Assembly: GCA_019058445.1 (NCBI GenBank)
Contig: JAHPZA010000004.1
Span: 32,001 to 96,000 of the forward strand
DNA length: 64,000 nucleotides
DNA from: Promethearchaeota archaeon
GTDB lineage: Archaea; Asgardarchaeota; Lokiarchaeia; Sigyniarchaeales; SOKP01
Direction: 5' to 3'
In this document: positions 1-64,000 of the stretch, piece after piece
How the letters are laid out: every line of letters begins with the position of its first letter
Position numbering within the stretch: the stretch's first letter is position 1
Program-made: the position numbers and the translations under genes
The notes under the pieces: model-generated
Databases searched by the model: none
What the model was told of the DNA's origin: nothing
The model's input: the letters and a program-made list of their open reading frames with translations, nothing else

Positions 1-1011
1 TTTGATACCGCAATCATAACCCGAGATAAAGAACCGTGCGATTGTTATAATTCTACGGATGGTTATGATGATATTTTTATAGACATTGTAGAGGATGATT
101 GCGAAGCATGGGGTCTCTTTGAAGATTTTGAAAGCGAAGATGATGATGATTTTGATAAAATTTTTGATAAATGTGTCGAATTATTGAGAGATGAAATTAT
201 TGATGTTTTTATAATATTACCTGATGATTTTTCGGAAACAATTACAAATGATACTAACACAGAAATCATTTATTATATTGATGGTTCCGATCAACAGGCA
301 AAGGATGCGGTTGAAGTAGCATTGCAAGAACCAATAGGTAAATTTAGATTAGAAATAGATAAAACTACCAATTTTACTACAATGTCTCCCTATTTAGAAT
401 ATGAAGTACCTTTCTGGGAATCTCAGGTGTTAAATTATGCATTTGCCTTGATTGCATCAATGCTTATCTTAGGATTATTAATGAATCTCACATCCTTGTC
501 AATTGTTTCAGAAAAACCACTTCCTCGTATGTTGTTAACTCCAACAGCAAAGGACGAGATTATTTTAAGTAAATTAATTGCCAATACAATTATCATGATT
601 CTACAAGTAACTGAAATTTTCGTAATGTCGGCCATTTTTGGATTATATTGTCTTGGTTCCCTCTTTGAACTTTATTTGGTATTATTAATGACAGGTTTTT
701 GTGGAATATGTATGGGTTTATTTATTTCAGCAATTTCTAAAACTGAACAAGTTGCTAATCAACTCTATATGATGTTCTTTATAACTGTTATTATGTTTTC
801 GGGCGCATTCATCAAAATTGATGCCTTGCCACTCGCAATGCAGATCATTATCAATTCACTTCCGTTAAGCCATGCTATCCCTCTTATTGTGAACATTACA
901 ATGAAAGGACTTCCAATTGATTACGCTCACCTAGGAAGTTTAGCTTTAATATCAACAACCTTTGCCGGTATGGCTTATATCGCATTTAGATTAAAGAAAG
1001 TAGAGGTGTAA
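1..1011 (+). CDS. ABC-2 type exporter permease (5' partial)
   Basis: Frame is open from base 1 through the listed ORF (184-1011). Acidic extracellular loop followed by several TM helices with an ABC-2-like 'EKPLPRMLLTP' motif and 'LPLSHA'. Confidence 0.85.
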   Translation, partial: FDTAIITRDKEPCDCYNSTDGYDDIFIDIVEDDCEAWGLFEDFESEDDDDFDKIFDKCVELLRDEIIDVFIILPDDFSETITNDTNTEIIYYIDGSDQQAKDAVEVALQEPIGKFRLEIDKTTNFTTMSPYLEYEVPFWESQVLNYAFALIASMLILGLLMNLTSLSIVSEKPLPRMLLTPTAKDEIILSKLIANTIIMILQVTEIFVMSAIFGLYCLGSLFELYLVLLMTGFCGICMGLFISAISKTEQVANQLYMMFFITVIMFSGAFIKIDALPLAMQIIINSLPLSHAIPLIVNITMKGLPIDYAHLGSLALISTTFAGMAYIAFRLKKVEV

Positions 1012-1018
1012 ATAGAGA

Positions 1019-2248
1019 TTGGCAAAATCTAAGACATCCGACAATTGGAGCAGTGGAACTTTTTTTAACAGGCTAAGATATAGTTTATGGAGAATTGTAC
1101 GACAGGTAAAAAAGGAATTCCAGCTCTTGAAAATAGATAAGATGAATTTAGTAATTGCGCTATTGATGCCTCCAGGAATAATTATGCTCTTTGCTTTTAT
1201 GTCCACTAGTGCTTCAGTCACCATACCTGTAAAAGTTAGTGTAGTTAGTTATGATTCCAATACCTTTGTAAATCAAAATAACTACTCGATAACAACAAAA
1301 TGGGATAATTATACCGAAATGTATCTGGATGCGGTAAAAGAATCAGAATTACTAGAACTAATTGAATTTTATGACGCAAGTGAAGATGAAAACGAATATG
1401 CTATGGAAACAGCACGAAATGAGATGCGAGATGGGAATATTGAATGCATCATCGTCATTCCCGTCGAATTTTCGGAGTTATTAACGACTGGCTATCCGGG
1501 GATCATAGAACTTATCCCGGATGCTTCTGATGCCGCTTCAATCCAAGATAAACTTAATGCTGTTCAAGATTCGATTAAAATCTTTGTAGAAGAAAATGAT
1601 CTTGATCCCGAATACGTGCTACAAGAATACGAGGAATTCTCAGTTCCATCCAAGTATAATTTTAGATACAACTATAATATGACCGTCTTATTACCGTTTA
1701 TGACTTTTGGAATTTCCTTTGTGTTAACTATATTAGTAGTCGTCCAGGAAAAACCTATCGCAAGACTTTTACTCACGCCAGTACAAAAAGCTGAGATTTT
1801 ACTTTCAAAATATATTGTTTATTCCATCGTATTAGCACTGCAAGTTTTTTTAGTCCTCACGGTTGCGATAGCTAACGGACTTTATGTTGCTGGAAATGTT
1901 ATTGATTTATTTCTCGGTCTATATATGTTAGGGTTTGCTGGAGTGAGTTTAGGGATGTTTGTCAGTACCGTAAGTAATACTAAAACCGAGGCAAATCAAC
2001 TCTTTTTTGCTCTTTTTATTGTTATTATATTATTAAGCGGTATGTTTGTTCCTATAGATGCAATGCCCGATTATTTACAAAATATTGCATATATTCTTCC
2101 ATTATCTCATGGAGCTCCGATTATCAAAGGAATTCTCTCTAAAGGTAAATCTTTTATTGGATTTGACTTTTTTTGGCTACTTGGTATAAGCTCAGTGCTC
2201 ATTATTCTATCATTCTTGGTAATTAATAGAAAACGATATGAGGTGTAA
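1019..2248 (+). CDS. ABC-2 type exporter permease
   Basis: N-terminal TM, large loop, then about 5 TMs. 'EKPIARLLLTP' and 'LPLSHG' match the upstream paralog. TTG start after GAGGTG. Confidence 0.9.
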   Translation: MAKSKTSDNWSSGTFFNRLRYSLWRIVRQVKKEFQLLKIDKMNLVIALLMPPGIIMLFAFMSTSASVTIPVKVSVVSYDSNTFVNQNNYSITTKWDNYTEMYLDAVKESELLELIEFYDASEDENEYAMETARNEMRDGNIECIIVIPVEFSELLTTGYPGIIELIPDASDAASIQDKLNAVQDSIKIFVEENDLDPEYVLQEYEEFSVPSKYNFRYNYNMTVLLPFMTFGISFVLTILVVVQEKPIARLLLTPVQKAEILLSKYIVYSIVLALQVFLVLTVAIANGLYVAGNVIDLFLGLYMLGFAGVSLGMFVSTVSNTKTEANQLFFALFIVIILLSGMFVPIDAMPDYLQNIAYILPLSHGAPIIKGILSKGKSFIGFDFFWLLGISSVLIILSFLVINRKRYEV

Positions 2249-2249
2249 C

Positions 2250-3290
2250 TTGATAAGTACTACAGATGTAAAAGAAATCGTTGTTAATGTAGAAAATTTA
2301 GAAGTAAGTTTCGGAGAAAAAAAAATCATACATAAAGTTTCTTTTAATGTAAACCGAGGTGAGATCATCGGATTTTTTGGAATCTCAGGAGCGGGAAAAA
2401 CTACAATAATTCGCGTTTTAACATGTCAGATAAGTCAAAAAAATTGGACGGGATATGTAAAGGTTACGAATCTTAACCCAGGAAGTAAAAAAAATCACGC
2501 AAAAATACTGAGTAATATCGGATATGTCCCACAATTAGAAGAACTCAATCTCTATTATGACTTAACTCCTCTTAAAAATGTGGAGATATTTGCTTCTTGT
2601 TATAACATGAAAAAAAAAGAAGCTTTAGCTATCGCGAAAGAATTATTTTCAATTTTAGATATCCCAGAAGACACTTGGAATAAACCTTTAAAAAAAATGA
2701 GTGGAGGAGAAAAAAAGAGAGTTTCTATGGCTATTGGCTTAATCCACAAGCCGGACATTCTTTTTTTAGACGAACCTACCACAGGAGTTGATGCTGCTAA
2801 GCGCTATGATGTGCTTTCATATTTAAAAAAGCTTAACCGTAGATTAGGTACCACGATGTTCTTAATAACGCATGATATGGAAGCAGCCTTGATTGTAGAT
2901 CGAGCCGCCATTTTAAGAGACGGAAAACTTCTAGAATTTGACTCTAATTCTAATTTGATTACATCATTGCCAAGTAAAGGTTTAGTAGCGCGATTTTCAA
3001 TAGAAAATTTAAATGAGGAAAAAATAAACATTATCAAACAATTTCCAAATGTTAGTAATATTAAAACTATACGAGTTGGCAATGAGACGTTTGAAGTACT
3101 TATGGACGATTTTGAAAAAAACCTCTCAAAATTAATACAGTTCATGATGGAGAAAGGTTTAAAACTCAATGCAATGAGCCGGGATGTTGCTGCGTTTAGG
3201 AGATACTTTCAACTTAGAATTCAAGAAGAAGAAGAGAAAGAGCGCCGGATAAGAATGCAACAAGAAACAAGTGAAGAGGTGCAGTTTTAA
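2250..3290 (+). CDS. ABC transporter ATP-binding protein (DrrA-like)
   Basis: Walker A GISGAGKT, signature MSGGE, Walker B FLDEP, H-loop ITH. TTG at 2250 follows GAGGTG at 2240-2245 and is preferred over ATG 2238. Confidence 0.92.
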   Translation: MISTTDVKEIVVNVENLEVSFGEKKIIHKVSFNVNRGEIIGFFGISGAGKTTIIRVLTCQISQKNWTGYVKVTNLNPGSKKNHAKILSNIGYVPQLEELNLYYDLTPLKNVEIFASCYNMKKKEALAIAKELFSILDIPEDTWNKPLKKMSGGEKKRVSMAIGLIHKPDILFLDEPTTGVDAAKRYDVLSYLKKLNRRLGTTMFLITHDMEAALIVDRAAILRDGKLLEFDSNSNLITSLPSKGLVARFSIENLNEEKINIIKQFPNVSNIKTIRVGNETFEVLMDDFEKNLSKLIQFMMEKGLKLNAMSRDVAAFRRYFQLRIQEEEEKERRIRMQQETSEEVQF

Positions 3291-6200
3291 CGGAATCCAA
3301 AACTAAGCGCAAAATTAGAGTATTATTAACATTTATAGCTTTTTTCGGTGCCCAATTACTTCTAATTGGGCTTATTAATTACCCATGGATAACCTATTAC
3401 GATGAAAATGAAGTAAAAGATCTTAAAGATAATATGGTGGATTTTGTAAATAGCCATCAAAATCCAGATTCTGATCTTTTTATTGAGCCCACAATAGAGT
3501 CAACCTATAGGGCAATTGATTCACTTAATTTTTCCCATCCTGTTAGTTCCTCTACAAATATAATAAATCCTAGATATAACGACCATCTAAGTGATGATAT
3601 GAGAGATTTCTTTTTTTATTACTTATTTGAGAAACAAAATGATAATGGGTCCTTTTCAGATATTTATGGATTAGGAAACATGTACTCTACGTATCAAGTC
3701 GTTGAAACTATTTACAAATTAGATAGCTCTTTTATGATTTTACGAGATGAAGAATATGAATTTAATAAGATTAGTATGCTTCTTCAGTACTTGGGTAATT
3801 CCTTGGCAGAGAATGGGTACGGATTTAAGTTAAATGAATACTCTCCTATACCTGATATACTGTCAACTTATTGCGCTATAATTTTAGCAAATCGATTCAA
3901 TGCAGAGTCTCTTCTTAAAAATAAAAACATTACTAGGTATGTGAATTCCTCTATTATTGACATTTCGCCAGAATTGACATATTATAGGATCTTGTCTCAT
4001 TTAGAATTAGGGTTGACAATTAACATAACGCAAAAAATAGCTATTCTAGTTTATTTTGCAAGTCTCTATAATAGCCAAGATGGGGGTTTTTCTATAATTG
4101 CTGGAGGTGAGTCAGATGTCCAATCAACCTATTTTGCAATTTCCTCGTTAAATGCAATAAATAGGACGGTCTCTAACCAAAACAAATCACGATATTTCAT
4201 ATTGAATTGTTCAAGTTCAGATGGAGGTTTTGGGTATAGGCCAGACACTGTGAATGCAACGTATAACTCAGATTTTAAATCGGGATGGGCAGCCATGAAA
4301 GCTATTGACATTCTTGAAAAAAATGCCACTGTGAATAACCTCAATAATAATCTATATCGTAAGAATTATTATAATTGGTTATATGCGCATCAAGCAGAGA
4401 ATGGGTTGTTTGGGGAGATTTCACTGCAAGCAAATTATTGGGGTGTATTATCAAATTTTCAAGCTGATCCCGAAAATTTAGCTGATAAGGTGGATATAGA
4501 TGATATCTGGGATTATGTTGAAGACTGTTATGATAGTAGTGAAGGAGGGTTCGGATATAAAGCTGATGAGGAAGCAAGCTTATTTTCGACTTATAGTGCT
4601 CTTAATATTTATGAAATGTTCTATAATTATGATGAATTCGAGGGTGAGCTACCTAATACCAATAAAACTATAGAATATTTAGTTGATAGGCAAAATCAAG
4701 ATGGGGGATTTAATTTAGGTCTTGATTTATATCAAATTACTGCCTTTTTTGGACCATTAAGTGATATTTTTTTAAGTTTATTAAAAACTAATGTTTCTAC
4801 AGTAGAAAGTACATATTGGGCTCTCTCCTCCTTAGATATTTTAGGTGCAATAGATAAAGTATATGAGAAAGATTTAATGCATTGGATGTACTCCTGTCAG
4901 AACGCTGATGGGGGTTTTTCTATAATTTTAGGATTTCACAGTGATACTATATCAACCTATTTTGGATTAGCAGTTTTTAATTTATTAAATACTAAACCGA
5001 TATCCGAAATAGGGCCTATTGAGTTTTTAAAGAATGCTCAAAATGACGAGGGAAGTTTCGATCCTATGCCAGCTCTTTCATTAATATTTGATCTTCCCAC
5101 ATCATTTTTATTAACATATTTCGCAGCCATGGGACTTTACGAATTTGAATATCAACCTGAAGATGTGGAAGAATTAATTGATTGGTATGAAGATTGTTAT
5201 AGTTCAAATACAGGTGGAATGGGAGATAATCCGGGATTCGGAGGTGACTTACGAAATACTCCTTATGGGATAATCCTTATAGAAGAACTTCAATATGATC
5301 AAGCTTTTAACCCTAGACCTTGGACAGAATTAATCACAGTGATAATTTTGACAGAAATTCTACTACTTTTGTTATATGGAATTATAAACGCCATTATGAT
5401 TTTAGATGTAACGATTTCAAAAAAGATAAAGACGAAATTAGGGATTGGGGAAAAGTTTAATATCTCCTATTTAAAAAAGTCGGCTGCGATTTATTGTGAA
5501 AATTTAAATATATTTGCAGGAGGAAAATTAATTGTAGATTCTGTTTCAATGAGATTAGAACATAGTGAAATTTTAGGAGTATTAGGAGAAAGTGGAGCGG
5601 GTAAGTCGACTTTTGTAAAAGCTTTGCTAGGAATGCGTAAGTTCACTGGAATTAATCAAGTGTATGGCATGGATGTAAAAAAGTACTCAAAAAAAATGAG
5701 ACCTATCTATGGATATGTCCCCCAACAACTAATGCTGTATAATAATTTTACTGTTTTACAAAATATTTTCTACTTTGGGAAGAGATATGATTTATCTGAA
5801 AAAGAAATCATAAGTAGGACTAAAAGATTACTAAGATCGTTGGAAATTGAAGACAAAATGTATGAAAAAGTTAAGAACCTTTCAGGAGGGCAGAAACGAC
5901 GAGTAAGCATAGCATTGGCATTAATTCATAATCCTGTTATTCTTTGGATGGATGAGCCGACATCAGGCTTAGATCCTGTGGTACGAGAAAATCTCTGGAT
6001 TGCATTAACCAAAATAAATGAGCAATTTAATACTACATTAATTGTAATTACACATTATCCCGAAGAATCACGTTTCTGTCATCGTGTTGCGATATTTGGG
6101 AGGCAAAAAGGTATGATAGACTATGGGCGTCCAAGGGATTTGCTTACCCAATTACCCGGGCGTGGTCGGAAAATCGAATTATATTTCAATGAGATAAAAG

Positions 6201-6421
6201 AGGAGGCTATTAAGAGATTAGAATCTATTGATGGTGTAGAAACTGTATTAGAGAGGAAAGCAGGGACTGATTTCTTATTGTTTACTGATTTGGACTTGAA
6301 CTCTCTCTTTGAAAAAATTAAACAAGAGTTTCCAAAGTCAATTCCGCAGATGATTCAATCAGATTGTCAAATGGAAGATTTATTCAGAATTTTAGCGTTA
6401 AAGGTGCCTGTAATTGAATAA
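3287..6421 (+). CDS. Prenyltransferase/squalene-oxidase-repeat ectodomain + TM + ABC ATPase fusion
   Basis: Many QNxDGGF ... STY(W/F)A repeats, a TM near 5320-5410, and an intact NBD (GESGAGKS, LSGGQ, MDEP, ITH). The frame stays open upstream of ATG 3434 and encodes a signal anchor (KRKIRVLLTFIAFFGAQLLLIGLI). Exact start uncertain. Confidence 0.85.
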   Translation, partial: LTESKTKRKIRVLLTFIAFFGAQLLLIGLINYPWITYYDENEVKDLKDNMVDFVNSHQNPDSDLFIEPTIESTYRAIDSLNFSHPVSSSTNIINPRYNDHLSDDMRDFFFYYLFEKQNDNGSFSDIYGLGNMYSTYQVVETIYKLDSSFMILRDEEYEFNKISMLLQYLGNSLAENGYGFKLNEYSPIPDILSTYCAIILANRFNAESLLKNKNITRYVNSSIIDISPELTYYRILSHLELGLTINITQKIAILVYFASLYNSQDGGFSIIAGGESDVQSTYFAISSLNAINRTVSNQNKSRYFILNCSSSDGGFGYRPDTVNATYNSDFKSGWAAMKAIDILEKNATVNNLNNNLYRKNYYNWLYAHQAENGLFGEISLQANYWGVLSNFQADPENLADKVDIDDIWDYVEDCYDSSEGGFGYKADEEASLFSTYSALNIYEMFYNYDEFEGELPNTNKTIEYLVDRQNQDGGFNLGLDLYQITAFFGPLSDIFLSLLKTNVSTVESTYWALSSLDILGAIDKVYEKDLMHWMYSCQNADGGFSIILGFHSDTISTYFGLAVFNLLNTKPISEIGPIEFLKNAQNDEGSFDPMPALSLIFDLPTSFLLTYFAAMGLYEFEYQPEDVEELIDWYEDCYSSNTGGMGDNPGFGGDLRNTPYGIILIEELQYDQAFNPRPWTELITVIILTEILLLLLYGIINAIMILDVTISKKIKTKLGIGEKFNISYLKKSAAIYCENLNIFAGGKLIVDSVSMRLEHSEILGVLGESGAGKSTFVKALLGMRKFTGINQVYGMDVKKYSKKMRPIYGYVPQQLMLYNNFTVLQNIFYFGKRYDLSEKEIISRTKRLLRSLEIEDKMYEKVKNLSGGQKRRVSIALALIHNPVILWMDEPTSGLDPVVRENLWIALTKINEQFNTTLIVITHYPEESRFCHRVAIFGRQKGMIDYGRPRDLLTQLPGRGRKIELYFNEIKEEAIKRLESIDGVETVLERKAGTDFLLFTDLDLNSLFEKIKQEFPKSIPQMIQSDCQMEDLFRILALKVPVIE

Positions 6422-8273
6422 ACCTGCATTAAATAAACTTTTTAGAGAAGAAGATGTAAGAGATATCGAATTATCTCTCCTTAAATCTAAGATAAGCAAA
6501 GCAATTAGATTTTCTGAACGATATTGGATGATTTATAAGCAAAAAACATTTGGAATAGCTACAATTATTGATTTAAGTTATAAAAAATCTTATATTGAGG
6601 TATTATTCTCACCTACGATAGATAAAACACAAACTCAAACCTCATTGGTGCAAATCTTTACTCCTGGTAAGACTACATTTAACTTTAATGAGATTCTTAT
6701 CGAACCAGATACTGATGAGGATGGGCTTGTAAGCCCCCAAAAAATAATTCAAAGACTAAATAGATTAATTAAAAAGGAAGTAAATTACCATCTTACCATT
6801 TTAAATTATGAGCTTGAATTATTAAATGAACAATTTGAAAATTATCCAATAGAAGGGAATCCGTACTTTAGAAAAATTATTGTATATTTTCCAAATTATG
6901 TCGTGGAATTAAGAATTAATATAGAAAATTATCCTGAAGTCCCAAGTTTATCTGAAAAAGATCAATTAACTATTAGAAGATTTATTGAACCAATAGCAGA
7001 AAAAATAAGGGTAAAATTATTAGAAAGGTATGGAATATCCGCATTTGAAAGATATGGAGAAGAAGTTCATATTTATGATGATAAATTAGAGATTTTTATA
7101 GAAAAATCTAAAATGCCATTTATAGTGAAATTTAAAAGAGGATTTGAGAAAAGAGTTAGAGAACTATTTAAATTAAAACCTAAAGATGTAATTGAAGATT
7201 ATAAAGACTTAAAATATATTATAAAAGAAAGGGATTTTAACAAAATAGAGCTGATTAAAAACTGGAAAGTTGAGAATGCGCCCCATATTGTCGAGTTAAT
7301 TGAATCAATTTTGGAGATAATGAAAAATTCTCAACATCTTATCCTTAAAAATGTATCACTATTGGATAAAATTCATAATATATCATTTAAAGTTCATAGA
7401 GGACAATCAATTGGCATTTATTATAAGTTAAAAGAACCAAACCATATATTAGCTGAAAATCCTATCATTGAATTATTTCATACAATTGAGGGTAGAAGTG
7501 CCGATTATTCAGGAGAAATTTCTGTTTTTGGTACTAAATACATCCCCAATGGCTATAATAAGAGTGAAGGGATATTGATTACAACCGGTGAAATAGATTC
7601 GAAAATACGAAATATGAAAATTAAAAAAGCAATTCTTTACAATTTATATCTCATAGGAAAGAGAAAAAGCAAAAAAACGTTAATAAACAAGGCACTGGAG
7701 ATAACTGGATTATTATATAGAAAAAACGAAAAAGTGGCTAATTTAACTATATTAGAACAAATTTTATTCTCAATTTCTAGAGCTCTTTTAAGAAGGCAGA
7801 GTATTATAATGGTTTCCATCCCTCTTAGTGAAATAGGACCCTTAGAAAGTGAACAATTTAATCGTTATGTAGAAAACATTAAGCAAGAATTTCATGTTGT
7901 TCTAATAATTCACGGTCCAAAAAGTATTGTTTCAAATTGCGACAAGATTATTACAGTTAAAGATAAACAGGCAGAAATAGGTACAATTAAGCATTATATT
8001 TCAAAAATACCTCAAGCTGGGGAAATTATTACAATTGAATTAGACAAGCCTGATGAAGTTGCTCTTGAAAATATGCTTAAAATTCAAACTGGTATATTTA
8101 TTGAAGAAAGAAAAAATGAAAGATATAAGATATATTGTATAGATGAGAACCCTAATAAAATACTTGTTAAATTATTCGAAACTATTGGAGATCATATGTA
8201 CAATTTTAAAAGACATAAGGCGTCATTAGAAGAATATTTAGAATTTATGGAAATTAAAGAAAAAATGGGATAA
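6414..8273 (+). CDS. Putative UEV/RWD-like domain fused to a degenerate ABC ATPase-like domain
   Basis: 'ENYPEVP' and 'NWKVENAPHIVELIESI' resemble E2/RWD-fold motifs. The C-terminal half follows NBD order but lacks Walker A, LSGGQ and Walker B. Confidence 0.55.
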   Translation: MNKPALNKLFREEDVRDIELSLLKSKISKAIRFSERYWMIYKQKTFGIATIIDLSYKKSYIEVLFSPTIDKTQTQTSLVQIFTPGKTTFNFNEILIEPDTDEDGLVSPQKIIQRLNRLIKKEVNYHLTILNYELELLNEQFENYPIEGNPYFRKIIVYFPNYVVELRINIENYPEVPSLSEKDQLTIRRFIEPIAEKIRVKLLERYGISAFERYGEEVHIYDDKLEIFIEKSKMPFIVKFKRGFEKRVRELFKLKPKDVIEDYKDLKYIIKERDFNKIELIKNWKVENAPHIVELIESILEIMKNSQHLILKNVSLLDKIHNISFKVHRGQSIGIYYKLKEPNHILAENPIIELFHTIEGRSADYSGEISVFGTKYIPNGYNKSEGILITTGEIDSKIRNMKIKKAILYNLYLIGKRKSKKTLINKALEITGLLYRKNEKVANLTILEQILFSISRALLRRQSIIMVSIPLSEIGPLESEQFNRYVENIKQEFHVVLIIHGPKSIVSNCDKIITVKDKQAEIGTIKHYISKIPQAGEIITIELDKPDEVALENMLKIQTGIFIEERKNERYKIYCIDENPNKILVKLFETIGDHMYNFKRHKASLEEYLEFMEIKEKMG

Positions 8274-8312
8274 AATTAATAATCAGAGAAAATAATTAAA
8301 AAAGGTGTTACA

Positions 8313-9125
8313 ATGATAAAAAGACTGTATATTATGAGATATAATGGAACTCTCTTATATTCAAAACATCTTACTGAGGGAGAACGTTTTGATGATAATA
8401 TTTTAATTGGATTTTTTGCTTCATTAGCAAATTTTAGTAGAGAAGCACTAGAAAGTGAAATTCAATATATTGATCTCGGGCATGATAATAAATTAGTGTT
8501 GTTTCCTCATGCAAGTGAAAAATTACTCGCCACAGCTATCGTAAGTTCTATTGATGATAATGAACTTATCATGAAAATTTTGAGAGATATTTTGCAAGAC
8601 TTCATTGGAGCTTTTGCACCAGATTATAATCCAGATGAAATTAATGAAGAAGAGATGGAAAGCATCATTGAATTAAATGTGAGCGGAAAGATAAGTTATC
8701 CATTAATTAAAAGACTTATATTTTCATGGCTTTTGTTAATTCCGCTCTGCATTTTTTTAAATTTCTTAAACATTACTTCGGGAGATTATATCTTTCAAAA
8801 TTTATATCTTGATAAAGATATTTACACACAAGAGGAGATTTATACTGTGGTATTGCCTACAATGATCCGGATTTCTCTAATTGTTTTATTAATTGTATTT
8901 ATATTACCTAATCTAATTTCTGGCTATTTAGTGTTAGATGCAAAGTTTGCCTATTTAAATTCGGTAATATATATTGTCTTAATCATGGTTATATACTTCT
9001 TTACAATAGAATCTCTATTCGCCTATGTTATTCTCGCCTATCTACCGTTGGTTTTCTTAATCTCAATTGGCTTTGCTTACATAGGATTTCGATATGCTAA
9101 AAAGAGAAAAATTATTAGAAATTAG
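8313..9125 (+). CDS. Longin-like N-terminal domain + multi-pass membrane domain
   Basis: 'MIKRLYIMRYNGTLLYSK...LIGFFASLANFSRE' is a longin-like start. About 4 hydrophobic helices follow, then a basic tail. Confidence 0.6.
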   Translation: MIKRLYIMRYNGTLLYSKHLTEGERFDDNILIGFFASLANFSREALESEIQYIDLGHDNKLVLFPHASEKLLATAIVSSIDDNELIMKILRDILQDFIGAFAPDYNPDEINEEEMESIIELNVSGKISYPLIKRLIFSWLLLIPLCIFLNFLNITSGDYIFQNLYLDKDIYTQEEIYTVVLPTMIRISLIVLLIVFILPNLISGYLVLDAKFAYLNSVIYIVLIMVIYFFTIESLFAYVILAYLPLVFLISIGFAYIGFRYAKKRKIIRN

Positions 9126-9177
9126 TTAATTTTCATATCTTAATAATAATACACTTATTAGTAAGCGAATGTAAGGA

Positions 9178-10140
9178 ATGGTTTCGCTAAAACCACCAGT
9201 GATTGATGGGCATATTGATACCGCACTTCAAATTTTAAGAGAACCTCGAAAGTTTGCAGAACGCTCTAAATTTGGACATTGTGATTTACCTCGTATGAAA
9301 GATGCGAATGTGCAAGCTGCGCTTTTTGCGATAGAATCTGGATATACCATGGAAAGTCTGATTACATCCATTGATATTTGGTTTAAATTAGTCTCAAATC
9401 CAGAAAATCAACTTTTCCAGATTAAAAAAATAGATGATTTTAACAGAGCGAGAGATTCTGAACACATTGGTGCTCTGCTTCATTTTGAAGGAGTTTCTGG
9501 AATGGATGATGAGTTAAAGCTTTTAAGAATTGGTTATCAACTCGGACTAAGATCAATGGGATTAACCTGGTCAAATGTCAATAAATTCGCTACTGGAGTA
9601 AGAGTGACCACTAAGCGTCAGCGAAAAACAGGAATTACAGATTTGGGAAGAAAACTTGTCAGAGAAGCGCAAACATTAGGAGTAACAATCGATGTGTCTC
9701 ACTTAAACGACACATCTTTTTGGGATTTATATGAAATTACCGAAAAACCAATTATTGCCACCCATTCAAACGTCCGTTCAGTAAGTAATCACATTAGAAA
9801 CTTAACAAATGAGCAAATTAAAGCCATACATGAAAAACACGGTACTATAGGGATTAATTTTTGTATGAAATTTTTAGATCCTGAACATCCCTATGAAGAA
9901 TATACTAACTTAGGATTAGATGTGATTAAAAAGCATATAGATCATATAGTAAATTTAGCCGATATTAATACCGTTGCTTTAGGGTCTGATTTCGATGGAA
10001 CCTCAGTCCCAAATTGCGTTAGAGACTGTACAAAACTTCCTAATTTATGGGAGTATCTTCTTGAAAACGGTTATAGTGAACAAGATATTAATAAAATCAC
10101 ACATGAGAATCTGCTAAGGGTATTTAAGGAAACGTGGTAA
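9178..10140 (+). CDS. Membrane dipeptidase family (peptidase M19)
   Basis: DGHIDT, HFEG, LTWS, IDVSH, ATHSN, LGSDFDG motifs. Confidence 0.92.
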   Translation: MVSLKPPVIDGHIDTALQILREPRKFAERSKFGHCDLPRMKDANVQAALFAIESGYTMESLITSIDIWFKLVSNPENQLFQIKKIDDFNRARDSEHIGALLHFEGVSGMDDELKLLRIGYQLGLRSMGLTWSNVNKFATGVRVTTKRQRKTGITDLGRKLVREAQTLGVTIDVSHLNDTSFWDLYEITEKPIIATHSNVRSVSNHIRNLTNEQIKAIHEKHGTIGINFCMKFLDPEHPYEEYTNLGLDVIKKHIDHIVNLADINTVALGSDFDGTSVPNCVRDCTKLPNLWEYLLENGYSEQDINKITHENLLRVFKETW

Positions 10141-10338
10141 TGAGGTTTTCCATAATGTCATGATTAATCATTATCAGAAAAAATCGTTTCATTAGTACGA
10201 ATTATTGTAGAAAACTATCATTATTAAATTTCACATTTTTATCAAAGTAGTGAAGATTTTAGAGTTCAAATAAAATCTTAAAACCTAGAAAGCAAAATTT
10301 TAAGGTTATTTAATTAAAAAAAGAAATTTCAAAATGAG

Positions 10339-10740
10339 GTGATTAGAATTTCAACACAACATATATTTCATATTAATAAAGTAGAAGAAATTGAACAGCA
10401 ATTTAAAAATGTAAAAGTTGATGCTATGCAAAAAGGTATGGCTACTGCAATGGCAAACTTGTTAACTAAATTTATTCCATTAAACCAAAGAGCGTTAAGA
10501 GGATTCATTTTTCTCTCTTTTCAAGAATGGCAGAAGAAAACAAAAGCTTTTCTGGCCGATATGAATAACGCGGAAGTGCCATTAGAAAAAAAATTTCAAA
10601 TAACTGATGAAATCAATGACATTCTATTACATAAACTTACACGTGTCTTAATTAATGAAAATGATAAGCCTTTGTTAGAAAATGGAATACGTGAAGGAAC
10701 AAAAATACTCCGTGATATTCTCAGGAAACAATGGGCATAA
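10339..10740 (+). CDS. Hypothetical helical protein
   Basis: 133-aa ORF followed by a T-tract. No family recognised. Confidence 0.6.
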   Translation: MIRISTQHIFHINKVEEIEQQFKNVKVDAMQKGMATAMANLLTKFIPLNQRALRGFIFLSFQEWQKKTKAFLADMNNAEVPLEKKFQITDEINDILLHKLTRVLINENDKPLLENGIREGTKILRDILRKQWA

Positions 10741-10781
10741 TAAATGATTTCAATCAAATTCTTTTCTTTTTTATTTTTTTA

Positions 10782-10799
10782 ATTCTACAATTGTAGAAT
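10782..10799. promoter_or_regulatory. Perfect 18-bp palindrome ATTCTACAATTGTAGAAT, candidate operator
   Basis: Exact inverted repeat about 20 bp upstream of a TATA-like TATATAAG before the oxidoreductase pair. Confidence 0.55.
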
Positions 10800-10943
10800 G
10801 CAAAAATTTGAAATTTAGATATATAAGCGTCTTTGTATTTTAGATTTTCAAATTTCATAGGTAAATTTAAAATTTATTTGTTAATTTTCCCTATTATAAG
10901 ATTTTTCAAATAGTTTAGAAAATTTTAAAAAAAAACAAAATGG

Positions 10944-12437
10944 TTGATTAAAATTTCATACAAATTACCAGATGAAAAAGATTTAGAGGCCATGATTGGC
11001 ATTGTAGGTAAAAAGTATGCCAGCAATAACAAGGCAATCACTGCTTCTTACCTCGCAAAGTCAGTCATGGGGCTGGAAAGCCAAATTCCAGACATCGTAA
11101 TCCGACCGAAATACGTAGAAGAGATTCGTAAAATCTTAATATATTGCTCTGCTGAGAAAATACCTGTTAGTCCTGTTTCGGCAGGATTATCCGGTGGATT
11201 TGCTTGCCCTACTATTAGACCTGGTGGTGTGCTCCTCGATTTGGGGAGAATGGATCGTATCATCGAAATTGACGAAGAAAATCGATATGCTATTATAGAA
11301 CCGGGTGTAACCAATGGTACGCTTTGGGCTTACATGCATAAGAATCATCCTGATTGGGCACCTCCAATTGCTGATGGCGCCCCTCCGGCTGCTACTGTAA
11401 TGGGAGATGCTATAGATAGAGGTTTTTCCTTATATACTTCTAGTGTAGGACCTCAAGGGGATAACTTTATGTGTGGGGAAGTTGTTTTTCCAAATGGTGA
11501 TGTCGTAAGAACAGGATCTTGGGCGCTTCCATTTGCAAAACCATTCTATAAGTATGGGCTTGGTCCAGACATGTGGTCATACCTTATGGGTAGTCAAGGA
11601 ACTATGGGAGTAATAACCAAGGCAGCTGTCAAAATATATCCTCATCCTAAATACAAAACTGTTATAGTATGGGGTATGTCTAATCCTTATGATATGCAAG
11701 ATTTAACACTAGAAGTAGGAAAACAAGAATTTGGGGTTTCTAACCATACCGTTATGGTCCAAGGAGGCAATTATCCACTCGTTATGGCACGCTGGCCAAA
11801 AGATAAAATTCCTCATAATTATGAATTTTTTAAAGAAATAGGTGTAGCAAAGTGGTGGATGAACTGGGAAACATGGGCTCAGACGCAAGAAGAATTGGAT
11901 TATTGTATTAAGAGAATCAACTCTATAGCAAAAGATTTCAAACAAAATCGTGCTAAAGACCCTGATGCTATAAAACCCCAGGAGCTTCATCCTAAACAAA
12001 TCGCAAGCAGAATGAAGAAACCTAATAAGATTGCTATTCCATATTCATTCTGGGAAGCTGGGTTCTTATTCATAACATGGTACACTCCGTGGAACGAATG
12101 TGCCGAATTCGCAGAAATGTACAACGCAGAAATGGAAAAGAGAGGTTTCCCTCCTGTGATGTGGATTGCCAGCATTGAGCGTTGCAGACAAGCAATCTGT
12201 ATGCCAATAATCTGTTTTGACAGTACTAAGGATGAGGATTTTGAAAAGGTCCAAGATTTGAATGCGGTGACTACTGAATATGGTCTAAAAAGAGGATGGC
12301 TTAACTATAGACCAGATCCATACATCCACATACAAGCTTACTATCAAGCAGGTATGTACTGGAAGTATTTACGGGCCTTTAAGAAAATGGTCGATCCTAA
12401 TATGATAATGCATCCCGGCAGATTAGCTCTGCCGTAA
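10944..12437 (+). CDS. FAD-binding oxidoreductase (VAO/PCMH/GlcD superfamily)
   Basis: LLDLGRMDRIIEID, IEPGVT, GSQGTMGVITK and C-terminal DPNMIMHPG motifs. Confidence 0.9.
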   Translation: MIKISYKLPDEKDLEAMIGIVGKKYASNNKAITASYLAKSVMGLESQIPDIVIRPKYVEEIRKILIYCSAEKIPVSPVSAGLSGGFACPTIRPGGVLLDLGRMDRIIEIDEENRYAIIEPGVTNGTLWAYMHKNHPDWAPPIADGAPPAATVMGDAIDRGFSLYTSSVGPQGDNFMCGEVVFPNGDVVRTGSWALPFAKPFYKYGLGPDMWSYLMGSQGTMGVITKAAVKIYPHPKYKTVIVWGMSNPYDMQDLTLEVGKQEFGVSNHTVMVQGGNYPLVMARWPKDKIPHNYEFFKEIGVAKWWMNWETWAQTQEELDYCIKRINSIAKDFKQNRAKDPDAIKPQELHPKQIASRMKKPNKIAIPYSFWEAGFLFITWYTPWNECAEFAEMYNAEMEKRGFPPVMWIASIERCRQAICMPIICFDSTKDEDFEKVQDLNAVTTEYGLKRGWLNYRPDPYIHIQAYYQAGMYWKYLRAFKKMVDPNMIMHPGRLALP

Positions 12438-12446
12438 ACAAGGAGG

Positions 12447-13838
12447 TTGAAAAAAATGGCTAAAACAGGAATGGATAGATTACAAGAATTAAAAAAGGAC
12501 ATTTTCAAATGTATTCACTGTAAAGCTTGCAGGTTCGCTTATTCAGGAGAACCAGATAGGGAAGGGATTGGCGAATTTACGGGTAAACAGGGAACAGTTC
12601 TTTATGAAGGAATGGTTGATGCTTGTCCAGCAGGTATAGAATATGGATGGGAAGCGTTTTGGAATGCGGGAAAGATTTGGATTGCTCGATCAATCCTTAA
12701 TGGTGATTTAGAATTTACCGAAGAAGTCAGAGATGTATTGATGCCTTGTATTACTTGCGGACAATGTTCTGCACAATGTGAAAATAAAGTTCGAACAGTC
12801 GATATTATAGAATCCTTACGAGCAGCATGTAAGGAAGCTGGTGTCCCTATGATTGACAAACATCAATTAGTTGATAGATTGGTCAAGGAATTAAACAATC
12901 CGTATGGAGGTAAGGCAGATGAACGATTTAAATGGGCTAAAGACGCAGGCTTAGAAAAATACATTGACAATAAAGATGCGAAAATTGGGTATTATGTGGG
13001 GTGTACTGCGAGCTATCGTCAAGTTGAAGTGGCAATTGCTACTGCAAAAGTATTCGAACAATTAGGGATGAATTTTACCTTGATTTCTGACGAAGTTTGT
13101 TGCGGCAGCCCATTTTTCAGAGTCGGTGCTGTGGATACTGCTCAAGAATTAATGAATAAAAACCTTGAGGCCTTTAAAGGTTTAGAGAAGCTTTACTTCT
13201 CTTGTGCAGGATGTTATCGTACTATAACAATTGATTATCCAAAATGGATGCCCGAAGACCAAAAGCTTCCTTTCAAAACTCAGCATGCTTTTGAATTAAT
13301 TTCTAAATTAATTACAATAGGAAAAGTAAGTTTCAAACCAAATAAAGAATTAAAAGGCAAGGTGGTTACCTATCATGATCCATGTCACACAGGTAGACAC
13401 TTTGCGGTTGACATGGAACAGGAGATGATCAGAGAATCGAAGAATTTAATGTTTGATATGCGCAAAATAAAAGAGAGGCAAGAAGCATGGTTTGATGTTC
13501 CAAGAGTAATCCTAAGGAAATTAGAGGAAGATGTTGGGATAAAATTCACAGAGATGTACCGTATTAAGCTCAATAGCATGTGCTGTGGAGCAGGTGGCGG
13601 AGTCAGAGCAGGATACCCCGACTTTAGTTTGAGAACTGCGAGTTTACGATGTGATGAAGCAAATGCGGTTGGTGCGGATATTTTAACTACAGAATGTCCG
13701 TTCTGCTGGAGAAACTTGTCCGATGCAAACGATCTTTACACGCATGGCTTACAGGTAATGGGCATTCTTGAAATGATAAGTAAGTACAATCTCTTAGACC
13801 TAAAGGAAAAACCAACTCAAAAAGAACTTTTAGAATAA
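12447..13838 (+). CDS. Fe-S/CCG-domain oxidoreductase (GlcF/HdrD-like)
   Basis: CxxCxxC motifs, two CCG motifs, YHDPCH and TECPFC. Confidence 0.9.
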   Translation: MKKMAKTGMDRLQELKKDIFKCIHCKACRFAYSGEPDREGIGEFTGKQGTVLYEGMVDACPAGIEYGWEAFWNAGKIWIARSILNGDLEFTEEVRDVLMPCITCGQCSAQCENKVRTVDIIESLRAACKEAGVPMIDKHQLVDRLVKELNNPYGGKADERFKWAKDAGLEKYIDNKDAKIGYYVGCTASYRQVEVAIATAKVFEQLGMNFTLISDEVCCGSPFFRVGAVDTAQELMNKNLEAFKGLEKLYFSCAGCYRTITIDYPKWMPEDQKLPFKTQHAFELISKLITIGKVSFKPNKELKGKVVTYHDPCHTGRHFAVDMEQEMIRESKNLMFDMRKIKERQEAWFDVPRVILRKLEEDVGIKFTEMYRIKLNSMCCGAGGGVRAGYPDFSLRTASLRCDEANAVGADILTTECPFCWRNLSDANDLYTHGLQVMGILEMISKYNLLDLKEKPTQKELLE

Positions 13839-14029
13839 ACTAAAGAGCATTTCTTTGCTCACTAATTTTTTTATCTCTATTTAAACAATAATTCTATATT
13901 TTCTATATTAAATATTTAAATAATTCTACATTTTACTTTAAATCATAAATATTGGGCTCTGAATTATATTAATAAATCTCTGGCTATTAATTTAATATAG
14001 AATGAAAATTTCGAAAAAATGGTTTAAAG

Positions 14030-16153
14030 GTGAAATGGATGAAAGTATTATTAATCTATGGCAGTCCAAGACATAAAAAATCTGCGTCATATCATCTTGG
14101 AGAGAATTTTGCTAAAGGCATGGAAAGAGCAGGGGCAGAAGTGGACGAAATTATGCTTTGTAAGCAAAAGATTAATCATTGTATCGGTTGTTTTACATGT
14201 TGGACTAAAACTCCAGGAAAATGCATTCATAATGATGATATGGCAGATAATTTACCTAAAATAGAACAAGCAGATTTAATAGTTTATGCTGTTCCGCTAT
14301 ATATTTATACGATTCCGGGATTGGTAAAGGATTTCATGGACCGTTCACTGCCTTTATTTGAACCTTATTTAATTGAAGAAAAAGGTTTTAGTTCACATCC
14401 AAAAAGAGTTCCGAAGACACAAAACATTTTTTTAATAAGCGTGGCAGGTTTTCCCGAATTATCTCATTTCGATTCCTTAGTGCATTTGTTCAAGAAGAGA
14501 TATAGAAGAGATGAATATGTAGGTGAAATATTAGTAGGTGGATCAGAACTAATGAGTATGGATTCCATGCAATATCGATATAAGAAATTATATGATGCAA
14601 TGGAACAAGCGGGTTATGAACTCGTTAAGAATGGGAAAATTTCAGCAGATACGAAAAAGGCGATTGAAAAAGAAACAATTGTACCAAAAAATAAATTGAA
14701 GCTTTTTAGAGAAATGGCAAATAAGTATTGGGACTCCCTTTTACCAAAGGAATATTCTAAAGTTCAGCTAGAAGCAACAAATGATAAACTACTGGAGATA
14801 TCAGATGGAGGTATGGGAGCATTTTTTGCGGGAATGGCTTCACAATATAACCCAAATGTGTTATCAGGACTTAAGGCTGTTCTTCAATTTAATCTCGAAA
14901 ACGAACGATATTATCTCAAAGTTAACCAAAATATCTGTAAAGCTTACAAGGGATCCTATCCTAACCCTACTTTAACAATAAATTCACCAAAAGATGTATG
15001 GATAAAGATTTCAACGGGCAAATTAGAAGGAGCAGATGCGTTGATGAATGGGCTTTACAAAGTTGAGGGCGACTTTAAACTTCTCATGAAAATGAACGAC
15101 TTGTTCTCAAGCGATGACGATGATACTAAAGCAACAAAACCTTCCAATAAAGTCAAGCAAAAAACATCGCAAAAAACCTCAAAACAAGCAAAGCTTCTAA
15201 GCGTAAGCGCCGGAGGAAACGCGGCGTTCTTCGCCGGCATGGCGGCTCAGTTCAATCCACACGCAGAGCCTGATTTAAAGCCTGTTATCCAATTTAAGCT
15301 AGAAGACGAAAATTATCATCTCGTCGTTCAAGGAAACGAGTGTAAAGCTTACGAAGGGATCCATCCCGACCCTACCGTGACGGTTAATACTTCAGCGGAC
15401 GTGTGGATGAAAATTTCGTCCGGAGAATTAAACGGAGCCAAAGCGTTCATGAAAAAAATGTATACGGTAGACGGAGACATGGGGATTTTGCTAAAGTTGA
15501 ACAGATTGTTTTCTGGTGAGGAAGAAATTGCGGATGTCCCTTCAGAACCTCAGATTTCTGCTCGAACGCTAGAAAAGATCCCTGAAACTCGCGGACCTCT
15601 CAAGATACCGGCAATGCTGTGGCTCAACGTTGCCTTCGTGCCATGGATCATCTTTTGGATATGGCACTCAATCGCCCCGGGATTTCTTCCAATGCTAAGC
15701 GTAGCGCTCGTCTCGCTTGTTATCACGCTATACCACTTGAAGACGAATCGTCCCACCTTGTTTGAATACGGATCGTGTGTGTATTTAATTATGGCTACGC
15801 TGTTATATTGGATGGGTATTGAGTTTTTTATAACATATATTAGAATGATTAACAACATTTACTTAGGTGCTTTGTGGTTAATCTCGCTAACCAAGACATT
15901 TTCCTTGACGGCCGAATATTCTAGACACGGACTTCCCAGGGCAATCTGGAACACTCGAGCGTTCCTTGACACCAACAATATTTTAACGGGATTGTGGGGC
16001 ATATATTTTTTGTGCTCGGCAATAATGGATTTAGTCGCGATTACGTACTCTGAATTGTCGCTAGTGCTAATGATAGTTGAGTATCTTTTACTTATACCCA
16101 TGTTTTTGTTTACGTCATGGTTTCAAAAATGGTACCCATCTAAAGTGATGTAG
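14030..16153 (+). CDS. Iron-sulfur flavoprotein/NAD(P)H-FMN reductase + two SCP2 lipid-binding domains + membrane domain
   Basis: GSPR...CIGCFTCW..TPGKC flavodoxin-like N-terminus, two SCP2-like repeats (P.PT.TI...DVW.KI..G.L.G) and about 6 C-terminal TMs. Confidence 0.8.
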   Translation: MKWMKVLLIYGSPRHKKSASYHLGENFAKGMERAGAEVDEIMLCKQKINHCIGCFTCWTKTPGKCIHNDDMADNLPKIEQADLIVYAVPLYIYTIPGLVKDFMDRSLPLFEPYLIEEKGFSSHPKRVPKTQNIFLISVAGFPELSHFDSLVHLFKKRYRRDEYVGEILVGGSELMSMDSMQYRYKKLYDAMEQAGYELVKNGKISADTKKAIEKETIVPKNKLKLFREMANKYWDSLLPKEYSKVQLEATNDKLLEISDGGMGAFFAGMASQYNPNVLSGLKAVLQFNLENERYYLKVNQNICKAYKGSYPNPTLTINSPKDVWIKISTGKLEGADALMNGLYKVEGDFKLLMKMNDLFSSDDDDTKATKPSNKVKQKTSQKTSKQAKLLSVSAGGNAAFFAGMAAQFNPHAEPDLKPVIQFKLEDENYHLVVQGNECKAYEGIHPDPTVTVNTSADVWMKISSGELNGAKAFMKKMYTVDGDMGILLKLNRLFSGEEEIADVPSEPQISARTLEKIPETRGPLKIPAMLWLNVAFVPWIIFWIWHSIAPGFLPMLSVALVSLVITLYHLKTNRPTLFEYGSCVYLIMATLLYWMGIEFFITYIRMINNIYLGALWLISLTKTFSLTAEYSRHGLPRAIWNTRAFLDTNNILTGLWGIYFLCSAIMDLVAITYSELSLVLMIVEYLLLIPMFLFTSWFQKWYPSKVM

Positions 16154-16177
16154 AAGCTCTGCTCATCAAATCCTAAG

Positions 16178-16990
16178 TTATATATTTAGATTGTTATTTG
16201 GAAGCGTCAAAGCTTTATTCCAATAGTAATCGAACACATCTGCCATCCATTTTGCTCCTTGATTATGGGTTATTTTCCAACTCTGTCTAAAATCAGCTTG
16301 TTCTGATTTATTAAAGAACGCACATCCTAAATGATTCAATGGAAATAATATAATGTGGACGGGAAACGTTGGTAAATAGCGGAAGTCATTTAACGACACA
16401 ATGTTTTCATATTTATTTATAAACTGCCATGGTGTAATTTTAACAGTTTCCAGACTTTCCAATGAAATAATAAATTTATAATCAAAATCATAAGCGGAGG
16501 TTTTTACAGTTGAGGCGATTATTGTTCCGATGCTCGCATCAAGGTTTAAATCAAATGATCCCATTACTTTTGCGTTAAACATTAGCTCTCTTTGCTGCTC
16601 ATCTTGAAAATTTTTAACAATTTCACCAAGAAATGAGGGTGCTTCGATAACTTGAGTAGGGTCTAATTCATAAATCCTAGAAAGAAATTGAATTGGTATA
16701 TCATGAAGCTCATAATTAGAGAGAAAATTAAATGAATTGGAGATTGTTTTAAGCGGTTCAAGGAATTTTTGAATAGTTTTCCATATAGGTTTTACAGAAT
16801 AGAATTTTTCTCCTTGAATAAATTGAGTATCTAATAATTTATCAAGGTGATCTTTAACTGTAGGTGGTGGGATATTCAATTTAGAAGCAATAGTTGATAA
16901 GCGTAAGTCTTTTTCATGTTCATCGAGTAATCTAAGGATTTCCTGCCGCCTCTGAGAAGAGAGTGCTTTTAAAAATTCATAAAAGTCCAT
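16178..16990 (-). CDS. ArsR-like winged-helix transcriptional regulator with C-terminal effector domain
   Basis: 'LKALSSQRRQEILRLL...LSTIASKLNIPPPTVKDHLDKL' and C-terminal 'WMADVFDYYW'. Divergent from the oxidoreductase operon. Confidence 0.85.
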   Translation of the reverse strand: MDFYEFLKALSSQRRQEILRLLDEHEKDLRLSTIASKLNIPPPTVKDHLDKLLDTQFIQGEKFYSVKPIWKTIQKFLEPLKTISNSFNFLSNYELHDIPIQFLSRIYELDPTQVIEAPSFLGEIVKNFQDEQQRELMFNAKVMGSFDLNLDASIGTIIASTVKTSAYDFDYKFIISLESLETVKITPWQFINKYENIVSLNDFRYLPTFPVHIILFPLNHLGCAFFNKSEQADFRQSWKITHNQGAKWMADVFDYYWNKALTLPNNNLNI

Positions 16991-17019
16991 ATAGGTGAAG
17001 TATTTACATATGTTTATTT

Positions 17020-17043
17020 ATTTTTCGGAAAAACCCGAAAAAT
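17020..17043. promoter_or_regulatory. Inverted repeat ATTTTTCGG-N6-CCGAAAAAT, candidate operator
   Basis: 9-bp perfect arms in the divergent promoter region. A weaker copy (TTTTCG...CGAGA) lies near 17059-17077. Confidence 0.55.
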
Positions 17044-17215
17044 TAGGATAAGCATTATTTTTCGCTAAAAATCGAGATTTATAATGGAATATAAGAAATA
17101 ATGAATTTCTTATGCTTTATTGGGCAAAGCTTAAATATAAAATGTGATATAGTAGAAACAACTAAAAATTTATAATGAAATCAAACTTAAAAAAGTAATA
17201 CATTAAAAAAACAAA

Positions 17216-18646
17216 TTGCTAATAGTGAAGATTATGGATTTAAATGAATTCAAAATCGAATTGGAAAAAGTTGTAGATAATAACCATATTATCAAGGATC
17301 AAGATAGGATCAACAGATATTCCCAAGATCAGCATTACCCGCTAATAGAGGAAAAAATACCAGAATTAGTTGTGATTCCAGAATCTTTAGAAGAAGTACA
17401 GCAAATTGTAATAGTTGCAAATCAATTCAAAATACCAATTATTCCTAAAAGCTCAGAAAAAAGCCGTTATGGGGGTACAATGGCAAATAATGGCGGACTA
17501 ATAGTTGATTTAGGAAAGTTAAATCGAATTGTGTCTGTTGATGATACAAACATGCATGTTGTAGTCGAACCAGGAGTTACATTTAAACAATTACAGAACG
17601 AGTTAGATAATTATAAACTTAGAATCCTTCCTACAATTTTTTCTAGTTCCGACTCGATTATCTCCTCTTATTTAGCGCGATATCCAACATATTCCATGGC
17701 TAAGTTTGAATATACCGATTTAGTTGTAAATCTTGAGATTGTTTTAGGGAATGGAGAGATCTTCCGAACTGGATCCTGGGCATCGGTAAAAAGCCCTCCG
17801 GTTTATCCCTATGGGTCTTCTTTAGATTTCTTTAGAATCTTTCACGGAGCGAGAGGTGGATTAGGAATTATTACAAAAGCTTCAATTCGGGTTAAGCCTA
17901 AACCTTTGGTTCAAGAGATAGTATCTGTTCCGTTTTTTACTCATAAAGATTTTGTAAATTTTGTGTATGATGTTCAGAGAAAAGAAATGGGAATTGAATG
18001 TATAGTTTTGAACAAAATAAATGCTCTGAATTATTTACATGTTGAAGATAAATCTATGGATTTTCCTAATTGGATTTTTTTGATTTGTCTGGAGGGACCT
18101 CAGAGATTTCCAGAGGAAAAGATTGAATATGAAAAAGAAGCATTAAATAGGCTTATTAAAAAACATTCTATAAACTTAAAAATGAATAATTTAATCAATC
18201 AATTAGAGCAGAAGATATTAAATGAATTTAATACACCTCAAGATCTCAAGAAAAAATCATATGATCTACCGGTATATCTAACTTTAAATAAATTTCCAGA
18301 GATTTATTCAATTATTCAAAACGAATTAAGTCAAACTAACGAAGATAAAACTGATTTGGGAGTCTCTATTATCCCTGTTGAGCGAAATCGTACAGCGTAT
18401 GTTGAATTTGATCTTTACCCCGCGTTAAATACTGAACGACAAATTACTGAATTTAAAACATTGTTTAGAAATTTAGGTGAATTAGCTTTAAAAGCGGGAG
18501 CGATTATTGATATTCCTTATGGTCCTTTAAAACAAGTAGTGTATTCCAAAGTTGGGAATTATTTAGCTTTAATCAAAGATGTAAAAGATATTTTTGATCC
18601 AAATAATATTATGAATCCTGGAAAAATAGAAAAGGAGGTGATCTAA
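17216..18646 (+). CDS. FAD-binding oxidoreductase (GlcD/VAO superfamily)
   Basis: VDLGKLNRI, VEPGVT, RTGSW, GGLGIITK, DPNNIMNPG. The start may be ATG 17234. Confidence 0.88.
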   Translation: MLIVKIMDLNEFKIELEKVVDNNHIIKDQDRINRYSQDQHYPLIEEKIPELVVIPESLEEVQQIVIVANQFKIPIIPKSSEKSRYGGTMANNGGLIVDLGKLNRIVSVDDTNMHVVVEPGVTFKQLQNELDNYKLRILPTIFSSSDSIISSYLARYPTYSMAKFEYTDLVVNLEIVLGNGEIFRTGSWASVKSPPVYPYGSSLDFFRIFHGARGGLGIITKASIRVKPKPLVQEIVSVPFFTHKDFVNFVYDVQRKEMGIECIVLNKINALNYLHVEDKSMDFPNWIFLICLEGPQRFPEEKIEYEKEALNRLIKKHSINLKMNNLINQLEQKILNEFNTPQDLKKKSYDLPVYLTLNKFPEIYSIIQNELSQTNEDKTDLGVSIIPVERNRTAYVEFDLYPALNTERQITEFKTLFRNLGELALKAGAIIDIPYGPLKQVVYSKVGNYLALIKDVKDIFDPNNIMNPGKIEKEVI

Positions 18647-18647
18647 A

Positions 18648-19820
18648 ATGACCATTGACTTAGATGAGTATTATAAAATCATTCGAAACTGCAGTAAATG
18701 TGCCATGTGTCGTAATATGTCACCTTGGGAAATGCAGAGTAAGGAATTTAAGGATATATGTCCGAGTGGAACAAGATTTCTTTTTGAAGCGTATTTTGCT
18801 CCCGGAAAAATGGAACTCGCCCGGGCATTATTAGACAATGAAATTCAATATTCAGATCGTTTAGAACATATATTATTTGCATGTCCTTTATGCGGGGGGT
18901 GTCAGGCACAGTGTGAGGAGGTAAATATCATTAATCCCCTTGATGTAATGCAAGAATTAAGAAAAAGATATGTTGAAGCAAAAGGGCCTATACCGGCTCA
19001 TGCGAAATTTGCCGAAAGTATAAAAGAGTTGCATAATCCTTATAATGAACCTCATGAAAAGAGATTAGATTGGATTCCTGAAAATATAAATCTCAAGGAA
19101 GATGCTAAAATTGCTTATTTTGTGGGATGTACTTCCTCCTATAGAAGGGAAGAAATTGCGAAAGCAACGGCAAATGTGTTAAATTCATTAGGGGTTGAGT
19201 TTAATATCCTCCATCCAAATGAATGGTGTTGTGGCAGTCCATTATTTATGACAGGGCAAATTGATGCTGGAAAAGAAATGATGAAACATAATTTAGAAGT
19301 GATAAATGAAAAGAGAATTGAAACCTTAGTTTTTTCTTGTGCGGGATGTTATAAAACATTTAAGGAAACGTATCCGCAATTTGTCGGAGACTTAAATTTC
19401 AAAGTCTTTCATTTTACTGAATTTTTATCAGATTATTTCACCAAACACAAGATAGAACTTAAGCCTTACCCTAAAAGTATCACATATCACGATCCCTGTC
19501 ATTTAGGACGGCATTCTAAAGTATATGAAGCACCAAGAGAAGTCCTAACACAAGTACCGGGAATTAAATTAGTGGAAATGGAGAGAATTAAGGAAAATGC
19601 ATGGTGCTGTGGAGCAGGAGCAGGAGTATCATCAGCATATAAAGAATTTGCTTACTGGACTGCATCAGAAAGATTAAAAGAAGCAGAATCTACTGGTGCA
19701 GAAATTTTAACGACATCCTGTCCCTTTTGTATTACAAATTTCCTTGAAGCATCTAAAATGACTAATTGTTCATTTGAAATTATTCCCTTAATTAAAATTA
19801 TTGAGGAGAGTGTTAAATAA
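18648..19820 (+). CDS. Fe-S/CCG-domain oxidoreductase (GlcF/HdrD-like)
   Basis: CSKCAMC, CPLCGGC, WCCG twice, YHDPCHLGR. Strong GGAGGTGA RBS. Confidence 0.9.
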   Translation: MTIDLDEYYKIIRNCSKCAMCRNMSPWEMQSKEFKDICPSGTRFLFEAYFAPGKMELARALLDNEIQYSDRLEHILFACPLCGGCQAQCEEVNIINPLDVMQELRKRYVEAKGPIPAHAKFAESIKELHNPYNEPHEKRLDWIPENINLKEDAKIAYFVGCTSSYRREEIAKATANVLNSLGVEFNILHPNEWCCGSPLFMTGQIDAGKEMMKHNLEVINEKRIETLVFSCAGCYKTFKETYPQFVGDLNFKVFHFTEFLSDYFTKHKIELKPYPKSITYHDPCHLGRHSKVYEAPREVLTQVPGIKLVEMERIKENAWCCGAGAGVSSAYKEFAYWTASERLKEAESTGAEILTTSCPFCITNFLEASKMTNCSFEIIPLIKIIEESVK

Positions 19821-21379
19821 TGGTTGAGTTAAAATTGTCTGATTTACATCCAGAAGTGTATTCAAAATTGGAGAAAATTGTTGGAAAAGAGAATATTTCT
19901 GATGACCCTTCAATTCTAATAGTGCACTCACGTGATCAGTCTCCTTTTGCTAATTTAAAGCCTACTCCTCCAGAATTCGTAGTTTTGCCTGAAAGCACAG
20001 AGCAGATTCAAGAAATTATGAAGGTGTCAAATGAATATAAAATTCCTGTCGTAGTTCAAAATACAGGTGTTAATGTTGCGGGTTGTTGCGTTCCCTCTGA
20101 AATCGGTTCGATCTTAGTTCATCTGAGACGTTTAAATCATATCATTGAGATTGATAATCGTAATATGTTTGCAACTGTCCAACCTCACGTGAATTACGCT
20201 GAATTGCAAGCAGAAACCATGAAAAAGGGTTTATGGCTTCCTGCTCCCGCGGCACCTTCTACTGTAGGAATTATATCTAATATGTTGTATTGTGGAATGT
20301 CTTGGTGTATGGTTAAATATGGATACGAAAGACGCGCAATTATTTCAATGACGTGGGTTACTCCCGAGGGAAAATTAATAAAAACGGGGTCTCCTTCTTT
20401 AAAAGATTTAGGACATTTCTGGTGGAACGGACCCGGACCAGATTTAAAGGGCTTATTGATAGGCAGTGTTGGGGAATTAGGGATTTGTACCGAAATGACA
20501 GTGAAATTATTTCCATGGGTGGGGGGCGCGAAATTAAGGTTAGAAGAACCTCCTGAGAACACAAAATTTTTCATTATTTCTTATAGGTCTGGTGAGAAGA
20601 TGCTCCTAGGATTGCAAGAATTAGGGCGGGCCGATATCGCCACAATAGTTACTAGGATGCCAATGGAATGGTCGATCTTAGGTATGCCAAAATCTTACGA
20701 AAAATCTAAAGAATTGTGGAATAATAAAGAGCAATTAAAAACATTTCTTCAATATAATATATTCGTTTGTTTACAAGCAATAACTTCTCACAAACAACTT
20801 GCATATGGGGAAAAAGTAATCAAGCAAATTGCTAAAGAAACAAATGGGTTGGTTTTTAATCCAGAGATGCTCCAAAAAATACGTCCAAAAAATATGGAAG
20901 GGATTCAACAGGAAGGAATGTTTAATGAATTCTTTAGAGCTAAAATATCCCCTCGAATTATGCGATTTAAAGGGGGGTTTATGCCCGCGTTTTTTCCTCA
21001 AGAGCCTATAATAAATTCTCTTAAGTCTGAAAATTTGATGGAAGAAACGCTCAAAGAATTTCCAATTTATCCACATGATCTTTATAGCAGCTGTGTAGTT
21101 CCGGTAGATATGGGACATTTTGGTTTACATGAATTAGATATTTTCTATGATCAAAACTCTCCAGAAGAATTAAAGGCAACCTTAGAATTTGCTGGTAAAG
21201 TACAAAAACTCGCCCAATCACAACACAATACGTGGCCTGCTCATAATGAGTGGAAATCATACCACTGGGACGTAGTGAAAGAGATACCAGAATTTAAAAT
21301 TCAGAAATTAATAACTGAAAAAGTTAAAAATTTATTTGATCCGAATAAAATAATGAATCCCGGTAAATGGTTAAAATAA
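19820..21379 (+). CDS. FAD-binding oxidoreductase (GlcD/VAO superfamily)
   Basis: HLRRLNHIIEID, GPGPDLKGL, GELGICT, DPNKIMNPG. TAATG overlap with the previous gene. Confidence 0.88.
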   Translation: MVELKLSDLHPEVYSKLEKIVGKENISDDPSILIVHSRDQSPFANLKPTPPEFVVLPESTEQIQEIMKVSNEYKIPVVVQNTGVNVAGCCVPSEIGSILVHLRRLNHIIEIDNRNMFATVQPHVNYAELQAETMKKGLWLPAPAAPSTVGIISNMLYCGMSWCMVKYGYERRAIISMTWVTPEGKLIKTGSPSLKDLGHFWWNGPGPDLKGLLIGSVGELGICTEMTVKLFPWVGGAKLRLEEPPENTKFFIISYRSGEKMLLGLQELGRADIATIVTRMPMEWSILGMPKSYEKSKELWNNKEQLKTFLQYNIFVCLQAITSHKQLAYGEKVIKQIAKETNGLVFNPEMLQKIRPKNMEGIQQEGMFNEFFRAKISPRIMRFKGGFMPAFFPQEPIINSLKSENLMEETLKEFPIYPHDLYSSCVVPVDMGHFGLHELDIFYDQNSPEELKATLEFAGKVQKLAQSQHNTWPAHNEWKSYHWDVVKEIPEFKIQKLITEKVKNLFDPNKIMNPGKWLK

Positions 21380-21399
21380 AATAAAAATTACAAAAAATT

Positions 21400-21831
21400 T
21401 TATTTTTTATGTTTTGGCTTCAAATTTTGAGCAATATAATATCCAATTAGAAAAACAGCTGTTAATGGAATTCGAATAGCATATGATTGAATTAGTCCAT
21501 TTAATGTTAAAAAAGTATTTCCTGCACTAAATAATAATAGATCATATACCATTCCCATTATAATAACGGGAAAAGCAGTCATTAGTAATAAGTCTTTTCT
21601 CTCAATAGGTTTTTGATCACCCCAAATAAGTAGAATAGTCCATCCAATCATAAGACCCGTTCCATGGCGTAAAGCAAGTTTGGCCTGATCTGAAGGATAT
21701 AATAACTCTAGATATACATAAGTATTAAAAACCATATATAATGTCATATCTATCGCCATCAAGGCATCTAATACTGCTCCAAGCCAATAGCAAAATCTAA
21801 CAAATATTATTTTACTTTTTTCTGAATTCAT
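21400..21831 (-). CDS. Small 4-TM membrane protein, tandem paralog 4
   Basis: RFCYWLGAVLD and GWTILLIWGDQKPIER motifs. ATG 21831 overlaps the upstream TGA (ATGA). Confidence 0.75.
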   Translation of the reverse strand: MNSEKSKIIFVRFCYWLGAVLDALMAIDMTLYMVFNTYVYLELLYPSDQAKLALRHGTGLMIGWTILLIWGDQKPIERKDLLLMTAFPVIIMGMVYDLLLFSAGNTFLTLNGLIQSYAIRIPLTAVFLIGYYIAQNLKPKHKK

Positions 21832-22280
21832 TGTAGATCTCCATCGTTCCATTTGGAGTTTATCTTCTTCAATTGATTTGCTATAATAAACCCAATTAGC
21901 ATTAGAATCATTAAAATCATCTGAATGATAAATGATATTAAATTAGTTCCCAATGAACTCGATTTATTTCCTAACAACAGCAGGACTAAGTCAAGAAGTA
22001 TGCCTAGCAATAGTAGAGGTAGCGCTGTGAATATTAAGATAATTCTTCTTTCTACTGGTTTTTGAACCGCCCAGATTAATAGAATTGTCCATCCAATTAC
22101 AAGCGGAATCACTTGTCTTGCTAAAAATTGAGTTATAGGTGTTAAAGTAGGATATTGCAAATATATTGTTGTACCAAATAAAACATATAATAACAAATCA
22201 CCTGCTAACAGCGCGTCTAAAATTGCAGCTAACCAATAACAAAATCGTATAAATAACATTCTTTTTTGTTTAGATTCCAC
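21828..22280 (-). CDS. Small 4-TM membrane protein, tandem paralog 3
   Basis: RFCYWLAAILD and GWTILLIWAVQKPVER motifs. Confidence 0.75.
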   Translation of the reverse strand: MESKQKRMLFIRFCYWLAAILDALLAGDLLLYVLFGTTIYLQYPTLTPITQFLARQVIPLVIGWTILLIWAVQKPVERRIILIFTALPLLLLGILLDLVLLLLGNKSSSLGTNLISFIIQMILMILMLIGFIIANQLKKINSKWNDGDLQ

Positions 22281-22301
22281 TTATAATTTCACTTCCTCTT
22301 T

Positions 22302-22715
22302 TTAACTTTGACTTTCTTTTAATGCCAAATAAAAACAAATGATATAATAGACTGCAAATATTACTCGCTGTATAGTATAGCCTAACATCATTTCAAAAGC
22401 TATTAATTCGAAATTAAAAGCTAGCATCGTGGAAATCTGTAATCCAAAAACAGGTATTAATGTAAGCAGAAACATATCTCTTCGTTCGATTGGTTTTCGA
22501 TCGGCCCATATTAATAGAAAAGTCCATGCAAACACTAAAGAAGCTGCTAGACACATCGCATATTGATATTGAATCCCTCCTAGAATCGAAAGGCCTAATC
22601 CCGTAAAAGGTGACTGAGTGCCCATAAATGCCGAAAAAAACATTTCAATACCTAAAAGAGCATCTCCTAAAGCACCATACCAATAGCCTATCCTTATTAT
22701 CAATTTTTTATTCAT
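22302..22715 (-). CDS. Small 4-TM membrane protein, tandem paralog 2
   Basis: RIGYWYGALGD and AWTFLLIWADRKPIER motifs. Confidence 0.75.
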   Translation of the reverse strand: MNKKLIIRIGYWYGALGDALLGIEMFFSAFMGTQSPFTGLGLSILGGIQYQYAMCLAASLVFAWTFLLIWADRKPIERRDMFLLTLIPVFGLQISTMLAFNFELIAFEMMLGYTIQRVIFAVYYIICFYLALKESQS

Positions 22716-22737
22716 AACTTATCATCTTCATTTTTAC

Positions 22738-23121
22738 TTATTTCTCTAAATTTAAACTGATATAATAACTAATTAACAAAGGAGGCATTATTGCGACTAC
22801 TTGAAATAGCCATATATTTGCTAATCCAGTAAAATCGACTAATATTTCAGTTAGAATTAAACCTGAAACGACGGGAAATGCCGTTAACAGCAAAACACCG
22901 TTTCTTTCAATTGGTTTTAAACTCCCCCAGAATAGCAGGCCAGTCCATCCAAGCATTAATGCAGCAGCCCAGCCCATGGCAAATTGGTAATCCATAGATG
23001 AGCTGGAATAGGGTATAATCATGGTTTTCGTATATATCGAAATTACCATCAAAATACCCATTAAACCGTCTAAAAATGTACCATACCAATACACTCCTCT
23101 TATAAAACGCTTTTTATCCAT
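22738..23121 (-). CDS. Small 4-TM membrane protein, tandem paralog 1
   Basis: RGVYWYGTFLD and GWTGLLFWGSLKPIER motifs. Confidence 0.75.
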   Translation of the reverse strand: MDKKRFIRGVYWYGTFLDGLMGILMVISIYTKTMIIPYSSSSMDYQFAMGWAAALMLGWTGLLFWGSLKPIERNGVLLLTAFPVVSGLILTEILVDFTGLANIWLFQVVAIMPPLLISYYISLNLEK

Positions 23122-23137
23122 TTTTTAAACCTTCCTT

Positions 23138-23644
23138 TTAATTTTTATTTTTATGATTCATTAAAGATTTAATATAGTCTGAGTCAATTTGCGTTCTTAA
23201 TAAATCAGATTGACCAATAGATATTGTATTTCCATTAATATGAGAAATCTTAGCTGTAGCATGAATCACGCTTCGACCTTCTCGTATGACTTTAGCATTC
23301 ACTCTAATTTTATCTCCTACTTTTGCCTTTCCTAAGTAATTAATTTGTAAATTAATTGAGATTGAAAAGCTTTCAAGGCCTAAAGTTGCAACTGTGATTC
23401 CAATTATATCATCCATAAGAGTACACTGCATGCCTCCATGTAATAAACCCAGAGGATTTGTCATTTCTGGTTGAGTAATAAATTCTACTTCAACCTCTCC
23501 TCGCTCAGCTGATACTATTTTTCCATTAAAAGCTGAAGTTACCATTGGAGATTTATGAACATTGGGCATAGTTCTACCTATTACAGATTTTAATAGGCCT
23601 AGAATTTGTTCAGATTTGTTTTTCTTATCTTTTATATCAGACAT
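23138..23644 (-). CDS. PaaI-family (hotdog-fold) thioesterase
   Basis: NPLGLLHGG...LMD motif. Confidence 0.9.
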   Translation of the reverse strand: MSDIKDKKNKSEQILGLLKSVIGRTMPNVHKSPMVTSAFNGKIVSAERGEVEVEFITQPEMTNPLGLLHGGMQCTLMDDIIGITVATLGLESFSISINLQINYLGKAKVGDKIRVNAKVIREGRSVIHATAKISHINGNTISIGQSDLLRTQIDSDYIKSLMNHKNKN

Positions 23645-23684
23645 TTTGTTTCTAACAAAGATGTTTTTTTTTATATTAATATTT

Positions 23685-23715
23685 TTTTAATATTAATAAT
23701 TTATTAATATTAAAA
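23685..23715. promoter_or_regulatory. 15-bp perfect inverted repeat, candidate PadR operator
   Basis: TTTTAATATTAATAA-T-TTATTAATATTAAAA between divergent genes. AT-only, so less specific. Confidence 0.45.
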
Positions 23716-23760
23716 TATTTATAATATATAAAGATTTGTAATTAAATATAATCTTAAGAA

Positions 23761-24699
23761 GTGAGATATATGACAGTTAAAAAAGACCAATTTTTTAAGA
23801 AAATCACAAGAGCTGCCGCCGAATTTACAATTCTTTCGATTTTAGCAGAGAAAGGTGTAGCTCATCCCTATGAAATTCAAGAATTAGTTCAAGATGAACT
23901 TCTTAAAAAATATCGATTTCAAATTGAAAGTATTAAATCATTTATAGAAATTTCGGAAGCGATTATTTCTAACTTTAATGATCCGAAACATCAAAAGCAG
24001 AAAGATGTTAATCAAATTTTAAAAGGGACTAAAGATCCTCTCTTTGGCCATTTTGGAAAGATTTTTTTAGGAAAGGTAAAAGATAATAAGGATTTATTAC
24101 TTGATTTGGAACAGCTTAAAGAGGATGCGAAGAGCATACTAATTCGGAGGGGATCTGAATTAAAAATATGGGAACATATTCATTCAATTTACCAAGTAAT
24201 AAAAGAATTGAAAGAAAGAGAATTGATTGAAGAAGCTAGAACTGAGACAATTAAGGGGCGCACCAGAAAACTTTATAGAATTACAGATAGAGGAAGAAAT
24301 GAAGCTTTAAAAATGATTATTTTATTTGCAGATTTGAATCAAGTTATCATACCAAAAGCATTAATTTTTCAGGATAATTTAAATATTTTATTTCAAACGC
24401 ATTTAGATATCCTTTTTCAAATATTTAATAAAATTTTTCCTAATAAATCGATCTTTGATATTTTGCATGAAATAGAATCTTCTTTTCCTCAAGTTCAAAA
24501 AACGTTTGAAGGACTATTTCCATTATTAGATAACGATTTGTTGCTAATTTCCCTTTTATTAGAAGATTTCATTACCTCAGAGAGCATAAATCTAGCAGAA
24601 TTATCACCTAATCAACAACAATTATTTAAACACCTACTATTGAACCACCTTAAAAAACACCGTAAAAAATTAGATGATGTTATAAAAAATCTGGAATAA
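23761..24699 (+). CDS. PadR-family transcriptional regulator with internal insertion
   Basis: 'ILSILAEKGVAHPYEI' and 'SIYQVIKELKERELIE...RTRKLYRITDRG' are separated by a long insert. Confidence 0.75.
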   Translation: MRYMTVKKDQFFKKITRAAAEFTILSILAEKGVAHPYEIQELVQDELLKKYRFQIESIKSFIEISEAIISNFNDPKHQKQKDVNQILKGTKDPLFGHFGKIFLGKVKDNKDLLLDLEQLKEDAKSILIRRGSELKIWEHIHSIYQVIKELKERELIEEARTETIKGRTRKLYRITDRGRNEALKMIILFADLNQVIIPKALIFQDNLNILFQTHLDILFQIFNKIFPNKSIFDILHEIESSFPQVQKTFEGLFPLLDNDLLLISLLLEDFITSESINLAELSPNQQQLFKHLLLNHLKKHRKKLDDVIKNLE

Positions 24700-24813
24700 A
24701 TAAATTTCACTTAAATTTTGCCACAAAATTCAAAAATTTATAATTGCTCTAATTTTAATACCATTATTTAGAGTAAAGATTTTAAAAGGAAAGAGTTTAG
24801 ATTGTAAAAAATT

Positions 24814-25578
24814 TTAACCTACGTTTTGTTTTTCAAATTTTTCCCAGAAATAAAATAAAATATATTTTCCAACAAGATATGCCAGTAAAATGCCTGCGAT
24901 TTCGTCTATAATATAATGTTGTTTTATGAATAGGGTAGAAAGTATTACACCAATAGCAATGATGAAAGTCGCTATTGCTATAGTTTTAGTAATCACATGG
25001 GGTTTGATTTTATAATATCGATACCAAGCATAAAAGATAATTGTAGATATTGAAGCGTGGAGACTAGGAAAACAATTAAAAGAAGTATCAGTGTGATAAA
25101 TGTTATAGACCTGATCGGCCCAAAAATTACCTCTTATTTTATGAGCTAAAAGTTCTTGTCTATACCAATAAGTTGATACAGGGAAAAAAATGTAAATAAT
25201 GATTGAAAGAGCATTTATTATCACTAATGCCCAGCCAAGCGCTACACCCTTTTCTGATTCTATAAATGCAAAAAAGATCATAGAGATTATAACCATAGGA
25301 TAGAATAAAAACAAATAAAAAATTACCATTTCTGGGACAAATGGAATTAAATCATCAAGACCGAAAAATATAAAATCCAAATGATAACCTGTCCCTTCTG
25401 GATATAAACTACCTGTCCAGTTATATAGAATTGTATTTAAAATTAGATAAAACAAAACCAACATTAAAAATAAATTTACTAGAATATATGTGATTCTTTT
25501 ACTCCAAAGAGTGGATTTTCCCTTAAAAAATATTTTTTCAATCCCATTTTGTATTTTATCATGAATTTTTATAAGCAT
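24814..25578 (-). CDS. PAP2-superfamily membrane phosphatase/phosphotransferase (Aur1/IPC-synthase-like)
   Basis: NCFPSLH and KQHYIID motifs, about 6 TMs. Confidence 0.8.
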   Translation of the reverse strand: MLIKIHDKIQNGIEKIFFKGKSTLWSKRITYILVNLFLMLVLFYLILNTILYNWTGSLYPEGTGYHLDFIFFGLDDLIPFVPEMVIFYLFLFYPMVIISMIFFAFIESEKGVALGWALVIINALSIIIYIFFPVSTYWYRQELLAHKIRGNFWADQVYNIYHTDTSFNCFPSLHASISTIIFYAWYRYYKIKPHVITKTIAIATFIIAIGVILSTLFIKQHYIIDEIAGILLAYLVGKYILFYFWEKFEKQNVG

Positions 25579-25788
25579 TCACCATGAATTATAATAAAAC
25601 TCAAATCAAAATTCAATAATTCTATATTTAAACTTAATTCATATAAATTAAATAGACTAAAAAAGAAAATTTGAATAGAATAAGACTATCTGTTGTGCTA
25701 TAAAAGTATTATTATTTTAATTTTTGACAACATAAAAAGTTAAATTTTCAACTAGAAAATTCAAAAAAGAGATTAATTTCTAATATTT

Positions 25789-26181
25789 ATGCCTTTAGTT
25801 AGAGTAGAGATTTTAAAAGGAAAAAGCTCAGAATATAAAAGAGCCATACTAAATGGAATTCATGCCGCTTTAAAAGAAGCTTTAAAAATCCCCGATTATG
25901 ATAGAACACAACGATTATATGAGCTCGATAAATCTAACTTCGAAATTCATAGACAAAGATCAGAAAACTATACAATAATCGAAATAACCATGTTTAGAGG
26001 TCGAAGTCTCGAAGCGAAAAGAAAGCTATATTCAGAAATTGTGAAGAATCTAAAATGTGCCCCAGGAATCGATGGAATGGATATTGTAATTGTTGTACAT
26101 GAGCCTAAATTAGAGAATTGGGGTATTCGAGGAGGAAAACTTCCAAATGAGGCGGGATTAGAATTTAAAATCGAAGTCTAA
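25789..26181 (+). CDS. Tautomerase superfamily protein
   Basis: N-terminal catalytic Pro (MPLVRVEI), 'GRSLEAKRKLY' and 'ENWGIRGG'. Confidence 0.88.
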   Translation: MPLVRVEILKGKSSEYKRAILNGIHAALKEALKIPDYDRTQRLYELDKSNFEIHRQRSENYTIIEITMFRGRSLEAKRKLYSEIVKNLKCAPGIDGMDIVIVVHEPKLENWGIRGGKLPNEAGLEFKIEV

Positions 26182-26345
26182 CAATTAATTTTTTTTTTTA
26201 AATTATAGCATTAGTTTTTAATCCAATCTGATTGATAGTAAATAGATCTTATCTATTATCGGAAAGAATGGTCAGAAAACAAAAAGTTTTTAACATATGA
26301 GATTATTTTTTTTTATAATTAACAACTACATTGGGAATAAAAAAA

Positions 26346-26459
26346 ATGAAAACGCTTCGAAAAAGCATTACTTTTGATATAAAAATAAGTTTGAGGCGAA
26401 TTTCTTCCCTAGTCTTGTTGTTAAGTTTATTAGATCTACTTTTATTATTATTACTTTAA
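26346..26459 (+). CDS. Leucine-rich leader peptide (37 aa) of leuA
   Basis: MKTLRKSITFDIKISLRRISSLVLLLSLLDLLLLLLL*. 15 Leu in total, 13 in the last 16 codons. Ends 93 nt before the leuA ATG. Below the ORF-track length cutoff. Confidence 0.8.
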   Translation: MKTLRKSITFDIKISLRRISSLVLLLSLLDLLLLLLL

Positions 26460-26516
26460 GCCTCGTCTCGTTTTATAATATTTGAGGTCTTTGATCTCTT
26501 ATAAACGTGGTGGGGC
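26460..26516 (+). promoter_or_regulatory. Long RNA hairpin in the leuA leader (putative attenuator switch)
   Basis: GCCUCGUC(26460-67) pairs with GGUGGGGC(26509-16). CGUUU(U)AUAA pairs with UUAUAAACG, and GAGGUC-UUU-GAUCUC forms the apical stem. GC-rich island in an AT-rich spacer. Confidence 0.65.
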
Positions 26517-26552
26517 GTTGTAATATAAATAAATCAAATTAGGTAATTTAAA

Positions 26553-28166
26553 ATGACAGAAAAAGAGGACATATATGTCTCGCAGATGATGGATAAAATA
26601 CGAGGGTCATTGATCCTTCCTGAAAGGGCGTATTTTTTTGATACGACCCTTCGTGATGGAGAACAGACACCAGGAATTAGTTTCAATCATGAAGAAAAAT
26701 TATCAATAGCTCAAGCTTTAAATGAACTAGGGATTGATATCATTGAGGCTGGATTTCCCGTTATTTCTGAGGGAGATTTTAAAGCATGCAAAGATATTTC
26801 TAAAATGGGTTTAGATTCCGAAATAATGGGTTTAGCTCGCATAAAGAAAATCGACATTGATAAAGTTATTGAAGCAGATATGGATAGCATACACGTGTTT
26901 ATTGCAACTTCAGATCTTCACATGAAAGAAAAATTGCAGATGACACGAGAAGAAGTATTAAAGGATATAGCAGAACTAACTTCATATGCTAAGGAGCATT
27001 ATTCAACAGTTTTATTTTCAGCAGAGGATGCAACACGGTCTGACTTGGATTTTTTAATTAAAGCTAATAAAACTGCTGTTGAAAGTGGCGCTACTCGGGT
27101 AAATATACCAGATACTGTTGGTACCATAACTCCTAATGCTTTTGGTTATATCATTCGAAAAAATTATGAAGCACTACCTAAAAACATAAGAATTGCCGCT
27201 CACTGCCATAACGATTTTGGATTGGCAGTTGCAAATACTATTGCTGCGTTTGAGAATGGGGCGTCTGAGGCACAAACTACAATAATAGGATTAGGAGAAC
27301 GAGCGGGAAACGCGGCTTTCGAGGAAACAGCCATGTCTCTTTATGCTTTATATCGAATACCTATGAATATCAATACCAGAAAAATTTTTCCTACAGCAAA
27401 ATTAATAGAAAGCTATTGTGGTGGAAAGATTAAAATAGGAAGATTGCAGCCATTAATCGGCCAAAATGCGTTTGCCCATGAATCTGGCATTCATGCTCAT
27501 GGAATGATAAAACATGCGCGTGTGTATGAACCAATTACACCAGAATTGATAGGAATTCGACGCTCTGATGATGTTGAGCAAATAGTTAAAAAATCGATTA
27601 AATTAGGAAAGCATACAGGAGGGCATGCCCTTAAAGCAAAATTAGAGGATTTAGGAATTCATCCTACAGATATACAATTTAGAAAAATCTTCGATCATAT
27701 CAAAAGATTTGGAGATAAAGGGCATGAAGTAATGGAAGAAGATTTTTTAGCAATTGTAAAAGATGTTATGGGTGAACTACCCGAAGAAGAGCAATATGTA
27801 AAAATTGAGGAACTGACGGTTTTAACCGGCTCCGTTACTCCTACCAGTACCGTTAGGTTAAAGATTCGTAATAATGGAGATTATATAGAAAGAACTGAAT
27901 CTTCTATAGGCGTAGGTCCTGTTGATGCATCATGTAGAGCAATAGTTAAATGCTTTGAGCCTATGAGTAAAGTTAAGCTTTTGGAATATAATATTGATGC
28001 TGTGACTGGAGGAACTGAAGCTTTAGGACATGTTTCCATTGAGTTAATGGATTTAGAAACTAATAATATTGTAAGGGCATCTGCTGCTCATGAGGATATA
28101 GTAATGAGCTCCGTACTTGCGCTTATAAAAGGACTCAATCGTATCGTGAAAGATAAAAATCCATAA
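26553..28166 (+). CDS. leuA: 2-isopropylmalate synthase (DRE-TIM family with C-terminal regulatory domain)
   Basis: DTTLRDGEQ, HCHND, GLGERAGN, FAHESGIH, GVGPVDA. Citramalate synthase cannot be excluded from motifs alone, but the Leu leader favours LeuA. Confidence 0.82.
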   Translation: MTEKEDIYVSQMMDKIRGSLILPERAYFFDTTLRDGEQTPGISFNHEEKLSIAQALNELGIDIIEAGFPVISEGDFKACKDISKMGLDSEIMGLARIKKIDIDKVIEADMDSIHVFIATSDLHMKEKLQMTREEVLKDIAELTSYAKEHYSTVLFSAEDATRSDLDFLIKANKTAVESGATRVNIPDTVGTITPNAFGYIIRKNYEALPKNIRIAAHCHNDFGLAVANTIAAFENGASEAQTTIIGLGERAGNAAFEETAMSLYALYRIPMNINTRKIFPTAKLIESYCGGKIKIGRLQPLIGQNAFAHESGIHAHGMIKHARVYEPITPELIGIRRSDDVEQIVKKSIKLGKHTGGHALKAKLEDLGIHPTDIQFRKIFDHIKRFGDKGHEVMEEDFLAIVKDVMGELPEEEQYVKIEELTVLTGSVTPTSTVRLKIRNNGDYIERTESSIGVGPVDASCRAIVKCFEPMSKVKLLEYNIDAVTGGTEALGHVSIELMDLETNNIVRASAAHEDIVMSSVLALIKGLNRIVKDKNP

Positions 28167-28221
28167 AATACGATTTTATTTTTATTATTCTTTTTCTTTT
28201 TATTACAGTCAAATTCATAAG

Positions 28222-29406
28222 CTATTTTAAGAACTCTTCAAGAGAATTATAGACAATTTCTAAAGTATCTAAATCTGGTAAAAATGTTATTCTAAAATGA
28301 TCTTTTCCATAATTACCAAAACCAGAGCCATAAACAGTGCAAATTCCCGTCTTTTTAAGAAGATCTAACACGAATTCTTTATCATTATTCCATTGAGTAA
28401 ATTCTTTAAAATCAATTTTAGGAAATAAATAAAAAGTCCCATCAGCGTTATTACAGGTTAATCCTTCGATTTGCTTTATTCGCTTATAGGAATAATCGCG
28501 TCTCTCTCTTAATTTTTTGACCATTTCATCTGTATGAGGGCCAGGATTTCGAATAGCTTCAATAGCAGCAAATTGAGCTACAGAATTTGCACATAATCTT
28601 GCTCGAGCTAATTTTTCAATACCCTCCTTTAATTCTGCTAATTTATTTAGCTTATCATGGTAATAGATATATCCCATTCGCCACCCGGTTGCAAGATGAG
28701 CTTTTGAAAATCCATTCATTCCAATAATAGGTACGTCATTACTAAGAGAACTAGGACATACATATTCTTTTTCATAGGTTATTTGATCATAGATTTCATC
28801 AGATAAAATAGGTAAATCATATTCACCTGCTAAATCAATGATCTGTTTGATTTTATTTCTACTATATACTATTCCCGTTGGATTATTGGGAGAACAAATC
28901 AAAATGGCTTTAGTTTTATTAGTAATTTTCTTTCTCAAATCATCAATATTAGGTTCCCAATTATCACTTTCGTCAAGTTCATATTCTACTGGAATCCCAT
29001 CAAAAAATTTGGAATAATTAATATAAACTGGATAGGACGGACCAGGGATAAGAAATTCATTATTATTATCTAATAATCCGGCCATAACAAAAAAAATACC
29101 TTCTGTGACTCCAGATGTAATTAAAACATCGTCCGGCTTAAGATCTATGTCATTTTTATTATTTTCATATTTACATATCGCTTCGCGTAGCTCCCTCACA
29201 CCTAAACTATCAACATAATAATTTTGTCCAGCAAAGGTAGCATCCGCAGATGCTTGTGAAATATATTCTGGAGTTTTAAAGTCATATATAACTGGATCTC
29301 CAATATTTAAGTGATATATTTTTTGACCTGTTTTTTTCAGTTCATTCGCGACTGCTGCTACATCTCTTATTGCGTATTCGAGATCTCTTAACCTCCTAGT
29401 AACCAT
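28222..29406 (-). CDS. Class I/II PLP-dependent aminotransferase (alanine/aspartate type)
   Basis: LNIGDP, SPNNPTG, SDEIY, GFSKAHLATGWRMG. Confidence 0.93.
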   Translation of the reverse strand: MVTRRLRDLEYAIRDVAAVANELKKTGQKIYHLNIGDPVIYDFKTPEYISQASADATFAGQNYYVDSLGVRELREAICKYENNKNDIDLKPDDVLITSGVTEGIFFVMAGLLDNNNEFLIPGPSYPVYINYSKFFDGIPVEYELDESDNWEPNIDDLRKKITNKTKAILICSPNNPTGIVYSRNKIKQIIDLAGEYDLPILSDEIYDQITYEKEYVCPSSLSNDVPIIGMNGFSKAHLATGWRMGYIYYHDKLNKLAELKEGIEKLARARLCANSVAQFAAIEAIRNPGPHTDEMVKKLRERRDYSYKRIKQIEGLTCNNADGTFYLFPKIDFKEFTQWNNDKEFVLDLLKKTGICTVYGSGFGNYGKDHFRITFLPDLDTLEIVYNSLEEFLK

Positions 29407-29561
29407 CGCATTTCACAGACTATTACGTGTGTATTATAAATTTATGAATAGGGTTTTTTGTATTAGAATAATGTAGAATTTTAATATCTTTTCAAAACAT
29501 AAAATTAAATGATTGAATTTTCATTAATTACAAAAAACCTAATTATGAGGTTCATAACTCT

Positions 29562-32500
29562 TTGACAATCATTGAAGGAAAAACAGCATACCCTTATATC
29601 ACCGAATTTAAAAAGGAGCCATTTAAATCATTCGCTTTTATTAAAAGAAGGGACATAGGCAATTTCTTTTTGAGTTCTTATGATAAAGCCATTCATTTTT
29701 ATCGCCATTTTAATGATAATCTATTAAAACATCCAGATTTGAACCTTGAAAATATTTATTGGTTTCTTTTGTTAAGAAAGTATTTAAAGGAAGATAAAGA
29801 GACAAAAAGCAATGAAATTTATGATTTTATAAAGAAATGCATCGTCCATGTTGATAATAAGCTTGGATTTAGATTTTCTCCGAATTCGAAAAATTACCCC
29901 GATATTTGGTCTACTTATTTTGCCTTAGCGAGTCTAAAACTATTAGGGATATTAAACGAATTCTTATCAGCTGAAGGAACAGACCAAAATATAAGAGAGA
30001 TAATGAATTTTATTTTGTCTCATAAAAAAGGGAATTTATTTGTCCATTGTCTAAATGCAGATTGTAAAATCGATAAGAAAACTTCTTCAACAAGAACTTT
30101 ATATTTTGTGTTAGAATCTTTAATATTATTAGGGATGAATATAAGTGCGAGTAGGGATAAATTTACATCCTATTTAGGCAGTTTAAAAAAAGATCCCTCC
30201 GTAGTCTACAGGTTATTATGCCTTAAGTTTTTAGATTTAGAACATGATGTTGATGAAAAAATACTTCAATACCTCTATCAATTCCAAAAGGAAAATGGAG
30301 GTTTTAGCTTTAAAAAAATTAACGGAGATTTAAATACTTCATTTTGGCTGGTATATGCATTAGATAATTATTATTGGCTGTTAGATTATAATCCCGTAGG
30401 AATTTACTCCTTTCTAAATTCTACCTTAAATGATATTTTAAGCTCGGAATCGAATAGAACTATTATTAAATTAATGGAGCTTTCAAAATCTATTATCCTC
30501 CTTTCAATAATTTGGAAGAAATTCATAGATGAGATAGAAAGAGTTATATTTAAGCAATTAGAACAAGAAGAGCATTATGTGGATTTATATTTAATCACTT
30601 CTAAATTTGGGTTAATTCATGGAATTGATGAGGTAATCTCATATATTAATTTAAACTATACTTTTAAACTAAGAATCTTAGATAATAAAATAGAATTTAA
30701 TAATTTTATGCGGAACTTAAGTAACAGTCAAAATACTATAGTTTCTGAAATTTATAACCAATTGAGGCAAAAAAATATTGTATCCCTTAGTGAAATTCAT
30801 AAAAAATATAAAAGATCTTTCAAATTAAAGGAAGACATTTTTCCCTTAGTTAAAGAATTAATGAATAGAAATTTCTTTAAGGGGAAGATTGTCAAGAAGA
30901 GGTTTAATAAGTTTTATCTATATTTAGATTTTTTCATTGAAAAAGTAATAGTTTCCGATACTGAAATTAACTTAAGCCAAATATTAAATGAAAAGGAGAC
31001 TCTGAAGGATATTAAAAATGATATTTACAATATGACTTTAAAACTTAGAAACACATCTAGACGTATAAAAGTAGAAATTGAATCTTACCTAATAATTGAT
31101 GAGATAGATTATGCTAAAGAAAGACTGAAATTTATTCTACGAAATGCCTTAATGGACGCTGATTTTCTTAATGAAAATATTGAAAATTCCTTTAATTTAG
31201 ATTTATATTATATCAATATTCATAGTGTTTTAAAAAATGAAATTTCTAACTGGTATAAAATTTATTCAGTTTTAAGCAAGCGTCTAAGTGAAATTGATTC
31301 ATATCTTAAAGAAAAAATTGCCGAAAAAGAAGAACTTCGAAACTTAAATAAAACATTAGATCAATTAGATGAAAAGATTTTTAATTTTAGCCAATCTATT
31401 AGTAGAAAAATCGACGAATTCCGAATTAACTTAAGAGAATTTAATGAAGTTGAATATATCGATTCTGGTTATTCTGAATTAATTAAAAATTTTGAGGAAA
31501 TAAGAACAAATACTCAAGAATTCGATAAGAAAATCTATGAAATCTCTCAAAAAATAGTATCAAAAGACGAATTTATCACTGAAAAAAGAAAAAAGGTGAT
31601 AAACAATTGGCTAGGCATTAATGAAGAGCTAACTGAAATATTTAATTATTATCTGAGCGGTTTTAACTTTTTCAAAGAGAATTTAGATAAGTTAAATATC
31701 ATGAGAAATGATATTAAAGGAAAATTATTAAATATCACTGAACAAACACAACTAAGAGTAAAAGAAAATCGATTTCAAGAAGCATTTGACTTGATAAAAA
31801 AAGAAACCGACGATCTTTTAAATGTAATAAAGGAAAAGATCGATAACTATCAAAAGACTATTAAGGATGAACTCGAGAATAGGCAGAAATTATATCTCCT
31901 TTTTAGAATGTTAAATAAAATGTCGGAAAATCTCGAGGAGGATATAATAGAATCTATCTCAGAACAAGTTCAATTTCTCAAAAACAAAGTCATCAAAGAA
32001 AGAAATAAAGCAAAAATTGAAGATTTTGACTTTTTCGTTTCTAATGCGATCCTAAATTTTAAAAGTGACCTTATTGACTTAAAGAAAAGTTTAGATCTTT
32101 CAAAAGATAAAAAGCTTAAAGACGTTATAAGGGGATTTGATCACCTTAGAAACAGTTTTGATGAAGCGCATAAAAAATATTTAAAAAAATTAAATATATG
32201 TAAAGAGATTATAAGCAATTTTGATAAGTCAAACGTCACCATTGTTCATTGGAATAACTTTTATGATTATTTTACGCAAGAACTAAATATTCAACAAGAT
32301 GAATGTGTTAATAGTATCATTACCGATAGAATTTCCTTCTTGATTAACGAGCATAGAACTAATAATGTTAATATCATGGATTTGAAAAAGGAATTAGACT
32401 TAAAATGTAAAGTTCTGATGAACCGCATTAAAGACTTAATTGAAATTTCTAAAATTAACGGTAAATTATACGAGGATGAGAAATGCTTATTAGTTTATAC

Positions 32501-33956
32501 TGATGATTATTATAAGAATAAGGAATTAAAAAATTACATTGATAGTAAACTTTTAAAACAACATAAATCTATAATAGGGAAAATTTTAGCTCTTTATGAT
32601 AGTTCTATTAGGAATAGAACAATAAGCATAAATATGTTAGAATTACAGAACCGGATTAATGATTTGAATAATATGGATGAGGTAATCCGTTCAGAGTTTA
32701 ATAAAAAAATAAATGAGCTTCAAATTCAAAGTGAAAGTCGCATAGAGTATAAAGAGACTCAAAAATACTTTGAGTCTGTAATAGCAAATAGTAATTTAGC
32801 TGCCGAGACAATTTCTAGCAATTTACAACTATTCAATAATATGCAGAATTTTGTTGATCAAATATACAATGATCTTCGAAATGACTTGTTGACGTATTAC
32901 AAAATAATCATGGATGAGTTTAAAAAACCGCAGGAAAAATCGTATGCAAAAATCAAAGAAAACTTTGATAATAAATGGAAAAAATTGGAAGCTAAATTAA
33001 CGCTCGTTCAAGAGAAAATTGACGAGGAATTGGATACAAAATTCGACCACGTTAAAGATTCAAATAAATTAATACCCGAAATAAGAGAATTTTCAGTAAG
33101 GAAGAAAAATATATTCTTAAAAGATTTACAAAATAAAAATGATAAAATTTATGATGAATTGATTATTTTGAAGGATGAAGTCTTTCGGGAAAATTTAATA
33201 GGCAATATTAATAACCAAAAAATTCAAATGAGTCGCTTGCTTGGAACACTTCAAGCACGAGTGGAAGAAGATATAGAAATTAAAGAATTTAAAAGAGCGA
33301 ATTTTAAAATCCAAAAAAGAGCTAAAGAAATTGAAAGAAAAATTAAGACCGTAAAGAAAAAGGTCAATAACATCGTCAAGGATTATAATAGGCAATCATT
33401 CAATTTTGAGACAAAAAATAAATACATCTTAGACGATTTCAATAAATTCTTGGATGGATTTCATGAAATTTTAAATGAAAAAGTAAAATCACTTGAGCAA
33501 TCGATATTAAAAGAATATTGTCTAATGTTAATAAAAGCAGTTTCAAACCAATATCTTACAATTGGGTTTTTAAATAATGAATTAAAGATGAAACGATCAA
33601 ATATTCAAGACAATCTAATAAATCTAATAAGTTCCGGGGATTTAAAGGGAAAATATGATCCCCGCTTAGGGATCTATTATGAGAATCCAAAGATCTTAGA
33701 AAATCTAAACGAGGATGAATTAGAAGTTATAAAAAGTATGAATTTTAGATTTTATGTAGTATATCGACGATTAAAAAGTTTTTCAAGCTTATATGGTTCA
33801 ATAATAGGATTATTTGCGTCGATACTGGCAATAACATATTGGGTATATATTTTTAGTGGAAACAATCCCGCTGTTGCAGCTATACCTATTTCCATTTTAT
33901 TATTGATAATTGTCTATTTCATGTTTAAACGGGGTAAAGAAGAGACCATTAAATAA
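29562..33956 (+). CDS. Large protein: prenyltransferase-like helical N-terminus, long coiled coils, PCI/winged-helix-like repeats, two C-terminal TMs
   Basis: PDIWSTYFALASL and QKENGGF repeats. Heptad-rich middle. Three 'L...l..li....kGKi/l/y' segments. Hydrophobic hairpin at the C-terminus. Confidence 0.65.
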   Translation: MTIIEGKTAYPYITEFKKEPFKSFAFIKRRDIGNFFLSSYDKAIHFYRHFNDNLLKHPDLNLENIYWFLLLRKYLKEDKETKSNEIYDFIKKCIVHVDNKLGFRFSPNSKNYPDIWSTYFALASLKLLGILNEFLSAEGTDQNIREIMNFILSHKKGNLFVHCLNADCKIDKKTSSTRTLYFVLESLILLGMNISASRDKFTSYLGSLKKDPSVVYRLLCLKFLDLEHDVDEKILQYLYQFQKENGGFSFKKINGDLNTSFWLVYALDNYYWLLDYNPVGIYSFLNSTLNDILSSESNRTIIKLMELSKSIILLSIIWKKFIDEIERVIFKQLEQEEHYVDLYLITSKFGLIHGIDEVISYINLNYTFKLRILDNKIEFNNFMRNLSNSQNTIVSEIYNQLRQKNIVSLSEIHKKYKRSFKLKEDIFPLVKELMNRNFFKGKIVKKRFNKFYLYLDFFIEKVIVSDTEINLSQILNEKETLKDIKNDIYNMTLKLRNTSRRIKVEIESYLIIDEIDYAKERLKFILRNALMDADFLNENIENSFNLDLYYINIHSVLKNEISNWYKIYSVLSKRLSEIDSYLKEKIAEKEELRNLNKTLDQLDEKIFNFSQSISRKIDEFRINLREFNEVEYIDSGYSELIKNFEEIRTNTQEFDKKIYEISQKIVSKDEFITEKRKKVINNWLGINEELTEIFNYYLSGFNFFKENLDKLNIMRNDIKGKLLNITEQTQLRVKENRFQEAFDLIKKETDDLLNVIKEKIDNYQKTIKDELENRQKLYLLFRMLNKMSENLEEDIIESISEQVQFLKNKVIKERNKAKIEDFDFFVSNAILNFKSDLIDLKKSLDLSKDKKLKDVIRGFDHLRNSFDEAHKKYLKKLNICKEIISNFDKSNVTIVHWNNFYDYFTQELNIQQDECVNSIITDRISFLINEHRTNNVNIMDLKKELDLKCKVLMNRIKDLIEISKINGKLYEDEKCLLVYTDDYYKNKELKNYIDSKLLKQHKSIIGKILALYDSSIRNRTISINMLELQNRINDLNNMDEVIRSEFNKKINELQIQSESRIEYKETQKYFESVIANSNLAAETISSNLQLFNNMQNFVDQIYNDLRNDLLTYYKIIMDEFKKPQEKSYAKIKENFDNKWKKLEAKLTLVQEKIDEELDTKFDHVKDSNKLIPEIREFSVRKKNIFLKDLQNKNDKIYDELIILKDEVFRENLIGNINNQKIQMSRLLGTLQARVEEDIEIKEFKRANFKIQKRAKEIERKIKTVKKKVNNIVKDYNRQSFNFETKNKYILDDFNKFLDGFHEILNEKVKSLEQSILKEYCLMLIKAVSNQYLTIGFLNNELKMKRSNIQDNLINLISSGDLKGKYDPRLGIYYENPKILENLNEDELEVIKSMNFRFYVVYRRLKSFSSLYGSIIGLFASILAITYWVYIFSGNNPAVAAIPISILLLIIVYFMFKRGKEETIK

Positions 33957-34026
33957 TAACGCCCATAGTCTATAAAAATAAAGAAAAAAAATAGTTGTTT
34001 TAATGGGAAGTAAATATAAATTCATC

Positions 34027-34986
34027 TTAATATGCGATTAAATCTTCTGGAAATAAAGTTACTGGACGCCATTCAATATTACTCTTCCTTATTATTGATG
34101 GTCGAACAGATTCTATAAAGGTGTACCCTTTCCTACTCCTTACAATATTTATTTTTATATCTAAAGGACCAATAACATTACCTGGAAATAAATTTTGGTA
34201 ATTCATCAGAAAGTTTCGAAGAGCTGCAACTTTAACAGTTGTTTTAATTGGAATCCCGTGATATAGGATTCCAATTTGATTATTAGTACCTGTAATTTTA
34301 CATCCTTCCGATTCGTAGTCCAATTCTACTTGAATATATTTTCGGTCTCGTTCAATAATCTCTAATGTTTTATTACAATAAGGGCATGTTTTTTGATTAA
34401 AATCATCTCTTTGTAAAATCCAATCATAAGTAAATCGGAGTAACATTGCATCACATGATTTACACGCCTTAACTTTCCGGCTGCTTGATAACTTAACTTT
34501 TTTACCAGGAGTCCCTAAAATTAAATCAAGATAATAATGAGTATCATTAATAGGGGTTACTCCGGGCGGGGGTCCACTTGAATGCCCATATCGATGATAA
34601 CTATAATAATTTGATTGGGATTGAGGTTGATATTGAATGGCCTTTTCTTGAGCGAATATTTTTACTGATGAAAAATAGCCAATACCACCGGTCTGAATTA
34701 AATTCATAGTATCCACTAAACCTTCTTTGTAAAGAACAACTTCATTCAAATCTCTGGCTTTCGTTCGATTTTTGGAGTAGGTATGCTCTACTTTAAGGAG
34801 AGGAACGGGTTCCCCTTCACTAGTACAAATTATAGCCTTATAGTAAGCACTCTCCATACTTCGCTCTGAACCAAAAATCTTTAAATATACTTCTGATATA
34901 ATATTTTTATCATTCAGAGGGGATTTATTATCAATAATATGGGAAAGTGGGATGACTTTTTCGTCTATTCCTTTTTTTTTTGCCAT
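34027..34986 (-). CDS. Hypothetical zinc-ribbon protein
   Basis: CKSC...CPYC. ATG 34986 (MAKKKG) has GGAG upstream and is preferred over TTG 35100. Ends IEWRPVTLFPEDLIAY. Confidence 0.65.
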   Translation of the reverse strand: MAKKKGIDEKVIPLSHIIDNKSPLNDKNIISEVYLKIFGSERSMESAYYKAIICTSEGEPVPLLKVEHTYSKNRTKARDLNEVVLYKEGLVDTMNLIQTGGIGYFSSVKIFAQEKAIQYQPQSQSNYYSYHRYGHSSGPPPGVTPINDTHYYLDLILGTPGKKVKLSSSRKVKACKSCDAMLLRFTYDWILQRDDFNQKTCPYCNKTLEIIERDRKYIQVELDYESEGCKITGTNNQIGILYHGIPIKTTVKVAALRNFLMNYQNLFPGNVIGPLDIKINIVRSRKGYTFIESVRPSIIRKSNIEWRPVTLFPEDLIAY

Positions 34987-35274
34987 CTTTTTTATTGCTC
35001 CATATGTTTTGACATTGTTTTTAATTTTAAATCTAACAGATTTAGCTGCTAGGAAGTTCCTATTTTGGAATTGAAAATAAGTATATGAAGTCAATTTCAA
35101 AATTTTTGTCTGATAGCAATATTAGGCTTAACTTTAAAAATCCCTACAAATTCCCTTATTAAAATTTTCTTCTTAAAAAAAACTCTGGATTTATAAATAA
35201 AAAATTGGACATCTTATACAGTAAAAAATTTTTAGGAAAATTTCGATTACTTTAACCTTTTCAAGGTTTTTTAT

Positions 35275-35793
35275 ATGACAAAAATTCAATTTGATGAAAG
35301 ACTAAGTCAATTTCAAAGAGATTTAATGAATGCAATCCAGCATTCAAATTTAGCCCCAAAGATCCATAAAGCTATCAATATGCTTCGCCGTGAAAAGAAT
35401 CTCCTATATATTGAGAAAACAGAAGGAAATCTAAAAGCAGTAGTAAAATCTCAGACAAATCCGAAAAAATTAGAGTATGCCTGCTCAATAAAGGCAGATG
35501 GAACCTTTTTCTGCGGAACTCAGAATCTCCGTCCATGCGGAGGGTTAAGAGGATCAATATGTAAACATATCATATTGACTTTAATAGCAACAGTGAAACA
35601 AGGATATATGCCAAATTACGAGCTTATTGATTGGGTGAAAAAAACCATAAATAATCGTCCCAAATTAAACAAACCAGAAGCAACCTCAATTTTTTTGCAT
35701 TATAAAGATACAATTAATGGAAATTTGAATGCTGTAAATCAAATCGAATGGCGACCAGTAGAGATTCTGCCAGAAGATTTTATGGCTCTATAG
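35275..35793 (+). CDS. SWIM-type zinc-finger protein
   Basis: C-x7-C-x7-CKH motif preceded by 'VKSQT...Y'. Ends IEWRPVEILPEDFMAL. Confidence 0.75.
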   Translation: MTKIQFDERLSQFQRDLMNAIQHSNLAPKIHKAINMLRREKNLLYIEKTEGNLKAVVKSQTNPKKLEYACSIKADGTFFCGTQNLRPCGGLRGSICKHIILTLIATVKQGYMPNYELIDWVKKTINNRPKLNKPEATSIFLHYKDTINGNLNAVNQIEWRPVEILPEDFMAL

Positions 35794-35799
35794 AGGGGA

Positions 35800-36153
35800 T
35801 TGAAAATAGCCACAGAGAAAAGTGATAATAAAATCTTCAATTTATTTGATATTGTTAAAAGTAGGATAAACGAGATATTATTGAAAGGGATTGGCAATAT
35901 TAGTAAGGAAAATTATTCAGAAATAATAGATCTTAGAGATAAAGTGTATAAAATGAATTTAAATCTCATGGGGGATCTATTGGAGCGTTTTGTATCACTT
36001 TTAGGGCAATTAAGTCAAGAAAAGCAGAATCATGAACTTAAAGTTGACGCCTCGATTACTGCCATAAAAATAATATCGACTGCGAGAATGTTTGAAACCG
36101 TTATGAATGTTGAGATTATTAAAACAAATTTACATTCTGGAGGTGATTCTTGA
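35800..36153 (+). CDS. Hypothetical protein of the MoxR/VWA operon
   Basis: GAGGGG RBS followed by TTG. Tightly coupled to its neighbours. Confidence 0.65.
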   Translation: MKIATEKSDNKIFNLFDIVKSRINEILLKGIGNISKENYSEIIDLRDKVYKMNLNLMGDLLERFVSLLGQLSQEKQNHELKVDASITAIKIISTARMFETVMNVEIIKTNLHSGGDS

Positions 36154-36154
36154 G

Positions 36155-37291
36155 ATGACTTCTGTTATATTGAAGAATACGGTAAACCAGATAAAAATTT
36201 TTATAGAAACTATGGTCTACAACGGATTAGACCTCGCAACAAAAGAAAATATTAGACAAATAGAGTTTTTTTTACAAAATTCGTCTCAAGTTGAAACATA
36301 TCGTTTGGCTATATCATTACGCTATTTACATGTTGAAATAAAAAGATTTCTCGAACAAAATCAAGCCTTTAGCATGGAGAGGTATGTGTTTTTTTTGTGT
36401 AATTGTTGGTTATTAAGTAGAGCATTTTTATCTCAAGAACTTGATAATAAAGGTGAAAATAAAGAATTAATGCAAATATTATCAGGAAAGCCTTCCCAGA
36501 AAAAGATACTAAAACCACTTAAGCTAAGAATAGTAGGTCTTGAAAAAGTCTTTTTGGAGGGATCATTATTCGGGATAATTTTATATCTCGTATCTCTTAA
36601 AGCTAAAACAAGATCTTCAATTTTCAAGTGGAGCATAATGCAAACCCCAAAGGGAAAGATCGATCCAGAATCTTTGTTAAGAATGGCGATTTCTGAGAAT
36701 AAAATCAAAATCTTAGACCTACTTTATAAAGAATTTTACGCATTGAATTTAGCTTATTCAGAAGAGGAAATGCTAATCCATGAAATTAAAAAAATACCCC
36801 CTTGCTTTAGTTCTAATGAAAAAGATCCTTTTCCTATTAAAAGGTTAGAAAAATATCATTACAATGTTGAGAATCTATTTAGTCTGATTATGAAAATTCA
36901 ATTGACTCCTTTTGATTTACCAACGAGATTTTTAAGTTATTTATTAATTAAAAATGTAGAGATCGTGGACTTTTTTAAAGAGGTTGATGACGGAAGAAAT
37001 AATAGAATTCCTGTTTATGTCTTTAAAATTTCTCATGATAGCAATTATCCTTTATTTATTAGAATTCAAGAAAAATCCTGTAATCAAGTACTTATTTCCA
37101 ATCTTCAAAATTTTAAAGATAAAAAAGAAAAAATTAAAAATTTGTTTGGGAAATTGTTGATAGAACGAGGACAATTATCAATTTTCCCGTTAAGTGTTTA
37201 TAATGATTCTGAGGTTTTTATTTGCCTTTCTGAAAAATTTCCTAAACCAAGGCAAGAATATAAAGTATTATATAAGAAAGATAAGTCTTAA
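36155..37291 (+). CDS. Hypothetical protein of the MoxR/VWA operon
   Basis: ATG 36155 follows GGAGGTGA. Long ORF within the operon. Confidence 0.7.
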   Translation: MTSVILKNTVNQIKIFIETMVYNGLDLATKENIRQIEFFLQNSSQVETYRLAISLRYLHVEIKRFLEQNQAFSMERYVFFLCNCWLLSRAFLSQELDNKGENKELMQILSGKPSQKKILKPLKLRIVGLEKVFLEGSLFGIILYLVSLKAKTRSSIFKWSIMQTPKGKIDPESLLRMAISENKIKILDLLYKEFYALNLAYSEEEMLIHEIKKIPPCFSSNEKDPFPIKRLEKYHYNVENLFSLIMKIQLTPFDLPTRFLSYLLIKNVEIVDFFKEVDDGRNNRIPVYVFKISHDSNYPLFIRIQEKSCNQVLISNLQNFKDKKEKIKNLFGKLLIERGQLSIFPLSVYNDSEVFICLSEKFPKPRQEYKVLYKKDKS

Positions 37292-37342
37292 TTTTAAACT
37301 TTTAAAAAACAATTTTAAAAAATTAAAGAAATTGAGTGAACT

Positions 37343-38692
37343 ATGGCAAAAAAGAAAGCTCCAGCTAAAAAAATTCCTGTAAAAAAACCACCTCCTAAAA
37401 AGGTGCTACAAAAAAAACCACCAGTTAAATCTGCTCCCGCTAAAAAGGCTGTTCCTAAAAAAGTTCCTCCTAAAAAAAGTCCTGATAAAAAGACTCCTTT
37501 ACAAAAAAATGCTATTAAACCTGAATTAAAATCACCCGAAATATCACTTGGTAAGGATTATGACCCCACAAAGAAGATTAAGAAAAAGATTAGACCTTCT
37601 GTGGAAGTTTTGCATCGTATAGAGTTAATGGCATTAATTCAAAATGATAATTATCCTAAACCCCCAAATTGGCAATTATCTCCCAAGATGATTGAATTAT
37701 TCATCACTGGCTCTCGGGAAAAATTTCCCGTTAAAAAAAATGGAACGACCAAAAAAATTAGTATTTCCACTAAATTTTATGGTGATAAGAACATCGTTCA
37801 AAAAGCAATCGTAACTTTAGCTAGTGAAAGAGCATTAATGCTAATTGGTGAGCCAGGTACTGCTAAATCCTGGCTTTCAGAACACTTAGCCGCTGCTTCA
37901 TGCGGAAGATCTACCTATTTAATCCAAGGTACTGCTGGAACTACTGAAGATCAGATTAGATATTCATGGAATTATGCACTTTTGGTTTCTGAAGGCCCGA
38001 GCTTGAAATCTCTTGTACCTTCACCTACAATAAACGCCATGAGATCTGGAAGAATCTTAAGATTTGAAGAATTAACTCGTTGTCCCCAAGAAATCCAAGA
38101 TAGTATGATTTCAATCCTTTCTGAAAAAGTAATTCCTATACCAGAACTTGGCTCTAAATATTTAATCTATGGGATTCCAGGGTTCAATGTGATTGCCACA
38201 GCAAATGATAGGGATCGTGGTGTGAATGAAATGAGTGCCGCTTTAAAACGTCGGTTTAATTTCATATATATTCCAGTAATCAAGGACAAAGCTTTAGAAA
38301 AAGAGATAGTAGTCAATTGTACCAATGATTTGCTTTCAAGAATTGGTTTTAAAGTACAAATTCCCGAAGATACTTTGGATTTATTAATTACTGTTTTTCA
38401 AGAATTGCGTACGGGTCAGAGTACAACAGGGGGAAGATTTCAACAAATTTCAGGTGTAATGTCGACTTCTGAGGAGATATCACTATTATTTGATAGTGCA
38501 ATTTATGCAAAATTTTTTGGAACCGAAAACATCGAGCCTAAGCATATTGCAATGCAAGTTAAAGATTCTATTGTTAAAGACGATAAAGAAAATCTCTCTA
38601 AACTAAGGGAATATTTTGAATTAGTTGTAAGAAGTAGGGCTTCAAATTCTAAGACATGGAATCAATTTTATACGGCATACAAACTCTTATAA
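37343..38692 (+). CDS. MoxR-family AAA+ ATPase (YehL-like) with Lys/Pro-rich N-terminal tail
   Basis: GEPGTAKSWLSEHLAA, RFEELTR and ATANDRDRGVNEMSAALKRRFNF. Confidence 0.9.
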   Translation: MAKKKAPAKKIPVKKPPPKKVLQKKPPVKSAPAKKAVPKKVPPKKSPDKKTPLQKNAIKPELKSPEISLGKDYDPTKKIKKKIRPSVEVLHRIELMALIQNDNYPKPPNWQLSPKMIELFITGSREKFPVKKNGTTKKISISTKFYGDKNIVQKAIVTLASERALMLIGEPGTAKSWLSEHLAAASCGRSTYLIQGTAGTTEDQIRYSWNYALLVSEGPSLKSLVPSPTINAMRSGRILRFEELTRCPQEIQDSMISILSEKVIPIPELGSKYLIYGIPGFNVIATANDRDRGVNEMSAALKRRFNFIYIPVIKDKALEKEIVVNCTNDLLSRIGFKVQIPEDTLDLLITVFQELRTGQSTTGGRFQQISGVMSTSEEISLLFDSAIYAKFFGTENIEPKHIAMQVKDSIVKDDKENLSKLREYFELVVRSRASNSKTWNQFYTAYKLL

Positions 38693-38747
38693 TATAATAT
38701 AAGGTGTATTTCCTATATCTAATGATTTCTCCATAAACGTTGGAAAC

Positions 38748-41189
38748 TTGAAAAAGATTCTACATGTTGTATTGGATAAGATTGGTTTAGATTCACAAAA
38801 AGTTGAAAATCAAGTTGCTAAAGTAATGGGAGAAGAAATTAAATATATTCCCATACGGCACAATTCCCCTGGTTCAGCCATATTGGTAAAAAGATGTTTA
38901 GAAGAGTATAAGCCTAAATTAGTGTTAATTGAAGGCCCATATCTGGCCGATGATTTAATTAAATATATAATTGCCCATGACACAATCCCTCCTTTTGCTT
39001 TATTATCTGTGTTTTCAGATGAACAAAATCATTTCAAATTAAATGGAATTATTAGTCCAGATGTTTCAGTACCAGCAAAATTTCAGTTTTACTATCCATT
39101 TATCTCTTATTCTCCTGAATTAGTTGCCTTGAAGTTTTGTTACAGCAAAAATATCATTACACATTTTATTGATTTACCAATCACAGGAATCATTCCTTTT
39201 TTAATAAGAGAAGAGGACAGGTTTCTTCATACTTTAAAGCAGGAAGAAGAACAACTTAAATCTAGCCTATTCTATAAAGAATTGTCACAAATTTTTCAAT
39301 TTGACAGTTTTAACGAAACTTGGGACACATTATTTGAGATTGGTGCTAATAGAGTAGAAATTGACGAGATCCTGGAAAGCTATCTAATTTTTTGTGCTTG
39401 TGTCCGACAATCAATACCAAATATGGCATCAGAACTTAATGGTTCTATTGAAAGAGAAAAATTCATGAAATACAATATAGAACACTATAGAAAAAAGCAT
39501 GGAGTAGATAAAAAGGATGTTATGATAATTACAGGAGGAATTCATTCAGTAGTGTTAGCAGATACAGTACCGCAAAAAATTTCATTTCTAGAAAAAGGTT
39601 TGTTTAATTCTTTAGTTCCTTATTCTTATTATAGAATGAGTGAAGCGTATGGTTATGGTTCTGGTAATCAAGGGCCTCAATTTTATGAGTATATATGGGA
39701 AAATTTCGTTAATGATATTAAATACTCTTTTGAAGCTGCTGCACTGGAGTTAATAACAGATATTTATAGTGATGCAAGAGGAAAAAAATATGATATCTCA
39801 GTTGTTGATTCAATAAATACTTTCCAAAGTGCCAAAATGTTAGCTATGATACGCAGGAGATCCGAGCCATGCCTAAATGATATCGTAGATGCCATTTTTA
39901 TGAGCTTAGTTAAAGGCAATCCCGAAATAGAAGGGGCTTATTTGAAAGAGTTCATTAGAAAAAGAGTTGTAGGATTTAAGTTAGGAAAAATTACAAAATC
40001 AATTAAACAATTACCATTACAAGCAGATTTTTACTTAAGATTTGAATCCTTTAGCATAAATTTAAAAGAGAAATCAAAACGGCATGAATTAAATCTTAGG
40101 GATGAATTTGATAAACAGAAATCTCACCTCTTTTGGAGGGTTAAATATCTCGATCTAGGCATTTTAGAACGAAGTGAAGGGCCAGATTTATTAAAGGGTG
40201 TGTCAGGGGTATTTAAAGAAGTATGGTTTCTTAGTTGGAATCCAAATGTAGATGGAAAATTAATAGAATTGAGTAATTATGGTTCCACTATAGAAGAAGC
40301 AACTAAAAATATGTTAATAGAGGAATCAAAAAAAAATATTAAAGATTTCCAAAAAATTTCTTTTTTATTATATCAAACTTTAGTCATGGGATTACCTACT
40401 TTATTCCCTCATATTGTAATAGTCTGCATTGATTCTTTAGATAAGGATGATAAATTTTTAACTTTATCACGCGGATTTAACAATCTTATCATGATAAGTA
40501 GATTCCTTCACATGATGAAAAATCAAGGGTATAATCTTAATCTCATTACAAAACTAATTTCAAGATGCTACTTCGCATCTTGCTTTTCTCTTCCAATAAT
40601 GGCAAATCCACCGAAAAATCTTGAGGATGCCTTTATAATTGCTGCAAAGGATATGGCTACAACGTTAATTGGGTTATCTACGTTAAAACTTAACATTAAT
40701 GTGTATGAAGAGGGTTTAAAAACTTGTATAGATAACTCTGATAACGATTTTATAAGGGGTGGATGTATAGGAATTCTCTATTTAATGAATTCTATACAAA
40801 TCAAAGATATAAAATATTTAATTCGTGAATACGTAAAAAGTGAAGATTTAATAAAAGTTAGAGTAGGAGAATTTGTTAGAGGTTTAATTTTTATATGTCA
40901 AACGAAGTTATTATATAACAGTGACATAATAAAATTACTTTCTGAAATTATTGAAGATATTGAAACTAAAGTTTTTTTGAGCATTGTTCCATCGCTCAGG
41001 AAAACATTTTCAGAGCTTAGTTTGAGGGAATATGAAGTTTTTGTAGAAAAAATCGCAGAATTATATGGATTAAAAACTTCTAAATTTAAGGAAATTACGG
41101 AAAAAATTGAAAACAAATACTTAATATTCTTTTTTCAAATTAACGAGAAAGTTTATGAAATTTTCAAAAAGTGGTTTGGTGAGGTTTAA
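38748..41189 (+). CDS. DUF5682 / YehM-like protein
   Basis: IRHNSPGSA, VLIEGP, YSPELVA, FIDLP, RE..M, ITGGIH and YGSG motifs, located between the ATPase and VWA genes. Possible ATA start at 38715. Confidence 0.8.
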   Translation: MKKILHVVLDKIGLDSQKVENQVAKVMGEEIKYIPIRHNSPGSAILVKRCLEEYKPKLVLIEGPYLADDLIKYIIAHDTIPPFALLSVFSDEQNHFKLNGIISPDVSVPAKFQFYYPFISYSPELVALKFCYSKNIITHFIDLPITGIIPFLIREEDRFLHTLKQEEEQLKSSLFYKELSQIFQFDSFNETWDTLFEIGANRVEIDEILESYLIFCACVRQSIPNMASELNGSIEREKFMKYNIEHYRKKHGVDKKDVMIITGGIHSVVLADTVPQKISFLEKGLFNSLVPYSYYRMSEAYGYGSGNQGPQFYEYIWENFVNDIKYSFEAAALELITDIYSDARGKKYDISVVDSINTFQSAKMLAMIRRRSEPCLNDIVDAIFMSLVKGNPEIEGAYLKEFIRKRVVGFKLGKITKSIKQLPLQADFYLRFESFSINLKEKSKRHELNLRDEFDKQKSHLFWRVKYLDLGILERSEGPDLLKGVSGVFKEVWFLSWNPNVDGKLIELSNYGSTIEEATKNMLIEESKKNIKDFQKISFLLYQTLVMGLPTLFPHIVIVCIDSLDKDDKFLTLSRGFNNLIMISRFLHMMKNQGYNLNLITKLISRCYFASCFSLPIMANPPKNLEDAFIIAAKDMATTLIGLSTLKLNINVYEEGLKTCIDNSDNDFIRGGCIGILYLMNSIQIKDIKYLIREYVKSEDLIKVRVGEFVRGLIFICQTKLLYNSDIIKLLSEIIEDIETKVFLSIVPSLRKTFSELSLREYEVFVEKIAELYGLKTSKFKEITEKIENKYLIFFFQINEKVYEIFKKWFGEV

Positions 41190-42636
41190 AGTCATGAATC
41201 TTGACAATAAGCCAAGTAATAGATCATTTCAGAATTCCGAAATTTATAAAAATCTAACAGAACGACAAAAACTGTCATTGACAAGATGGAGATTAATTCT
41301 TGGAAAAAAGGCTGAAGAACAGGGGATTAGTAATATTGCAGGTAACCAATTTTCAGGCAATAATGGCCCCAAGAAGAGTAATAACAAACCAAAAGGGGCG
41401 CCAAAGCAAAATAAAAACGCTACAGGAGGTATGGGGACAAATTCAAATATACCAAGTCCTAAAGGTTCCAATACTCAGGGACAAGCGAGAGGGAAAAGTA
41501 GTTTCAAAAAAATAAGAGTTAAAACTCCTAGCAAGCAGAATCATGGAAGAAGCAGTTCTAAATCAAGTAGTCCTGGGGGAACACAACCTTCTACAGGCCA
41601 CCAAACCATGAAAGCTGAATTTAACGATATTGATAACACATTAGATTTAGTTTATAATACATCTCAAGAAAAGCGTGGAGCTAATTTAGGATCTAGTGGG
41701 CTATCTATTCCAAAATGGATAGAAAATGTTAAAACTTTATTTCCAAATAAAGCTAAAGAAGTCCTTGAAAATGATTTAGTAAAGAAATCAAAAATTGCAG
41801 ATCTAATAAAACATCCAGAACTTTTCGAAAAAGTTGAGCCAAATCTCGAGATGGTTAAAACCATTCTTTCTTTAAAAAATATGCTTTCACCGAGGGTTAA
41901 GGATGCGGCTCGAAGAGTAGTAAAAAAAGTCGTAGATCAGATTAAAAATCATTTAAAATCTGAAGTGGAAAAACATATTGTTGGAGCCATTAAACGCGAT
42001 TCTCATACTCCAATAAAAGTATTTAGAAATATTGATTGGAAACAAAGCATCATGCGTAATTTAAAACATTATGATTCTAAAACTCATAAATTAATAATGG
42101 CCGAACCAAGATTTTTCACTAATGAAAAACGACGTAAGGCATGGCAAATTATTGTATTAGTTGACGAAAGTGGTTCAATGGCAAACTCAGTCATCTATTC
42201 AGTAATCATGGCCTCCATATTTTCAAGTTTACCAGCGGTTCATACAAATTTAGTTATATTTGATACTCAAGTCGTAGATTTATCGAAAAAAATTGATGAT
42301 CCAGTTGATATCCTTATGTCGGTACAACTTGGAGGGGGAACCGATATTACGAAAGCAGTGAGATATGGACAAAGTCTAATTAAAAAACCAAAAAAAGCAA
42401 TAATGGTTATTATTAGTGATTTCTACGAAGGAAGACCGGTACACGATCTAATGAGAGCATTAAAGCAAATTCTAGAAGGAGGGACTAAAATTTTGGGAAT
42501 AGCATCTTTAGCATCAAACGCAAAACCTTTTTATAATAAACCGCTAGCAAAAGAAATTAGTCATTTAGGGATTGATGTAATAGCATCAACACCAGAAAGT
42601 TTTCCTGAAATTTTGGTCCGTTTAATGAATTCTTAA
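41155..42636 (+). CDS. VWA (CoxE/YehP-like) domain protein
   Basis: RWRLILG, MIDAS DESGSM, LGGGTDI, ISDFYEG. Low-complexity insert after RWRLILG. Real start is probably ATG 41194. Confidence 0.88.
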   Translation: MKFSKSGLVRFKVMNLDNKPSNRSFQNSEIYKNLTERQKLSLTRWRLILGKKAEEQGISNIAGNQFSGNNGPKKSNNKPKGAPKQNKNATGGMGTNSNIPSPKGSNTQGQARGKSSFKKIRVKTPSKQNHGRSSSKSSSPGGTQPSTGHQTMKAEFNDIDNTLDLVYNTSQEKRGANLGSSGLSIPKWIENVKTLFPNKAKEVLENDLVKKSKIADLIKHPELFEKVEPNLEMVKTILSLKNMLSPRVKDAARRVVKKVVDQIKNHLKSEVEKHIVGAIKRDSHTPIKVFRNIDWKQSIMRNLKHYDSKTHKLIMAEPRFFTNEKRRKAWQIIVLVDESGSMANSVIYSVIMASIFSSLPAVHTNLVIFDTQVVDLSKKIDDPVDILMSVQLGGGTDITKAVRYGQSLIKKPKKAIMVIISDFYEGRPVHDLMRALKQILEGGTKILGIASLASNAKPFYNKPLAKEISHLGIDVIASTPESFPEILVRLMNS

Positions 42637-42637
42637 A

Positions 42638-44800
42638 TTACGCAAAATCTTTAATTAAACGCACGTAATTTTTTTCCTTCTTTAAATAACCCAAATTACA
42701 TGCATGATTAAAATGAGTATAAAATTTTTTATCTACAATATCCTCTATGCGTGCAAGAGCCCGAAATTTTGAAAATTCCATTTGTCCATTTTCACTATAT
42801 TTAGCGATATTGATTAATGTTTTAAGATTCTTGTTTAAATAAACCTTGTGCTTTTTAGAAACCTCATTTTTCTTGCCTCTCATTTTAAGAATATTATGTC
42901 GCATTCGTGGTTGTTCTATTCTACAAATATCAGAATAAAAGGTAACTCCGAAATCTTTTAATTTCTTAAATTCAGGGGATTTGGAAAAATTATCAATCTG
43001 AGAGATAATTTCTTCAATTGAGCGATCAGCTAGAAGTTCTTTTTCTTCATTCCTTCTTTCTTTGAACTTTCTTATAAGATCTAACTCAGATTGGCATTCT
43101 TTGGATGGAGATATATTAATATTTTTACGATTTAAACCTTTAGATAATTCTAGTTGATTAGCTTCTGTTAAGATGTATTTCATCTCATTTTCCTTTCTAA
43201 AAGATACTATATGAAACGGAACGTCAACAGTTCTAGAAGCCATCAAAATATAACATCTTCCATTACAGAATCTCCCAGTTCTTCCTCGCCTTTGAATTAA
43301 CCTAATTTCTGATGGTACTGGTTCATAAAAAATTATTGCATCAACATTTGGGATATCTAGTCCTTCTTCAGCAACACTGGTGGCTATTAAAATATTAATA
43401 TTATTCTTTCTAAATTCGTTTAGGATCTTAATTTGTTCATTTTGAGAATAGCCAAAATCATCAACTTTCGTTGATTGTCCTATGAATTTTTCGATTGCAT
43501 GTTGTTCGGAGTCAGAAAACCCATCTATTAATTGATTTTTTAATAATTCTGCTGTTTTCCTATATTGGGTAAAAATTATTATCTTTTTATTATTAAATAA
43601 TTCTAATTCCTCTTTAATTATTGATTTTAGTTTATTAATTTTAGGGTGATGTAAATTTGAGTATTCTTTTTTCTTGAATAATGAATTTATAAACTTAAAA
43701 TGCTTTGAATTGGTAATTCTTTTAGCAGATAAAATATCCTGCCCTGCTTTATAAGAAAGTCTTTCTAAAAATGATCGAAAGAGGGAAATATCCTGTGTTT
43801 CTAATAAATCTTTAGCATGAAGTATTGAAATACAACTAGAGCTATAGGAAAAAATAGATTGAATATTCAATTTGTTCTCTTTTACAAGATCAATTATTCT
43901 AGGTGATTGAAAAAATAACTGTTCACCAAATTCCTCATCGAATATGTCCGTGTTGTAAAATTTCTCATATTTTAAGGAAAGGGTTAGATCATGACAAATC
44001 CTTAGAAAATCTATTTTTGAGTAATACTTTTTATAAGGATTAATCAAACTTCTTTCAATAAAAAATCTTAAAAACTTTTTTAATAAATTATCCCAAACTC
44101 CACTAATTTCAAGATAATTTATGGGTAAGTCCACTTTTTCTATAAATGTATCAATATCATAAATATAACGTTTTACATCTTCATCTTCTTGTGATTTGAA
44201 TACAATTTCTTCGATGTATAAGTTATCACAGAGCTGCTGAATGCGAAGCAAATCTTTTCCGGGAGATGCGGTCAAACCCAAAATTAATGGATCTCTACAA
44301 GTGTTAATATACTCTTTTGAAATGAAATTATACGCATAATTGCCTCTGGTTCTATGAGCTTCATCAAAAATTATCAATGCAACTTGACTTAAATCGTATC
44401 TTCCTCTCATTAAATCATTTTTTATTACTTGTGGTGTAGATATAATGATTTTTGAGTTATTAAAAGCAATGATTCTTTTTTCAGGAGAGATTTTTCCAGT
44501 TAATATTGAAATGTTGGATTCATCTACATCTAAAAATTGTTCACAAGACGCTTTATGTTGCGCAACTAAAGGTCTAGTAGGGGCTAAGATTATTGTTTTT
44601 GCTTTACCATTATACTTTTCAAGGGCATTAGCTATTAATAAAATTCCGATTATTGTCTTTCCTAGTCCTGTAGGTAAAACAACTAAACTATTTTTAGCTT
44701 TACATTTTTTTACGATATTCTCTTGATAAAGTCGGTAATGTATGGTATTTTTTTTTAAGAAATTTCCATTAAAATAGTCCGGAGTTTTGTAGAGATTCAT
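42638..44800 (-). CDS. hef: Hef/FANCM-like SF2 helicase, without an evident ERCC4 nuclease domain
   Basis: PTGLGKT, DEAH, GLTASPG, ATSVAEEGLD, QRRGRTGR. Confidence 0.85.
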   Translation of the reverse strand: MNLYKTPDYFNGNFLKKNTIHYRLYQENIVKKCKAKNSLVVLPTGLGKTIIGILLIANALEKYNGKAKTIILAPTRPLVAQHKASCEQFLDVDESNISILTGKISPEKRIIAFNNSKIIISTPQVIKNDLMRGRYDLSQVALIIFDEAHRTRGNYAYNFISKEYINTCRDPLILGLTASPGKDLLRIQQLCDNLYIEEIVFKSQEDEDVKRYIYDIDTFIEKVDLPINYLEISGVWDNLLKKFLRFFIERSLINPYKKYYSKIDFLRICHDLTLSLKYEKFYNTDIFDEEFGEQLFFQSPRIIDLVKENKLNIQSIFSYSSSCISILHAKDLLETQDISLFRSFLERLSYKAGQDILSAKRITNSKHFKFINSLFKKKEYSNLHHPKINKLKSIIKEELELFNNKKIIIFTQYRKTAELLKNQLIDGFSDSEQHAIEKFIGQSTKVDDFGYSQNEQIKILNEFRKNNINILIATSVAEEGLDIPNVDAIIFYEPVPSEIRLIQRRGRTGRFCNGRCYILMASRTVDVPFHIVSFRKENEMKYILTEANQLELSKGLNRKNINISPSKECQSELDLIRKFKERRNEEKELLADRSIEEIISQIDNFSKSPEFKKLKDFGVTFYSDICRIEQPRMRHNILKMRGKKNEVSKKHKVYLNKNLKTLINIAKYSENGQMEFSKFRALARIEDIVDKKFYTHFNHACNLGYLKKEKNYVRLIKDFA

Positions 44801-44987
44801 TTAAAATATACAAAACTAATTCATAATTTAAAGGAGATATCTGTGGGGATTTTTTAGAATTTAATTTTAGCAATTTAAGGTCTAATAAGATGCAAATATA
44901 ATGATTTGAGAACATATAGATTTAAATTGAGAACAAATCTAAGTTAATATAATTTAATTTAAAAAAAGTTCTTAAAAGGTTAAAAAA

Positions 44988-46406
44988 TTGAGTTCTAATC
45001 AAAGTGTTATATTTGAGGAAAAACTGCCGAAAAATACAAAGTTTGCGTTTGGGTTTGGACAGACGGTGCACACAATTTTATCTAACGTTGCCTTTGCTGC
45101 GATGACTTTTTATTATAATGTAAAATTAGGATTAAGTGAAGAATATATTGGGTTGGCTTGGCTTATTTTTGCATTTTGGAATGCCATAAATGACCCTCTG
45201 TTTGGTTTTATCCAAGATCGAACCAAGACAAAATGGGGTCGTAGGATTCCATATATCCGCTTTGGAGCTCCAGTGTATGGGATTTTATTCATTCTGGTAT
45301 GGTTCCCTTTAGTTAATATAACTAATGAGTTTGCATTATTTCTGTATCTACTATTTATTTTGTTCACATTTGATAGCATCTATACGATAATAGGGCTTAT
45401 ATATTATTCATTACCCGCAGAAATGGCGATATCTTCAAAAGCGCGGGCAAATTTAATGATTTATGGTTCCATTTTTAGTGCTTTAGGATTTTTAATCTCA
45501 CTTATATTACCTATACTGCTACTTACTGGGAGTGAGTCAACAACAGTTGACCCAACATTTTTAATCGCGATGGTTATAGTTGGAATATTTTGTTCTGGAG
45601 TATTATTTATTTGTAGCTACTATTTAAAAGAAAATAAATACACTCAAATTGAAGAGGCTTTAAATATGGTTGATAGCTTGAAAGAGACGTTTAAAAATAA
45701 ACCATTTCTAATTTTTGAGGTTAGTATTTTCTGCTTTCTTATAGCACAGACAATTTTAACTACAGCGGTGTTTTATTATATAGACTACGTGCTAGAATTA
45801 GGAGGTGTTTTAGGATTAATTCCTATTTTAATCTTTTTCGCTATGGTCTTTGCATTTACATATACTTATAGTAAATTGGTTGCGAAGCATGGATTGAAAA
45901 AAGTATACATTTTAAGCCTTATTTTAAGTGGTGTAGGATTTTTAATAGGTTTTTTAATTGGTCGCACCTTCATAACTGCAATAATCTTCTTTATCATTAT
46001 TGGTATCGGATTTTCTGGGATTTTTTTAACTCAGCAAGCTGTATTTGCTGAAACAATTGATCATGATGAGATCCTTACGTCAAAAAGAAGAGAGACAAGC
46101 TATAGTGGTGTTAACGCATTGATAACTAAACCGGCAATTTCTATTGCAAATTTTCTGTTTTTGATAACAATTTCATCGTTTGGGTTTCAAAGAGCCTCTC
46201 AGACTCAAACAGAAACTGCTCAATTAGGAATTATGATTGGATTTACTATTTTGCCAGCGATATTTATTTTAGTAAGCATTATAGCAATTAAATTCTTTCC
46301 CTTGGACGGAGATGAATGGCATAAGCAGAAGCTTGAATTGAAAAAAATTCATGACGAGAAAGAAAAAGCGTACCTAGCATATTTAAAAGAACAGGGAGCA
46401 ATATAA
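44988..46406 (+). CDS. MFS glycoside-pentoside-hexuronide (MelB-like) symporter
   Basis: WNAINDPLFGFIQDRTKTKWGRRIPY motif, about 12 TMs. Confidence 0.92.
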   Translation: MSSNQSVIFEEKLPKNTKFAFGFGQTVHTILSNVAFAAMTFYYNVKLGLSEEYIGLAWLIFAFWNAINDPLFGFIQDRTKTKWGRRIPYIRFGAPVYGILFILVWFPLVNITNEFALFLYLLFILFTFDSIYTIIGLIYYSLPAEMAISSKARANLMIYGSIFSALGFLISLILPILLLTGSESTTVDPTFLIAMVIVGIFCSGVLFICSYYLKENKYTQIEEALNMVDSLKETFKNKPFLIFEVSIFCFLIAQTILTTAVFYYIDYVLELGGVLGLIPILIFFAMVFAFTYTYSKLVAKHGLKKVYILSLILSGVGFLIGFLIGRTFITAIIFFIIIGIGFSGIFLTQQAVFAETIDHDEILTSKRRETSYSGVNALITKPAISIANFLFLITISSFGFQRASQTQTETAQLGIMIGFTILPAIFILVSIIAIKFFPLDGDEWHKQKLELKKIHDEKEKAYLAYLKEQGAI

Positions 46407-46485
46407 ATTTTAGCTCCATTTTTTTTTAAGAAAATAGAACTAGTCTTGTAATAGGAAAGACTTAAAAGTCAATATTAGTTGATTT

Positions 46486-47523
46486 TTATTTTTCTCTTTG
46501 CGTGCGAAGGGAAATCCATTTGTGTCTTGCTAATGGGTTGTTAGGATCTAATTGAAGTGCTTTATCATAACAATTAGCAGCCTCATCAAAGTTTTTATTG
46601 TATTCATATGCATATCCCAGATTTATCCACATGTCAACATCTTCAGGCTTTTTCTCAAGAACTATTTTATAAGTTTTAATTAATGGAATTTTTCTCCTTA
46701 TGGCATGGTCTGGGGCAAGATTTATTGCTTTTTCATAAAATTCAATCGCAGATTCATATTCTTTTTTAGCAGCATAGAGATTTCCTACATTTAACCATAA
46801 ATCAATATCATACGGAGCTATTTCGGTTGCTTTTTCGTAACATACCAGTGCTTTATCATATTCCTTATTTGCCTCATATAATATTGCTAATCCTTCCCAA
46901 GCCTCTAAACTATAAGGATCCAAGGATAAGATGTTCCTATAATTTTCGATCTTTTTATCTTGAGCCTCTTTCTCATTAAAAAGTTCATTGGAATCCGATA
47001 TGACTGAAATAATTTTTTTATAAATATTAATCGCACCGTTATCGTCATTTTTTAACTCATATGTGCTGGCCAAAGAATTCCACGCATCTATTATAGTAGG
47101 ATCTAACTCAACTGTTTTGGTATAACTTTCAATAGCTTTACTTATCTTATTTTTTTCATGGTAAGCTCTACCCAAACCGAACCATATCTCAGCATTATCT
47201 GGATCTAATTCGATTGCCTTATCGTAGCATCTAATTGCTTTATCGTATTTTTCTTTGTTGAAATTTAAATTTCCTAAATATTTCCAGACAATTGGAGATT
47301 TTTTATTCAAATCCAGAGCTTTTTTTGTAAGTTTAGTAACCTTGTCTGAGCTCATTTCTTTGAAATTTAATTGGGAGTGAACAAATCCTAGCATCATCAT
47401 AATTTCTGCGTTATTGGGATCTTCCTCTAATGTTTTCTTAAGGAAACTTAATGCTCCCTCGAAATTCTTATGTTGTATAAATTTCTCAGCAATTTTAGAG
47501 GTCTGTTGAATTTCCATTGCCAT
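46486..47523 (-). CDS. TPR-repeat protein
   Basis: Repeated W..LG..Y....Y..A...Y.KA..L.P units. Confidence 0.92.
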   Translation of the reverse strand: MAMEIQQTSKIAEKFIQHKNFEGALSFLKKTLEEDPNNAEIMMMLGFVHSQLNFKEMSSDKVTKLTKKALDLNKKSPIVWKYLGNLNFNKEKYDKAIRCYDKAIELDPDNAEIWFGLGRAYHEKNKISKAIESYTKTVELDPTIIDAWNSLASTYELKNDDNGAINIYKKIISVISDSNELFNEKEAQDKKIENYRNILSLDPYSLEAWEGLAILYEANKEYDKALVCYEKATEIAPYDIDLWLNVGNLYAAKKEYESAIEFYEKAINLAPDHAIRRKIPLIKTYKIVLEKKPEDVDMWINLGYAYEYNKNFDEAANCYDKALQLDPNNPLARHKWISLRTQREK

Positions 47524-47609
47524 ATCTAAATATCAAAATTGTTTTATAAGATCGCTATAAAATATAAAGAAACCCAAGTTAATAAATATGAATTAAAAAC
47601 AAAAAAAAT

Positions 47610-47664
47610 GCCATAACTGTGATTTCATAATTATAAATGATAAGCAAATTCACACAGTTATGGC
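47610..47664 (-). terminator. 12-bp hairpin followed by a U-tract on the minus strand
   Basis: GCCATAACTGTG(47610-21) and CACAGTTATGGC(47653-64). A8 at 47601-08 reads as U8 just 3' of the hairpin on the minus strand, downstream of the MBL gene. Confidence 0.55.
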
Positions 47665-47762
47665 GGTTATATGGGTTTTATGATAATGCATCCAAAGTAC
47701 TAAAAACGCACTAATCATATATTTTTATAGCTTAGAATTTGTAAGGATAATTAGATTTGTAA

Positions 47763-48776
47763 TTATATTTTATTTGTAGGATAAAATTTTATCTTCTTTT
47801 TCTCTTTCACATGGGTTACCAGATTTTTCTGTTCTAACAATTTTAGTGTGAGACATACCCAACCACGACCAATTCGTTGTATTATCTTAGCTCCTTGAGG
47901 ATAAAGCTCATCAATTAATTCTGTTGGAGTGATCCCCCTTTCTGGATATTTACTAACGATTCCAATAACTTGTTTTGTACGTTCTTTTCTATGGGTTATA
48001 ATTTCTTCAACACGCCGTATTGGATTTTTTATAGACCTCCCATGAGCGGGTAATACTAGTTTAAAATTAGGTAGATTCTTGATTACATCAAGGGAATCCA
48101 AATACGATCCGATATCACTCCCCGGGGGTCCTATCCAAGTGGTTAGACTTTTAATTATATTATCTCCAGATAATAATATCCCTCTCTCTTTATTATAAAG
48201 GGAAATATGGTCTTTTGCATGACCCGGTGAAGGAATTACATTCCAGATTTCATTATTTATTAATATTTCTGTATCTTCTTCAATAAACTCATCGGGACTA
48301 TCAAGAAATTTAATACCAAAAGCGAATTTAAAAAAAACCCAATGAAAATAATCCTTTATCTTAGTTATAGCACGGTTCCAAAACTTTTTAACAAGGAATA
48401 AATCATCTAAAAGATCTGCTTGGCGAGTGGACCTATAAGCTTTCTTATTTTTAATGATAGTAGCCATATCTTTTGTTAAAATCACTTTAAGTCCTAATTT
48501 TTTTCTCAATTTATATAAACCAGATATATGATCTGGATGAGTATGGCTTGGTAAAATACGTGTTAATTTAAATTCCTTATTTTGAGAATTGTATAATGAT
48601 TCAATCTCTTCAATCTCTTTAATCACATATTTTATAGTTTTTTTATCACCATATCCAGCGTCAAATATTAATCCATCACCATCTCCTGCGATTACATAAA
48701 TATTAACAGGAGGTTTTCGTAATTTTATGACTCCTTTTTCCTTTATAATGAATATACCGTGAGAAATTTCTTTCAT
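47763..48776 (-). CDS. Metallo-beta-lactamase-fold hydrolase
   Basis: SHTHPDH, SPGHAKDH, SGD and LPAHG motifs. Confidence 0.9.
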   Translation of the reverse strand: MKEISHGIFIIKEKGVIKLRKPPVNIYVIAGDGDGLIFDAGYGDKKTIKYVIKEIEEIESLYNSQNKEFKLTRILPSHTHPDHISGLYKLRKKLGLKVILTKDMATIIKNKKAYRSTRQADLLDDLFLVKKFWNRAITKIKDYFHWVFFKFAFGIKFLDSPDEFIEEDTEILINNEIWNVIPSPGHAKDHISLYNKERGILLSGDNIIKSLTTWIGPPGSDIGSYLDSLDVIKNLPNFKLVLPAHGRSIKNPIRRVEEIITHRKERTKQVIGIVSKYPERGITPTELIDELYPQGAKIIQRIGRGWVCLTLKLLEQKNLVTHVKEKKKIKFYPTNKI

Positions 48777-48836
48777 ATTAGCTCCTAAAAAGAGAAATTA
48801 GATTTAAACATTTTCAAATTCGATAATTTAAGCTTA

Positions 48837-50555
48837 TTAATACCATCTCTGATAGTTTAGGACTTGTGTTTCTTTTTTTAAAACGACTATGAGAAAAGCG
48901 CAGATAAACGAACCTCCTATAAACAACACAGGAAAGAGAATTATGAGAAGAAAAGTCACCTCTCCAGCTGCAATTGCTACGAATATATTAAATAAAATAT
49001 AAACACTCATGAAAAGAAGAGCTCCAGTCATTCCTATGAGATTATAAACTAAAAATAACCAACCCCACATACTTTTTTTCCCGTTATAATTTTTTCTTAA
49101 TTTTAGAAGGGTCACTGTAGTTAAGATCATAATTACACCACATATTATTTCATAAATTGATTGGGTAAATAATAATGCCCAAGCAATACTTCCCACTAAA
49201 AATAAAATTAAGAAAAATAAAACCAAACTAGTAATGATAAATAATACTCCCAAGATTATAGAAATTACTAGTAGTGCCATGGTGAAACCCCCATATAGCT
49301 TCATCGGTCTTGGTTTTTTCTGTTTTAGTAGATTAAAGTTCACACCGCAATTAGTACAAAAGTTATGGGAAGGATTAATAGCAATCCCACAGTTAGGACA
49401 ATAGTTAAACACTTTACTAGTTTTTTCTTCTGAAAGCTCATTTCTCTCCTTTAGGATGATATCATCCCAAACTACGCATTTAACACCTGGATGGGCTAGA
49501 ATTATTCCCGTCTCGGGGCACCGATGAGTATTCTCTGCTGCTTTTTGAGCGCGTTTGTAGAAAACAAAAAGAAAAATATAGGAGATTACAGCCAATCCTA
49601 GTTGAGTAATAACTATTACTAGAATCATTAACTCCATATCTTGAATATTAATTGCTAAGAATATAAGATAAATCCACACTCCTGAACTATTCCATAAAAA
49701 ATGGAGACTGATAGGAATAAGCCAGATCGGGATAAATCTTTTTAAAAATTTTTTCATTTGAATTCTGAGGGGCAGGTCTTCTTCCCCGAGCTCAAAGCGT
49801 AGTCTTTCAGCTTTTCCCGCGGCATACCCTCCAAAAGATCCGCCCAATATATGTATAGGACCAAAATTTCTAAGAGTTACTTGTAAATATACATCGAGAG
49901 CTGTACCAGCGCTTAAAAAGGTAAAAGTTATATAGCTTGCCGTTTCTATGGCCTCAAATACTAATCCAATTAAAAGGCCGGTAAGGAAGCCATTTAGTTC
50001 ATTTCCTAACATGCCTTTTCTTTTTTTCTCAGGATCTTTACCCCTTTTGAATACTATAAAAAAAGCTAAAATTGAGGGAAGGGATTTATTGAACTCTTCT
50101 ACCAATGCGGGTGTAATCGCATAAGCACCTACTGTAAATATAATTGTGGCACCTAATAAATCATCTGTAAATAGATAAAAAATTAACGCGATCGTCATCC
50201 AAATAGTGAATATGCCTGTGTTCCAATAGGCTGCCCAAGTAATAACACAAATACCCATTAATAAAAATAAAATTAAATATTGGCGAGTTCCCCCTACTAT
50301 TTCTTCATTTTTAGGCCATTTTTTTGCATTCCAGTGGTAGAAAATTAGCCATATCACATAAGTGAAAATTGGTGCTATAATTGCATAACTATAAATCGTA
50401 TAAACCAATATAGAATCTGGTATATTTTTAGATGTTATAATTACCAATACGATAATCGCATATATAACGGATATAACAAACAGGAATAGCCATATTATCT
50501 TTTTAGATGATTTTAACTTAAAGTTAGCAGGGGTATAAGGATTACTCGAAGACAT
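48837..50555 (-). CDS. PrsW-family intramembrane metalloprotease with double zinc ribbon and extra TMs
   Basis: EEFNK, FEAIE, H and LHFLWN motifs, then CPNCG...FCTNCG and about 4 further TMs. Confidence 0.75.
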   Translation of the reverse strand: MSSSNPYTPANFKLKSSKKIIWLFLFVISVIYAIIVLVIITSKNIPDSILVYTIYSYAIIAPIFTYVIWLIFYHWNAKKWPKNEEIVGGTRQYLILFLLMGICVITWAAYWNTGIFTIWMTIALIFYLFTDDLLGATIIFTVGAYAITPALVEEFNKSLPSILAFFIVFKRGKDPEKKRKGMLGNELNGFLTGLLIGLVFEAIETASYITFTFLSAGTALDVYLQVTLRNFGPIHILGGSFGGYAAGKAERLRFELGEEDLPLRIQMKKFLKRFIPIWLIPISLHFLWNSSGVWIYLIFLAINIQDMELMILVIVITQLGLAVISYIFLFVFYKRAQKAAENTHRCPETGIILAHPGVKCVVWDDIILKERNELSEEKTSKVFNYCPNCGIAINPSHNFCTNCGVNFNLLKQKKPRPMKLYGGFTMALLVISIILGVLFIITSLVLFFLILFLVGSIAWALLFTQSIYEIICGVIMILTTVTLLKLRKNYNGKKSMWGWLFLVYNLIGMTGALLFMSVYILFNIFVAIAAGEVTFLLIILFPVLFIGGSFICAFLIVVLKKETQVLNYQRWY

Positions 50556-50792
50556 ATTTATCCTTGTTATGTATCTAATTTATATATTATTATAAAGGTT
50601 TATTGCTTAAACTAAGATTTTCTTTTAAAATATGTGAGGTAGTCCATATTTATTAAAATTGTTAATTAAAAACTAAATATATGAAGGACATATTTCAATT
50701 TTCCACTTCTGTATGTATTTATTCATCAAAGAAATCTTTTAAATAATTTGATACGTAATGTTATATTGTAAATCCCAAAAAGATGAAAATTT

Positions 50793-53700
50793 ATGAAAAA
50801 AAGAAATATAAATAAAATACTCCTATTTGTATTTTTCCTTACTTTAACTGTCAATGGGACATTGAACTCTAACAATACACCTAATAGAAAGGGATTTCAT
50901 AAAGATAGTACTCGAATTAAATCCGATCCTAAATTGGCTGAATCAGGAGGATATGGTGTTGAATGGTATCGTACTTATGGAAATGCATTAGTGGACGATC
51001 ATTGTGTCGACATGGCAATGAGTTCTTCAGAAGATCTCTATTTAATTGGTAACACTGATATTGTAAAATACAATAAATTTGGCAGTCATCAATGGACACG
51101 TGAATGGTATATTAGTGGTGATGATGATGGAAATGCAGTCACAGTAGATTCTTCGGGAAATATATACATTGCTGGCGAAGCAAATAATGAAATGTGTTTA
51201 GTCAAATATAGTAGTAGTGGAACTCATCAATGGAGTCGAACAATTAGCATTTCAAATATCGATGAAGCATTTGCAGTCGCAGTAGACGCTTCAAATTATA
51301 TTTATATTGCTGGTGAATCATATACATCCGGCACTTGGCCACTTAGAGATTTTGTCCTTGTAAAGTATAGTAGTTCAGGATCTCATCAATGGACACGAAC
51401 ATTAGATTTGTCCGAAGAAGATACTTGTACGGCTATTACAACCGATTCATCTAATAATATATATTTGGGAGGCACTTCACGATATGGATATGGGGGAGAT
51501 ATTTATTTTACAGTGGCAAAATACACTAGTAGTGGCTCTCTTCAATGGAGTAGGACATGGAATACAGGATCAGCTATGGTTAAATGTGGGGGCATCGATT
51601 TAGATACATCAAATAATATATATTTAGGAGGAGGAGTATATGTTAGCTCCACATATCAAACAATTCTAACAAAATTTAGCAGTTCGGGTTCATATATCTG
51701 GAACAGAAAATGGGGGGGAAGTGGTTGGGAGATAGCTTATGATATTGCGATTGATGCAAATAATAATATATATCTAGGAGGTTATACTACTTCTTATGGA
51801 GCGGGATTATATGATTTTTGTTTTTTAGTTTATACTAGTAATGGTGCCTTACAAACATATGAGACATGGGGTGGTACACAATATGATTATGGTCGTGGTA
51901 TCGCTGTATCTGCTGATAAAAACGTTTACCTTGCGGGACATAGTTTAAGTTATGGCCCGGGAAAATATGATATGTGCCTCGTAAAATTTAATCCTGCACC
52001 TCAAATTACTATCAATTCTCCAAGTCCAGATCAAGTATTTGGCACAATCGCTCCTGGATTTGACGTTTCCATACTTGATTTAGACTTAATTGAACGCTAT
52101 TATCAATTAAATGGTGGGACGAGTTATCCATTTTCTGGCTCAACAGGAATAATTGATCAAAATGCGTGGAACTCATGTGATGATGGACCTGTAAATATTA
52201 CTTTTTATGGGAGAGACCCAGGTGGAGTTGTATATGAGCAAGTCACCGTTTATAAAGACACAACGGGACCGAATATTACGATCCTCTCTCCCAAAATCCA
52301 CGAAATCTGTGGGAACAAGACAATTCGGTTTGAGCTTTCTATTGAGAATAATGATCACGAGGCTATTTGGTATACTGTAAATGGAAGTCAAACATTTATA
52401 GCTCCAGGTAAAGAAGGTATTATAAATGAAAATGCATGGAATGCTTGCGGAAATGGCTCTGTAAATATTTGTTTTTATGCTAATGATTCACTTAATAATA
52501 TTGGGTATAAAAATATTACAGTTGAGAAAGATCTTTATTATCCATTTATTGAAATTATTTCTCCAATCCCAGACCAGTTATGTGGAATTAGTGCTCCTCA
52601 GTATAACATTTCAATTTCCACATTATCAGCTAACACAACATGGTACACTTTAAATAATAGTCAGAAATATTTTATTAATGAAATGTCTGGTAAGTTGAAT
52701 CAGACTGCGTGGAATGAGTGTACAAGTGAAATTATAGTTATTAAATTCTTTGTAAATAATAGTGTCAGTGTTGAAAACTATGAAGAAGTTTTTATAAGAA
52801 AGGATACTGCAATACCAAATATTACTATTATTACTCCAGCTTCATTTCAAATAGTCGGAAATAGGACGTTCGAATTTGATCTTTCAATTTCAAATACAGA
52901 TTTTACGCAGATTTGGTATTCAATTAATGGAAGTGAGAATTATACCGCATCGGGATTAAATGATATAATTAATCGAACATTATGGGAATCTTTTGATAAT
53001 GGAACTATATTAATTACATTTTATGCAAAAAATAGTGCTGGGAATATAGGGTCAAAAAATATTACACTGTTAAAAGATCTTAAACACCTATATGAAAAAA
53101 AGTTATATGCAATTATTGTGGGGATTGAAGATTATCCCGGGACTATAAATGACTTGAATTACTGTAAGGAGGATGCATTGTCAATCAGAAACTTTCTCAA
53201 TATAAAATACAATGTTAAATCTTCAAATATCATAACTTTATTTGATTCCAGCGCAACCCTAAATAGCATTTCTAATGCGTTTAATACAGTTAGTGCTAAG
53301 ATTTATCCAGAAGATATTTTCTTTTTCTATTATTCTGGACATGGAGGGAGCAGTTCTTCACAATATTTATGCCCCTATGATTCATTACCTTCAAATCCAA
53401 GTAAATTATTGTACGATACAAATTTGGATTCACTTCTTGATACACTATCCTCTTCTCAAAACTTTGTAATAATTGATGCATGCAATAGTGGAGGCATGAT
53501 CGCAGAGAGTTCTGCATCTGGCAGATTTTTCATAACAGCTTGTGATGTATTAGAATATAGCATAGAGACCCATTATCTCCATCATGGAGTGTTTACCCAT
53601 TTTTTCCTTGAATCATTTGATAATGCATTGGATATCCACGAAGATGAGATAGTTTCTATGGAAGAACAATATGGTTATACTGGGTATAATACATGGGAAT

Positions 53701-54791
53701 ATGCTATGGATTTGGGAGCAAATCAAAACCCTAGAATGTATGATGGTATTTCTGGACAAGCAATATTTTATCCAGCAATTGGACCAATAACAGCATCTAT
53801 TAATGGCAATCAGTTAGCCTATTCATGTATGATATATGGAAATGGAAAAATTGAAGAATTAAATTTAACTATATGCTCAGTTGATTCTACAATTGTCATC
53901 GAAACTATAGATCTTTTAAAATATTCAACGTCGGCTGATGGTTTTGGTTATTATACGGGAATGGCAGAATTATCAATCGGAGAAACTATTTCAAGTTATG
54001 AAATTGCTATGAAAATATCTGGTTATCAAGAAAAGGTTTTGAGAAGAACGTATGGTGATTTTGATGATGATGGATTATTTGATTTATTTGAGATACGATA
54101 CGGTTTAAATCCACAAAATAATGACACTGATGGTGATTATATTACAGACGGATGGGAGTATGACAATGGATTAAATCCATTTACAATGGACTCTCAAGAA
54201 GATCCAGATAATGACGATCTAAGTAATATTGAGGAATTCCACTATAATACTAATCCACATAATAACGATACAGAAAATGATGGTATGCCGGATGGATGGG
54301 AAATCGAATATAATCTTAATCCTAATTATGATGATTCTTTTGAAGACCCCGATATTGATTATCTTTCTAATATTGAGGAATTCCACTATAATACCTATCC
54401 AAATGACCCAGATTCCGATAATGATGGCATTTTAGATGGTGAAGAAATTGAACAAGGAACTAATCCATTGGATCCTAATGATCCCCCAAAAGAAGAAAGT
54501 GGAGGAGAAAGTGGAAATGATTCTGGAATTCGTATAGGTTTTAACATTTTTATTATAATTGGATTAATTAGTGTTATTTCTATTGTTATTTATGTAGTAA
54601 TCAAAAAATTTAAACCTAAACCAACAGTAAATAAACTGAAACCAGAACCTTTCATAGTTAAAGACCAGAAAAAAGTTATATCACGCATTCCCCAAAAATC
54701 GGATTCCATAAAATTTTGTCCCTACTGTAGAGCTCTTTGTAATTCTCAAAACAAATTTTGCACATCCTGTGGAAGAAAACTACTAATATAA
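50793..54791 (+). CDS. Secreted, membrane-anchored caspase-family (C14) protein with beta-propeller, Ig-like and Ca-binding repeats
   Basis: Signal peptide, 'DSSGNIYIAG...LVKYSSSG' repeats, three Ig-like repeats, YYSGHG / IIDACNSG dyad, DTDGD-type repeats, TM and CPYC...FCTSCG tail. Confidence 0.85.
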   Translation: MKKRNINKILLFVFFLTLTVNGTLNSNNTPNRKGFHKDSTRIKSDPKLAESGGYGVEWYRTYGNALVDDHCVDMAMSSSEDLYLIGNTDIVKYNKFGSHQWTREWYISGDDDGNAVTVDSSGNIYIAGEANNEMCLVKYSSSGTHQWSRTISISNIDEAFAVAVDASNYIYIAGESYTSGTWPLRDFVLVKYSSSGSHQWTRTLDLSEEDTCTAITTDSSNNIYLGGTSRYGYGGDIYFTVAKYTSSGSLQWSRTWNTGSAMVKCGGIDLDTSNNIYLGGGVYVSSTYQTILTKFSSSGSYIWNRKWGGSGWEIAYDIAIDANNNIYLGGYTTSYGAGLYDFCFLVYTSNGALQTYETWGGTQYDYGRGIAVSADKNVYLAGHSLSYGPGKYDMCLVKFNPAPQITINSPSPDQVFGTIAPGFDVSILDLDLIERYYQLNGGTSYPFSGSTGIIDQNAWNSCDDGPVNITFYGRDPGGVVYEQVTVYKDTTGPNITILSPKIHEICGNKTIRFELSIENNDHEAIWYTVNGSQTFIAPGKEGIINENAWNACGNGSVNICFYANDSLNNIGYKNITVEKDLYYPFIEIISPIPDQLCGISAPQYNISISTLSANTTWYTLNNSQKYFINEMSGKLNQTAWNECTSEIIVIKFFVNNSVSVENYEEVFIRKDTAIPNITIITPASFQIVGNRTFEFDLSISNTDFTQIWYSINGSENYTASGLNDIINRTLWESFDNGTILITFYAKNSAGNIGSKNITLLKDLKHLYEKKLYAIIVGIEDYPGTINDLNYCKEDALSIRNFLNIKYNVKSSNIITLFDSSATLNSISNAFNTVSAKIYPEDIFFFYYSGHGGSSSSQYLCPYDSLPSNPSKLLYDTNLDSLLDTLSSSQNFVIIDACNSGGMIAESSASGRFFITACDVLEYSIETHYLHHGVFTHFFLESFDNALDIHEDEIVSMEEQYGYTGYNTWEYAMDLGANQNPRMYDGISGQAIFYPAIGPITASINGNQLAYSCMIYGNGKIEELNLTICSVDSTIVIETIDLLKYSTSADGFGYYTGMAELSIGETISSYEIAMKISGYQEKVLRRTYGDFDDDGLFDLFEIRYGLNPQNNDTDGDYITDGWEYDNGLNPFTMDSQEDPDNDDLSNIEEFHYNTNPHNNDTENDGMPDGWEIEYNLNPNYDDSFEDPDIDYLSNIEEFHYNTYPNDPDSDNDGILDGEEIEQGTNPLDPNDPPKEESGGESGNDSGIRIGFNIFIIIGLISVISIVIYVVIKKFKPKPTVNKLKPEPFIVKDQKKVISRIPQKSDSIKFCPYCRALCNSQNKFCTSCGRKLLI
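54224..54394 (+). repeat. Exact 27-nt direct repeat (54224-54250 and 54368-54394) within the Ca-binding repeat region
   Basis: TAATATTGAGGAATTCCACTATAATAC occurs twice, 144 nt apart and in frame. Confidence 0.85.
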
Positions 54792-55146
54792 GATTAAATA
54801 CTTTTTTTTCTTTTTCTTTCTATTTTGATTTAAAATCAGTATATAGAAAAATAAATATTAACTCCTATTTCATCTTCTCTTCTAAAACTCTAAAATGAGC
54901 TTTTCTAAAAAATAAAAAAAGAGTAACTTTCCAAGTAGTTCAGAATTATTAAATTTTCTAATTATATCAAGATTAGATTTTCAAAAAGATTATTATAAGA
55001 CATTCAAATCTTTTTATACTCTTGTTTAATAATAAAACGATGGTTTGTTTATATTAATACTTTTTACATATAAATAAAAGAAGTTAATAGATAAGAAAAA
55101 AAACTAAATTATAATTATTGTTTTAATCTGGCGATTAATTTCAAGT

Positions 55147-55356
55147 CTAGAAGTATTTAATAGCCAAGAGAATGTCGTCTCGGGTGACCTTTTTTCTTTT
55201 TGCGTGTTTAGTCAAGCTTAATGCAGTCTTGGTTATTTTCTCTGCGCTAGTTCCCATCCATTCGACTAATTCATCTACAGCATCGCGAGCAACAATAATA
55301 GCGCCGTTGTGTTTCATTAAACGCCTTATTGGGCTCCACGAAATGTATTCACTCAT
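55147..55356 (-). CDS. Archaeal histone
   Basis: 69 aa, aligns by eye to HMfB (P..R..K..GA, HA.RK...D). GGAGG RBS. Confidence 0.93.
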   Translation of the reverse strand: MSEYISWSPIRRLMKHNGAIIVARDAVDELVEWMGTSAEKITKTALSLTKHAKRKKVTRDDILLAIKYF

Positions 55357-55898
55357 GGTTTTTTCATTCCTCCACTTAATAATTTTTTATATTTTTATTT
55401 GAAATTTTAATTTTTCAAAGAGTTTATTATATCAAAATATATCTTTCATATTTATAAAGATTGTGGTAATTGCATAAGTCTAGGAGTAAATAATTCAAAA
55501 AAAAATTACGACAAAATTCGAATTAAGTTAATAGATCAATCTGGTGCAAGTTTAGGATTTTTTATTAAAAAGTCGTTTTAGTTAAAATTTAGGAATATTA
55601 TCTATTATAACTCATTAATTTTCTTTCAGTTGAGCCATGAATTCGAAAATAAAAAAATAAACACAAATTTTGTCAAATTCTGAAGATTTAGAATATAAAA
55701 TTTTGTGTTAATTATGACTTAATAATTATTAAATTTTAATTAGTGATCAGCAGGAGTTCGTGAACCTTTGTAGAGATCTGAAGCAAATTGAAGATTTTAT
55801 CAATTTGTTTTTATTAATGTAAAGTATAATAATATTCAAGTTGAAAAAGCAAGTAGATAAAGGCGAAAATAATATATAGACGAAATTAAGTAATTTAT

Positions 55899-56900
55899 TT
55901 ACCAAATAATTTGTGCTCGATTGCAATTCTTGCATTCTATTGATTCTCCCTTGGAGGGAAATCGATCAAGCACCCCTCCGCAGTATTTGCACTCCAACTC
56001 ATAGATATTATCAATTGATTTAATTTTCCCGATACTTAAAATCCGTTTTTTAAATTCATTAGAGAGAATTGTCAATAGAGAAATTAAATTATGATGATGT
56101 TGAGAAGCCGCTAAAAATTCAATTTTATTAGCCACTATCTGTCCTATTACTAAAATATCTTCTTTAGTGTTTAAATCCATACCAAAAAACCATGCGATTT
56201 TTTTCTTGTCATCTTTGGTTATTAGTTGAAACTTATGGAATCCGAGAAGTTGTTCTACATGATCAAAATATAGGGCTACATTTTGTTTCCCATCAGTAGC
56301 TATTCCAAGGCTCTTAATTGCTTTTTTGATTCCCTTTGTTTTGAGAAATTCTGCTATTTTTGGACTTGAGATTAATTTGCCTTCAATTTCAGGTGCAAGT
56401 ATCTTAATTTCTGCAGGATCAGAATCAAGCACTCGAATAAAATCTTTGTTATTTACATAAGTAATGTTAGTACGTAATTCTCCTTTGATATTTAGTAAAA
56501 TGGGTTTAAAGTAGAGGTTAATTTGGTTCTTACTGGTTTCGCTTAACTCATCAATTTCAAAACTAACTAGTTTAGCTCCAGATTCATCAGGCTGAGGAGT
56601 TATTGAAATTGTAGTTGGAGAGATTCTGGTTAGTGTTAAAAATTTAGGAAATTTAATTCGTGCTTTAATTTCTGTAATTGGAGCCAAGCTTTCATTAATA
56701 AGTAAGATGCTATACCGATAAGATGCTCCGAATGGTACCAATTCAGAAGTTAATTTAATTTTATTCTTTTGATCAACACTTTCAAAAGCATATGTGCTTT
56801 CGTCAGATTTTTCTTTAGCTGAGGCACCTTTTAATATAACTAACCCGTGTATTTTGCTCTCCTTAACCTTGTTTTGTTTGTCCATCTTACTATTCGCCAA
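55899..56900 (-). CDS. Hypothetical protein: beta-sandwich + alpha/beta domain + zinc ribbon
   Basis: Beta-rich N-terminal half and CKYC...CKNC at the C-terminus. Confidence 0.65.
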   Translation of the reverse strand: MANSKMDKQNKVKESKIHGLVILKGASAKEKSDESTYAFESVDQKNKIKLTSELVPFGASYRYSILLINESLAPITEIKARIKFPKFLTLTRISPTTISITPQPDESGAKLVSFEIDELSETSKNQINLYFKPILLNIKGELRTNITYVNNKDFIRVLDSDPAEIKILAPEIEGKLISSPKIAEFLKTKGIKKAIKSLGIATDGKQNVALYFDHVEQLLGFHKFQLITKDDKKKIAWFFGMDLNTKEDILVIGQIVANKIEFLAASQHHHNLISLLTILSNEFKKRILSIGKIKSIDNIYELECKYCGGVLDRFPSKGESIECKNCNRAQIIW

Positions 56901-56995
56901 AAATTTTGAAGGTGTTCAAAAAATTTTAGTAGCTTTATTGTAATTATAAAAATTATTTTGTTTTATATATTTTTTTTACCCTAATATTTTTTCCC

Positions 56996-58378
56996 ATGAA
57001 AGTAAAAGAAGGTTCTTCTCTTTAAGGGGGAAATGAATTTTGCATAAATTACTAATCTTCATCTATCTGTATAATTAAATAATTGTCTAAGTACATCCCT
57101 ATTATTAATGTATAGAGCAATAAAGATTAGGATATATCCTAATAAGAATCAAGAAGAAGTTTTGAATAAGACTTTTGGTTGCTGCCGATTTATTTATAAC
57201 AAAATGCTTGAGGACAGACGAAAAATATATGAAGAATTAAAAAATGATAAAGTTTCGCTTTATGCTTATAATTATAAGACTGAAAAAGAGTATAAACAAA
57301 AATATCCTTTCCTAAAGGAAGTGGATTCAAAAGCTCTCCAATCGGAATGGCGACATCTAAAATCAGCATATGATAATTTCTTTAGAAATGTTAAGAAAGG
57401 GATTAAGAAAGGATTTCCCCAGTATAAATCAAAAAAATCAACACAATCTTATACAACTTTTAATATAAATAATAATTGTAAGATAGATTTCGATCATAAG
57501 AGACTAAAATTGCCTAAAATAAGTACTTGGATTTCCTATAGGGATGAAAGATTATTTGATGAGAGGATAAAGCAAATGGTAATATCTAAAACACAAAGCG
57601 GTAAATATTATGTGAGCATATTAATAGAGTTAGAGAATATTATTATTCCTAAGAAAATTTTATTAGATGATAAGATTATAGGATTTGATATGAGCACCTC
57701 TAAGTTTCTGATAACCAAAGACTTAGAACTTTCAAATCCGAGATTTTATCGAAATGAAGAATCCACATTAAGAAGGATTCACAGAGAAGTGAGTCGAAAA
57801 AAGGAAGGTTTGATCAATCGAAAAAAGGCAAGATTAAAATTAGCTAGATTATACGAAAAGATTTACAATCGAAAGAAAGATTGGATCCATAAAATAACTG
57901 GTTTGTTATCAGAACATTTTGATTGCGTAATTTTAGAGGATTTAAATATAAAAGGAATGCAAAAATTCAATTCTGGAATTTCTAAATCTGTGAGTTTAGA
58001 TTTTTCGTGGAAAAAATTTACCATTATTTTAAAATATAAAATGGAACAAAAGGGAAAGCATTTAGTCTTAATTGATCGCTATTTTCCTAGTTCTAAACTT
58101 TGTTCTCAATGTAGTTTTAAAAATGATGAGCTTAGATTAAGTGATCGGAAGTGGATGTGTCCAGAATGTAATGCTCATCATGATAGAGATGTAAATGCTT
58201 CAATTAATATTAAAAAGGAAGGCGTAAATATCTTAAAAAAGAATAATATCACGATCATTCATAATGATTATGCGGTAGGGACTACCGTGAATGCGTTTGG
58301 AGAAGATGTCAGACTCTCGATGGGAGAGCAATTTTCGATGAATTACGAATCCACGACCTTTAGGAAGTGGTAGTTCAA
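56996..58378 (+). mobile_element. IS200/IS605-family element carrying tnpB only (IS1341-like)
   Basis: Left hairpin near 57001-57043 (AAAAGAAGGTTCTTCTCTTTAAGGGGGAAATGAATTTT). Right end GAATCCACGACCTTTAGGAAGTGGTAGTTCAA. No tnpA. Left boundary approximate. Confidence 0.75.
57108..58373 (+). CDS. tnpB: RNA-guided endonuclease TnpB
   Basis: KIRIYP...FGCCRFIYN HTH, RuvC D (IGFD), E (ILEDL), D (HDRDVNAS) and CSQC...CPEC zinc ribbon. Confidence 0.95.
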   Translation: MYRAIKIRIYPNKNQEEVLNKTFGCCRFIYNKMLEDRRKIYEELKNDKVSLYAYNYKTEKEYKQKYPFLKEVDSKALQSEWRHLKSAYDNFFRNVKKGIKKGFPQYKSKKSTQSYTTFNINNNCKIDFDHKRLKLPKISTWISYRDERLFDERIKQMVISKTQSGKYYVSILIELENIIIPKKILLDDKIIGFDMSTSKFLITKDLELSNPRFYRNEESTLRRIHREVSRKKEGLINRKKARLKLARLYEKIYNRKKDWIHKITGLLSEHFDCVILEDLNIKGMQKFNSGISKSVSLDFSWKKFTIILKYKMEQKGKHLVLIDRYFPSSKLCSQCSFKNDELRLSDRKWMCPECNAHHDRDVNASINIKKEGVNILKKNNITIIHNDYAVGTTVNAFGEDVRLSMGEQFSMNYESTTFRKW

Positions 58379-58645
58379 AGATAAGGTATTAAATAACAGT
58401 TATGAGTTATTAGGTAAAATTATTTTTAAAATCAAATGATCTTATTATCTAAATAGCTCTTTTTTCTACAGTTTGTCTTAATAAAACATATAAATTCTTT
58501 TATATATTCATCAACAATATCTATTTAAATATTCAGAAATTTTAAACGATCTTAATTAAAAGATTTTACCTAAATATTTTTATTTTTATAGCTTTTTTAC
58601 TAGAATATCATCAAAATGTGAATTAACTTAAATCCGTGATTATTT

Positions 58646-59320
58646 ATAGCATTACATGAATTAGACGATCTCTTAGACAGCGCAACAATTAAACCCACTT
58701 TTGAATATGTACATATTATCTTAGCTTTGTATATATTTAACAACAATCCGACGGGATTAGGAAGATATCGTTTAGAAAAAGAATTATCTATTGGATCTGG
58801 CACAGCTAAATCTTTAATTAAAAGGCTAAAGAAGAAAGTAAGCTTTATAACTGTATTTGAGAATAATATTAGAAAGGGACATATACTAACAAATAAAGGT
58901 CAAGAATTTTTAAACAGATTCAAAAGAAAAATACCGTTTCTCATAAAAGGTGACAGTGAGATTTTAAAAGATATAATTATTGAATCTGAAGATACATGCG
59001 TTTATATTTGCCAAGTTAAAGATAGTGCAGAAAAATTAACAAATGGAATAGCCCAGAGAGATGCAGCAATAAAAATTAATGGCAAAGGTGCAAGTTGTAT
59101 TGTGTTTAATGGAAAAGATTTCGTATTTGAACTAGAACCCTCTTCAGAAGAGGATAAGGAGCATATGCAAGTAAATGAGGACGTTCAGGATTATTTTAAG
59201 AAAATTATCATAGAAGAAAATTCACTTTTGGAGAAAAATGATGTAATTATTTTAGGATTAGGAGATAGCTCTGAAATAGCAAGATTAGCATCTTTAAATG
59301 CTGCGTTAACCTTACTTTAA
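58646..59320 (+). CDS. Winged-helix protein (DUF4443/DUF2111-like)
   Basis: GLGRYRLEKELSIGSGT and GIAQRDAAIK..G.GA motifs. The frame is open from 58640 and includes PTFEYVHIILAL, so the start probably lies upstream of TTG 58727. Confidence 0.7.
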   Translation: MALHELDDLLDSATIKPTFEYVHIILALYIFNNNPTGLGRYRLEKELSIGSGTAKSLIKRLKKKVSFITVFENNIRKGHILTNKGQEFLNRFKRKIPFLIKGDSEILKDIIIESEDTCVYICQVKDSAEKLTNGIAQRDAAIKINGKGASCIVFNGKDFVFELEPSSEEDKEHMQVNEDVQDYFKKIIIEENSLLEKNDVIILGLGDSSEIARLASLNAALTLL

Positions 59321-59342
59321 TAATATAGATAATTTAAGAAAA

Positions 59343-59822
59343 ATGAAGTTTGAAAAAGACATAATAATCATAGTATCTCAAAAGATAATGGACGATTTAA
59401 AAAATTGCGTAAACAACGCAAGTCCTAATGAAGCTTGTGGTTTAATCTTTGGGGATATAAAGGAAATTCAGGTTAGTGAAGGATTTCAATATCATTATAT
59501 TGCGCGAAAATTTGAATGTCTTGAATCAGATAAGAAATCTCCTGTTGCATTTCTTATAGAAAATATTGAAAGATTAAATAAAGTATGGCAAAATGCAGCG
59601 CAGAAATATAACTTGCGTCTGATTAGTATCTTTCATTCTCATCCGGCGGGTTCTTCTCCAAGCGGAGTAGACCATAATAATATGGTGTATTTAGATAACT
59701 GTGGCAATAGAGCATTTAAAAATCAGATTTGGACAATTATGGACGCTCATAATTTCAATTTAAATGGTTACATTTACTATCATGAAGAAATAATGGAAGT
59801 AGTTGTAGAAATTAATAAATAA
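59343..59822 (+). CDS. JAMM/MPN+ (Mov34) metalloprotease
   Basis: PNEACG and FHSHP...PS..D motifs. Confidence 0.9.
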   Translation: MKFEKDIIIIVSQKIMDDLKNCVNNASPNEACGLIFGDIKEIQVSEGFQYHYIARKFECLESDKKSPVAFLIENIERLNKVWQNAAQKYNLRLISIFHSHPAGSSPSGVDHNNMVYLDNCGNRAFKNQIWTIMDAHNFNLNGYIYYHEEIMEVVVEINK

Positions 59823-59881
59823 GTTATTACAATTGAAATATTCCTTATTTTATGTTTAATGCATCAAATATAAGAAGATTA

Positions 59882-60532
59882 TTATTGAATTTGTTTATAC
59901 CCATCCTTATCTATCGTGCAGATTTGAATTTTGAAACCTGATGCTGCATCGCGTTCGCGAGAACTGGTGATTGCAGTTTTGATTAATTCAATACCCTCAT
60001 TTACAGACATATTTGGTTTCCAATCTGCTTCTAAAACACCTAAGGAAAAAGGAGAACCAGACCCAAATGATATGAATTTATCTTCTTCATAGAGGGTTCC
60101 TAATAAATCAATACCGTAAAGCTTCCCTTTTTTTTCTTTTTCAGAGTATCCTCCAACAATCATCAATGATAGGAAGAATGAACGTCCAGAAAAAAGAATA
60201 TTCCTCGTTATATTTGCTATGTATTTAGGCTCAGGGACCTCTCCTTCTTCTACTTCCTTAAGCCGTGAAAGAGCACTAATCTGATTTACGACATATTGAC
60301 AATCCGCGACCCCCCCGCTAATAGTTGCAGCCACATACTTATTGACTTCAAATAGTTTTTGAGCTTGTTTGGTTGCAACTGTATATCCTGCTGTAGCTTG
60401 AGATTCTGTGCCTATAATCACTCCTCCATTTACAATAATCCCTACAGTAGTCGTTCCTGAGTGAATTGCTTTTAAATAATCTTTCTCATTAGTTTGAGGA
60501 TTTATATTATTTCCCATCATTCGATTTGACAC
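59882..60532 (-). CDS. psmB: Proteasome beta subunit
   Basis: Propeptide followed by SG|TTTVG. GSGS and ERDAASG motifs. Confidence 0.95.
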   Translation of the reverse strand: MSNRMMGNNINPQTNEKDYLKAIHSGTTTVGIIVNGGVIIGTESQATAGYTVATKQAQKLFEVNKYVAATISGGVADCQYVVNQISALSRLKEVEEGEVPEPKYIANITRNILFSGRSFFLSLMIVGGYSEKEKKGKLYGIDLLGTLYEEDKFISFGSGSPFSLGVLEADWKPNMSVNEGIELIKTAITSSRERDAASGFKIQICTIDKDGYKQIQ

Positions 60533-60700
60533 TTCAATCTGTTTTAATATTGGTGTTTTATTATGATATTATATTTAAAGAAAGTATTGAACTAAATATA
60601 TTTTTCTCTAATAAAAAATTATAAATGCTTCAAATTCACAAAATTTTAAAGAAATCAGATATTAATTAGAACATAATATTTTGAATTGAATTGATCAAGA

Positions 60701-61078
60701 ATGGCAAGAAGTCAGTCGAGAAGCAAAAGAAAATACACTGGTAAAAAATACAAACTTTTTCGAAAAAAAAGAAAACGAGAGCTTGAAAGACCTCCAATCA
60801 ATACTCAAATTGGCTCAGAAAAAGTTAAAACTCAACGCGTTATGGGGGGCAATAGTAAAGTCAAGCTTTTTTCTACGGATTATGTCAATTTAACCGATCC
60901 GAATACCAATAAGACTCAGAAAGTTAGGATTATGAGATTTGAAAGCAATCAAGCATCAAAAGATATTAATAGAAGGCATATTTTAACAAAAGGAGCCATA
61001 ATTGAAACTGAATTAGGAAAGGCTAGAATTACCAGTCGTCCCGGTCAACATGGCCAATTAAATGCAATTTTAATTTAA
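60701..61078 (+). CDS. rps8e: 30S ribosomal protein S8e
   Basis: RSKRKYTG...KKRKRE and TSRPGQHG motifs. Confidence 0.97.
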   Translation: MARSQSRSKRKYTGKKYKLFRKKRKRELERPPINTQIGSEKVKTQRVMGGNSKVKLFSTDYVNLTDPNTNKTQKVRIMRFESNQASKDINRRHILTKGAIIETELGKARITSRPGQHGQLNAILI

Positions 61079-61126
61079 ACAGATCTCTTCAAAATTAAAA
61101 CAGAGCTTATCCTCAATTTTTCTCTT

Positions 61127-61402
61127 TTAAAAAGGATTATCAGAACTTAAGTTCAATTCATCTGATACCTTTTCATTCTCAAACTCATACTCGTTTAAAG
61201 TAAATATACTGAAAACTAACATCAAGATGAATATTCCACTAATCAAGAAGAGTTCAAAAATCATTTCTCCAAATAAGTTAAAGGCTAATAAAACATATCC
61301 TTCTTGCCCGCCATATAAGAAGGCTACCCATATAAAAAAGGTTAAGAATCCCCATCCTGTAGATCCAAATACGCAGATAAATGTTTTTTTTGCCAAATTC
61401 AT
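61127..61402 (-). CDS. Small 2-TM membrane protein
   Basis: Two hydrophobic helices and an acidic tail. Confidence 0.55.
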   Translation of the reverse strand: MNLAKKTFICVFGSTGWGFLTFFIWVAFLYGGQEGYVLLAFNLFGEMIFELFLISGIFILMLVFSIFTLNEYEFENEKVSDELNLSSDNPF

Positions 61403-61773
61403 TTTAATTCCGTATTTTCCTAATCGTGACTTTTAGAATATTTAAATAATTCCTTCTATTACCAACTTTGGTAATCAAATTACTAATTAAATAAAATAGA
61501 AGATAAATTTATAAATTACTTGATATCATTAAAGTACGTGTTGACATGACATAAAAAAATAGTTAAAACGAATTTTTAAGAATTGGAAATTTTATCCTTT
61601 GAGTTCATTGTTCATTTGTTATTTTTGATTATTTTTTCAATTATAATAATTACAGATTGCTCAAAAAATGAATTAAACCTATTAACTTATAACTTAATTT
61701 TCAAGATTTCTTTACAAAACTTTAAATTTATCATTAAATTTGCTAAATTTAAATTCTAATTATATTATAAGAG

Positions 61774-62874
61774 TTGAAATTCAAAATTAGTAAAGAGAAT
61801 ATAAGATCTATAATGGATCAATTTAATATTTTTGTTAGAGATAATATTGTAGGATATCTAACAGTGATTTTAGTTGGAATAGGAAGACGATTGGGAATTT
61901 TCCAATATTTATATAAAAAAGCAATTTCTGAAAATATTGATAAGAAGATTGAATCTGTGTCATTTTCAGTTAGTGAATTAATAACAAAGCTTGATCTAAA
62001 TGAAAGATATTTAGATGGTTGGTTAACTGCTGCTATAGAAGTAGGACTTATTGAAATTGAAAATAACGATACAAAATTATTAAAAACTTGTCCGTATATA
62101 TATGACTTTTTTATTGATAGTAATAATCCCGTTTTTCTTGGAGCAGCTTATGGTAGTATTTATAGAATTGCCCTACAAGAAGATGATGTGTTTAAAAATT
62201 TTAAGACAGGTAAATTAATAAGTCGAGCTCAAATTCCAAAAGACATTGTTATGGAAGGCCATCGTGCAACGGCAAGAATGGGAAATACATTAGAGAATTA
62301 CTTTGCAAAACACTTTCGTCAATTTCAAAAAAATCTTAAAAAGGAGGGAAAAATTCTTGAAATAGGTTGTGGTTATGGTTATAATTTGCTAAATTGGGCG
62401 AAGAAATATAAGAAATGTGGTATAATTGGGCTTGATATAGATGAAGAAGCAGTGAATTTTACAAGGGAACAAGTTCTAAAAAATAAATTGGATGAAAGAG
62501 TTGAAGTTTTAACTATTTCTATTGAGGATTATGAAATTCCAAAGGATAAAAACAAATTTGATTTAATCCTTTTAAATGAAGTACTTCATGAAATGGAGAT
62601 GGATGATACTTTTAGAAAAAATGTTATTGATAGATTATACTTACTTCTAAAAGAGGGTGGTATCGTTCTGATTGGAGAATCTATAATAGAAGATCTATTT
62701 GATCCGAGCCGAAAACCACAATTACTTGAAGCACTACATAAATGGCAAGAAATTGGCTTGACTTCCAAGTTCTATAGCGAAAAAAGTTTCAGAGAATTAA
62801 TAGCTTTAACTTCTTTTAAAAATGTTGAATTAATCAAGGAAACGTATAATTCTTTTTGGGTACTAAAAAAATAA
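61774..62874 (+). CDS. Class I SAM-dependent methyltransferase with N-terminal winged helix
   Basis: ILEIGCGYG, GLDID, FDLI...LHE and 'LNERYLDGWL'. Confidence 0.9.
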   Translation: MKFKISKENIRSIMDQFNIFVRDNIVGYLTVILVGIGRRLGIFQYLYKKAISENIDKKIESVSFSVSELITKLDLNERYLDGWLTAAIEVGLIEIENNDTKLLKTCPYIYDFFIDSNNPVFLGAAYGSIYRIALQEDDVFKNFKTGKLISRAQIPKDIVMEGHRATARMGNTLENYFAKHFRQFQKNLKKEGKILEIGCGYGYNLLNWAKKYKKCGIIGLDIDEEAVNFTREQVLKNKLDERVEVLTISIEDYEIPKDKNKFDLILLNEVLHEMEMDDTFRKNVIDRLYLLLKEGGIVLIGESIIEDLFDPSRKPQLLEALHKWQEIGLTSKFYSEKSFRELIALTSFKNVELIKETYNSFWVLKK

Positions 62875-63006
62875 CGTATCAATTCCTTCCATTACTCAAA
62901 ATAATTAATTGATTTCATTAATAATTTAATACGTATTAAATACGTCAATTAAAAATTGATCTTTAAGCAAAATATTCAATACAAAACTTATAATCTCAGA
63001 TAAAAA

Positions 63007-63378
63007 TTATTCTTGAATTTTTATATTCTTCACATTAGCCTTTTTGCCTTCAATTACTTCAGTATTTTTACTTTCGCAATGCTGACATTGAAATAGCTCA
63101 AGTCCTTTTAAATAAGTATCTTCACTAAGAGTAACAGTAGAGATTTTTCCACATTCTCGACATTTAATTTTTCCAGGTAAAATTTCAATGACTAATTCAG
63201 CACCTTCAGCAATAGAACCATGAGTAGCCATTTTAAATGATTGTTTTAATAACTCTGGTACAATTAAGGTCAACTCTCCAATTTCTAAATATACTTCTGA
63301 AATCTTTTTCGCATTATATTTAATTGCTGTAGCTTCAGCTACTTTAAAAATATTGTAGGCAAAAGAAAATTCATGCAT
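63007..63378 (-). CDS. hypA: Hydrogenase maturation Ni chaperone HypA
   Basis: MHE N-terminus, CRECG and CQHC. Confidence 0.95.
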   Translation of the reverse strand: MHEFSFAYNIFKVAEATAIKYNAKKISEVYLEIGELTLIVPELLKQSFKMATHGSIAEGAELVIEILPGKIKCRECGKISTVTLSEDTYLKGLELFQCQHCESKNTEVIEGKKANVKNIKIQE

Positions 63379-63388
63379 AGTTTAATTT

Positions 63389-63685
63389 CTAACCTTTTCC
63401 TCGGATTTTTCTAATTTCTCTTGCAACTTCCAATAAAATTTTTGATTTTTTTTTTCCTTTCCCATCAATTACTACTCTACCGGGATTATCCCACCATGAT
63501 TTTGGGTATTTGAAACTGCCCTCTACATCCGCTTTATATCCTAATCTCTTAGCCGCGGTAGCAATTTCTTTGGTGGTCACTTTTTCTATGGCAAAATTTT
63601 TGGGAAGCTTCCTTCCTTCTGACCTACTTCTCTTACTATCAAAATACTGAGGCCAAAAAATCAGAAAAGGTTTTCTCGATCTCAT
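63389..63685 (-). CDS. srp19: Signal recognition particle 19 kDa protein
   Basis: WPQYFDSKRSRSEGRK, YPKSW and GRV motifs. Confidence 0.95.
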   Translation of the reverse strand: MRSRKPFLIFWPQYFDSKRSRSEGRKLPKNFAIEKVTTKEIATAAKRLGYKADVEGSFKYPKSWWDNPGRVVIDGKGKKKSKILLEVAREIRKIRGKG

Positions 63686-63833
63686 AAAAAGTTGCTTAAA
63701 GTTATTACTAATAACATAAAAAACTCTTTAAAGAATTTAAAAATTATTAGTATGAATTATAAAACTTTGATTTTGGAATAATTTCAAGATTCTAAATTAG
63801 AAAATAGAAAAAAATGATTAATTTTACTTCATT

Positions 63834-64000
63834 TTAATTTCTCGATAGTATCTGAGTAATTTTTTGAAGGTATTCCAACGAGTTAATTTTATTATTACTT
63901 AAATCATCATAAATCTGCTGTAATTCTTCTAAATTATTTTTAATACGATCAAAGAATTCCTTAGAGTCTATCAAGTTGTTTATTGTATTTCTGATTTTAA
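63834..64000 (-). CDS. 3' end of a gene entering from the right edge (partial)
   Basis: Open frame KIRNTINNLIDSKEFFDRIKNNLEELQQIYDDL...ILSRN* ending at the stop 63834-63836. Confidence 0.6.
   Translation of the reverse strand, partial: KIRNTINNLIDSKEFFDRIKNNLEELQQIYDDLSNNKINSLEYLQKITQILSRN

What the first reader, a model, noticed from the sequence alone, without database searches (positions are those of the whole stretch)
26393..26516. Mutually exclusive RNA structures abutting the leader stop codon, without a classical terminator
Seen: a 57-nt hairpin begins at the base after the leader TAA (GCCUCGUC/GGUGGGGC, CGUUU/AAACG, UAUAA/UUAUA, GAGGUC/GAUCUC). Its 5' arm (UCGUCUC, 26463-69) can instead pair with GAGGCGA (26393-99) inside the leader ORF. 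No U-tract follows the hairpin, and the leuA RBS (AGGT, 26541) lies outside it. Inference: a ribosome reaching the stop codon would melt the 5' arm, whereas one stalled on early Leu codons would let it fold. The output is therefore probably not a bacterial intrinsic terminator. It may be access of the archaeal termination nuclease aCPSF1/FttA to U-rich RNA, or translational re-initiation, which would be a new attenuation mechanism.
Basis: partly seen in the sequence, partly recalled or inferred. Interest (0 to 1): 0.8.

Follow-up and report, generated by a model that had tools for sequence, protein, structure and literature searches.

The report
Stop-abutting hairpin of archaeal leucine leader
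In front of the leucine-biosynthesis gene leuA of a Loki-type Asgard archaeon sits a tiny leucine-codon-rich reading frame whose stop codon touches a strongly conserved RNA hairpin; it looks like a ribosome-based leucine sensor of a kind so far described only in bacteria, but it is built without a bacterial terminator.

Summary
A 57-nt hairpin (26460-26516, -19 to -21 kcal/mol, z -4.1) starts at the base after the TAA of a 37-codon leader ORF (26346-26459) whose last seven codons are Leu. No U-tract follows, and the leuA SD (26541-44) lies outside the hairpin.

The leader plus a hairpin 0-6 nt after the stop recurs in 39 distinct leuA loci of Promethearchaeota. The arms covary. Structures this stable occur in under 1% of this genome's intergenic windows.

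The "mutually exclusive" partner (GAGGCGA 26393-99) can pair (-11 kcal/mol). It is significant only in the four closest genomes and never appears in any constrained minimum-energy fold. I found no conserved competing helix, no SD sequestration and no oligo-T terminator.

Best reading: a one-hairpin, ribosome-gated leucine attenuator. A ribosome that reaches the last Leu codons or the stop opens the GC-rich base. A ribosome stalled earlier leaves it folded. The output is inferred, not shown; factor-dependent (FttA/aCPSF1) premature termination is my leading guess.

The scan has already noted this same stretch, and sister leaders elsewhere in this genome (leuS, trpB2, cimA, pheST). I re-saw the first three myself. 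I found no published archaeal case in the library searched.

The parts
26189..26199 (+). T11 tract 8 nt after the stop of the upstream tautomerase-like gene (25789-26181). It is an archaeal-type terminator signal, so leader and leuA form their own transcription unit.
   Evidence: Sequence. Gene 3' ends in this genome are enriched in T runs (T>=5 in 63% against 44% of 5' regions).
26284..26325 (+). Two conserved AT-rich promoter-like boxes (AAGTTTTTAAC and TTTATAAT at 26312-19). The transcription start is not mapped.
   Evidence: Both boxes recur at similar distances from the leader ATG in orthologues. The promoter reading is inference only.
26333..26337 (+). GGGAA, an SD-like motif 9-13 nt before the leader ATG.
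   Evidence: AGGRA/GGGAA is seen at this position in most orthologues. SD motifs are enriched upstream of ATG starts in this genome.
26346..26459 (+). Leader ORF of 37 codons plus TAA, with 14 Leu codons.
   Evidence: It is conserved as an ORF in 39 distinct loci. The stop codon varies (TAA 26, TAG 8, TGA 5).
26436..26456 (+). Terminal run of seven Leu codons (CTA CTT TTA TTA TTA TTA CTT), the presumed sensing codons.
   Evidence: The last four leader codons are Leu in 34-39 of 39 loci, using all six synonyms. The genome-wide Leu share is 9.9%.
26393..26399 (+).
   Evidence: -11.2 kcal/mol, z -2.3 here. It is significant only in L001-L004 and absent from all minimum-energy folds.
26460..26516 (+). 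Conserved 57-nt hairpin abutting the stop codon. Its GC-rich base clamp is 26460-67 paired with 26509-16; the interior is AU/U-rich.
   Evidence: 39 loci, mean z -3.7, 35 with z<-2, first paired base 0-6 nt after the stop; covariation; the base holds about half of the stability.
26517..26552 (+). Unstructured A-rich spacer. It is 33-43 nt long in 34 of 38 loci (53% A, 29% U, 5% C).
   Evidence: Pairing with the leader tail is no better than in shuffles (z +0.3/+0.4).
26541..26544 (+). AGGT, the Shine-Dalgarno of leuA. It is complementary to ACCU in the 16S 3' end ...GGAUCACCUCCU.
26553..28166 (+). leuA, 2-isopropylmalate synthase. It is monocistronic; the next gene (28222-29406) converges.
   Evidence: NF002085 scores 581.8 bits, above its cut-off of 517. 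ORF map.

Best explanation
This is the RNA half of a leucine-sensing leader of leuA in a Loki-type Asgard archaeon. It consists of one conserved hairpin clamped onto the stop codon of a Leu-codon-run mini-ORF.

Shown here: the ORF, the Leu run next to the stop, the hairpin and its covariation. Also shown: there is no conserved competing helix, no oligo-T terminator and no SD sequestration.

Inferred: the ribosome is the switch. With ample Leu-tRNA it keeps pace with RNA polymerase, runs to the last Leu codons and the stop, and occupies about 6-9 nt of the 5' arm. The GC-rich base then cannot close, and roughly 50 nt of U-rich RNA stays single-stranded behind the polymerase. With scarce Leu-tRNA the ribosome parks four or more codons upstream. 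The hairpin folds, and only a short U-poor, A-rich spacer is exposed before a ribosome loads on the leuA SD.

Most speculative step: the open state is read by the archaeal termination nuclease FttA/aCPSF1, which needs about 36 nt of U-rich single strand at the RNA exit. That would give premature termination or cleavage when leucine is plentiful and read-through when it is scarce. The logic is that of bacterial Rho-dependent attenuators, with an archaeal factor.
For: Hairpin in the window: (z -4.1).

Conservation: every one of 39 distinct loci has a Leu-run ORF followed by a hairpin that starts 0-6 nt after the stop.

Covariation: native arms pair at -19.5 against -11.2 kcal/mol for chimeras; 251 of 273 basal cells are canonical against 185 +/- 5 when permuted. 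On a model-fitted alignment 78.9% of cells pair against 44-59% with slid partners, 11 of 19 pairs change on both sides, and the covariation score exceeds all 500 shuffles.

Coding constraint: all six Leu synonyms and all three stop codons are used.

Ribosome geometry: blocking the first 10 nt after the stop halves the stability (-20.1 to -9.4 kcal/mol on average). The hairpin is intact with the A site on L24, L31 or L35, and lost or reduced with the A site on L37 or the stop.

Not a terminator of the organism's own type: its gene ends carry T tracts, not hairpins. T>=5 occurs in only 4 of 38 spacers, against 20% of control regions.

Same module at a second leucine gene: a Leu-run ORF plus hairpin lies before leuS in 4 genomes. 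One of them has the purine and pyrimidine arms swapped, so the structure matters rather than the arm sequence.

FttA requirement for U-rich single-stranded RNA from -1 to -36: PMC11616081.
Against: No expression data exist. The only RNA runs holding the locus cover pieces of the leuA coding region. Nothing links FttA to this site. U content of the hairpin interior (40%) is no higher than at ordinary gene ends (41%). The spacer before leuS is about 110 nt, so the 'short spacer' argument does not generalise. The ribosome footprint size in these archaea is assumed from other organisms. The transcription start, and translation of the leader itself, are not shown. The sign of regulation is argued from logic only.
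Confidence: 0.4

Rival explanations
1. Two-structure switch. GAGGCGA inside the leader ORF competes with the 3' arm for the 5' arm, acting as an anti-hairpin.
For: The pairing exists in the window (-11.2 kcal/mol, z -2.3) and in the three closest genomes (z -2.6 to -3.6). A UUGAGG-like motif recurs about 16 codons before the stop in many leaders.
Against: Mean z over 39 loci is -0.45, and the best sites scatter from -35 to -101. The pairing is never in the minimum-energy fold in any ribosome state or in the truncated transcript. The hairpin is about 9 kcal/mol more stable. The partner lies behind the sensing ribosome, so the pairing would have to bridge it. The converse pairing of the 3' arm with the leader is also at chance level (z +0.18).
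Confidence: 0.08
2. Translational control. Either the folded hairpin keeps its U-rich interior away from the A-rich leuA ribosome-binding site, and opening it lets that interior pair with the SD/AUG. Or the hairpin loops out 57 nt so that terminating ribosomes are handed to leuA.
For: With the A site on L37 the window's minimum-energy fold pairs 26469-84 with 26540-55. Mean unpaired probability of the leuA initiation region falls from 0.65 to 0.58 when the ribosome sits at the stop, and from 0.60-0.73 to 0.38-0.46 in L001-L003. The distance from hairpin to ATG is tightly kept.
Against: The effect is small and absent in most loci (p 0.04 uncorrected, relatives not independent). The Leu-codon tail does not pair with the SD or spacer better than chimeras or shuffles do. 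The refolding would last only while the ribosome sits there. Hand-over or re-initiation would raise leuA when leucine is plentiful, which is the wrong sign.
Confidence: 0.17
3. The hairpin is a stability, processing or protein-binding element, for example a block to 5'-3' exonuclease or an operator for a leucine-responsive RNA-binding protein. It would work independently of ribosome position.
For: No conserved alternative structure was found. The actinobacterial LEU element was likewise proposed to bind a protein (PMC1262725).
Against: There are no conserved unpaired nucleotides or loop motif. The arm polarity is reversed in one leuS leader. The fixed 0-6 nt spacing to the stop of a Leu-run ORF in 39 loci has no explanation under this reading.
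Confidence: 0.15
4. Not regulatory. The ORF encodes a small hydrophobic peptide, or is a by-product of AT-rich sequence, and the hairpin is unrelated.
For: Leu-rich tails are the commonest homopolymer-like ORF tails in this 31% GC genome (1100 of 2949 candidates). The peptide resembles a transmembrane helix.
Against: The module sits before leuA in 39 loci and before leuS in 4, the two genes most tied to leucine. Analogous Trp and Ile mini-ORFs lie before trpB2 and cimA.
Confidence: 0.05

Closest known systems
Enterobacterial leu operon leader (leuL; Rfam Leu_leader) and other leader-peptide transcription attenuators
   Same: A short ORF with a run of codons for the pathway's end product lies directly upstream of the first committed gene. 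Ribosome position is read through RNA structure.
   Different: There is no terminator hairpin with a U-tract and no conserved antiterminator. The sensing codons run up to the stop, and the only conserved helix touches the stop. The host is an archaeon. There is no Rfam match.
E. coli tna operon (TnaC) and Salmonella mgtA/corA-type Rho-dependent attenuators (my own knowledge)
   Same: The cis element that decides termination lies immediately next to the leader stop and is masked or exposed by the ribosome. Termination is factor-dependent, with no intrinsic terminator.
   Different: The factor here would be FttA/aCPSF1, not Rho. The signal is codon starvation, not a peptide-ligand arrest. A hairpin, rather than a rut site, abuts the stop. 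Factor dependence is untested.
Actinobacterial LEU element upstream of leuA (Seliverstov et al. 2005, PMC1262725)
   Same: A Leu-run upstream ORF is followed by a compact conserved structure before leuA, without a classical terminator. The mechanism is unresolved there too.
   Different: In that element the base stem pairs the Leu codons with the leuA SD and encloses a pseudoknot. Here such pairing is at chance level and the structure is a plain hairpin.
ermC/cat-type translational attenuation (my own knowledge)
   Same: A leader ORF with a ribosome stall next to a hairpin.
   Different: Those hairpins contain the SD of the regulated gene. Here the SD lies 24 nt beyond the hairpin and is not sequestered.
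Short-ORF/hairpin ribosome shunt of plant pararetroviruses (CaMV 35S leader; my own knowledge)
   Same: A short ORF ends a few nucleotides before the base of a stable hairpin, followed by an unstructured landing stretch and the main ORF.
   Different: That is a eukaryotic scanning mechanism. It would couple leuA positively to leader translation, the wrong sign for a biosynthetic gene. leuA also has its own SD.

Membership tests
Bacterial leader-peptide transcription attenuator (e.g. Rfam Leu_leader) | Short translated ORF with tandem codons for the regulating amino acid | tested here: met
   37 codons, 14 of them Leu, the last 7 all Leu. Conserved in 39 loci with synonymous variation. Translation itself is not shown.
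Bacterial leader-peptide transcription attenuator (e.g. Rfam Leu_leader) | Intrinsic terminator: a GC-rich hairpin immediately followed by a U-tract | tested here: not met
   The longest T run in the window's spacer is 3. T>=5 occurs in 4 of 38 orthologous spacers against 20% of controls.
Bacterial leader-peptide transcription attenuator (e.g. Rfam Leu_leader) | Conserved antiterminator helix mutually exclusive with the terminator | tested here: not met
   5' arm against leader: mean z -0.45. 3' arm against leader: z +0.18. Leader tail against spacer: z +0.3.
Bacterial leader-peptide transcription attenuator (e.g. Rfam Leu_leader) | Match to the curated covariance model | tested here: not met
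   No Rfam hit at gathering score in the 64 kb window. Only spurious sub-threshold miRNA-like hits at E<=10.
Factor-dependent (Rho/tna-like) attenuation, archaeal version with FttA | Regulatory RNA element adjacent to the leader stop, within reach of the terminating ribosome | tested here: met
   The hairpin starts 0-6 nt after the stop in 39 loci.
Factor-dependent (Rho/tna-like) attenuation, archaeal version with FttA | Termination depends on the factor and on exposed single-stranded U-rich RNA | not testable with these tools
   Only the published FttA requirement is available (PMC11616081). There are no 3'-end data for this locus.
Translational attenuation (ermC/cat) and actinobacterial LEU element | SD or start codon of the regulated gene is paired within the leader structure or with the regulatory codons | tested here: not met
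   The SD lies outside the hairpin. Native tail-SD duplexes (-6.8 kcal/mol) equal chimeras (-6.8), with z about 0. The extended stem has z +0.3/+0.4.
Archaeal intrinsic (oligo-T) terminator | Run of five or more T in the non-template strand | tested here: not met
   The longest T run inside the window's hairpin is 4.
Riboswitch / T-box | Conserved unpaired nucleotides forming a ligand or tRNA pocket, and a model match | tested here: not met
   No invariant columns in the alignments. No Rfam match.

The most novel reading that the evidence does not exclude
Asgard archaea sense amino-acid supply by ribosome stalling on leader mini-ORFs. The leuA version works without any terminator or antiterminator. 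A single hairpin is held open or left closed by the ribosome, and this gates access of the CPSF73-like termination nuclease FttA/aCPSF1 to nascent RNA. It would be an archaeal counterpart of Rho-dependent attenuation and the first cis-regulatory use of FttA.
Probability: 0.28. Interest if true: 0.9.

Novelty: new variant of a known kind. Interest (0 to 1): 0.77.

Why it matters
Leader-peptide attenuation is textbook bacterial biology and depends on coupled transcription and translation. In the library searched I found no report of it in archaea. A review of archaeal coupling does not mention it.

Here the element has strong comparative support in the archaeal lineage closest to eukaryotes. It lacks the bacterial output module, so it must feed into archaeal machinery: FttA-dependent termination, RNA decay or initiation.

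It offers a small, defined and mutable substrate for three open questions. Do archaeal ribosomes and RNA polymerase couple functionally? Is FttA used for gene-specific control? How is amino-acid biosynthesis regulated in Asgard archaea?

Tried and rejected
(1) MAFFT plus RNAalifold on 39 or 17 sequences gave no, or only a 5-bp, consensus because the arms were out of register. This was replaced by per-sequence folds, arm-swap energies and a covariance-model alignment.

(3) SD sequestration by the Leu-codon tail, suggested by several minimum-energy folds: rejected.

(4) Pairing of the 3' arm with the conserved UCYCCUUUAGG leader motif: at chance level.

(5) A weak terminator made of the hairpin plus a short U run: by eye from the spacer list, about 17 of 38 spacers have T>=3 within 10 nt, and the window's own does not. 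This is not a defining feature.

(6) Metatranscriptome runs X1 and X2 hold only short contigs inside the leuA coding region and nothing over the leader, so they say nothing about transcript ends.

(7) A genome-wide scan for ORFs with amino-acid runs was dominated by out-of-frame noise. It was useful only for spotting the leuS and trpB2 leaders.

(8) The model R1 search of the whole genome found only the leuA copy. The second hit (E 0.14) lies after an aldo-keto reductase gene on the other strand and is chance.

(9) A repeated or mobile element is excluded by the same single-copy result.

Full report
**What is in the window.** Between a tautomerase-like gene (25789-26181, followed by a T11 tract at 26189-99) and leuA (26553-28166) lies a 37-codon ORF. 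leuA matches NF002085 at 582 bits, above its cut-off. The ORF runs from 26346 to 26459 and encodes MKTLRKSITFDIKISLRRISSLVLLLSLLDLLLLLLL. leuA stands alone; the next gene converges on it.

Its energy is -19.1 kcal/mol against -8.9 +/- 2.5 for shuffles, z -4.1, and none of 200 shuffles folds as well. The stretch from hairpin to ATG is 36 nt, A-rich, and has no T run longer than 3. The SD AGGT lies at 26541-44. Rfam finds nothing in the window and nothing real at E<=10 around the site.

**Organism.** Orthologous contigs are titled Promethearchaeota/Promethearchaeia MAGs. The window's genome has 4.6 Mb, 31% GC and a 16S 3' end reading ...GGAUCACCUCCU. SD-type motifs are enriched 3-9 fold before its ATG starts.

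**Conservation.** leuA orthologues came from 40 relatives and from species-representative genomes. Among them, 39 distinct loci with 66-95% LeuA identity carry a Leu-run ORF upstream. One locus of that identity range (L022) does not. Four loci at 56-59% identity and the Hadarchaeota and methanogen loci do not either.

The last four leader codons are Leu in 34-39 of the 39 loci. All six Leu synonyms occur, and the stop is TAA, TAG or TGA. This argues for selection on the reading frame rather than on a U-rich RNA.

In every one of the 39 loci the 66 nt after the stop fold into a hairpin whose first paired base is 0-6 nt from the stop and whose last is at 43-61 nt. Mean z is -3.7, and 35 loci have z below -2.

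The arms are co-adapted:
- Native 5' and 3' halves pair at -19.5 kcal/mol, against -11.2 +/- 3.9 for halves taken from unrelated loci.
- 251 of 273 cells in the seven basal pairs are canonical, against 185 +/- 5 after permutation. Basal positions 4 and 5 alternate between U-A (18, 17) and C-G (13, 14).
- On a model-fitted alignment of 18 sequences, 78.9% of cells pair against 44-59% when partners are slid. Eleven of 19 pairs change on both sides, and the covariation score (0.278) exceeds all 500 shuffles (0.200 +/- 0.018). That alignment leans towards the structure, and relatives are not independent.

For scale, 66-nt windows in this genome's intergenic regions reach -15 kcal/mol in under 1% of cases.

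**The "mutually exclusive" pairing.** GAGGCGA (26393-99) can pair with the 5' arm (8 bp, -11.2 kcal/mol, z -2.3). The same holds in the three closest genomes. Over all 39 loci, however, the mean z is -0.45 and the best sites scatter.

In the window this pairing is never part of the minimum-energy fold. That is true for the transcript cut before the 3' arm, for the full leader, and for folds with a 27-nt ribosome footprint placed on L24, L31, L35, L37 or the stop. The partner also lies behind the sensing ribosome.

I looked for other competitors and found none above background:
- 3' arm against leader: z +0.18.
- Leu-codon tail against the SD window: natives -6.8 kcal/mol, the same as chimeras, z about 0.
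- Tail against the whole spacer: z +0.3 and +0.4, if anything less paired than chance.

The conserved RNA element is therefore one hairpin, not a switch between two helices.

**Not a terminator.** Gene ends in this genome carry T tracts (T>=5 in 63% of 356 convergent 3' regions against 44% of 5' regions) and are no more structured than 5' regions. The spacers after the leader hairpin have T>=5 in 4 of 38 loci, against 20% of control upstream stretches. They are 53% A and 29% U, and 33-43 nt long in 34 of 38 loci.

**Ribosome geometry.** The base of the hairpin is 57% GC and the interior 31% GC. Forbidding pairing of the first 10 nt after the stop halves the stability, from -20.1 to -9.4 kcal/mol on average and from -20.8 to -11.1 in the window. 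With an assumed footprint of -15 to +11 around the A-site codon, all 18 native pairs of the hairpin persist with the A site on L24, L31 or L35. No native pair remains with the A site on L37. Ten of the 18 pairs remain with the A site on the stop.

A starved ribosome would stall at the first hungry Leu codons, so the hairpin should be folded under starvation. It should be opened only by a ribosome that has decoded the whole run. For a biosynthetic gene this makes the folded hairpin the ON state.

**Output (inference).** The remaining candidates are events triggered by the open state. FttA/aCPSF1 needs nascent RNA from -1 to -36 as a U-rich single strand (PMC11616081). An opened hairpin would supply about 50 nt of 40% U RNA behind the polymerase. 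The folded state leaves only a short U-poor spacer. This is my leading model, but nothing here tests it.

A translational variant has weak support. Accessibility of the leuA initiation region drops from 0.65 to 0.58 on average. The drop is larger in the window's genus.

**Sister elements.** In the same genome a Leu-run ORF (MKNSLSLQFLNKVLLLLL) lies before leuS. It is followed by a stop-abutting helix and by a hairpin with an ACCUCUUUUUA/UAAAAAGAGGU stem. It recurs in two same-genus genomes. A fourth genome has a Leu leader followed, 1 nt after the stop, by a hairpin with purine and pyrimidine arms swapped.

I also saw two other leaders:
- A six-Trp mini-ORF before trpB2. Its last Trp codon and stop lie inside a small hairpin, and a U/C-rich tract lies about 30 nt beyond.
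- A 22-codon ORF with 12 Ile codons before a citramalate-synthase-like gene.

Earlier notes of this scan describe the same leaders and a Phe leader before pheST. Those notes were leads, not evidence.

**Literature.** Six full-text searches found no archaeal leader-peptide attenuator. The nearest published relative in gene context is the actinobacterial LEU element (PMC1262725), whose defining Leu-codon:SD stem is not met here.

**Verdict.** The two-structure reading is not supported beyond the genus. The "no classical terminator" point is supported and extended. The element is a well-supported, apparently unreported archaeal variant of ribosome-mediated attenuation with an unknown, probably non-bacterial, output.

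Noticed in passing
G000 contig C6, minus strand, leader stop ends at 1143080 (locus L079/L080): A second leucine leader, MKNSLSLQFLNKVLLLLL, lies 195 nt before leuS. It is followed by a stop-abutting helix (+2..+17 with +42..+57, -14.4 kcal/mol) that competes with a larger hairpin (ACCUCUUUUUA/UAAAAAGAGGU). It is present in G003 and G007. G016 (L094) has a Leu leader with a hairpin whose arm polarity is reversed.
   Followed up: partly
G000 contig C6, minus strand, leader stop ends at 1236704: An 18-codon ORF, MATVNNWAWRWQWPWRWR, with six Trp codons lies 164 nt before a TrpB2-like gene. The stop lies inside a GGCGUUG/UAACGCC hairpin, and a UCUUUCUUCUUUU tract follows about 30 nt later.
   Followed up: partly
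G000 contig C9, plus strand, leader stop ends at 413946: A 22-codon ORF, MKIMKIIPIGIIITSIIIGIII, lies about 117 nt before a citramalate/isopropylmalate-synthase-like gene (MAKNNKLYIYDATLREGAQ...). A long pyrimidine tract is looped inside a hairpin downstream.
   Followed up: partly
window 26400-26423 and orthologous leaders: The leader peptides share a middle motif S-(S/P)-L-G-L-L-L, with nucleotides UCY CCU UUA GGU that contain the same UAGGU as the leuA SD. Its role is unexplained; possibilities are a peptide arrest motif, an internal SD-like pause, or simple ancestry.
   Followed up: partly
window 26284-26337: Two conserved AT-rich boxes and a GGGAA motif precede the leader ATG. Depending on which box is the TATA element, the leader mRNA is either nearly leaderless or has a 5' UTR of about 23 nt with an SD.
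   Followed up: partly
window 26189-26199: A T11 tract lies 8 nt after the stop of the tautomerase-like gene, typical of this genome's T-tract gene ends.
   Followed up: yes
L017 (G039:C95), upstream of leuA: The Leu leader and its hairpin lie 368 nt before leuA instead of about 93 nt, across an assembly gap of Ns. This may be an insertion or a scaffolding artefact.
   Followed up: no

What the first reader, a model, noticed from the sequence alone, without database searches (positions are those of the whole stretch)
26346..26552. Leucine-sensing leader peptide upstream of leuA: candidate ribosome-mediated attenuation in an archaeon
Seen: ATG 26346 to TAA 26459 encodes MKTLRKSITFDIKISLRRISSLVLLLSLLDLLLLLLL. 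Thirteen of the last 16 codons are Leu, the last seven consecutively. They use four different codons (CTA, TTG, TTA, CTT) with no Phe, Tyr or Ile mixed in, unlike random T-rich DNA. An Asp interrupts the run, which argues against a TM peptide. It lies on the same strand 93 nt before the first committed enzyme of leucine synthesis, after a TATA-like AAAAAGTTTTTAAC at 26281-26294. Established: Leu-codon-rich leaders control leu genes in bacteria (enterobacterial leuL, actinobacterial leuA leaders), and archaea couple transcription and translation. To my knowledge, amino-acid leader-peptide attenuation is not an established archaeal mechanism. Inference: ribosome stalling under Leu-tRNA shortage switches leuA on.
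Basis: partly seen in the sequence, partly recalled or inferred. Interest (0 to 1): 0.93.

Follow-up and report, generated by a model that had tools for sequence, protein, structure and literature searches.

The report
Leucine leader peptide before archaeal leuA
A short upstream reading frame ending in a run of leucine codons, followed at once by a stable RNA hairpin, is conserved in front of the leucine-pathway gene leuA in about 40 Asgard (Promethearchaeota) genomes, which makes it a strong candidate for the first amino-acid-sensing leader peptide described in archaea.

Summary
The 37-codon uORF (26346-26459) lies 93 nt before a bona fide 2-isopropylmalate synthase. An equivalent uORF precedes the leuA orthologue in 42 distinct loci of one Promethearchaeota family and part of a sister family. 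Its stop lies mostly 87-101 nt before the leuA ATG, and the third and fourth codons before the stop are Leu in all 37 loci analysed in detail. The frame is open in 37 of 37 of those, against 0 and 3 for the other frames. Leu codons and stop codons vary synonymously. Every locus has a 48-60 nt hairpin starting 0-6 nt after the stop, with compensatory changes. The same genome carries an Ile-rich uORF before citramalate synthase and a Trp-rich uORF before trpB2, both conserved in relatives. Chance, a membrane peptide and an incidental ORF are therefore poor explanations. The output step is not shown. There is no conserved oligo-U terminator and no second hairpin. Tests for Leu-run pairing with the leuA Shine-Dalgarno were negative or weak. 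I conclude it is a Leu-tRNA-sensing leader whose output differs from the bacterial terminator type. No report of such elements in archaea was found.

The parts
26189..26199 (+). T11 run just after the stop of the upstream tautomerase-family gene (25789-26181). It is the likely oligo-T terminator of that gene, so the leader is likely to start a new transcription unit.
   Evidence: Sequence read directly. Tautomerase families PF14552 and PF01361. Oligo-U as the archaeal termination signal is from PMC13675443.
26281..26296 (+). Distal A/T box (AAAGTTTTTAAC...), a candidate TATA box for a transcript with a roughly 25-30 nt 5' UTR before the uORF.
   Evidence: TATA-like motifs peak at -59..-57 relative to the uORF ATG across 37 loci. 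No TSS data.
26306..26325 (+). Second conserved A/T-rich block (T-run, TATAATTAACAA). It is either an alternative TATA box, which would make the uORF nearly leaderless, or the initially transcribed region.
   Evidence: Motif peak at -35..-32 relative to the uORF ATG and near-identical sequence in many loci.
26333..26337 (+). SD-like GGGAA, 9-13 nt before the uORF ATG.
   Evidence: GGGAA, AGGAA or AGGAT is conserved at -14..-8 in most loci. SD-like motifs are enriched at -15..-10 of genes genome-wide.
26346..26459 (+). Leader ORF of 37 codons plus TAA (P0001). The N-terminus MK-x-L/T-Q is conserved.
   Evidence: present in 42 loci, frame open in 37 of 37, stop codon varies (TAA 24, TAG 8, TGA 5).
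26409..26456 (+). Leu-codon sensor segment: the last 16 codons, 13 of them Leu, 7 consecutive at the end.
   Evidence: Across 37 loci, codons -4 and -3 are Leu in 37 of 37, codon -2 in 35 and codon -1 in 32. Codon counts are TTA 135, CTT 34, CTC 14, TTG 10, CTA 4, CTG 2. First-position changes are T to C 58 times and T to A 6 times.
26460..26516 (+). Stable RNA hairpin P1 that starts at the first base after the stop. It has a GC-rich base with a pyrimidine-rich 5' arm and a purine-rich 3' arm.
   Evidence: dG -19.1 kcal/mol, z -4.12. Present 0-6 nt after the stop in 37 of 37 loci, median -20.4 against a genome background median of -5.4. 83% of cells paired against 44-57% with slid partners, and 11 of 19 pairs have compensatory change. 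The sense strand scores far above the antisense strand. RNAalifold on an independent alignment recovers it.
26517..26552 (+). A-rich, U-poor spacer carrying the leuA Shine-Dalgarno TAGGT (26540-26544).
   Evidence: TAGGT is nearly invariant about 9 nt before the ATG. Spacer A is 0.5-0.64 against 0.42-0.46 genome-wide. The distance from hairpin end to ATG is 34-43 nt in 32 of 37 loci (derived).
26553..28166 (+). leuA, 2-isopropylmalate synthase with its allosteric domain. It is monocistronic here because the next gene is convergent.
   Evidence: Of three paralogues in the genome this is the only one passing a LeuA model.

Best explanation
The region is a cis-acting leader that measures the supply of charged tRNA-Leu by how fast a ribosome translates a short ORF, and passes that on to leuA.

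Shown by sequence comparison:
- A 31-41-codon ORF with its own start signals.
- Its last 4-7 codons are Leu, with more Leu in the preceding ten.
- Its stop codon abuts a conserved 48-60 nt hairpin.
- The hairpin ends mostly 34-43 nt before the leuA start, upstream of leuA's own Shine-Dalgarno.

Inferred mechanism:
- When Leu-tRNA is scarce, ribosomes dwell on the Leu codons. They occupy the U-rich 3' part of the leader and stop short of, or sit against, the GC-rich hairpin base.
- When Leu is plentiful, they run to the stop, transiently invade the hairpin base and leave.
- The two ribosome positions give different folds of the segment from the Leu run through the hairpin to the A-rich spacer, and hence different leuA output.

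The leader has no oligo-U tract and no second, mutually exclusive hairpin. I therefore think the output acts on leuA translation initiation or on mRNA fate rather than through bacterial-type intrinsic termination. In that model, stalling keeps the A-rich ribosome-landing region in front of leuA open.

My estimates: about 0.8 that it is a Leu-sensing leader. Given that, about 0.5 for a translation-level output, 0.35 for a transcription or cleavage-level output, and 0.15 for something else.
For: Conservation of the uORF:
- An equivalent uORF is present in 37 loci plus 5 further distinct ones. They cover every genus of family f1 examined that has leuA (the copy in g10 is degenerate) and four genera of f2, down to 67% LeuA identity.
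- The uORF frame has 0 stops, against 133 and 62 in the other two frames.
- The Leu positions are kept through synonymous change, including TTR to CTN, while stop codons vary.
- The ATG, an SD-like element and TATA-like boxes upstream are conserved.

Hairpin:
- It is present in 37 of 37 loci at 0-6 nt after the stop.
- 36 of 37 have z below -2, and the window's value lies beyond the 0.2 percentile of the genome background.
- It shows compensatory pairs and a strand-specific covariance-model score.

Specificity of the amino acid:
- An Ile-rich uORF lies 117 nt before citramalate synthase (TIGR00977, 672 bits).
- A Trp-rich uORF lies 164 nt before a TrpB-like enzyme (NF009057, 638 bits).
- Both are conserved in relatives.

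Against a terminator-type output:
- No terminator-like site in 26100-26650.
- 10 of 37 loci have no T4+ tract between the stop and leuA, and only about 9 have one just after the hairpin.

For a translation-level output:
- In the window's own fold the Leu run pairs with the spacer and SD around the hairpin.
- Modelled accessibility of the 30 nt before leuA rises from 0.49 to 0.56-0.58 only when a ribosome footprint is placed on codons -12..-3. It does not rise for codons -27..-18.
- The actinobacterial LEU element has the same layout (PMC1262725).
Against: - There is no experimental or transcript evidence. The only RNA runs holding related sequence cover fragments of the leuA coding region, not the leader.
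- The proposed Leu-run to spacer helix has no covariation: 61% of cells paired, and 318 of 500 shuffles do as well.
- RNAalifold does not recover that helix.
- Duplexes between the Leu run and the RBS are no stronger than codon-shuffled controls (mean z +0.27).
- The real Leu codons pair with the SD slightly worse than random synonymous codons (mean z +0.49).
- The modelled accessibility gain is small.
- The hairpin does not contain the leuA SD, unlike the ermC, cat and secM type switches.
- The Leu codons used are the genome's common ones, not rare ones.
- The leader was not found at leuA in two f2 genera, nor in families f3-f7.
Confidence: 0.68

Rival explanations
1. The sensor is the same, but the output is premature transcription termination or co-transcriptional cleavage, which would be true attenuation. 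In this model the hairpin plays the part of the bacterial 2:3 antiterminator. A ribosome that reaches the stop melts the hairpin base and exposes pyrimidine- and U-rich RNA to the archaeal termination machinery (aCPSF1/FttA with Spt4/5). A ribosome starved on Leu codons leaves the hairpin intact, and RNA polymerase reads into leuA.
For: - The stop-to-hairpin spacing of 0-6 nt, Leu codons running to the very last codon, and the GC clamp at the hairpin base fit a ribosome that must touch the hairpin only at the end of the uORF.
- The layout equals that of the stop codon and region 2 in bacterial attenuators (established knowledge).
- A Lokiarchaeota aCPSF1 can replace the Methanococcus enzyme, which reads U4 tracts (PMC13675443).
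- The sister leaders of cimA and trpB2 do carry conserved U4-U7 tracts downstream of their uORFs.
Against: - The leuA leader has no conserved U-tract. 10 of 37 loci have none, and tracts in the 5' arm occur in under half.
- This genome's ordinary terminators look like long T runs, for example T11 at 26189-26199.
- Intrinsic termination at a U-tract would occur before the 3' arm of the hairpin is made.
- No terminator-like site was found.
Confidence: 0.27
2. The conserved element is an RNA or DNA signal read by a protein or a metabolite, for example a leucine-responsive regulator binding the U-rich tract and hairpin. On this view the open frame is a by-product.
For: - The sequence CTY-TTA-TTA-TTA-stop and the hairpin are conserved at nucleotide level as well.
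- TTA is over-used relative to the genome, 68% against 48%.
- The Trp leader is a TGGCNN hexamer repeat that could be a protein-binding array.
Against: - The frame is open in 37 of 37 loci with 0 stops, against 133 and 62 in the other frames.
- The start codon with an SD-like element, the varying stop codons and the length of 31-41 codons are all conserved.
- First-position T to C changes keep Leu.
- Three different leaders each carry the codons of the amino acid made by the downstream enzyme.
- G-U pairs and strand-specific covariance-model scores show an RNA hairpin, not a DNA palindrome.
- No Rfam family matches.
Confidence: 0.08
3. The uORF encodes a functional small hydrophobic, tail-anchored membrane peptide that merely shares a transcript with leuA.
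For: The peptide has a basic N-terminal half and a 16-residue hydrophobic C-terminus. The N-terminal motif MK-x-L-Q is conserved.
Against: - The hydrophobic part is almost purely Leu, whereas small ORFs in this genome's upstream regions carry Ile and Phe nearly as often as Leu.
- It is interrupted by Asp, Asn or Gly.
- Linkage to leuA holds across about 40 genomes, and the spacing to a hairpin and to the leuA start is fixed.
- The parallel Ile and Trp versions sit before their cognate genes.
- No Pfam or NCBIfam family matches.
Confidence: 0.04
4. It is a chance ORF in T-rich intergenic DNA.
For: The genome is 31% GC. Eleven runs of 7 or more Leu occur by chance in six-frame translation.
Against: All the comparative evidence listed above.
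Confidence: 0.01

Closest known systems
Enterobacterial leu operon leader (leuL, Rfam RF00512) and other classical leader-peptide attenuators (trpL, hisL, thrL, ilvL, pheL)
   Same: A short translated ORF with a run of codons cognate to the pathway's end product, on the same strand just upstream of the first biosynthetic gene. The stop codon lies next to the 5' strand of a hairpin, like region 2.
   Different: - No intrinsic terminator (hairpin plus U-run) and no mutually exclusive second hairpin were found.
- The Leu codons sit at the extreme C-terminus rather than mid-peptide.
- The host is an archaeon, whose polymerase does not need hairpin terminators.
- No sequence or structure match to RF00512.
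Actinobacterial LEU element upstream of leuA (Seliverstov et al. 2005, PMC1262725)
   Same: [quoted passage not shown] In that element the Leu-codon run is proposed to pair with the leuA Shine-Dalgarno as a base stem around the inner structure. The window's own minimum-energy fold has that same topology.
   Different: - The inner structure here is a simple hairpin, not a pseudoknot.
- The Leu-run to SD stem is not supported by covariation or by codon-choice tests here.
- The lineage is unrelated, so any likeness is convergent.
Translational attenuation by stalled leader ribosomes (ermC, cat/cmlA, secM-secA, mifM-yidC2)
   Same: A ribosome arrested near the end of a short upstream ORF remodels an adjacent hairpin and changes initiation at a downstream SD.
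   Different: In those systems the stall is caused by a drug or a nascent chain, and the hairpin directly contains the downstream SD. Here the stall would be caused by tRNA shortage, and the hairpin ends about 24 nt before the SD.
tnaC-tnaAB, where a ribosome stalled at the leader stop masks a Rho loading site
   Same: The position of a leader ribosome next to its stop codon controls access of a termination factor to adjacent RNA. This is a model for the aCPSF1/FttA rival.
   Different: The sensor is free tryptophan acting on the nascent peptide, not codon supply. The factor is Rho, which archaea lack.
Eukaryotic regulatory uORFs (GCN4, arginine attenuator peptide)
   Same: uORF-based control of amino-acid biosynthesis genes in the wider archaeal-eukaryotic lineage.
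   Different: Those depend on scanning and reinitiation or on a peptide-specific stall. Here leuA has its own SD, and the uORF is defined by cognate codons.

Membership tests
Leader-peptide (ribosome-mediated) attenuator, general definition | Short ORF in the 5' leader containing tandem codons for the amino acid made by the downstream gene. | tested here: met
   13 of the last 16 codons are Leu, before leuA. Conserved in 42 loci.
Leader-peptide (ribosome-mediated) attenuator, general definition | The ORF, not only the nucleotides, is under selection: frame, start, stop and synonymous change. | tested here: met
   0 stops against 133 and 62 in the other frames. Three stop codons and six Leu codons are used. 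T to C 58 times against T to A 6 times at the first codon position. ATG and an SD-like element are conserved.
Leader-peptide (ribosome-mediated) attenuator, general definition | The leader ORF is translated, and expression of the downstream gene responds to the amino acid. | not testable with these tools
   No Ribo-seq, TSS or leucine-shift data. The RNA runs do not cover the leader.
Classical bacterial transcription attenuator (trp/his/leu type) | Intrinsic terminator, a hairpin followed by a U-run, between leader ORF and gene. | tested here: not met
   No terminator-like site. The hairpin is followed by 2-4 U at most in the majority of loci, and 10 of 37 loci have no T4+ tract at all.
Classical bacterial transcription attenuator (trp/his/leu type) | Mutually exclusive antiterminator and terminator pairings (regions 1:2, 2:3, 3:4). 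| tested here: not met
   Only one conserved helix is recovered. The candidate second helix, Leu run with spacer, has no covariation.
Rfam Leu_leader (RF00512) and leu/phe leader (RF01743) | Match to the covariance model at or above the gathering score. | tested here: not met
   No RF00512 hit. RF01743 scores 17.7 bits against a gathering score of 70, and at a different place (26525-26637).
Actinobacterial LEU element | Base stem formed by the Leu-codon run and the leuA Shine-Dalgarno, enclosing a compact structure. | tested here: inconclusive
   Predicted in the window's own fold and in several relatives. Not supported by covariation, by shuffles or by synonymous-codon controls.
Translational attenuators of the ermC, cat or secM type | The hairpin melted by the stalled ribosome contains the downstream gene's SD or start codon. 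| tested here: not met
   The hairpin is 26460-26516 and the SD is 26540-26544.
2-isopropylmalate synthase (the regulated gene) | Passes a curated LeuA model and has the C-terminal allosteric domain. It must be distinct from the citramalate and homocitrate synthase paralogues. | tested here: met
   NF002085 scores 581.8 against a cut-off of 517, and PF08502 is present. The full-length paralogue on contig C9 is citramalate synthase (TIGR00977, 672 bits). The C10 paralogue matches only residues 19-386.

The most novel reading that the evidence does not exclude
One family of Asgard archaea (Promethearchaeota/Lokiarchaeia) and part of a sister family use a set of leader peptides that read charged-tRNA supply: Leu before leuA, Ile before cimA, Trp before trpB2. 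These evolved independently of the bacterial attenuators. They work without hairpin-plus-U terminators, through an archaeal output such as ribosome-position-dependent RNA remodelling that acts on translation initiation or on aCPSF1/FttA access. That would make ribosome-mediated amino-acid sensing a mechanism of the archaeal lineage closest to eukaryotes.
Probability: 0.6. Interest if true: 0.92.

Novelty: new variant of a known kind. Interest (0 to 1): 0.86.

Why it matters
Leader-peptide attenuation is a textbook bacterial mechanism that depends on coupled transcription and translation and on hairpin terminators. I found no description of an amino-acid leader peptide in archaea. Five full-text searches found none, and a 2026 cross-domain review of termination does not contain the word attenuation.

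If confirmed, these elements would matter in four ways:
- They would show that archaea with a eukaryote-like polymerase also use ribosome speed as a metabolic sensor.
- They pose a concrete, testable question about how the signal is transmitted without intrinsic terminators.
- They would give natural cis-regulatory parts responsive to Leu, Ile and Trp for archaeal genetics.
- They would provide in-genome markers of which amino acids these uncultured Asgard archaea make for themselves. This genome has regulated leuA, cimA and trpB2, but hisG and trpE were not found in it.

Tried and rejected
1. **RNA evidence.** One search for public runs and one laying were used. The two metatranscriptome runs hold only short, 85-95% identical pieces of the leuA coding region from relatives. 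Nothing lies on the leader, so there is no conclusion on transcription, TSS or 3' ends.

2. **MAFFT plus RNAalifold on all 37 leaders** gave no structure because the alignment was not structural. This was solved with a covariance model built on the hairpin and with a subset of close relatives.

3. **SD sequestration by the Leu run.** The best duplex between the last 16 codons and the RBS is no better than codon-shuffled controls. Real codons are slightly worse than synonymous random codons. Pair counts on the alignment show no covariation. One possible compensatory change was not general (TTG with CAA in L004 and L005, against TTA with TAA in L001 and L006).

4. **Oligo-U terminator after the hairpin:** not conserved, and none was found by the pattern scan.

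5. **TATA box inside the hairpin's 3' arm, giving leuA its own promoter.** The sequence is not conserved as a TATA box in many loci, so I rejected it.

6. **DNA palindrome or protein-binding site in place of an RNA hairpin.** Rejected because of G-U pairs and the sense-against-antisense model scores.

7. **Rfam at a permissive threshold:** only chance-level matches.

8. **Other Leu runs in the genome as further Leu leaders.** Those examined lie inside or antisense to long ORFs, or have no gene downstream.

9. **Other pathways.** hisG, anthranilate synthase (Chorismate_bind) and a cut-off-passing acetolactate synthase were not found in this 92.6%-complete genome. pheA has only an 8-codon ORF ending FFF that overlaps the T-run after the preceding gene, which is not convincing.

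10. **An Ile-rich ORF on the minus strand next to cimA** is the reverse complement of the Ile leader itself (ATT/AAT symmetry), not a second element.

11. **aragorn** found only 5 tRNAs in the MAG, so the tRNA-Leu isoacceptor set could not be assessed.
Full report
**1. The observation**

The stretch 26346-26459 on the plus strand is an ATG-to-TAA frame of 37 codons (P0001).
- Its last 16 codons contain 13 Leu, and the last seven are consecutive.
- The Leu codons are CTA, TTG, TTA and CTT.
- The stop ends 93 nt before the ATG (26553) of a 537-residue protein.
- That protein passes the NCBIfam 2-isopropylmalate synthase model (NF002085, 581.8 bits against a cut-off of 517) and carries the LeuA allosteric domain.

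The genome has three members of this enzyme family.
- The full-length paralogue on contig C9 is citramalate synthase (TIGR00977, 672 bits).
- The one on C10 matches only residues 19-386 of LeuA, so it shows no match to the regulatory part.
- The window gene is therefore the real leuA.

It is monocistronic, because the next gene is a convergent aminotransferase. The upstream tautomerase-family gene ends at 26181 and is followed by a T11 run (26189-26199). That run looks like an ordinary archaeal oligo-T terminator, so the leader probably begins a new transcription unit.

**2. Chance**

The genome is 4.6 Mb and 31% GC. Six-frame translation yields 11 runs of seven or more Leu. The other Leu runs of six or more that I examined lie in wrong frames of, or antisense to, long ORFs, or have no gene downstream. 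In a scan of all small ORFs upstream of about 3800 long ORFs, the leuA uORF is the top Leu hit, with 9 Leu in a 10-codon window. One genome alone would make this suggestive. Comparison makes it decisive.

**3. Conservation**

I collected leuA orthologues from relatives and read their upstream regions.
- A Leu-rich uORF in the same place occurs in 37 distinct loci analysed in detail and in 5 further ones.
- These cover every genus of family f1 examined that has leuA, although the copy in g10 is degenerate. They also cover four genera of sister family f2, down to 67% LeuA identity.
- It was not found in two other f2 genera or in families f3 to f7 of the class, even where the upstream DNA is equally AT-rich. 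It was also not found in Hadarchaeota or methanogens.
- The uORF is 31-41 codons long. Its stop lies 82-132 nt, mostly 87-101 nt, before the leuA ATG.

Anchored on the stop, the Leu count across 37 loci is as follows.

| Codon before the stop | Loci with Leu (of 37) |
|---|---|
| -4 | 37 |
| -3 | 37 |
| -2 | 35 |
| -1 | 32 |
| -5 | 31 |
| -6 | 27 |

Leu also dominates positions -13 to -8.

The signature is that of a translated frame.
- The uORF frame has no stop in 30 codons in any of the 37 loci. The other two frames have 133 and 62 stops, and are open in 0 and 3 loci.
- Stop codons vary: TAA 24, TAG 8, TGA 5.
- All six Leu codons occur.
- At the first codon position, T to C (which keeps Leu) occurs 58 times and T to A 6 times, in DNA that is about 75% A+T.

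Upstream of the uORF there is a conserved ATG, usually followed by a Lys codon. There is an SD-like GGGAA or AGGAA at -14..-8, and two A/T-rich boxes at about -59..-50 and -37..-26. SD-like motifs are enriched at -15..-10 of genes across this genome, so SD-led initiation is normal here.

**4. The hairpin**

Every one of the 37 loci has a 48-60 nt hairpin that starts 0-6 nt after the uORF stop, with dG from -11 to -27 kcal/mol.
- In the window it is 26460-26516, with dG -19.1 and z -4.12 against dinucleotide shuffles.
- The 64-nt window after the stop has a median MFE of -20.4 across loci, and 36 of 37 have z below -2. The same window after 1500 other small upstream ORFs of this genome has a median of -5.4 and a first percentile of -15.3.
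- A covariance model built on seven hairpins found the others. On the 15 best sense-strand matches, 83% of cells are paired against 44-57% when partners are slid. Eleven of 19 pairs show changes on both sides, and no shuffle of 500 reaches the observed values.
- Sense matches score far above antisense ones (for example 60.8 against 26.5 bits), and G-U pairs are common. It is therefore an RNA hairpin and not a DNA palindrome.
- RNAalifold on an independent alignment of seven close relatives recovers the same helix and nothing else.
- The base is a GC clamp with a constant strand asymmetry: pyrimidines of the CCUC type in the 5' arm and purines of the GAGG type in the 3' arm.
- The hairpin ends 34-43 nt before the leuA ATG in 32 of 37 loci (derived).
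- It is followed by an A-rich, U-poor spacer that carries the nearly invariant SD TAGGT, at 26540-26544.

**5. Sister leaders**

The genome-wide scan turned up two more cases.
- A 22-codon ORF with 13 Ile (L078:796-864) lies 117 nt before citramalate synthase, the first enzyme of the archaeal isoleucine route.
- An 18-codon ORF with six Trp in a W-x-W-x-W pattern (TGGCNN repeats) lies 164 nt before a TrpB-like tryptophan synthase beta enzyme.

Both are conserved in relatives.
- The Ile leader is in 13 f1 loci and 2 f2 loci, ending 103-130 nt before cimA.
- The Trp leader is in about 14 f1 loci, ending 136-183 nt before trpB2. Shorter W-x-W motifs occur in more distant families.

Each has conserved RNA helices that touch or include the stop codon. 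Unlike the leuA leader, each also has conserved U4-U7 tracts downstream.

Three leaders, each built from the codons of the amino acid that the downstream enzyme makes, are hard to explain by anything other than codon-based sensing.

**6. How it may work**

Shown: the anatomy and its conservation. Inferred: that ribosome dwell time on the Leu codons is the signal. I tested several possible outputs.

*(a) Bacterial-type termination.*
- There is no terminator-like site in 26100-26650.
- No T4+ tract is conserved after the hairpin, and 10 of 37 loci have none anywhere between stop and leuA.
- There is no second conserved helix.
- I consider this unlikely for leuA.

*(b) Leu run pairing with the leuA RBS around the hairpin.* This is the layout proposed for the actinobacterial LEU element (PMC1262725).
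- The window's own minimum-energy fold has this topology, as do several relatives.
- A footprint placed on codons -12..-3 raises the modelled accessibility of the 30 nt before leuA from 0.49 to 0.56-0.58. A footprint on codons -27..-18 does nothing.
- However, the effect is small.
- There is no covariation.
- Duplex energies do not beat codon shuffles.
- The real Leu codons pair with the SD slightly worse than random synonymous ones.
- A multi-register U-to-A zipper between (UUA)n and the A-rich spacer would escape covariation tests, so this remains possible but unproven.

*(c) Hairpin as the analogue of the bacterial 2:3 structure.*
- This rests on the 0-6 nt spacing, Leu codons up to the last position, and the GC clamp.
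- These features mean that only a ribosome that has passed all the Leu codons reaches and melts the hairpin base.
- What the open or closed hairpin then controls is unknown. Candidates are access of aCPSF1/FttA, which reads U-rich RNA and whose Lokiarchaeota orthologue is functional in Methanococcus (PMC13675443), mRNA stability, or 30S loading.

I commit to a Leu-tRNA-sensing leader (about 0.8). Given that, I favour an output at translation or mRNA level (about 0.5) over premature termination or cleavage (about 0.35).

**7. Rivals**

- An incidental ORF within a protein- or metabolite-binding RNA is contradicted by the frame statistics, the start signals and the three cognate cases.
- A functional membrane micropeptide is contradicted by the near-pure Leu composition interrupted by Asp, Asn or Gly, by the fixed geometry relative to hairpin and leuA, and by the Ile and Trp parallels.
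- Chance is excluded.

**8. Comparison with known systems and novelty**

Functionally the element works like a bacterial leader-peptide attenuator. It is not a member of the classical family, because two defining features, the intrinsic terminator and the alternative hairpins, were tested and not met. It matches no Rfam leader. Its nearest architectural analogue is the actinobacterial LEU element, which is itself mechanistically unresolved.

In the searchable literature I found no report of amino-acid leader peptides in archaea or Asgard archaea. One tool paper states in general terms that uORFs act in archaea, without an example. I therefore rate it a new variant of a known kind: a known sensing principle in a new domain of life, with a different and still unknown output.

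**9. Limits**

- All evidence is comparative and computational.
- The loci come from related MAGs and are not independent, although they span many genera and studies.
- TSS, translation and leucine response are untested.
- The RNA runs available did not cover the leader.

Noticed in passing
G000:C9:413879-413947 (L078:796-864, + strand), 117 nt before citramalate synthase G000:C9:414064-415674: A 22-codon uORF with 13 Ile (starts MKIMKIIPIG...) lies before cimA (TIGR00977, 672 bits). It is conserved in 13 f1 and 2 f2 relatives and ends 103-130 nt before the gene. It is followed by a long-range stem (AATTTTAAAC ... GTTTAAAATT) that encloses a loop rich in U4 tracts. This is a candidate isoleucine leader.
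   Followed up: partly
G000:C6, minus strand, 164 nt before trpB2 (G000:C6:1235140-1236540); L080:1666-1722 read on the minus strand: An 18-codon uORF has six Trp in a W-x-W-x-W pattern (TGGCNN hexamer repeats) before a TrpB-like enzyme (NF009057, 638 bits). It is conserved in about 14 relatives. The last Trp codons and the stop form a hairpin with the sequence just downstream. U5-U7 tracts and a covarying hairpin (loop TTGATTTCCAA) follow. This is a candidate tryptophan leader, although the repeat could also be a protein-binding array.
   Followed up: partly
whole genome G000: hisG, anthranilate synthase (Chorismate_bind) and a cut-off-passing acetolactate synthase large subunit were not found in this 92.6%-complete genome, while leuA, cimA, trpB2 and pheA are present. 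The organism may make Trp from indole only and may be a His auxotroph. Incompleteness cannot be excluded.
   Followed up: partly
window 26189-26199: A T11 run lies 8 nt after the stop of the tautomerase-family gene. It is an ordinary oligo-T terminator signal and contrasts with the absence of such a tract in the leuA leader.
   Followed up: no
window 26460-26516 and the equivalent hairpins in 37 loci: The hairpin base has a constant strand asymmetry. The 5' arm is pyrimidine-rich (CCUC/CCUCC-like, resembling the anti-SD). The 3' arm is purine-rich (GAGG/GGAGG-like, resembling an SD). Whether the released 3' arm acts as a ribosome standby or decoy site is unknown.
   Followed up: no
window 26290-26319: The block between the distal A/T box and the uORF matches a bacterial sigma-70 promoter in 11 of 12 positions (TTAACA-18-TATAAT). 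In an archaeon this is probably only a reflection of the TATA-like sequence.
   Followed up: no
L078:738-791 minus strand (G000:C9, between the 194-aa gene and cimA): An Ile-rich ORF on the opposite strand (MIIPIGIIF...) is the reverse complement of the 5' half of the Ile leader. ATT, ATA and ATC read backwards give AAT, TAT and GAT, and the reverse also holds. It is an artefact to keep in mind when scanning AT-rich genomes for Ile leaders.
   Followed up: yes
L019 (G039:C95), upstream of leuA: A run of N and a duplicated start of leuA separate the Leu-rich uORF from the gene. This is probably a scaffolding artefact, so the spacing in this locus cannot be used.
   Followed up: no
L145:1186-1212 (G000:C10), 26 nt before pheA: An 8-codon ORF (MSYTIFFF) overlaps the T-run after the preceding membrane-protein gene. 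It is too short and too easily explained by the terminator T-run to call a Phe leader. Conservation was not checked.
   Followed up: partly
window 29562-33956: A very long ORF (1464 aa) whose only match is a prenyltransferase alpha-alpha toroid domain near the N-terminus. It is otherwise unannotated.
   Followed up: no

What the first reader, a model, noticed from the sequence alone, without database searches (positions are those of the whole stretch)
26346..26552. Leucine-sensing leader peptide upstream of leuA: candidate ribosome-mediated attenuation in an archaeon
Seen: ATG 26346 to TAA 26459 encodes MKTLRKSITFDIKISLRRISSLVLLLSLLDLLLLLLL. Thirteen of the last 16 codons are Leu, the last seven consecutively. 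They use four different codons (CTA, TTG, TTA, CTT) with no Phe, Tyr or Ile mixed in, unlike random T-rich DNA. An Asp interrupts the run, which argues against a TM peptide. It lies on the same strand 93 nt before the first committed enzyme of leucine synthesis, after a TATA-like AAAAAGTTTTTAAC at 26281-26294. Established: Leu-codon-rich leaders control leu genes in bacteria (enterobacterial leuL, actinobacterial leuA leaders), and archaea couple transcription and translation. To my knowledge, amino-acid leader-peptide attenuation is not an established archaeal mechanism. Inference: ribosome stalling under Leu-tRNA shortage switches leuA on.
Basis: partly seen in the sequence, partly recalled or inferred. 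Interest (0 to 1): 0.93.

Follow-up and report, generated by a model that had tools for sequence, protein, structure and literature searches.

The report
Leucine-sensing leader ORF before archaeal leuA
A short, conserved, leucine-codon-packed reading frame followed by a conserved RNA hairpin sits just before the leucine-synthesis gene leuA of an Asgard (Promethearchaeia) archaeon. The same genome has isoleucine- and tryptophan-rich counterparts before cimA and trpB2, so these archaea most likely sense amino-acid supply with translating ribosomes, a control so far described only in bacteria.

Summary
Window 26346-26459 (+) encodes a 37-aa peptide with 13 Leu in its last 16 codons, 93 nt before a 2-isopropylmalate synthase gene. 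Among 41,057 small ORFs in the 4.6-Mb genome it ranks first for C-terminal Leu.

A Leu-rich uORF lies in frame before leuA in 37 distinct Promethearchaeia loci. Leu codons vary synonymously, and positions -3 and -4 are Leu in 37 of 37. The uORF has its own SD-like motif and a conserved BRE/TATA-like block upstream.

A 40-70 nt hairpin begins -3 to +6 nt from the stop codon in every locus. It has compensatory changes and favours the sense strand.

The same genome has an Ile-rich uORF before citramalate synthase and a Trp-rich uORF before trpB2. Both are conserved, and the Trp type occurs in several Asgard families.

No Rfam, Pfam or NCBIfam family matches, and eight literature searches found no archaeal precedent.

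Cognate-codon sensing by ribosomes is strongly supported. How stalling raises leuA expression is not shown. Shine-Dalgarno occlusion got no support beyond base composition. I favour control of premature termination through the stop-adjacent hairpin, as an inference.

The parts
26189..26199 (+). T11 run 8 nt after the stop of the upstream tautomerase-like gene. It looks like an archaeal oligo-T terminator that would insulate the leader unit.
   Evidence: Sequence. Similar T-runs follow the leuA stop. The role of oligo(dT) in archaeal termination is taken from PMC13681488.
26281..26294 (+). Conserved BRE/TATA-like block AAAAAGTTTTTAAC, the probable promoter of the leader-leuA transcript.
   Evidence: It is the best conserved upstream block (consensus gaAAAATTTTTAAt) in the 37-locus alignment.
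26312..26326 (+). Second conserved block TTTATAATTAACAAC, about 22 nt after the first. It is the probable transcription-start region or a second TATA-like element.
   Evidence: The start site itself is not mapped.
26333..26337 (+). SD-like GGGAA, 8 nt before the uORF ATG.
   Evidence: GGGA/AGGA/GGA is conserved 8-12 nt before the uORF ATG in relatives.
26346..26459 (+). Leader ORF of 37 codons plus TAA. The sensor tract, the last 16 codons (26409-26456), holds 13 Leu.
26391..26397 (+). Conserved UUGAGGC inside the uORF. It can pair with GCUUCGA (26354-26361), or alternatively with the hairpin's 5' arm.
   Evidence: MFE fold. Native versus cross-species duplex energy -8.08 versus -7.24, permutation p 0.004. 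This is a modest signal.
26460..26516 (+). 57-nt hairpin that starts directly after the stop codon. Outer arms are 26460-26470 and 26506-26516; the interior is U-rich.
   Evidence: -20.5 versus -9.4 kcal/mol antisense; z -3.9; covariation.
26517..26552 (+). A-rich linker carrying the SD-like UAGGU (26540-26544), 8 nt before the leuA ATG.
   Evidence: UAGGU in family f1 is replaced by AAGGAG in family f2; both are parts of the SD consensus.
26553..28166 (+). leuA, 2-isopropylmalate synthase, 537 aa.
   Evidence: NF002085 581.8 bits, cut-off 517. Orthologs found in 26 of 40 relatives.
28167..28205 (+). T-rich tract (T4-T5 runs) after the leuA stop, the probable terminator of the unit.

Best explanation
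The element is a ribosome-mediated attenuator of leuA. A promoter at about 26281-26326 drives one transcript that carries an SD-led 37-codon leader ORF, a hairpin abutting its stop codon, an A-rich linker with a second SD, and leuA. The leader is translated. Its 13 Leu codons in the last 16 make ribosome transit depend on charged tRNA-Leu, so a shortage of leucine stalls ribosomes in the tract and raises leuA expression. I put this core claim at about 0.85.

Most likely mechanism (inferred, about 0.4): the switch acts on premature termination, with the hairpin in the role of the 2:3 antiterminator of the bacterial trp leader. A ribosome that reaches the stop codon covers the first 10-12 nt after it, which is the hairpin's 5' arm. 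The 3' arm then cannot pair, and the U-rich leader RNA stays single-stranded. That leaves it open to archaeal termination, either at oligo-U or by the factor FttA/aCPSF1, which this genome encodes. A ribosome held back in the Leu tract leaves the 5' arm free. The hairpin folds, RNA polymerase runs on, and leuA is translated from its own SD.

Shown: the ORF, its conservation and codon bias; the promoter-like and SD-like motifs; the hairpin, its position and its covariation; the cognate Ile and Trp leaders in the same genome.

Inferred: translation of the leader, the response to leucine, the direction of the effect, and the termination step.
For: (1) The uORF is the top Leu-rich small ORF of 41,057 in the genome and lies directly before leuA.
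(2) A Leu-rich uORF is present in frame in 37 distinct Promethearchaeia leuA loci from two families. In these, 385 of 592 last-16 codons are Leu, against 15 Phe and 11 Ile. Positions -3 and -4 are Leu in 37/37 using four codons. The +1 frame holds 76 stops over the same stretch.
(3) The stop lies 82-101 nt before the leuA ATG in 33 of 37 loci.
(4) An SD-like GGGA/AGGA, the ATG and a BRE/TATA-like block are conserved upstream of the uORF.
(5) A hairpin starts -3 to +6 nt from the stop in all 37 loci. Mean z is -3.35 against dinucleotide shuffles, and 29/37 are below -2. The sense strand is more stable than the antisense in 32/37, with 95 G-U pairs of 772. In a 13-sequence model-based alignment, 10 of 20 pairs change on both sides, 0 of 500 shuffles reach this, and slid controls pair 45-59% against 89.8%. 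Distant lineages have unrelated arm sequences at the same place.
(6) Cognate leaders elsewhere in the genome: an Ile-rich uORF (13 of 22 codons) lies 117 nt before citramalate synthase (TIGR00977, 672 bits), and a Trp-rich uORF (6 of 18 codons) lies 164 nt before TrpB2 (NF009057, 638 bits). Both are conserved in relatives, and both spacers are structured and favour the sense strand. The Trp type also occurs in other Asgard families.
(7) U-rich tracts lie 10-50 nt after the leader stop in all three types. True gene ends in the window carry T-runs just after the stop. An FttA/aCPSF1 ortholog is present (TIGR03675, 875 bits).
(8) In a sediment metatranscriptome, a 151-nt contig from a close relative spans 26415-26566, running from the Leu tract through the hairpin to the leuA start. 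This is weak evidence.
Against: There are no expression or ribosome data for this organism. The RNA evidence is one short contig from a relative, in a library that may contain DNA.

No conserved U-run follows the hairpin, so no bacterial-type terminator exists. U-runs inside the Leu hairpin are short: mostly U4, and none of four or more in 10 of 37 loci.

In the Ile leader the U-rich tract lies in the hairpin loop rather than in a stem, which fits the shielding idea poorly.

Only one conserved structure was found. Support for an alternative pairing is modest.

The inner stem of the hairpin carries TATA-like words (TTTTATAA, CTTATAAAC) in family f1, so a second promoter inside the spacer is not excluded.

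Relatives are not independent, so the p-values overstate the case.
Confidence: 0.6

Rival explanations
1. Translational attenuation. In free RNA the U-rich Leu tract, or another leader segment, pairs with the A/G-rich linker and hides the leuA SD. A ribosome stalled in the Leu tract frees the SD. This is how the actinobacterial LEU element is proposed to work and how the mycobacterial poly-Cys uORFs were shown to work.
For: The MFE fold of 26340-26570 pairs the Leu tract with the linker and SD around the hairpin. The mean predicted pairing of the SD region is 0.60, of which 0.51 is with the uORF. Masking a stalled ribosome's footprint raises the unpaired probability of the SD-to-AUG stretch from 0.45 to 0.58, in 27 of 37 loci. 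leuA keeps its own SD, which changes type between families. The architecture is the one described in PMC1262725 and 10.1101/834739.
Against: The pairing is no better than composition gives. Codon-shuffled uORFs reach 0.45 against 0.51. Native Leu-tract:linker duplexes (-8.0) are no better than cross-species (-8.2) or reversed-sequence (-9.1) controls. Spacer:SD duplexes show no native advantage for leuA, cimA or trpB2 (p 0.76, 0.60, 0.51). The predicted effect size is small.
Confidence: 0.18
2. Stalling is sensed, but it acts through mRNA fate rather than termination or SD access. A ribosome parked near the 5' end, together with the hairpin, blocks 5'-to-3' decay and so stabilises the leuA message, as stalled ribosomes stabilise ermC mRNA (from my own knowledge).
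For: The leader lies near the predicted 5' end and is followed by a stable hairpin. Neither a terminator nor SD occlusion is clearly present.
Against: Nothing supports it specifically. It does not explain why the hairpin must abut the stop codon within -3 to +6 nt in 37 of 37 loci.
Confidence: 0.08
3. leuA is transcribed mainly from its own promoter inside the spacer, from TATA-like words at 26471-26478 or 26497-26505. The uORF is then a separate small transcript, or an untranslated conserved DNA/RNA element with no sensing role.
For: TTTTATAA and CTTATAAAC are among the best conserved words of the family f1 spacers. AT-rich TATA-like words are common here. No transcription start site has been mapped.
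Against: The spacer structure is strand-specific with many G-U pairs and shows compensatory changes, so it is selected as sense RNA. Family f2 and other lineages keep the hairpin without these words. The frame, ATG, SD-like motif and Leu identity are conserved with synonymous changes. Cognate Ile and Trp leaders precede cimA and trpB2. An RNA-library contig bridges the uORF and the leuA start.
Confidence: 0.07
4. The ORF encodes a small hydrophobic, membrane-inserted peptide that acts in trans, and its place before leuA is incidental.
For: It has a basic N-terminus followed by a hydrophobic tail of about 19 residues. Many small prokaryotic proteins are single-helix membrane proteins (PMC10903887).
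Against: Only Leu content and position are conserved, not the residues. It always lies before leuA at a fixed distance. The Trp counterpart (W-x-W-x-W with Arg and Gln) is not membrane-like. No protein family matches and the sequence is not in the protein collection.
Confidence: 0.03

Closest known systems
Enterobacterial amino-acid leader attenuators (trpL, leuL, hisL, ilvL; Rfam Leu/Trp leader families)
   Same: A short translated ORF rich in the cognate codon lies on the same strand just before the first pathway gene. The next RNA element starts within a few nucleotides of the leader's stop codon; in trpL, region 2 does the same (my own knowledge). There are separate leaders for separate amino acids.
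   Different: There is no sequence or covariance-model match. No terminator hairpin with a U-run follows, and only one conserved hairpin was found instead of the 1:2 / 2:3 / 3:4 set. The host is an archaeon, whose RNA polymerase terminates at oligo-U or through FttA rather than at hairpins or through Rho. The Leu tract is far longer: 13 Leu, against four in leuL as I recall.
Actinobacterial LEU element upstream of leuA (Seliverstov et al. 2005, PMC1262725)
   Same: A Leu-run uORF lies before leuA. A compact structure sits between the Leu run and the leuA SD. There is no obvious terminator. MFE folding also draws a base stem between the Leu codons and the SD.
   Different: That base stem is not supported beyond composition here. 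The structure here is a simple long hairpin rather than a pseudoknot. There is no sequence relation. The domain of life is different.
Mycobacterial poly-Cys leaderless uORFs, the 'Cys ribulon' (Canestrari et al., 10.1101/834739)
   Same: Several loci in one genome each carry a cognate-codon uORF, giving ribosome-directed regulon-like control. No classical terminator is needed.
   Different: There, stalled ribosomes were shown to open a duplex that hides the downstream ribosome-binding site. Here such a duplex is not supported. The uORFs here are SD-led rather than leaderless.
E. coli tnaC / Rho-dependent attenuation
   Same: A ribosome position at or near the leader's stop codon would decide whether a termination factor gets access to the leader RNA. 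A factor analogous to Rho (FttA/aCPSF1) is encoded here.
   Different: tnaC stalls through its nascent peptide plus free Trp, and it induces a catabolic operon. Here stalling would come from lack of charged tRNA and would induce a biosynthetic gene. Any involvement of FttA is pure inference.

Membership tests
Ribosome-mediated amino-acid attenuators (functional class) | Short ORF with start signals on the same strand, upstream of and close to a biosynthetic gene for one amino acid | tested here: met
   uORF 26346-26459, with an SD-like GGGAA and an ATG, lies 93 nt before leuA. It is conserved in 37 loci.
Ribosome-mediated amino-acid attenuators (functional class) | Strong enrichment of codons for the cognate amino acid, kept across relatives at the level of codon meaning | tested here: met
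   13 of 16 codons here and 65% Leu over 37 leaders. Positions -3 and -4 are Leu in 37/37 with four synonymous codons. It ranks first of 41,057 ORFs.
Ribosome-mediated amino-acid attenuators (functional class) | Leader and structural gene lie on one transcript | tested here: inconclusive
   The spacer is a sense-strand-specific, covarying structure, and one RNA-library contig bridges 26415-26566. Neither the 5' nor the 3' ends have been mapped.
Ribosome-mediated amino-acid attenuators (functional class) | Expression of the gene responds to supply of the amino acid through leader translation | not testable with these tools
   This needs a culture or a reporter.
Classical bacterial transcription attenuator (trp/leu type) | Intrinsic terminator (GC-rich hairpin followed directly by a U-run) between leader and gene | tested here: not met
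   The 3' flanks of the hairpin are A-rich or mixed, and no U-run is conserved there.
Classical bacterial transcription attenuator (trp/leu type) | Mutually exclusive alternative helices (1:2, 2:3, 3:4) | tested here: inconclusive
   There is one conserved hairpin. An alternative uORF-body:5'-arm pairing gets only modest support (p 0.004, difference 0.8 kcal/mol).
Rfam leader families (Leu_leader, Trp_leader and others) | Match to the family covariance model | tested here: not met
   No match at E<=1 in the leuA, cimA or trpB2 leader loci. Only chance-level hits at E<=10 in the window.
Actinobacterial LEU element | Base stem formed by the Leu-codon run and the leuA Shine-Dalgarno box | tested here: inconclusive
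   MFE folding predicts it, but it is no better than codon-shuffled, reversed or cross-species controls.
Translational attenuators (ermC / poly-Cys type) | A conserved duplex that sequesters the downstream ribosome-binding site and is opened by a stalled ribosome | tested here: inconclusive
   Spacer:SD duplexes show no native advantage. The predicted gain in unpaired probability is only 0.45 to 0.58.
2-isopropylmalate synthase (LeuA), for the downstream gene | Score above the curated family cut-off | tested here: met
   NF002085 scores 581.8 against 517. The equivalog-level models fall below their cut-offs. The citramalate synthase model scores only 219.9 against 450. A separate paralog is the CimA.

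The most novel reading that the evidence does not exclude
Asgard archaea run a ribosome-directed attenuation regulon. Separate Leu, Ile and Trp leader ORFs control leuA, cimA and trpB2, and the Trp type is spread across the phylum. The regulon works through regulatory coupling of translation to archaeal transcription termination (oligo-U or FttA/aCPSF1), with the stop-adjacent hairpin acting as a ribosome-occludable antiterminator. This would be the first attenuation mechanism of this kind in Archaea. [quoted passage not shown]
Probability: 0.4. Interest if true: 0.95.

Novelty: new variant of a known kind. Interest (0 to 1): 0.88.

Why it matters
Leader-peptide attenuation is the textbook example of gene control that depends on coupled transcription and translation, and it is regarded as bacterial. 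Direct functional evidence for such coupling in archaea is described as scarce (PMC13681488).

A conserved set of cognate leaders (Leu, Ile, Trp) in Promethearchaeia would show that archaea use the translating ribosome as an amino-acid sensor. It would also raise the question of how that signal reaches a eukaryote-like RNA polymerase that does not use hairpin terminators.

It gives a compact, mutable cis element of about 270 nt for testing archaeal coupling and FttA-dependent termination. The cognate leaders independently support the functional assignment of the three LeuA-family paralogs, as IPMS and citramalate synthase. They also flag unannotated small ORFs that gene callers miss.

Tried and rejected
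(1) RNAalifold on an 18-sequence MAFFT alignment of the whole leader gave no structure. The cause was misregistered arms. Per-sequence folds and a model-based alignment recovered the hairpin.

(2) SD occlusion by the Leu tract or by the spacer was tested four ways: codon shuffles, cross-species pairs, reversed sequence, and ribosome-footprint masking. There was no support beyond composition.

(3) Rfam at E<=10 and E<=1 gave only chance hits or none. Pfam and NCBIfam gave nothing on the peptides. The exact sequences are not in the 15-billion protein collection.

(4) Public reads: only contig-level runs were available. One metatranscriptome (X18) held pieces from relatives. The stretch 25700-26308 was not covered there, and cover of the leuA body was patchy. 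Neither can be read as absence or as a transcript end.

(5) Other candidate leaders were discarded. A Met-rich ORF on C4 is the alternative frame of an acidic coding stretch. A second 'Ile-rich' ORF on C9 is the reverse complement of the cimA leader. A His/Cys-rich 54-aa ORF before an acetolactate-synthase-like gene looks like a real small protein rather than a leader.

(6) No leader was seen before the third LeuA paralog, L002.

(7) No Leu-run uORF was seen in 17 leuA loci of six other Asgard families, nor in those Hadarchaeota, other euryarchaeal and bacterial loci that held enough upstream sequence to read. This means 'not found in those searched', not absent.

(8) Eight full-text searches found no report of amino-acid leader-peptide attenuation in archaea. 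uORF4u (PMC10219788) mentions archaea only generically.

(9) The covariance-model searches also hit the antisense strand, because the hairpin is near-palindromic. E-value thresholds were set to exclude those hits.

Full report
**Observation.** Thirteen of its last 16 codons are Leu, and the last seven are consecutive. Only V, S and D interrupt the run. The whole leader uses TTA, TTG, CTT and CTA. The stop ends at 26459. The next ORF starts at 26553, 93 nt on, and runs to 28166. It scores 581.8 bits on NCBIfam NF002085 (2-isopropylmalate synthase, cut-off 517) and only 219.9 against 450 on the citramalate synthase model. The motif AAAAAGTTTTTAAC is at 26281-26294. The window is contig C4:32001-96000 of a 4.6-Mb, 10-contig genome of about 30% GC.

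**Chance.** In an AT-rich genome, T-rich DNA readily gives Leu, Phe and Ile codons, so I measured the background. Among all 41,057 ATG-started ORFs of 12-80 aa in the six frames of the genome, this ORF ranks first for Leu in the last 16 codons. It has 13; the next has 11, and three have 9. I also scanned 2,710 intergenic small ORFs that have a long ORF 30-220 nt downstream, testing each for enrichment of each of the 20 amino acids. The two strongest cases were a Trp-rich ORF (binomial 8e-9) and this Leu-rich ORF (5e-8). Each lies before a gene for making that same amino acid.

**Organism.** The closest leuA loci in the named genome collection come from MAGs titled Promethearchaeota or Promethearchaeia archaeon, the former Lokiarchaeota of the Asgard group.

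**Conservation of the ORF.** leuA orthologs were found in 26 of 40 relatives and in 31 named Promethearchaeota contigs. Three-frame translation of their upstream regions shows a Leu-rich ORF ending in LLLL(L)-stop in nearly all loci of family f1 and in most of family f2. After removing duplicates, 37 distinct leaders remain.
- 385 of the 592 last-16 codons are Leu, against 15 Phe and 11 Ile.
- Positions -3 and -4 are Leu in 37 of 37, using TTA, TTG, CTT and CTC.
- The +1 frame of the same stretch holds 76 stops.
- Outside the Leu tract the residues vary freely.
- The stop lies 82-101 nt before the leuA ATG in 33 of 37 loci.

This pattern indicates selection on what the codons mean, not on T-richness or on a peptide sequence. 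No Leu-run uORF was seen before leuA in 17 loci of six other Asgard families. None was seen in those Hadarchaeota, other euryarchaeal and bacterial loci that held enough upstream sequence to read.

**Signals for expression.** An alignment of the 100 nt before the uORF shows three conserved features:
- the block gaAAAATTTTTAAt (window 26281-26294), which reads as BRE plus TATA box;
- a second conserved block about 22 nt later (26312-26326);
- GGGA/AGGA 8-12 nt before the uORF ATG (26333-26337), a fragment of the SD consensus.

The upstream gene ends with a T11 run (26189-26199), and leuA is followed by T4-T5 runs. These are the usual archaeal terminator signals, so the leader-leuA unit looks bracketed. 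leuA keeps its own SD-like motif: UAGGU in f1 (26540-26544) and AAGGAG in f2. A change between two parts of the SD consensus argues that this motif is an SD, and so that the leuA mRNA has a 5' leader.

**The hairpin.** Every one of the 37 spacers folds into a 40-70 nt hairpin that begins -3 to +6 nt from the leader's stop codon. In the window it is 26460-26516.
- Its stability exceeds dinucleotide shuffles: mean z is -3.35, and 29 of 37 are below -2.
- The sense strand is more stable than its reverse complement in 32 of 37 (mean -20.6 against -16.1 kcal/mol), with 95 G-U pairs among 772. This is the signature of an RNA read from this strand rather than a DNA palindrome.
- A covariance model built from six close sequences and iterated once gave a 13-sequence alignment. 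In it 89.8% of cells pair and 10 of 20 pairs change on both sides. None of 500 shuffles reach this, and slid controls pair 45-59%. The alignment is fitted to the model, which favours the structure somewhat.
- More distant lineages carry unrelated arm sequences at the same place.

No conserved U-run follows the hairpin. Its interior is moderately U-rich, with a U4 at +11 in many loci.

**Cognate leaders elsewhere in the genome.**
- A 22-codon ORF with 13 Ile (MKIMKIIPIGIIITSIIIGIII) lies 117 nt before a gene scoring 671.9 bits on TIGR00977, citramalate synthase (cut-off 450). This enzyme opens the citramalate route to isoleucine.
- An 18-codon ORF with 6 Trp (MATVNNWAWRWQWPWRWR) lies 164 nt before a TrpB2-type tryptophan synthase beta gene (NF009057, 638 bits).

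Both are conserved in relatives: 15 cimA loci and 14 trpB2 loci passed my filters. Both spacers are structured (mean z -2.3 and -2.1) and favour the sense strand (15/15 and 13/14). U5-U7 runs lie 26-38 nt after the Trp leader's stop in 9 of 14 loci. A U-rich tract fills +20 to +50 after the Ile leader's stop. Trp-rich ORFs ending 94-182 nt before trpB2 also occur in four other Asgard families, and a two-Trp form occurs in a fifth, though their start codons are unclear. Three amino acids, three cognate first-step or salvage genes and one architecture make the sensing interpretation hard to avoid.

**RNA evidence.** Only contig-level public runs were available. One sediment metatranscriptome holds a 151-nt contig from a close relative (about 89% identical) that spans 26415-26566. 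It covers the Leu tract, the hairpin, the SD and the leuA start. Two shorter contigs lie on the uORF. This fits co-transcription, but it is weak: the library may hold DNA, and contigs show neither ends nor strand.

**How it works.** I tested the translational model in four ways. This is the model in which the Leu tract or spacer hides the leuA SD until a stalled ribosome frees it, as proposed for the actinobacterial LEU element (PMC1262725) and shown for mycobacterial poly-Cys uORFs (10.1101/834739).
- The MFE fold does draw such a stem, and the SD region is predicted 60% paired, mostly with the uORF. Codon-shuffled uORFs do nearly as well, 0.45 against 0.51.
- Native Leu-tract:linker duplexes are no better than cross-species or reversed controls.
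- Spacer:SD duplexes show no native advantage in any of the three leader types.
- Masking a stalled ribosome's footprint raises SD accessibility only from 0.45 to 0.58.

The model is not excluded, because U-rich Leu codons pair with an A-rich linker by composition alone. Nothing specific supports it.

What is conserved is geometry: the hairpin's 5' arm abuts the stop codon. In the E. coli trp leader, region 2 also starts a few nucleotides after the stop. A ribosome at the stop masks it, while a ribosome stalled upstream lets 2:3, the antiterminator, form (my own knowledge). By analogy I propose that the Promethearchaeia hairpin is an antiterminator-type element. A ribosome that reaches the stop covers the 5' arm, and the U-rich leader stays single-stranded and prone to termination. 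Such termination in archaea relies on oligo-U tracts and on FttA/aCPSF1, which prefers U-rich nascent RNA (PMC13681488). The genome encodes an ortholog (TIGR03675, 875 bits). A ribosome stalled in the Leu tract leaves the arm free, the hairpin folds and transcription continues.

This is inference. Weak points are the short U-runs in the Leu leaders, the loop position of the U-tract in the Ile leaders, and the lack of a defined terminator. A modest signal for an alternative pairing between a conserved UUGAGGC in the uORF body (26391-26397) and the 5' arm (native -8.08 against cross -7.24 kcal/mol, p 0.004) hints at more states than I can resolve.

**Comparison with known systems.** In function it belongs with ribosome-mediated amino-acid attenuators. 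It is not a member of any described family. No Rfam model matches. No terminator hairpin with a U-run is present. The leader peptides match no protein family and are not in the protein collection. Eight full-text searches found no report of such leaders in archaea.

**Verdict.** I rate the core claim, a translated Leu-codon sensor that controls leuA in cis, at about 0.85. I rate the termination/antiterminator mechanism at about 0.4, SD occlusion at about 0.2, and non-regulatory readings together at about 0.1. It is a new variant of a known kind of control, in a new domain of life, and of high interest.

Noticed in passing
L003:1306-1374 (+) = G000:C9:413878-413946; gene at L003:1492-3102: An Ile-rich leader ORF (13 Ile in 22 codons) lies 117 nt before citramalate synthase (TIGR00977, 672 bits). 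It is conserved in 15 relatives' loci. A small hairpin straddles the stop, followed by a long hairpin whose loop is a pyrimidine- and U-rich tract.
   Followed up: partly
L030:3066-3122 (-) = G000:C6:1236705-1236761; gene at L030:1501-2901 (-): A Trp-rich leader ORF (6 Trp in 18 codons, W-x-W-x-W pattern) lies 164 nt before a TrpB2-type gene (NF009057, 638 bits). Its last Trp codons and the stop codon form a GC-rich hairpin with the sequence just after the stop. U5-U7 runs follow 26-38 nt later in 9 of 14 relatives.
   Followed up: partly
L156, L157, L167, L171 (also L159, L174): trpB2 upstream regions of other Asgard families: Trp-rich open frames end 94-182 nt before trpB2 in families f5, f6, f18 and f24, and a two-Trp form occurs in f9. 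The f5 and f18 frames share an MGFALT start. The sequence after the stop in f5 resembles that of the window's genome. The Trp leader may be phylum-wide; start codons are not settled.
   Followed up: partly
L058 (trpB2 leader spacer), about 60-40 nt before the trpB2 ATG: Two further conserved small hairpins lie in the Trp leader spacer. One has a conserved GAUUUCC/GAAUUCC loop and one is of the form ACACAU-N-AUGUG. They have no Rfam match and their role is unknown.
   Followed up: no
window 26353-26398: The 5' part of the Leu uORF is conserved at the nucleotide level. GCUUCG/A just after the ATG can pair with UUGAGGC 30 nt on. This hairpin lies inside the coding region and may affect uORF initiation or folding kinetics.
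   Followed up: partly
window 25789-26181 (+): The upstream gene encodes a 130-aa protein with two 4-oxalocrotonate-tautomerase-like halves. The NCBIfam hits (TIGR00013, NF001966) are below their cut-offs. The gene ends 8 nt before a T11 run.
   Followed up: no
window 28222-29406 (-): A convergent neighbour of leuA is an alanine-aminotransferase-like PLP enzyme (NF006230, 519.8 bits, just under the 534 cut-off). leuA therefore stands alone, not in a leu operon.
   Followed up: no
G000:C6, minus strand (reverse-complement coordinates 336743-336908): A 54-aa Cys/His-rich small ORF lies 142 nt before a 607-aa acetolactate-synthase-like gene. It looks like a metal-binding small protein rather than a leader.
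   Followed up: no
relatives G008-G010, G015, G016, G019, G020, G022 and most sampled genomes of genera g2, g8 and g11: Many near-complete genomes of the same family gave no leuA match with this query, and several gave no cimA match, although they have trpB2. Leucine auxotrophy may be common in the family. This is 'not found with this query', not shown absent.
   Followed up: no

Follow-up and report, generated by a model that had tools for sequence, protein, structure and literature searches.

A short leader ORF ending in a run of Leu codons precedes leuA, the gene for 2-isopropylmalate synthase, in a Lokiarchaeia genome. Sequence conservation shows it to be a real, conserved, and previously unannotated regulatory element; its translation and its regulatory role are inferred. 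The leuA leader is very likely one member of a genome-wide set of cognate-codon attenuators in Promethearchaeia (Lokiarchaeia), a reading that likewise rests on sequence.

A Leu-tailed leader ORF precedes leuA

The window analyzed is a 64,000-nt stretch of contig JAHPZA010000004.1, and positions below are those of the window. As LeuA relatives at 76 to 95% identity are mostly labeled Promethearchaeota/Promethearchaeia (= Lokiarchaeia) MAGs, the host is an archaeon; its genome is 4.6 Mb with a G+C content of ~31%. The features of the locus are as follows.

26281..26294, + strand: BRE/TATA-like promoter element of the leader transcript (motif kept in orthologs)
26333..26337, + strand: candidate Shine-Dalgarno (SD) of the leader; doubles as 5' strand in the outer P1 stem (GG motif; fold)
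26333..26409, + strand: hairpin P1, enclosing leader SD and start codon (inner stem covariation)
26346..26459, + strand: leader ORF (37 aa), ATG 26346 to TAA 26459, the proposed leucine sensor
26409..26456, + strand: putative control codons, Leu at 13 of the final 16 codons (codon count)
26460..26516, + strand: hairpin P3, ~57 nt, from the first base after the leader stop (fold energy, covariation)
26517..26544, + strand: A-rich spacer (~25 nt) and SD-like motif (26540-26544) (conserved spacing and columns)
26553..28166, + strand: leuA, 2-isopropylmalate synthase, 537 aa (NF002085 above cut-off; ORF list; activity inferred)

The final seven leader codons are all Leu; the tail draws on CTA, TTG, TTA, and CTT and is free of Phe, Tyr, and Ile. 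A recount upheld exactly what an earlier note had read here, namely the ORF, its Leu tail, and its codon usage, together with the TATA-like string at 26281-26294 and the 93 nt between the leader stop and the leuA ATG (26553). The note's assignment of the downstream gene to the first committed enzyme of leucine synthesis also held, the 537-aa protein scoring 581.8 bits against NCBIfam NF002085 (cut-off, 517). The same genome encodes a separate citramalate synthase (TIGR00977 above cut-off) and a third LeuA paralog. Since the neighboring downstream gene runs on the opposite strand, leuA is monocistronic here. The flanking genes are a tautomerase-family gene upstream (25789-26181) and a convergent alanine-aminotransferase-like gene downstream (28222-29406).

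No other stop-to-stop frame on either strand of the 4.6-Mb genome has so Leu-rich a tail (13/16, with 11/16 for the runner-up), and the leader ranks second of 5,223 intergenic short ORFs in an unbiased genome scan (binomial, 6e-9). An in-frame TTG at 26331 is a possible alternative start giving 42 aa, which is disfavored because orthologs keep their start 31 to 39 codons before the stop. A collection of ~15 billion proteins does not contain the exact peptide. Evidence for RNA is weak: in one metatranscriptome, low-depth contigs from relatives span 26372-26443 and 26415-26566, give neither strand nor ends, and could derive from DNA.

The leader is conserved in frame among leuA orthologs

Conservation was assessed at 40 distinct leuA loci remaining after duplicate removal, with 66 to 100% LeuA identity and drawn from two families of Promethearchaeia (Lokiarchaeia). 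A Leu-tailed uORF precedes leuA in 38 of them. It ends 82 to 101 nt before the gene in 35, and the larger distance in the other three reflects an offset in the estimated gene start. Of the two remaining loci, one has its leader, the 39th, displaced by an assembly gap, and one lacks a leader. At one locus (L292 in G264), an array of a ~30-nt repeat and an assembly gap lie upstream of leuA at the expected leader site.

In all 38 loci the start lies within the same 31 to 39 codons of the stop, being ATG in 37 and TTG in one, and Leu occupies positions -1 to -6 from the stop in 28 to 38 of the 38 orthologs. In 35/35 orthologous loci the leader frame runs uninterrupted to its stop, with the other two frames open in 0 and 2; this frame was itself chosen by its Leu tail. 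Over the final 12 codons of these 35 loci, Leu accounts for 308 of 420 (73%). As 97 of these Leu codons are not TTA and only 5 codons are Phe, the tail is neither plain T-richness nor a (TTA)n microsatellite. In-frame conservation with synonymous variation, a check that the earlier note had proposed, thus held at 35 loci. N-terminal residues vary freely among orthologs. The relatives behind these counts are not independent samples.

Two conserved hairpins flank the control codons

An A-run with a TATA-like motif lies 56 to 68 nt 5' of the leader start in 25 of 35 orthologs under a strict pattern and in most others by eye, from which a transcript start near 26315-26322 is inferred, though not mapped. 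A GG-containing motif occupies the leader SD position in most orthologs, and in the fold this SD (26333-26337) pairs with 26405-26409. The P1 inner stem, 26353-26361 with 26390-26398, has 75.6% of cells paired versus 32 to 47% in slid controls; both-side changes occur in 8/9 pairs, and 0/500 shuffles matched it for cells or for covariation score. Folding z-scores for P1 are modest (median, -1.2). We infer that P1 likely limits how often the leader is translated.

P3 folds at -20.8 kcal/mol in the source locus (z, -4.2). Its z-score is below -2 in 31/35 orthologs, in which it starts 0 to 6 nt after the stop and is 40 to 65 nt long, with both-side changes in 14/14 counted pairs (0/500 shuffles) and a variable loop. 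The spacer that follows is 22 to 32 nt in nearly all orthologs and leads to the SD-like motif ~12 nt 5' of the leuA start, whose columns are at least 90% conserved; only 611 of 2,772 genes have such a motif at the equivalent position. The 16S 3' end was not found in the assembly and the anti-SD is thus unconfirmed, so that the leuA and leader SDs stand as candidate motifs.

Support for P1 and P3 comes from counting named helices, and because these were drawn from member sequences the comparison with slid controls is biased in their favor. RNAalifold on MAFFT alignments gave no consensus structure, the stems containing indels. A terminator scan turned up no hairpin followed by a U-tract at the leuA leader, and its promoter hits were bacterial type and at chance level. 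P3 is not followed by a conserved U-run either. Rfam, searched at E values up to 5, gave no meaningful match to the leader region; with no Rfam match and a variable P3 loop, a riboswitch or T-box identity was rejected. Judged by eye, the 3' strand of P1 could instead pair with the 5' arm of P3; this was set aside, as the strand in question covaries with the P1 5' strand. Both hairpins, and the leader set described below, had been missed in the earlier note.

Cognate leaders precede other amino acid pathways

The unbiased scan of intergenic short ORFs placed a Trp-rich ORF before trpB2 first, the leuA leader second, and an Ile-rich ORF before the citramalate synthase gene fifth. The best-ranked uORFs for Trp, for Ile, and for Ile/Leu/Val (ILV), along with the best two for Leu, all precede cognate or plausibly cognate genes.

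Trp leaders are present at 22 of 30 trpB2 loci of relatives, from four families, and at 12/12 trp operons, including those of five genomes without a Trp leader at trpB2. In the source genome, the trpB2 leader (L081:7706-7762, minus strand; G000:C6) is an 18-codon Trp-rich uORF that appears to be leaderless. A hairpin ~95 to 130 nt downstream of it has an unusually conserved loop, complementary to a motif just 3' of the leader stop, and the two may constitute a true two-state switch or a protein-binding site.

Ile leaders were found at 16 cimA loci. In that of the source genome (L082:1379-1447; G000:C9), the start region pairs with sequence just after the stop, and a downstream hairpin with a large pyrimidine-rich loop can pair with the purine-rich ribosome-binding site (RBS) once its 5' arm is covered. 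ILV leaders occur at 19 of 23 loci of a VOR-like oxidoreductase operon; the source copy (L083:2014-2106; G000:C1) precedes a gamma-delta-alpha-beta 2-oxoacid:ferredoxin oxidoreductase operon. For the beta and delta subunits the best specific model is ketoisovalerate oxidoreductase, below cut-off, and alpha and gamma lean to pyruvate synthase.

The second-best Leu-rich uORF of the scan precedes leuS, and a Leu-tailed leader is found at 4 of 30 leuS loci of relatives. The source leader (L160; G000:C6) lies 195 nt before leuS, and its LeuRS best matches the bacterial-type model TIGR00396. In 10 genomes, two of them truncated at the edge of the locus, His leaders of ~48 to 52 codons lie ~86 nt ahead of hisIE-G-D, with a hairpin directly after the stop. 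The His codons of these loci (L221-L226, L228, L230, L231, and L233) complement the 5' arm of that hairpin, and directly next to the SD sits a second, small hairpin. Met-rich leaders precede asd-ask in two genomes (G032 and G025; L430 and L431), ~200 to 230 nt upstream of asd and aspartokinase. In the Leu, ILV, and His classes the control codons end at the stop and a hairpin follows immediately. Also upstream of a gene, a 42-codon Cys/Gly-repeat ORF (G000:C6, stop at 449638, + strand) lies 87 nt before a 419-aa gene and might encode a modified-peptide precursor.

The leaders appear restricted in gene and lineage

In the source genome, no cognate leader was found before ilvB-like genes, ilvD-like paralogs, aspartokinases, pheA, leuCD, or the third LeuA paralog, nor before ileS, valS, or metS. 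That genome holds at least seven acetolactate-synthase-like and five dihydroxy-acid-dehydratase-like paralogs, with no obvious leader at any; hisG, trpE, and ilvC were not found in it (92.6% complete). Among relatives, a similar scan found no leader directly before 30 aspartokinase and 30 ilvC loci, and hence the leader-finding method does not fire everywhere.

The earlier note had suggested looking for cognate uORFs across Asgard leu, trp, his, and ilv-type genes. They were found in Promethearchaeia; none was found before 29 LeuA/CimA-family loci from other Asgard families, where operon heads were not always reached. Examined Hadarchaea loci likewise showed none, nor did leuA orthologs at 56 to 59% identity. 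Because the nearest LeuA relatives outside the group are archaeal (40 to 48% identity) and leaderless where examined, we favor an origin of the leader within Promethearchaeia; no tree stands behind this inference.

A ribosome-stalling model for leuA

At trp, cimA, his, asd-ask, and the VOR-like operon alike, the leader is rich in the amino acid that fits the pathway, which makes sensing of cognate codons by a stalled ribosome very likely, as little else fits. This is inferred from sequence, without direct evidence of translation or regulation. That a stall would switch its targets on is inferred from their being biosynthetic. The earlier note's proposal that stalling under Leu-tRNA shortage turns leuA on is in this sense supported, its translation and direction remaining inferences. 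The leader does not qualify as a classical leuL-style terminator/antiterminator attenuator, as no hairpin plus U-tract terminator was found, and its output may act on translation or on transcription.

In the model, a single transcript from near 26318 would carry both leader and leuA, and P1 would keep ribosome loading on the leader rare. When Leu-tRNA is short, a ribosome would stall on the Leu codons and cover the U-rich tail, leaving P3 intact; the A-rich spacer and leuA SD would then stay open and leuA would be expressed. When leucine is plentiful, the ribosome would reach the stop, melt the base of P3, and depart, after which the U-rich tail, with P3 holding the register, would pair over the spacer and SD so that initiation drops. 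FttA polarity may then cut the untranslated RNA.

In folding predictions, a ribosome footprint at the stop lowers P3 pairs from 20 to 12.7, and a stall six or more codons earlier leaves P3 whole. With equal footprints, the RBS is more open in the stalled than in the at-stop state for 21/26 Leu, 12/14 ILV, 7/9 His, and 6/9 Ile leaders, or 46 of 58 across the four classes; these leaders are not independent and the effect is small. Mean RBS openness of the Leu leaders is predicted at 0.50 free, 0.66 stalled, and 0.55 at the stop. The free-state leuA RBS is no more closed than that of 120 ordinary SD genes (0.50 versus 0.45 +/- 0.14). Pairing of the Leu tail with the RBS is predicted at ~0.55 to 0.6 and is relieved by the stall footprint. 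It does not exceed any of the four specificity controls, namely swaps among orthologs (P = 0.24), shuffled codons, synonymous recoding, and shuffled spacers, and we therefore regard it as generic U:A pairing. For the Trp leaders, folding gives no sign of an RBS switch, and a translational output would require coupling or polarity at the multigene trp and his operons. In our judgment, an output that acts mainly by freeing the leuA RBS has a little less than even odds; we mildly favor it over FttA-dependent termination, and the two could act in series through polarity.

Alternative explanations

The strongest rival keeps the same sensor and differs only at the output step. With leucine present, the ribosome would reach the stop, melt P3, and release, leaving U-rich RNA single-stranded and accessible, and termination, by FttA/aCPSF1 or intrinsically at oligo-U, would follow before leuA; a stalled ribosome would hide the U-rich codons while P3 shields the remainder. 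FttA, the archaeal homolog of CPSF73, has a preference for U-rich RNA, and it has been proposed that a coupled ribosome keeps it out (PMC11616081). The source genome encodes FttA (TIGR03675 above cut-off), and the predicted loss of P3 pairs under the at-stop footprint fits this output as well. U4 tracts follow the stop in 14/14 ILV and 9/9 Ile leaders tested, and a U-rich stretch is present in Trp leaders. Such an output would account for control of whole operons, and the failed SD-pairing specificity test leaves room for it. Against it, a U4 tract lies between stop and RBS in only 12/26 Leu and 3/9 His leaders, a ribosome at the stop does not make the U tracts any more accessible, no U-run follows P3, and the fixed distance from P3 to the SD points to the RBS. 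We judge a mainly FttA-based output less likely than not, and less likely than release of the RBS.

A bolder reading is that Lokiarchaeia evolved attenuation independently of bacteria, for at least six amino acids, with stalling blocking FttA cleavage and termination. It draws on the FttA step just weighed, and we lean against it. If true, close relatives of eukaryotes would have an attenuation mechanism based on a termination factor, undescribed so far in any domain.

A further rival, which we consider unlikely, is that the nascent peptide senses free amino acid inside the exit tunnel, as TnaC and the fungal arginine attenuator peptide do, with a stop-codon stall at high leucine. The tightly kept leader length of 31 to 39 codons, about one exit tunnel long, is in its favor. 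However, N-terminal residues are unconserved though RNA pairing there is conserved, and other leader classes range from ~18 to 52 codons. Cognate runs for six amino acid sets, each before its own pathway, suit tRNA charging, which we therefore favor as the sensed quantity.

The same match of codons to pathway excludes, in our view, the two remaining alternatives. A gene for a small hydrophobic membrane peptide, with the hairpin as its terminator or stabilizer and leuA read from its own spacer promoter, is very unlikely. In its favor are the hydrophobic tail and, in the source genome, a TATA-like hexamer ~30 nt ahead of the leuA start. But the position of the hexamer is unconserved, a start ~25 nt past it would omit the conserved SD, and the Trp-, His-, and Met-rich counterparts fit their pathways without resembling membrane peptides. 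Chance or TTA-repeat slippage in AT-rich DNA could appeal to the low G+C content and to TTA making up about two thirds of tail Leu codons against 48% genome-wide, but is all but ruled out by frame-specific openness, the conserved start, synonymous variation, near-zero Phe, and the missing leader before paralogs and, in a similar scan, before aspartokinase and ilvC loci.

Comparison with known systems

Amino acid leader-peptide attenuation is a standard textbook mode of control in bacteria. We found no case of it in Archaea in the open-access literature searched, which leaves out most subscription journals. The archaeal Ribo-seq papers name uORFs only generically. Methanothermobacter trpY is reported to carry Trp at codon 2, with the supply of charged tRNA affecting trp expression (Xie and Reeve 2005). 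That proposal involves one codon in a repressor gene, with neither a leader peptide nor an RNA switch, and to our knowledge there is no other archaeal precedent.

The closest resemblances are bacterial. For the actinobacterial LEU element before leuA, a translational model was proposed (Seliverstov et al. 2005, PMC1262725), and Streptomyces data cited there indicate that a leuA leader mutation did not behave as classical attenuation would. Both systems place a Leu-run leader ORF before leuA without a terminator, and in the LEU element a base stem between Leu codons and leuA SD is proposed. Whereas the LEU element has an apical pseudoknot, the Lokiarchaeia leader has one long covarying hairpin. 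Only in the latter does a further hairpin cover the start of the leader; its promoter is archaeal and its LeuA of archaeal type, and no sequence relation is seen (no Rfam match). The polycysteine uORF attenuators of the mycobacterial 'Cys ribulon' (Canestrari et al., 10.1101/834739) also end in a cognate run, at several loci, without an intrinsic terminator; there, a stalled ribosome was shown to free the downstream RBS, which for Lokiarchaeia is inferred. Those uORFs are leaderless, bacterial, and devoted to one amino acid, whereas the Lokiarchaeia Leu uORF is leadered and belongs to a set spanning Leu, Ile, Val, Trp, His, and Met.

Enterobacterial leuL, trpL, hisL, and ilvL are classical attenuators with cognate codons in short leaders. 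The Lokiarchaeia leaders likewise stand ahead of the first genes of biosynthesis. The ILV leader combines Ile, Leu, and Val codons as ilvL does, and the His and Trp codons can pair with sequence after the stop, as in hisL and trpL. In contrast to the classical systems, Lokiarchaeia leuA lacks a G+C hairpin with a U-tract terminator, shows no evident separate antiterminator, and operates with an archaeal RNA polymerase and no Rho; FttA is considered a functional analog of Rho (PMC13681488). When an antiterminator downstream of the Leu control codons was looked for, none was evident. The codon-to-5'-arm pairing of the His and Trp leaders is pairing only, without covariation data. In tnaC, Rho-dependent attenuation, the fungal arginine attenuator peptide, and the GCN4 uORFs, a ribosome on a uORF also sets downstream expression in response to amino acid status. 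Unlike the cognate-codon runs here, tnaC, the arginine peptide, and GCN4 respond to a free amino acid via the nascent peptide or to eIF2 phosphorylation.

Implications of the leader set

The set suggests that relatives of eukaryotes gauge amino acid supply by ribosome stalling, and it offers a prokaryotic comparison point for eukaryotic uORF control. Direct evidence for archaeal transcription-translation coupling is scarce, according to a 2025 review (PMC13681488), and the leaders of this Asgard lineage are natural, testable reporters of such coupling, of stalling, and of FttA polarity.

The leaders also inform annotation. They separate leuA from cimA among paralogs and mark TrpB2 as a Trp-supply enzyme. 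For genomes in which no ilvC was found, as in the source genome's genus, the ILV leader points to the VOR-like oxidoreductase as a branched-chain amino acid route, with reductive carboxylation hinted at.

Leaders are carried, too, by a probable cultured strain. The closed 6,035,313-bp genome G265, which we take to be that of the cultured Ca. Lokiarchaeum ossiferum, a likely identification, holds three, with leaders at C1:3541713-3541823 and 3543614-3543727: a Leu leader, leuA, an Ile leader, and a cimA-like gene lie in tandem, and a Trp leader is present as well.
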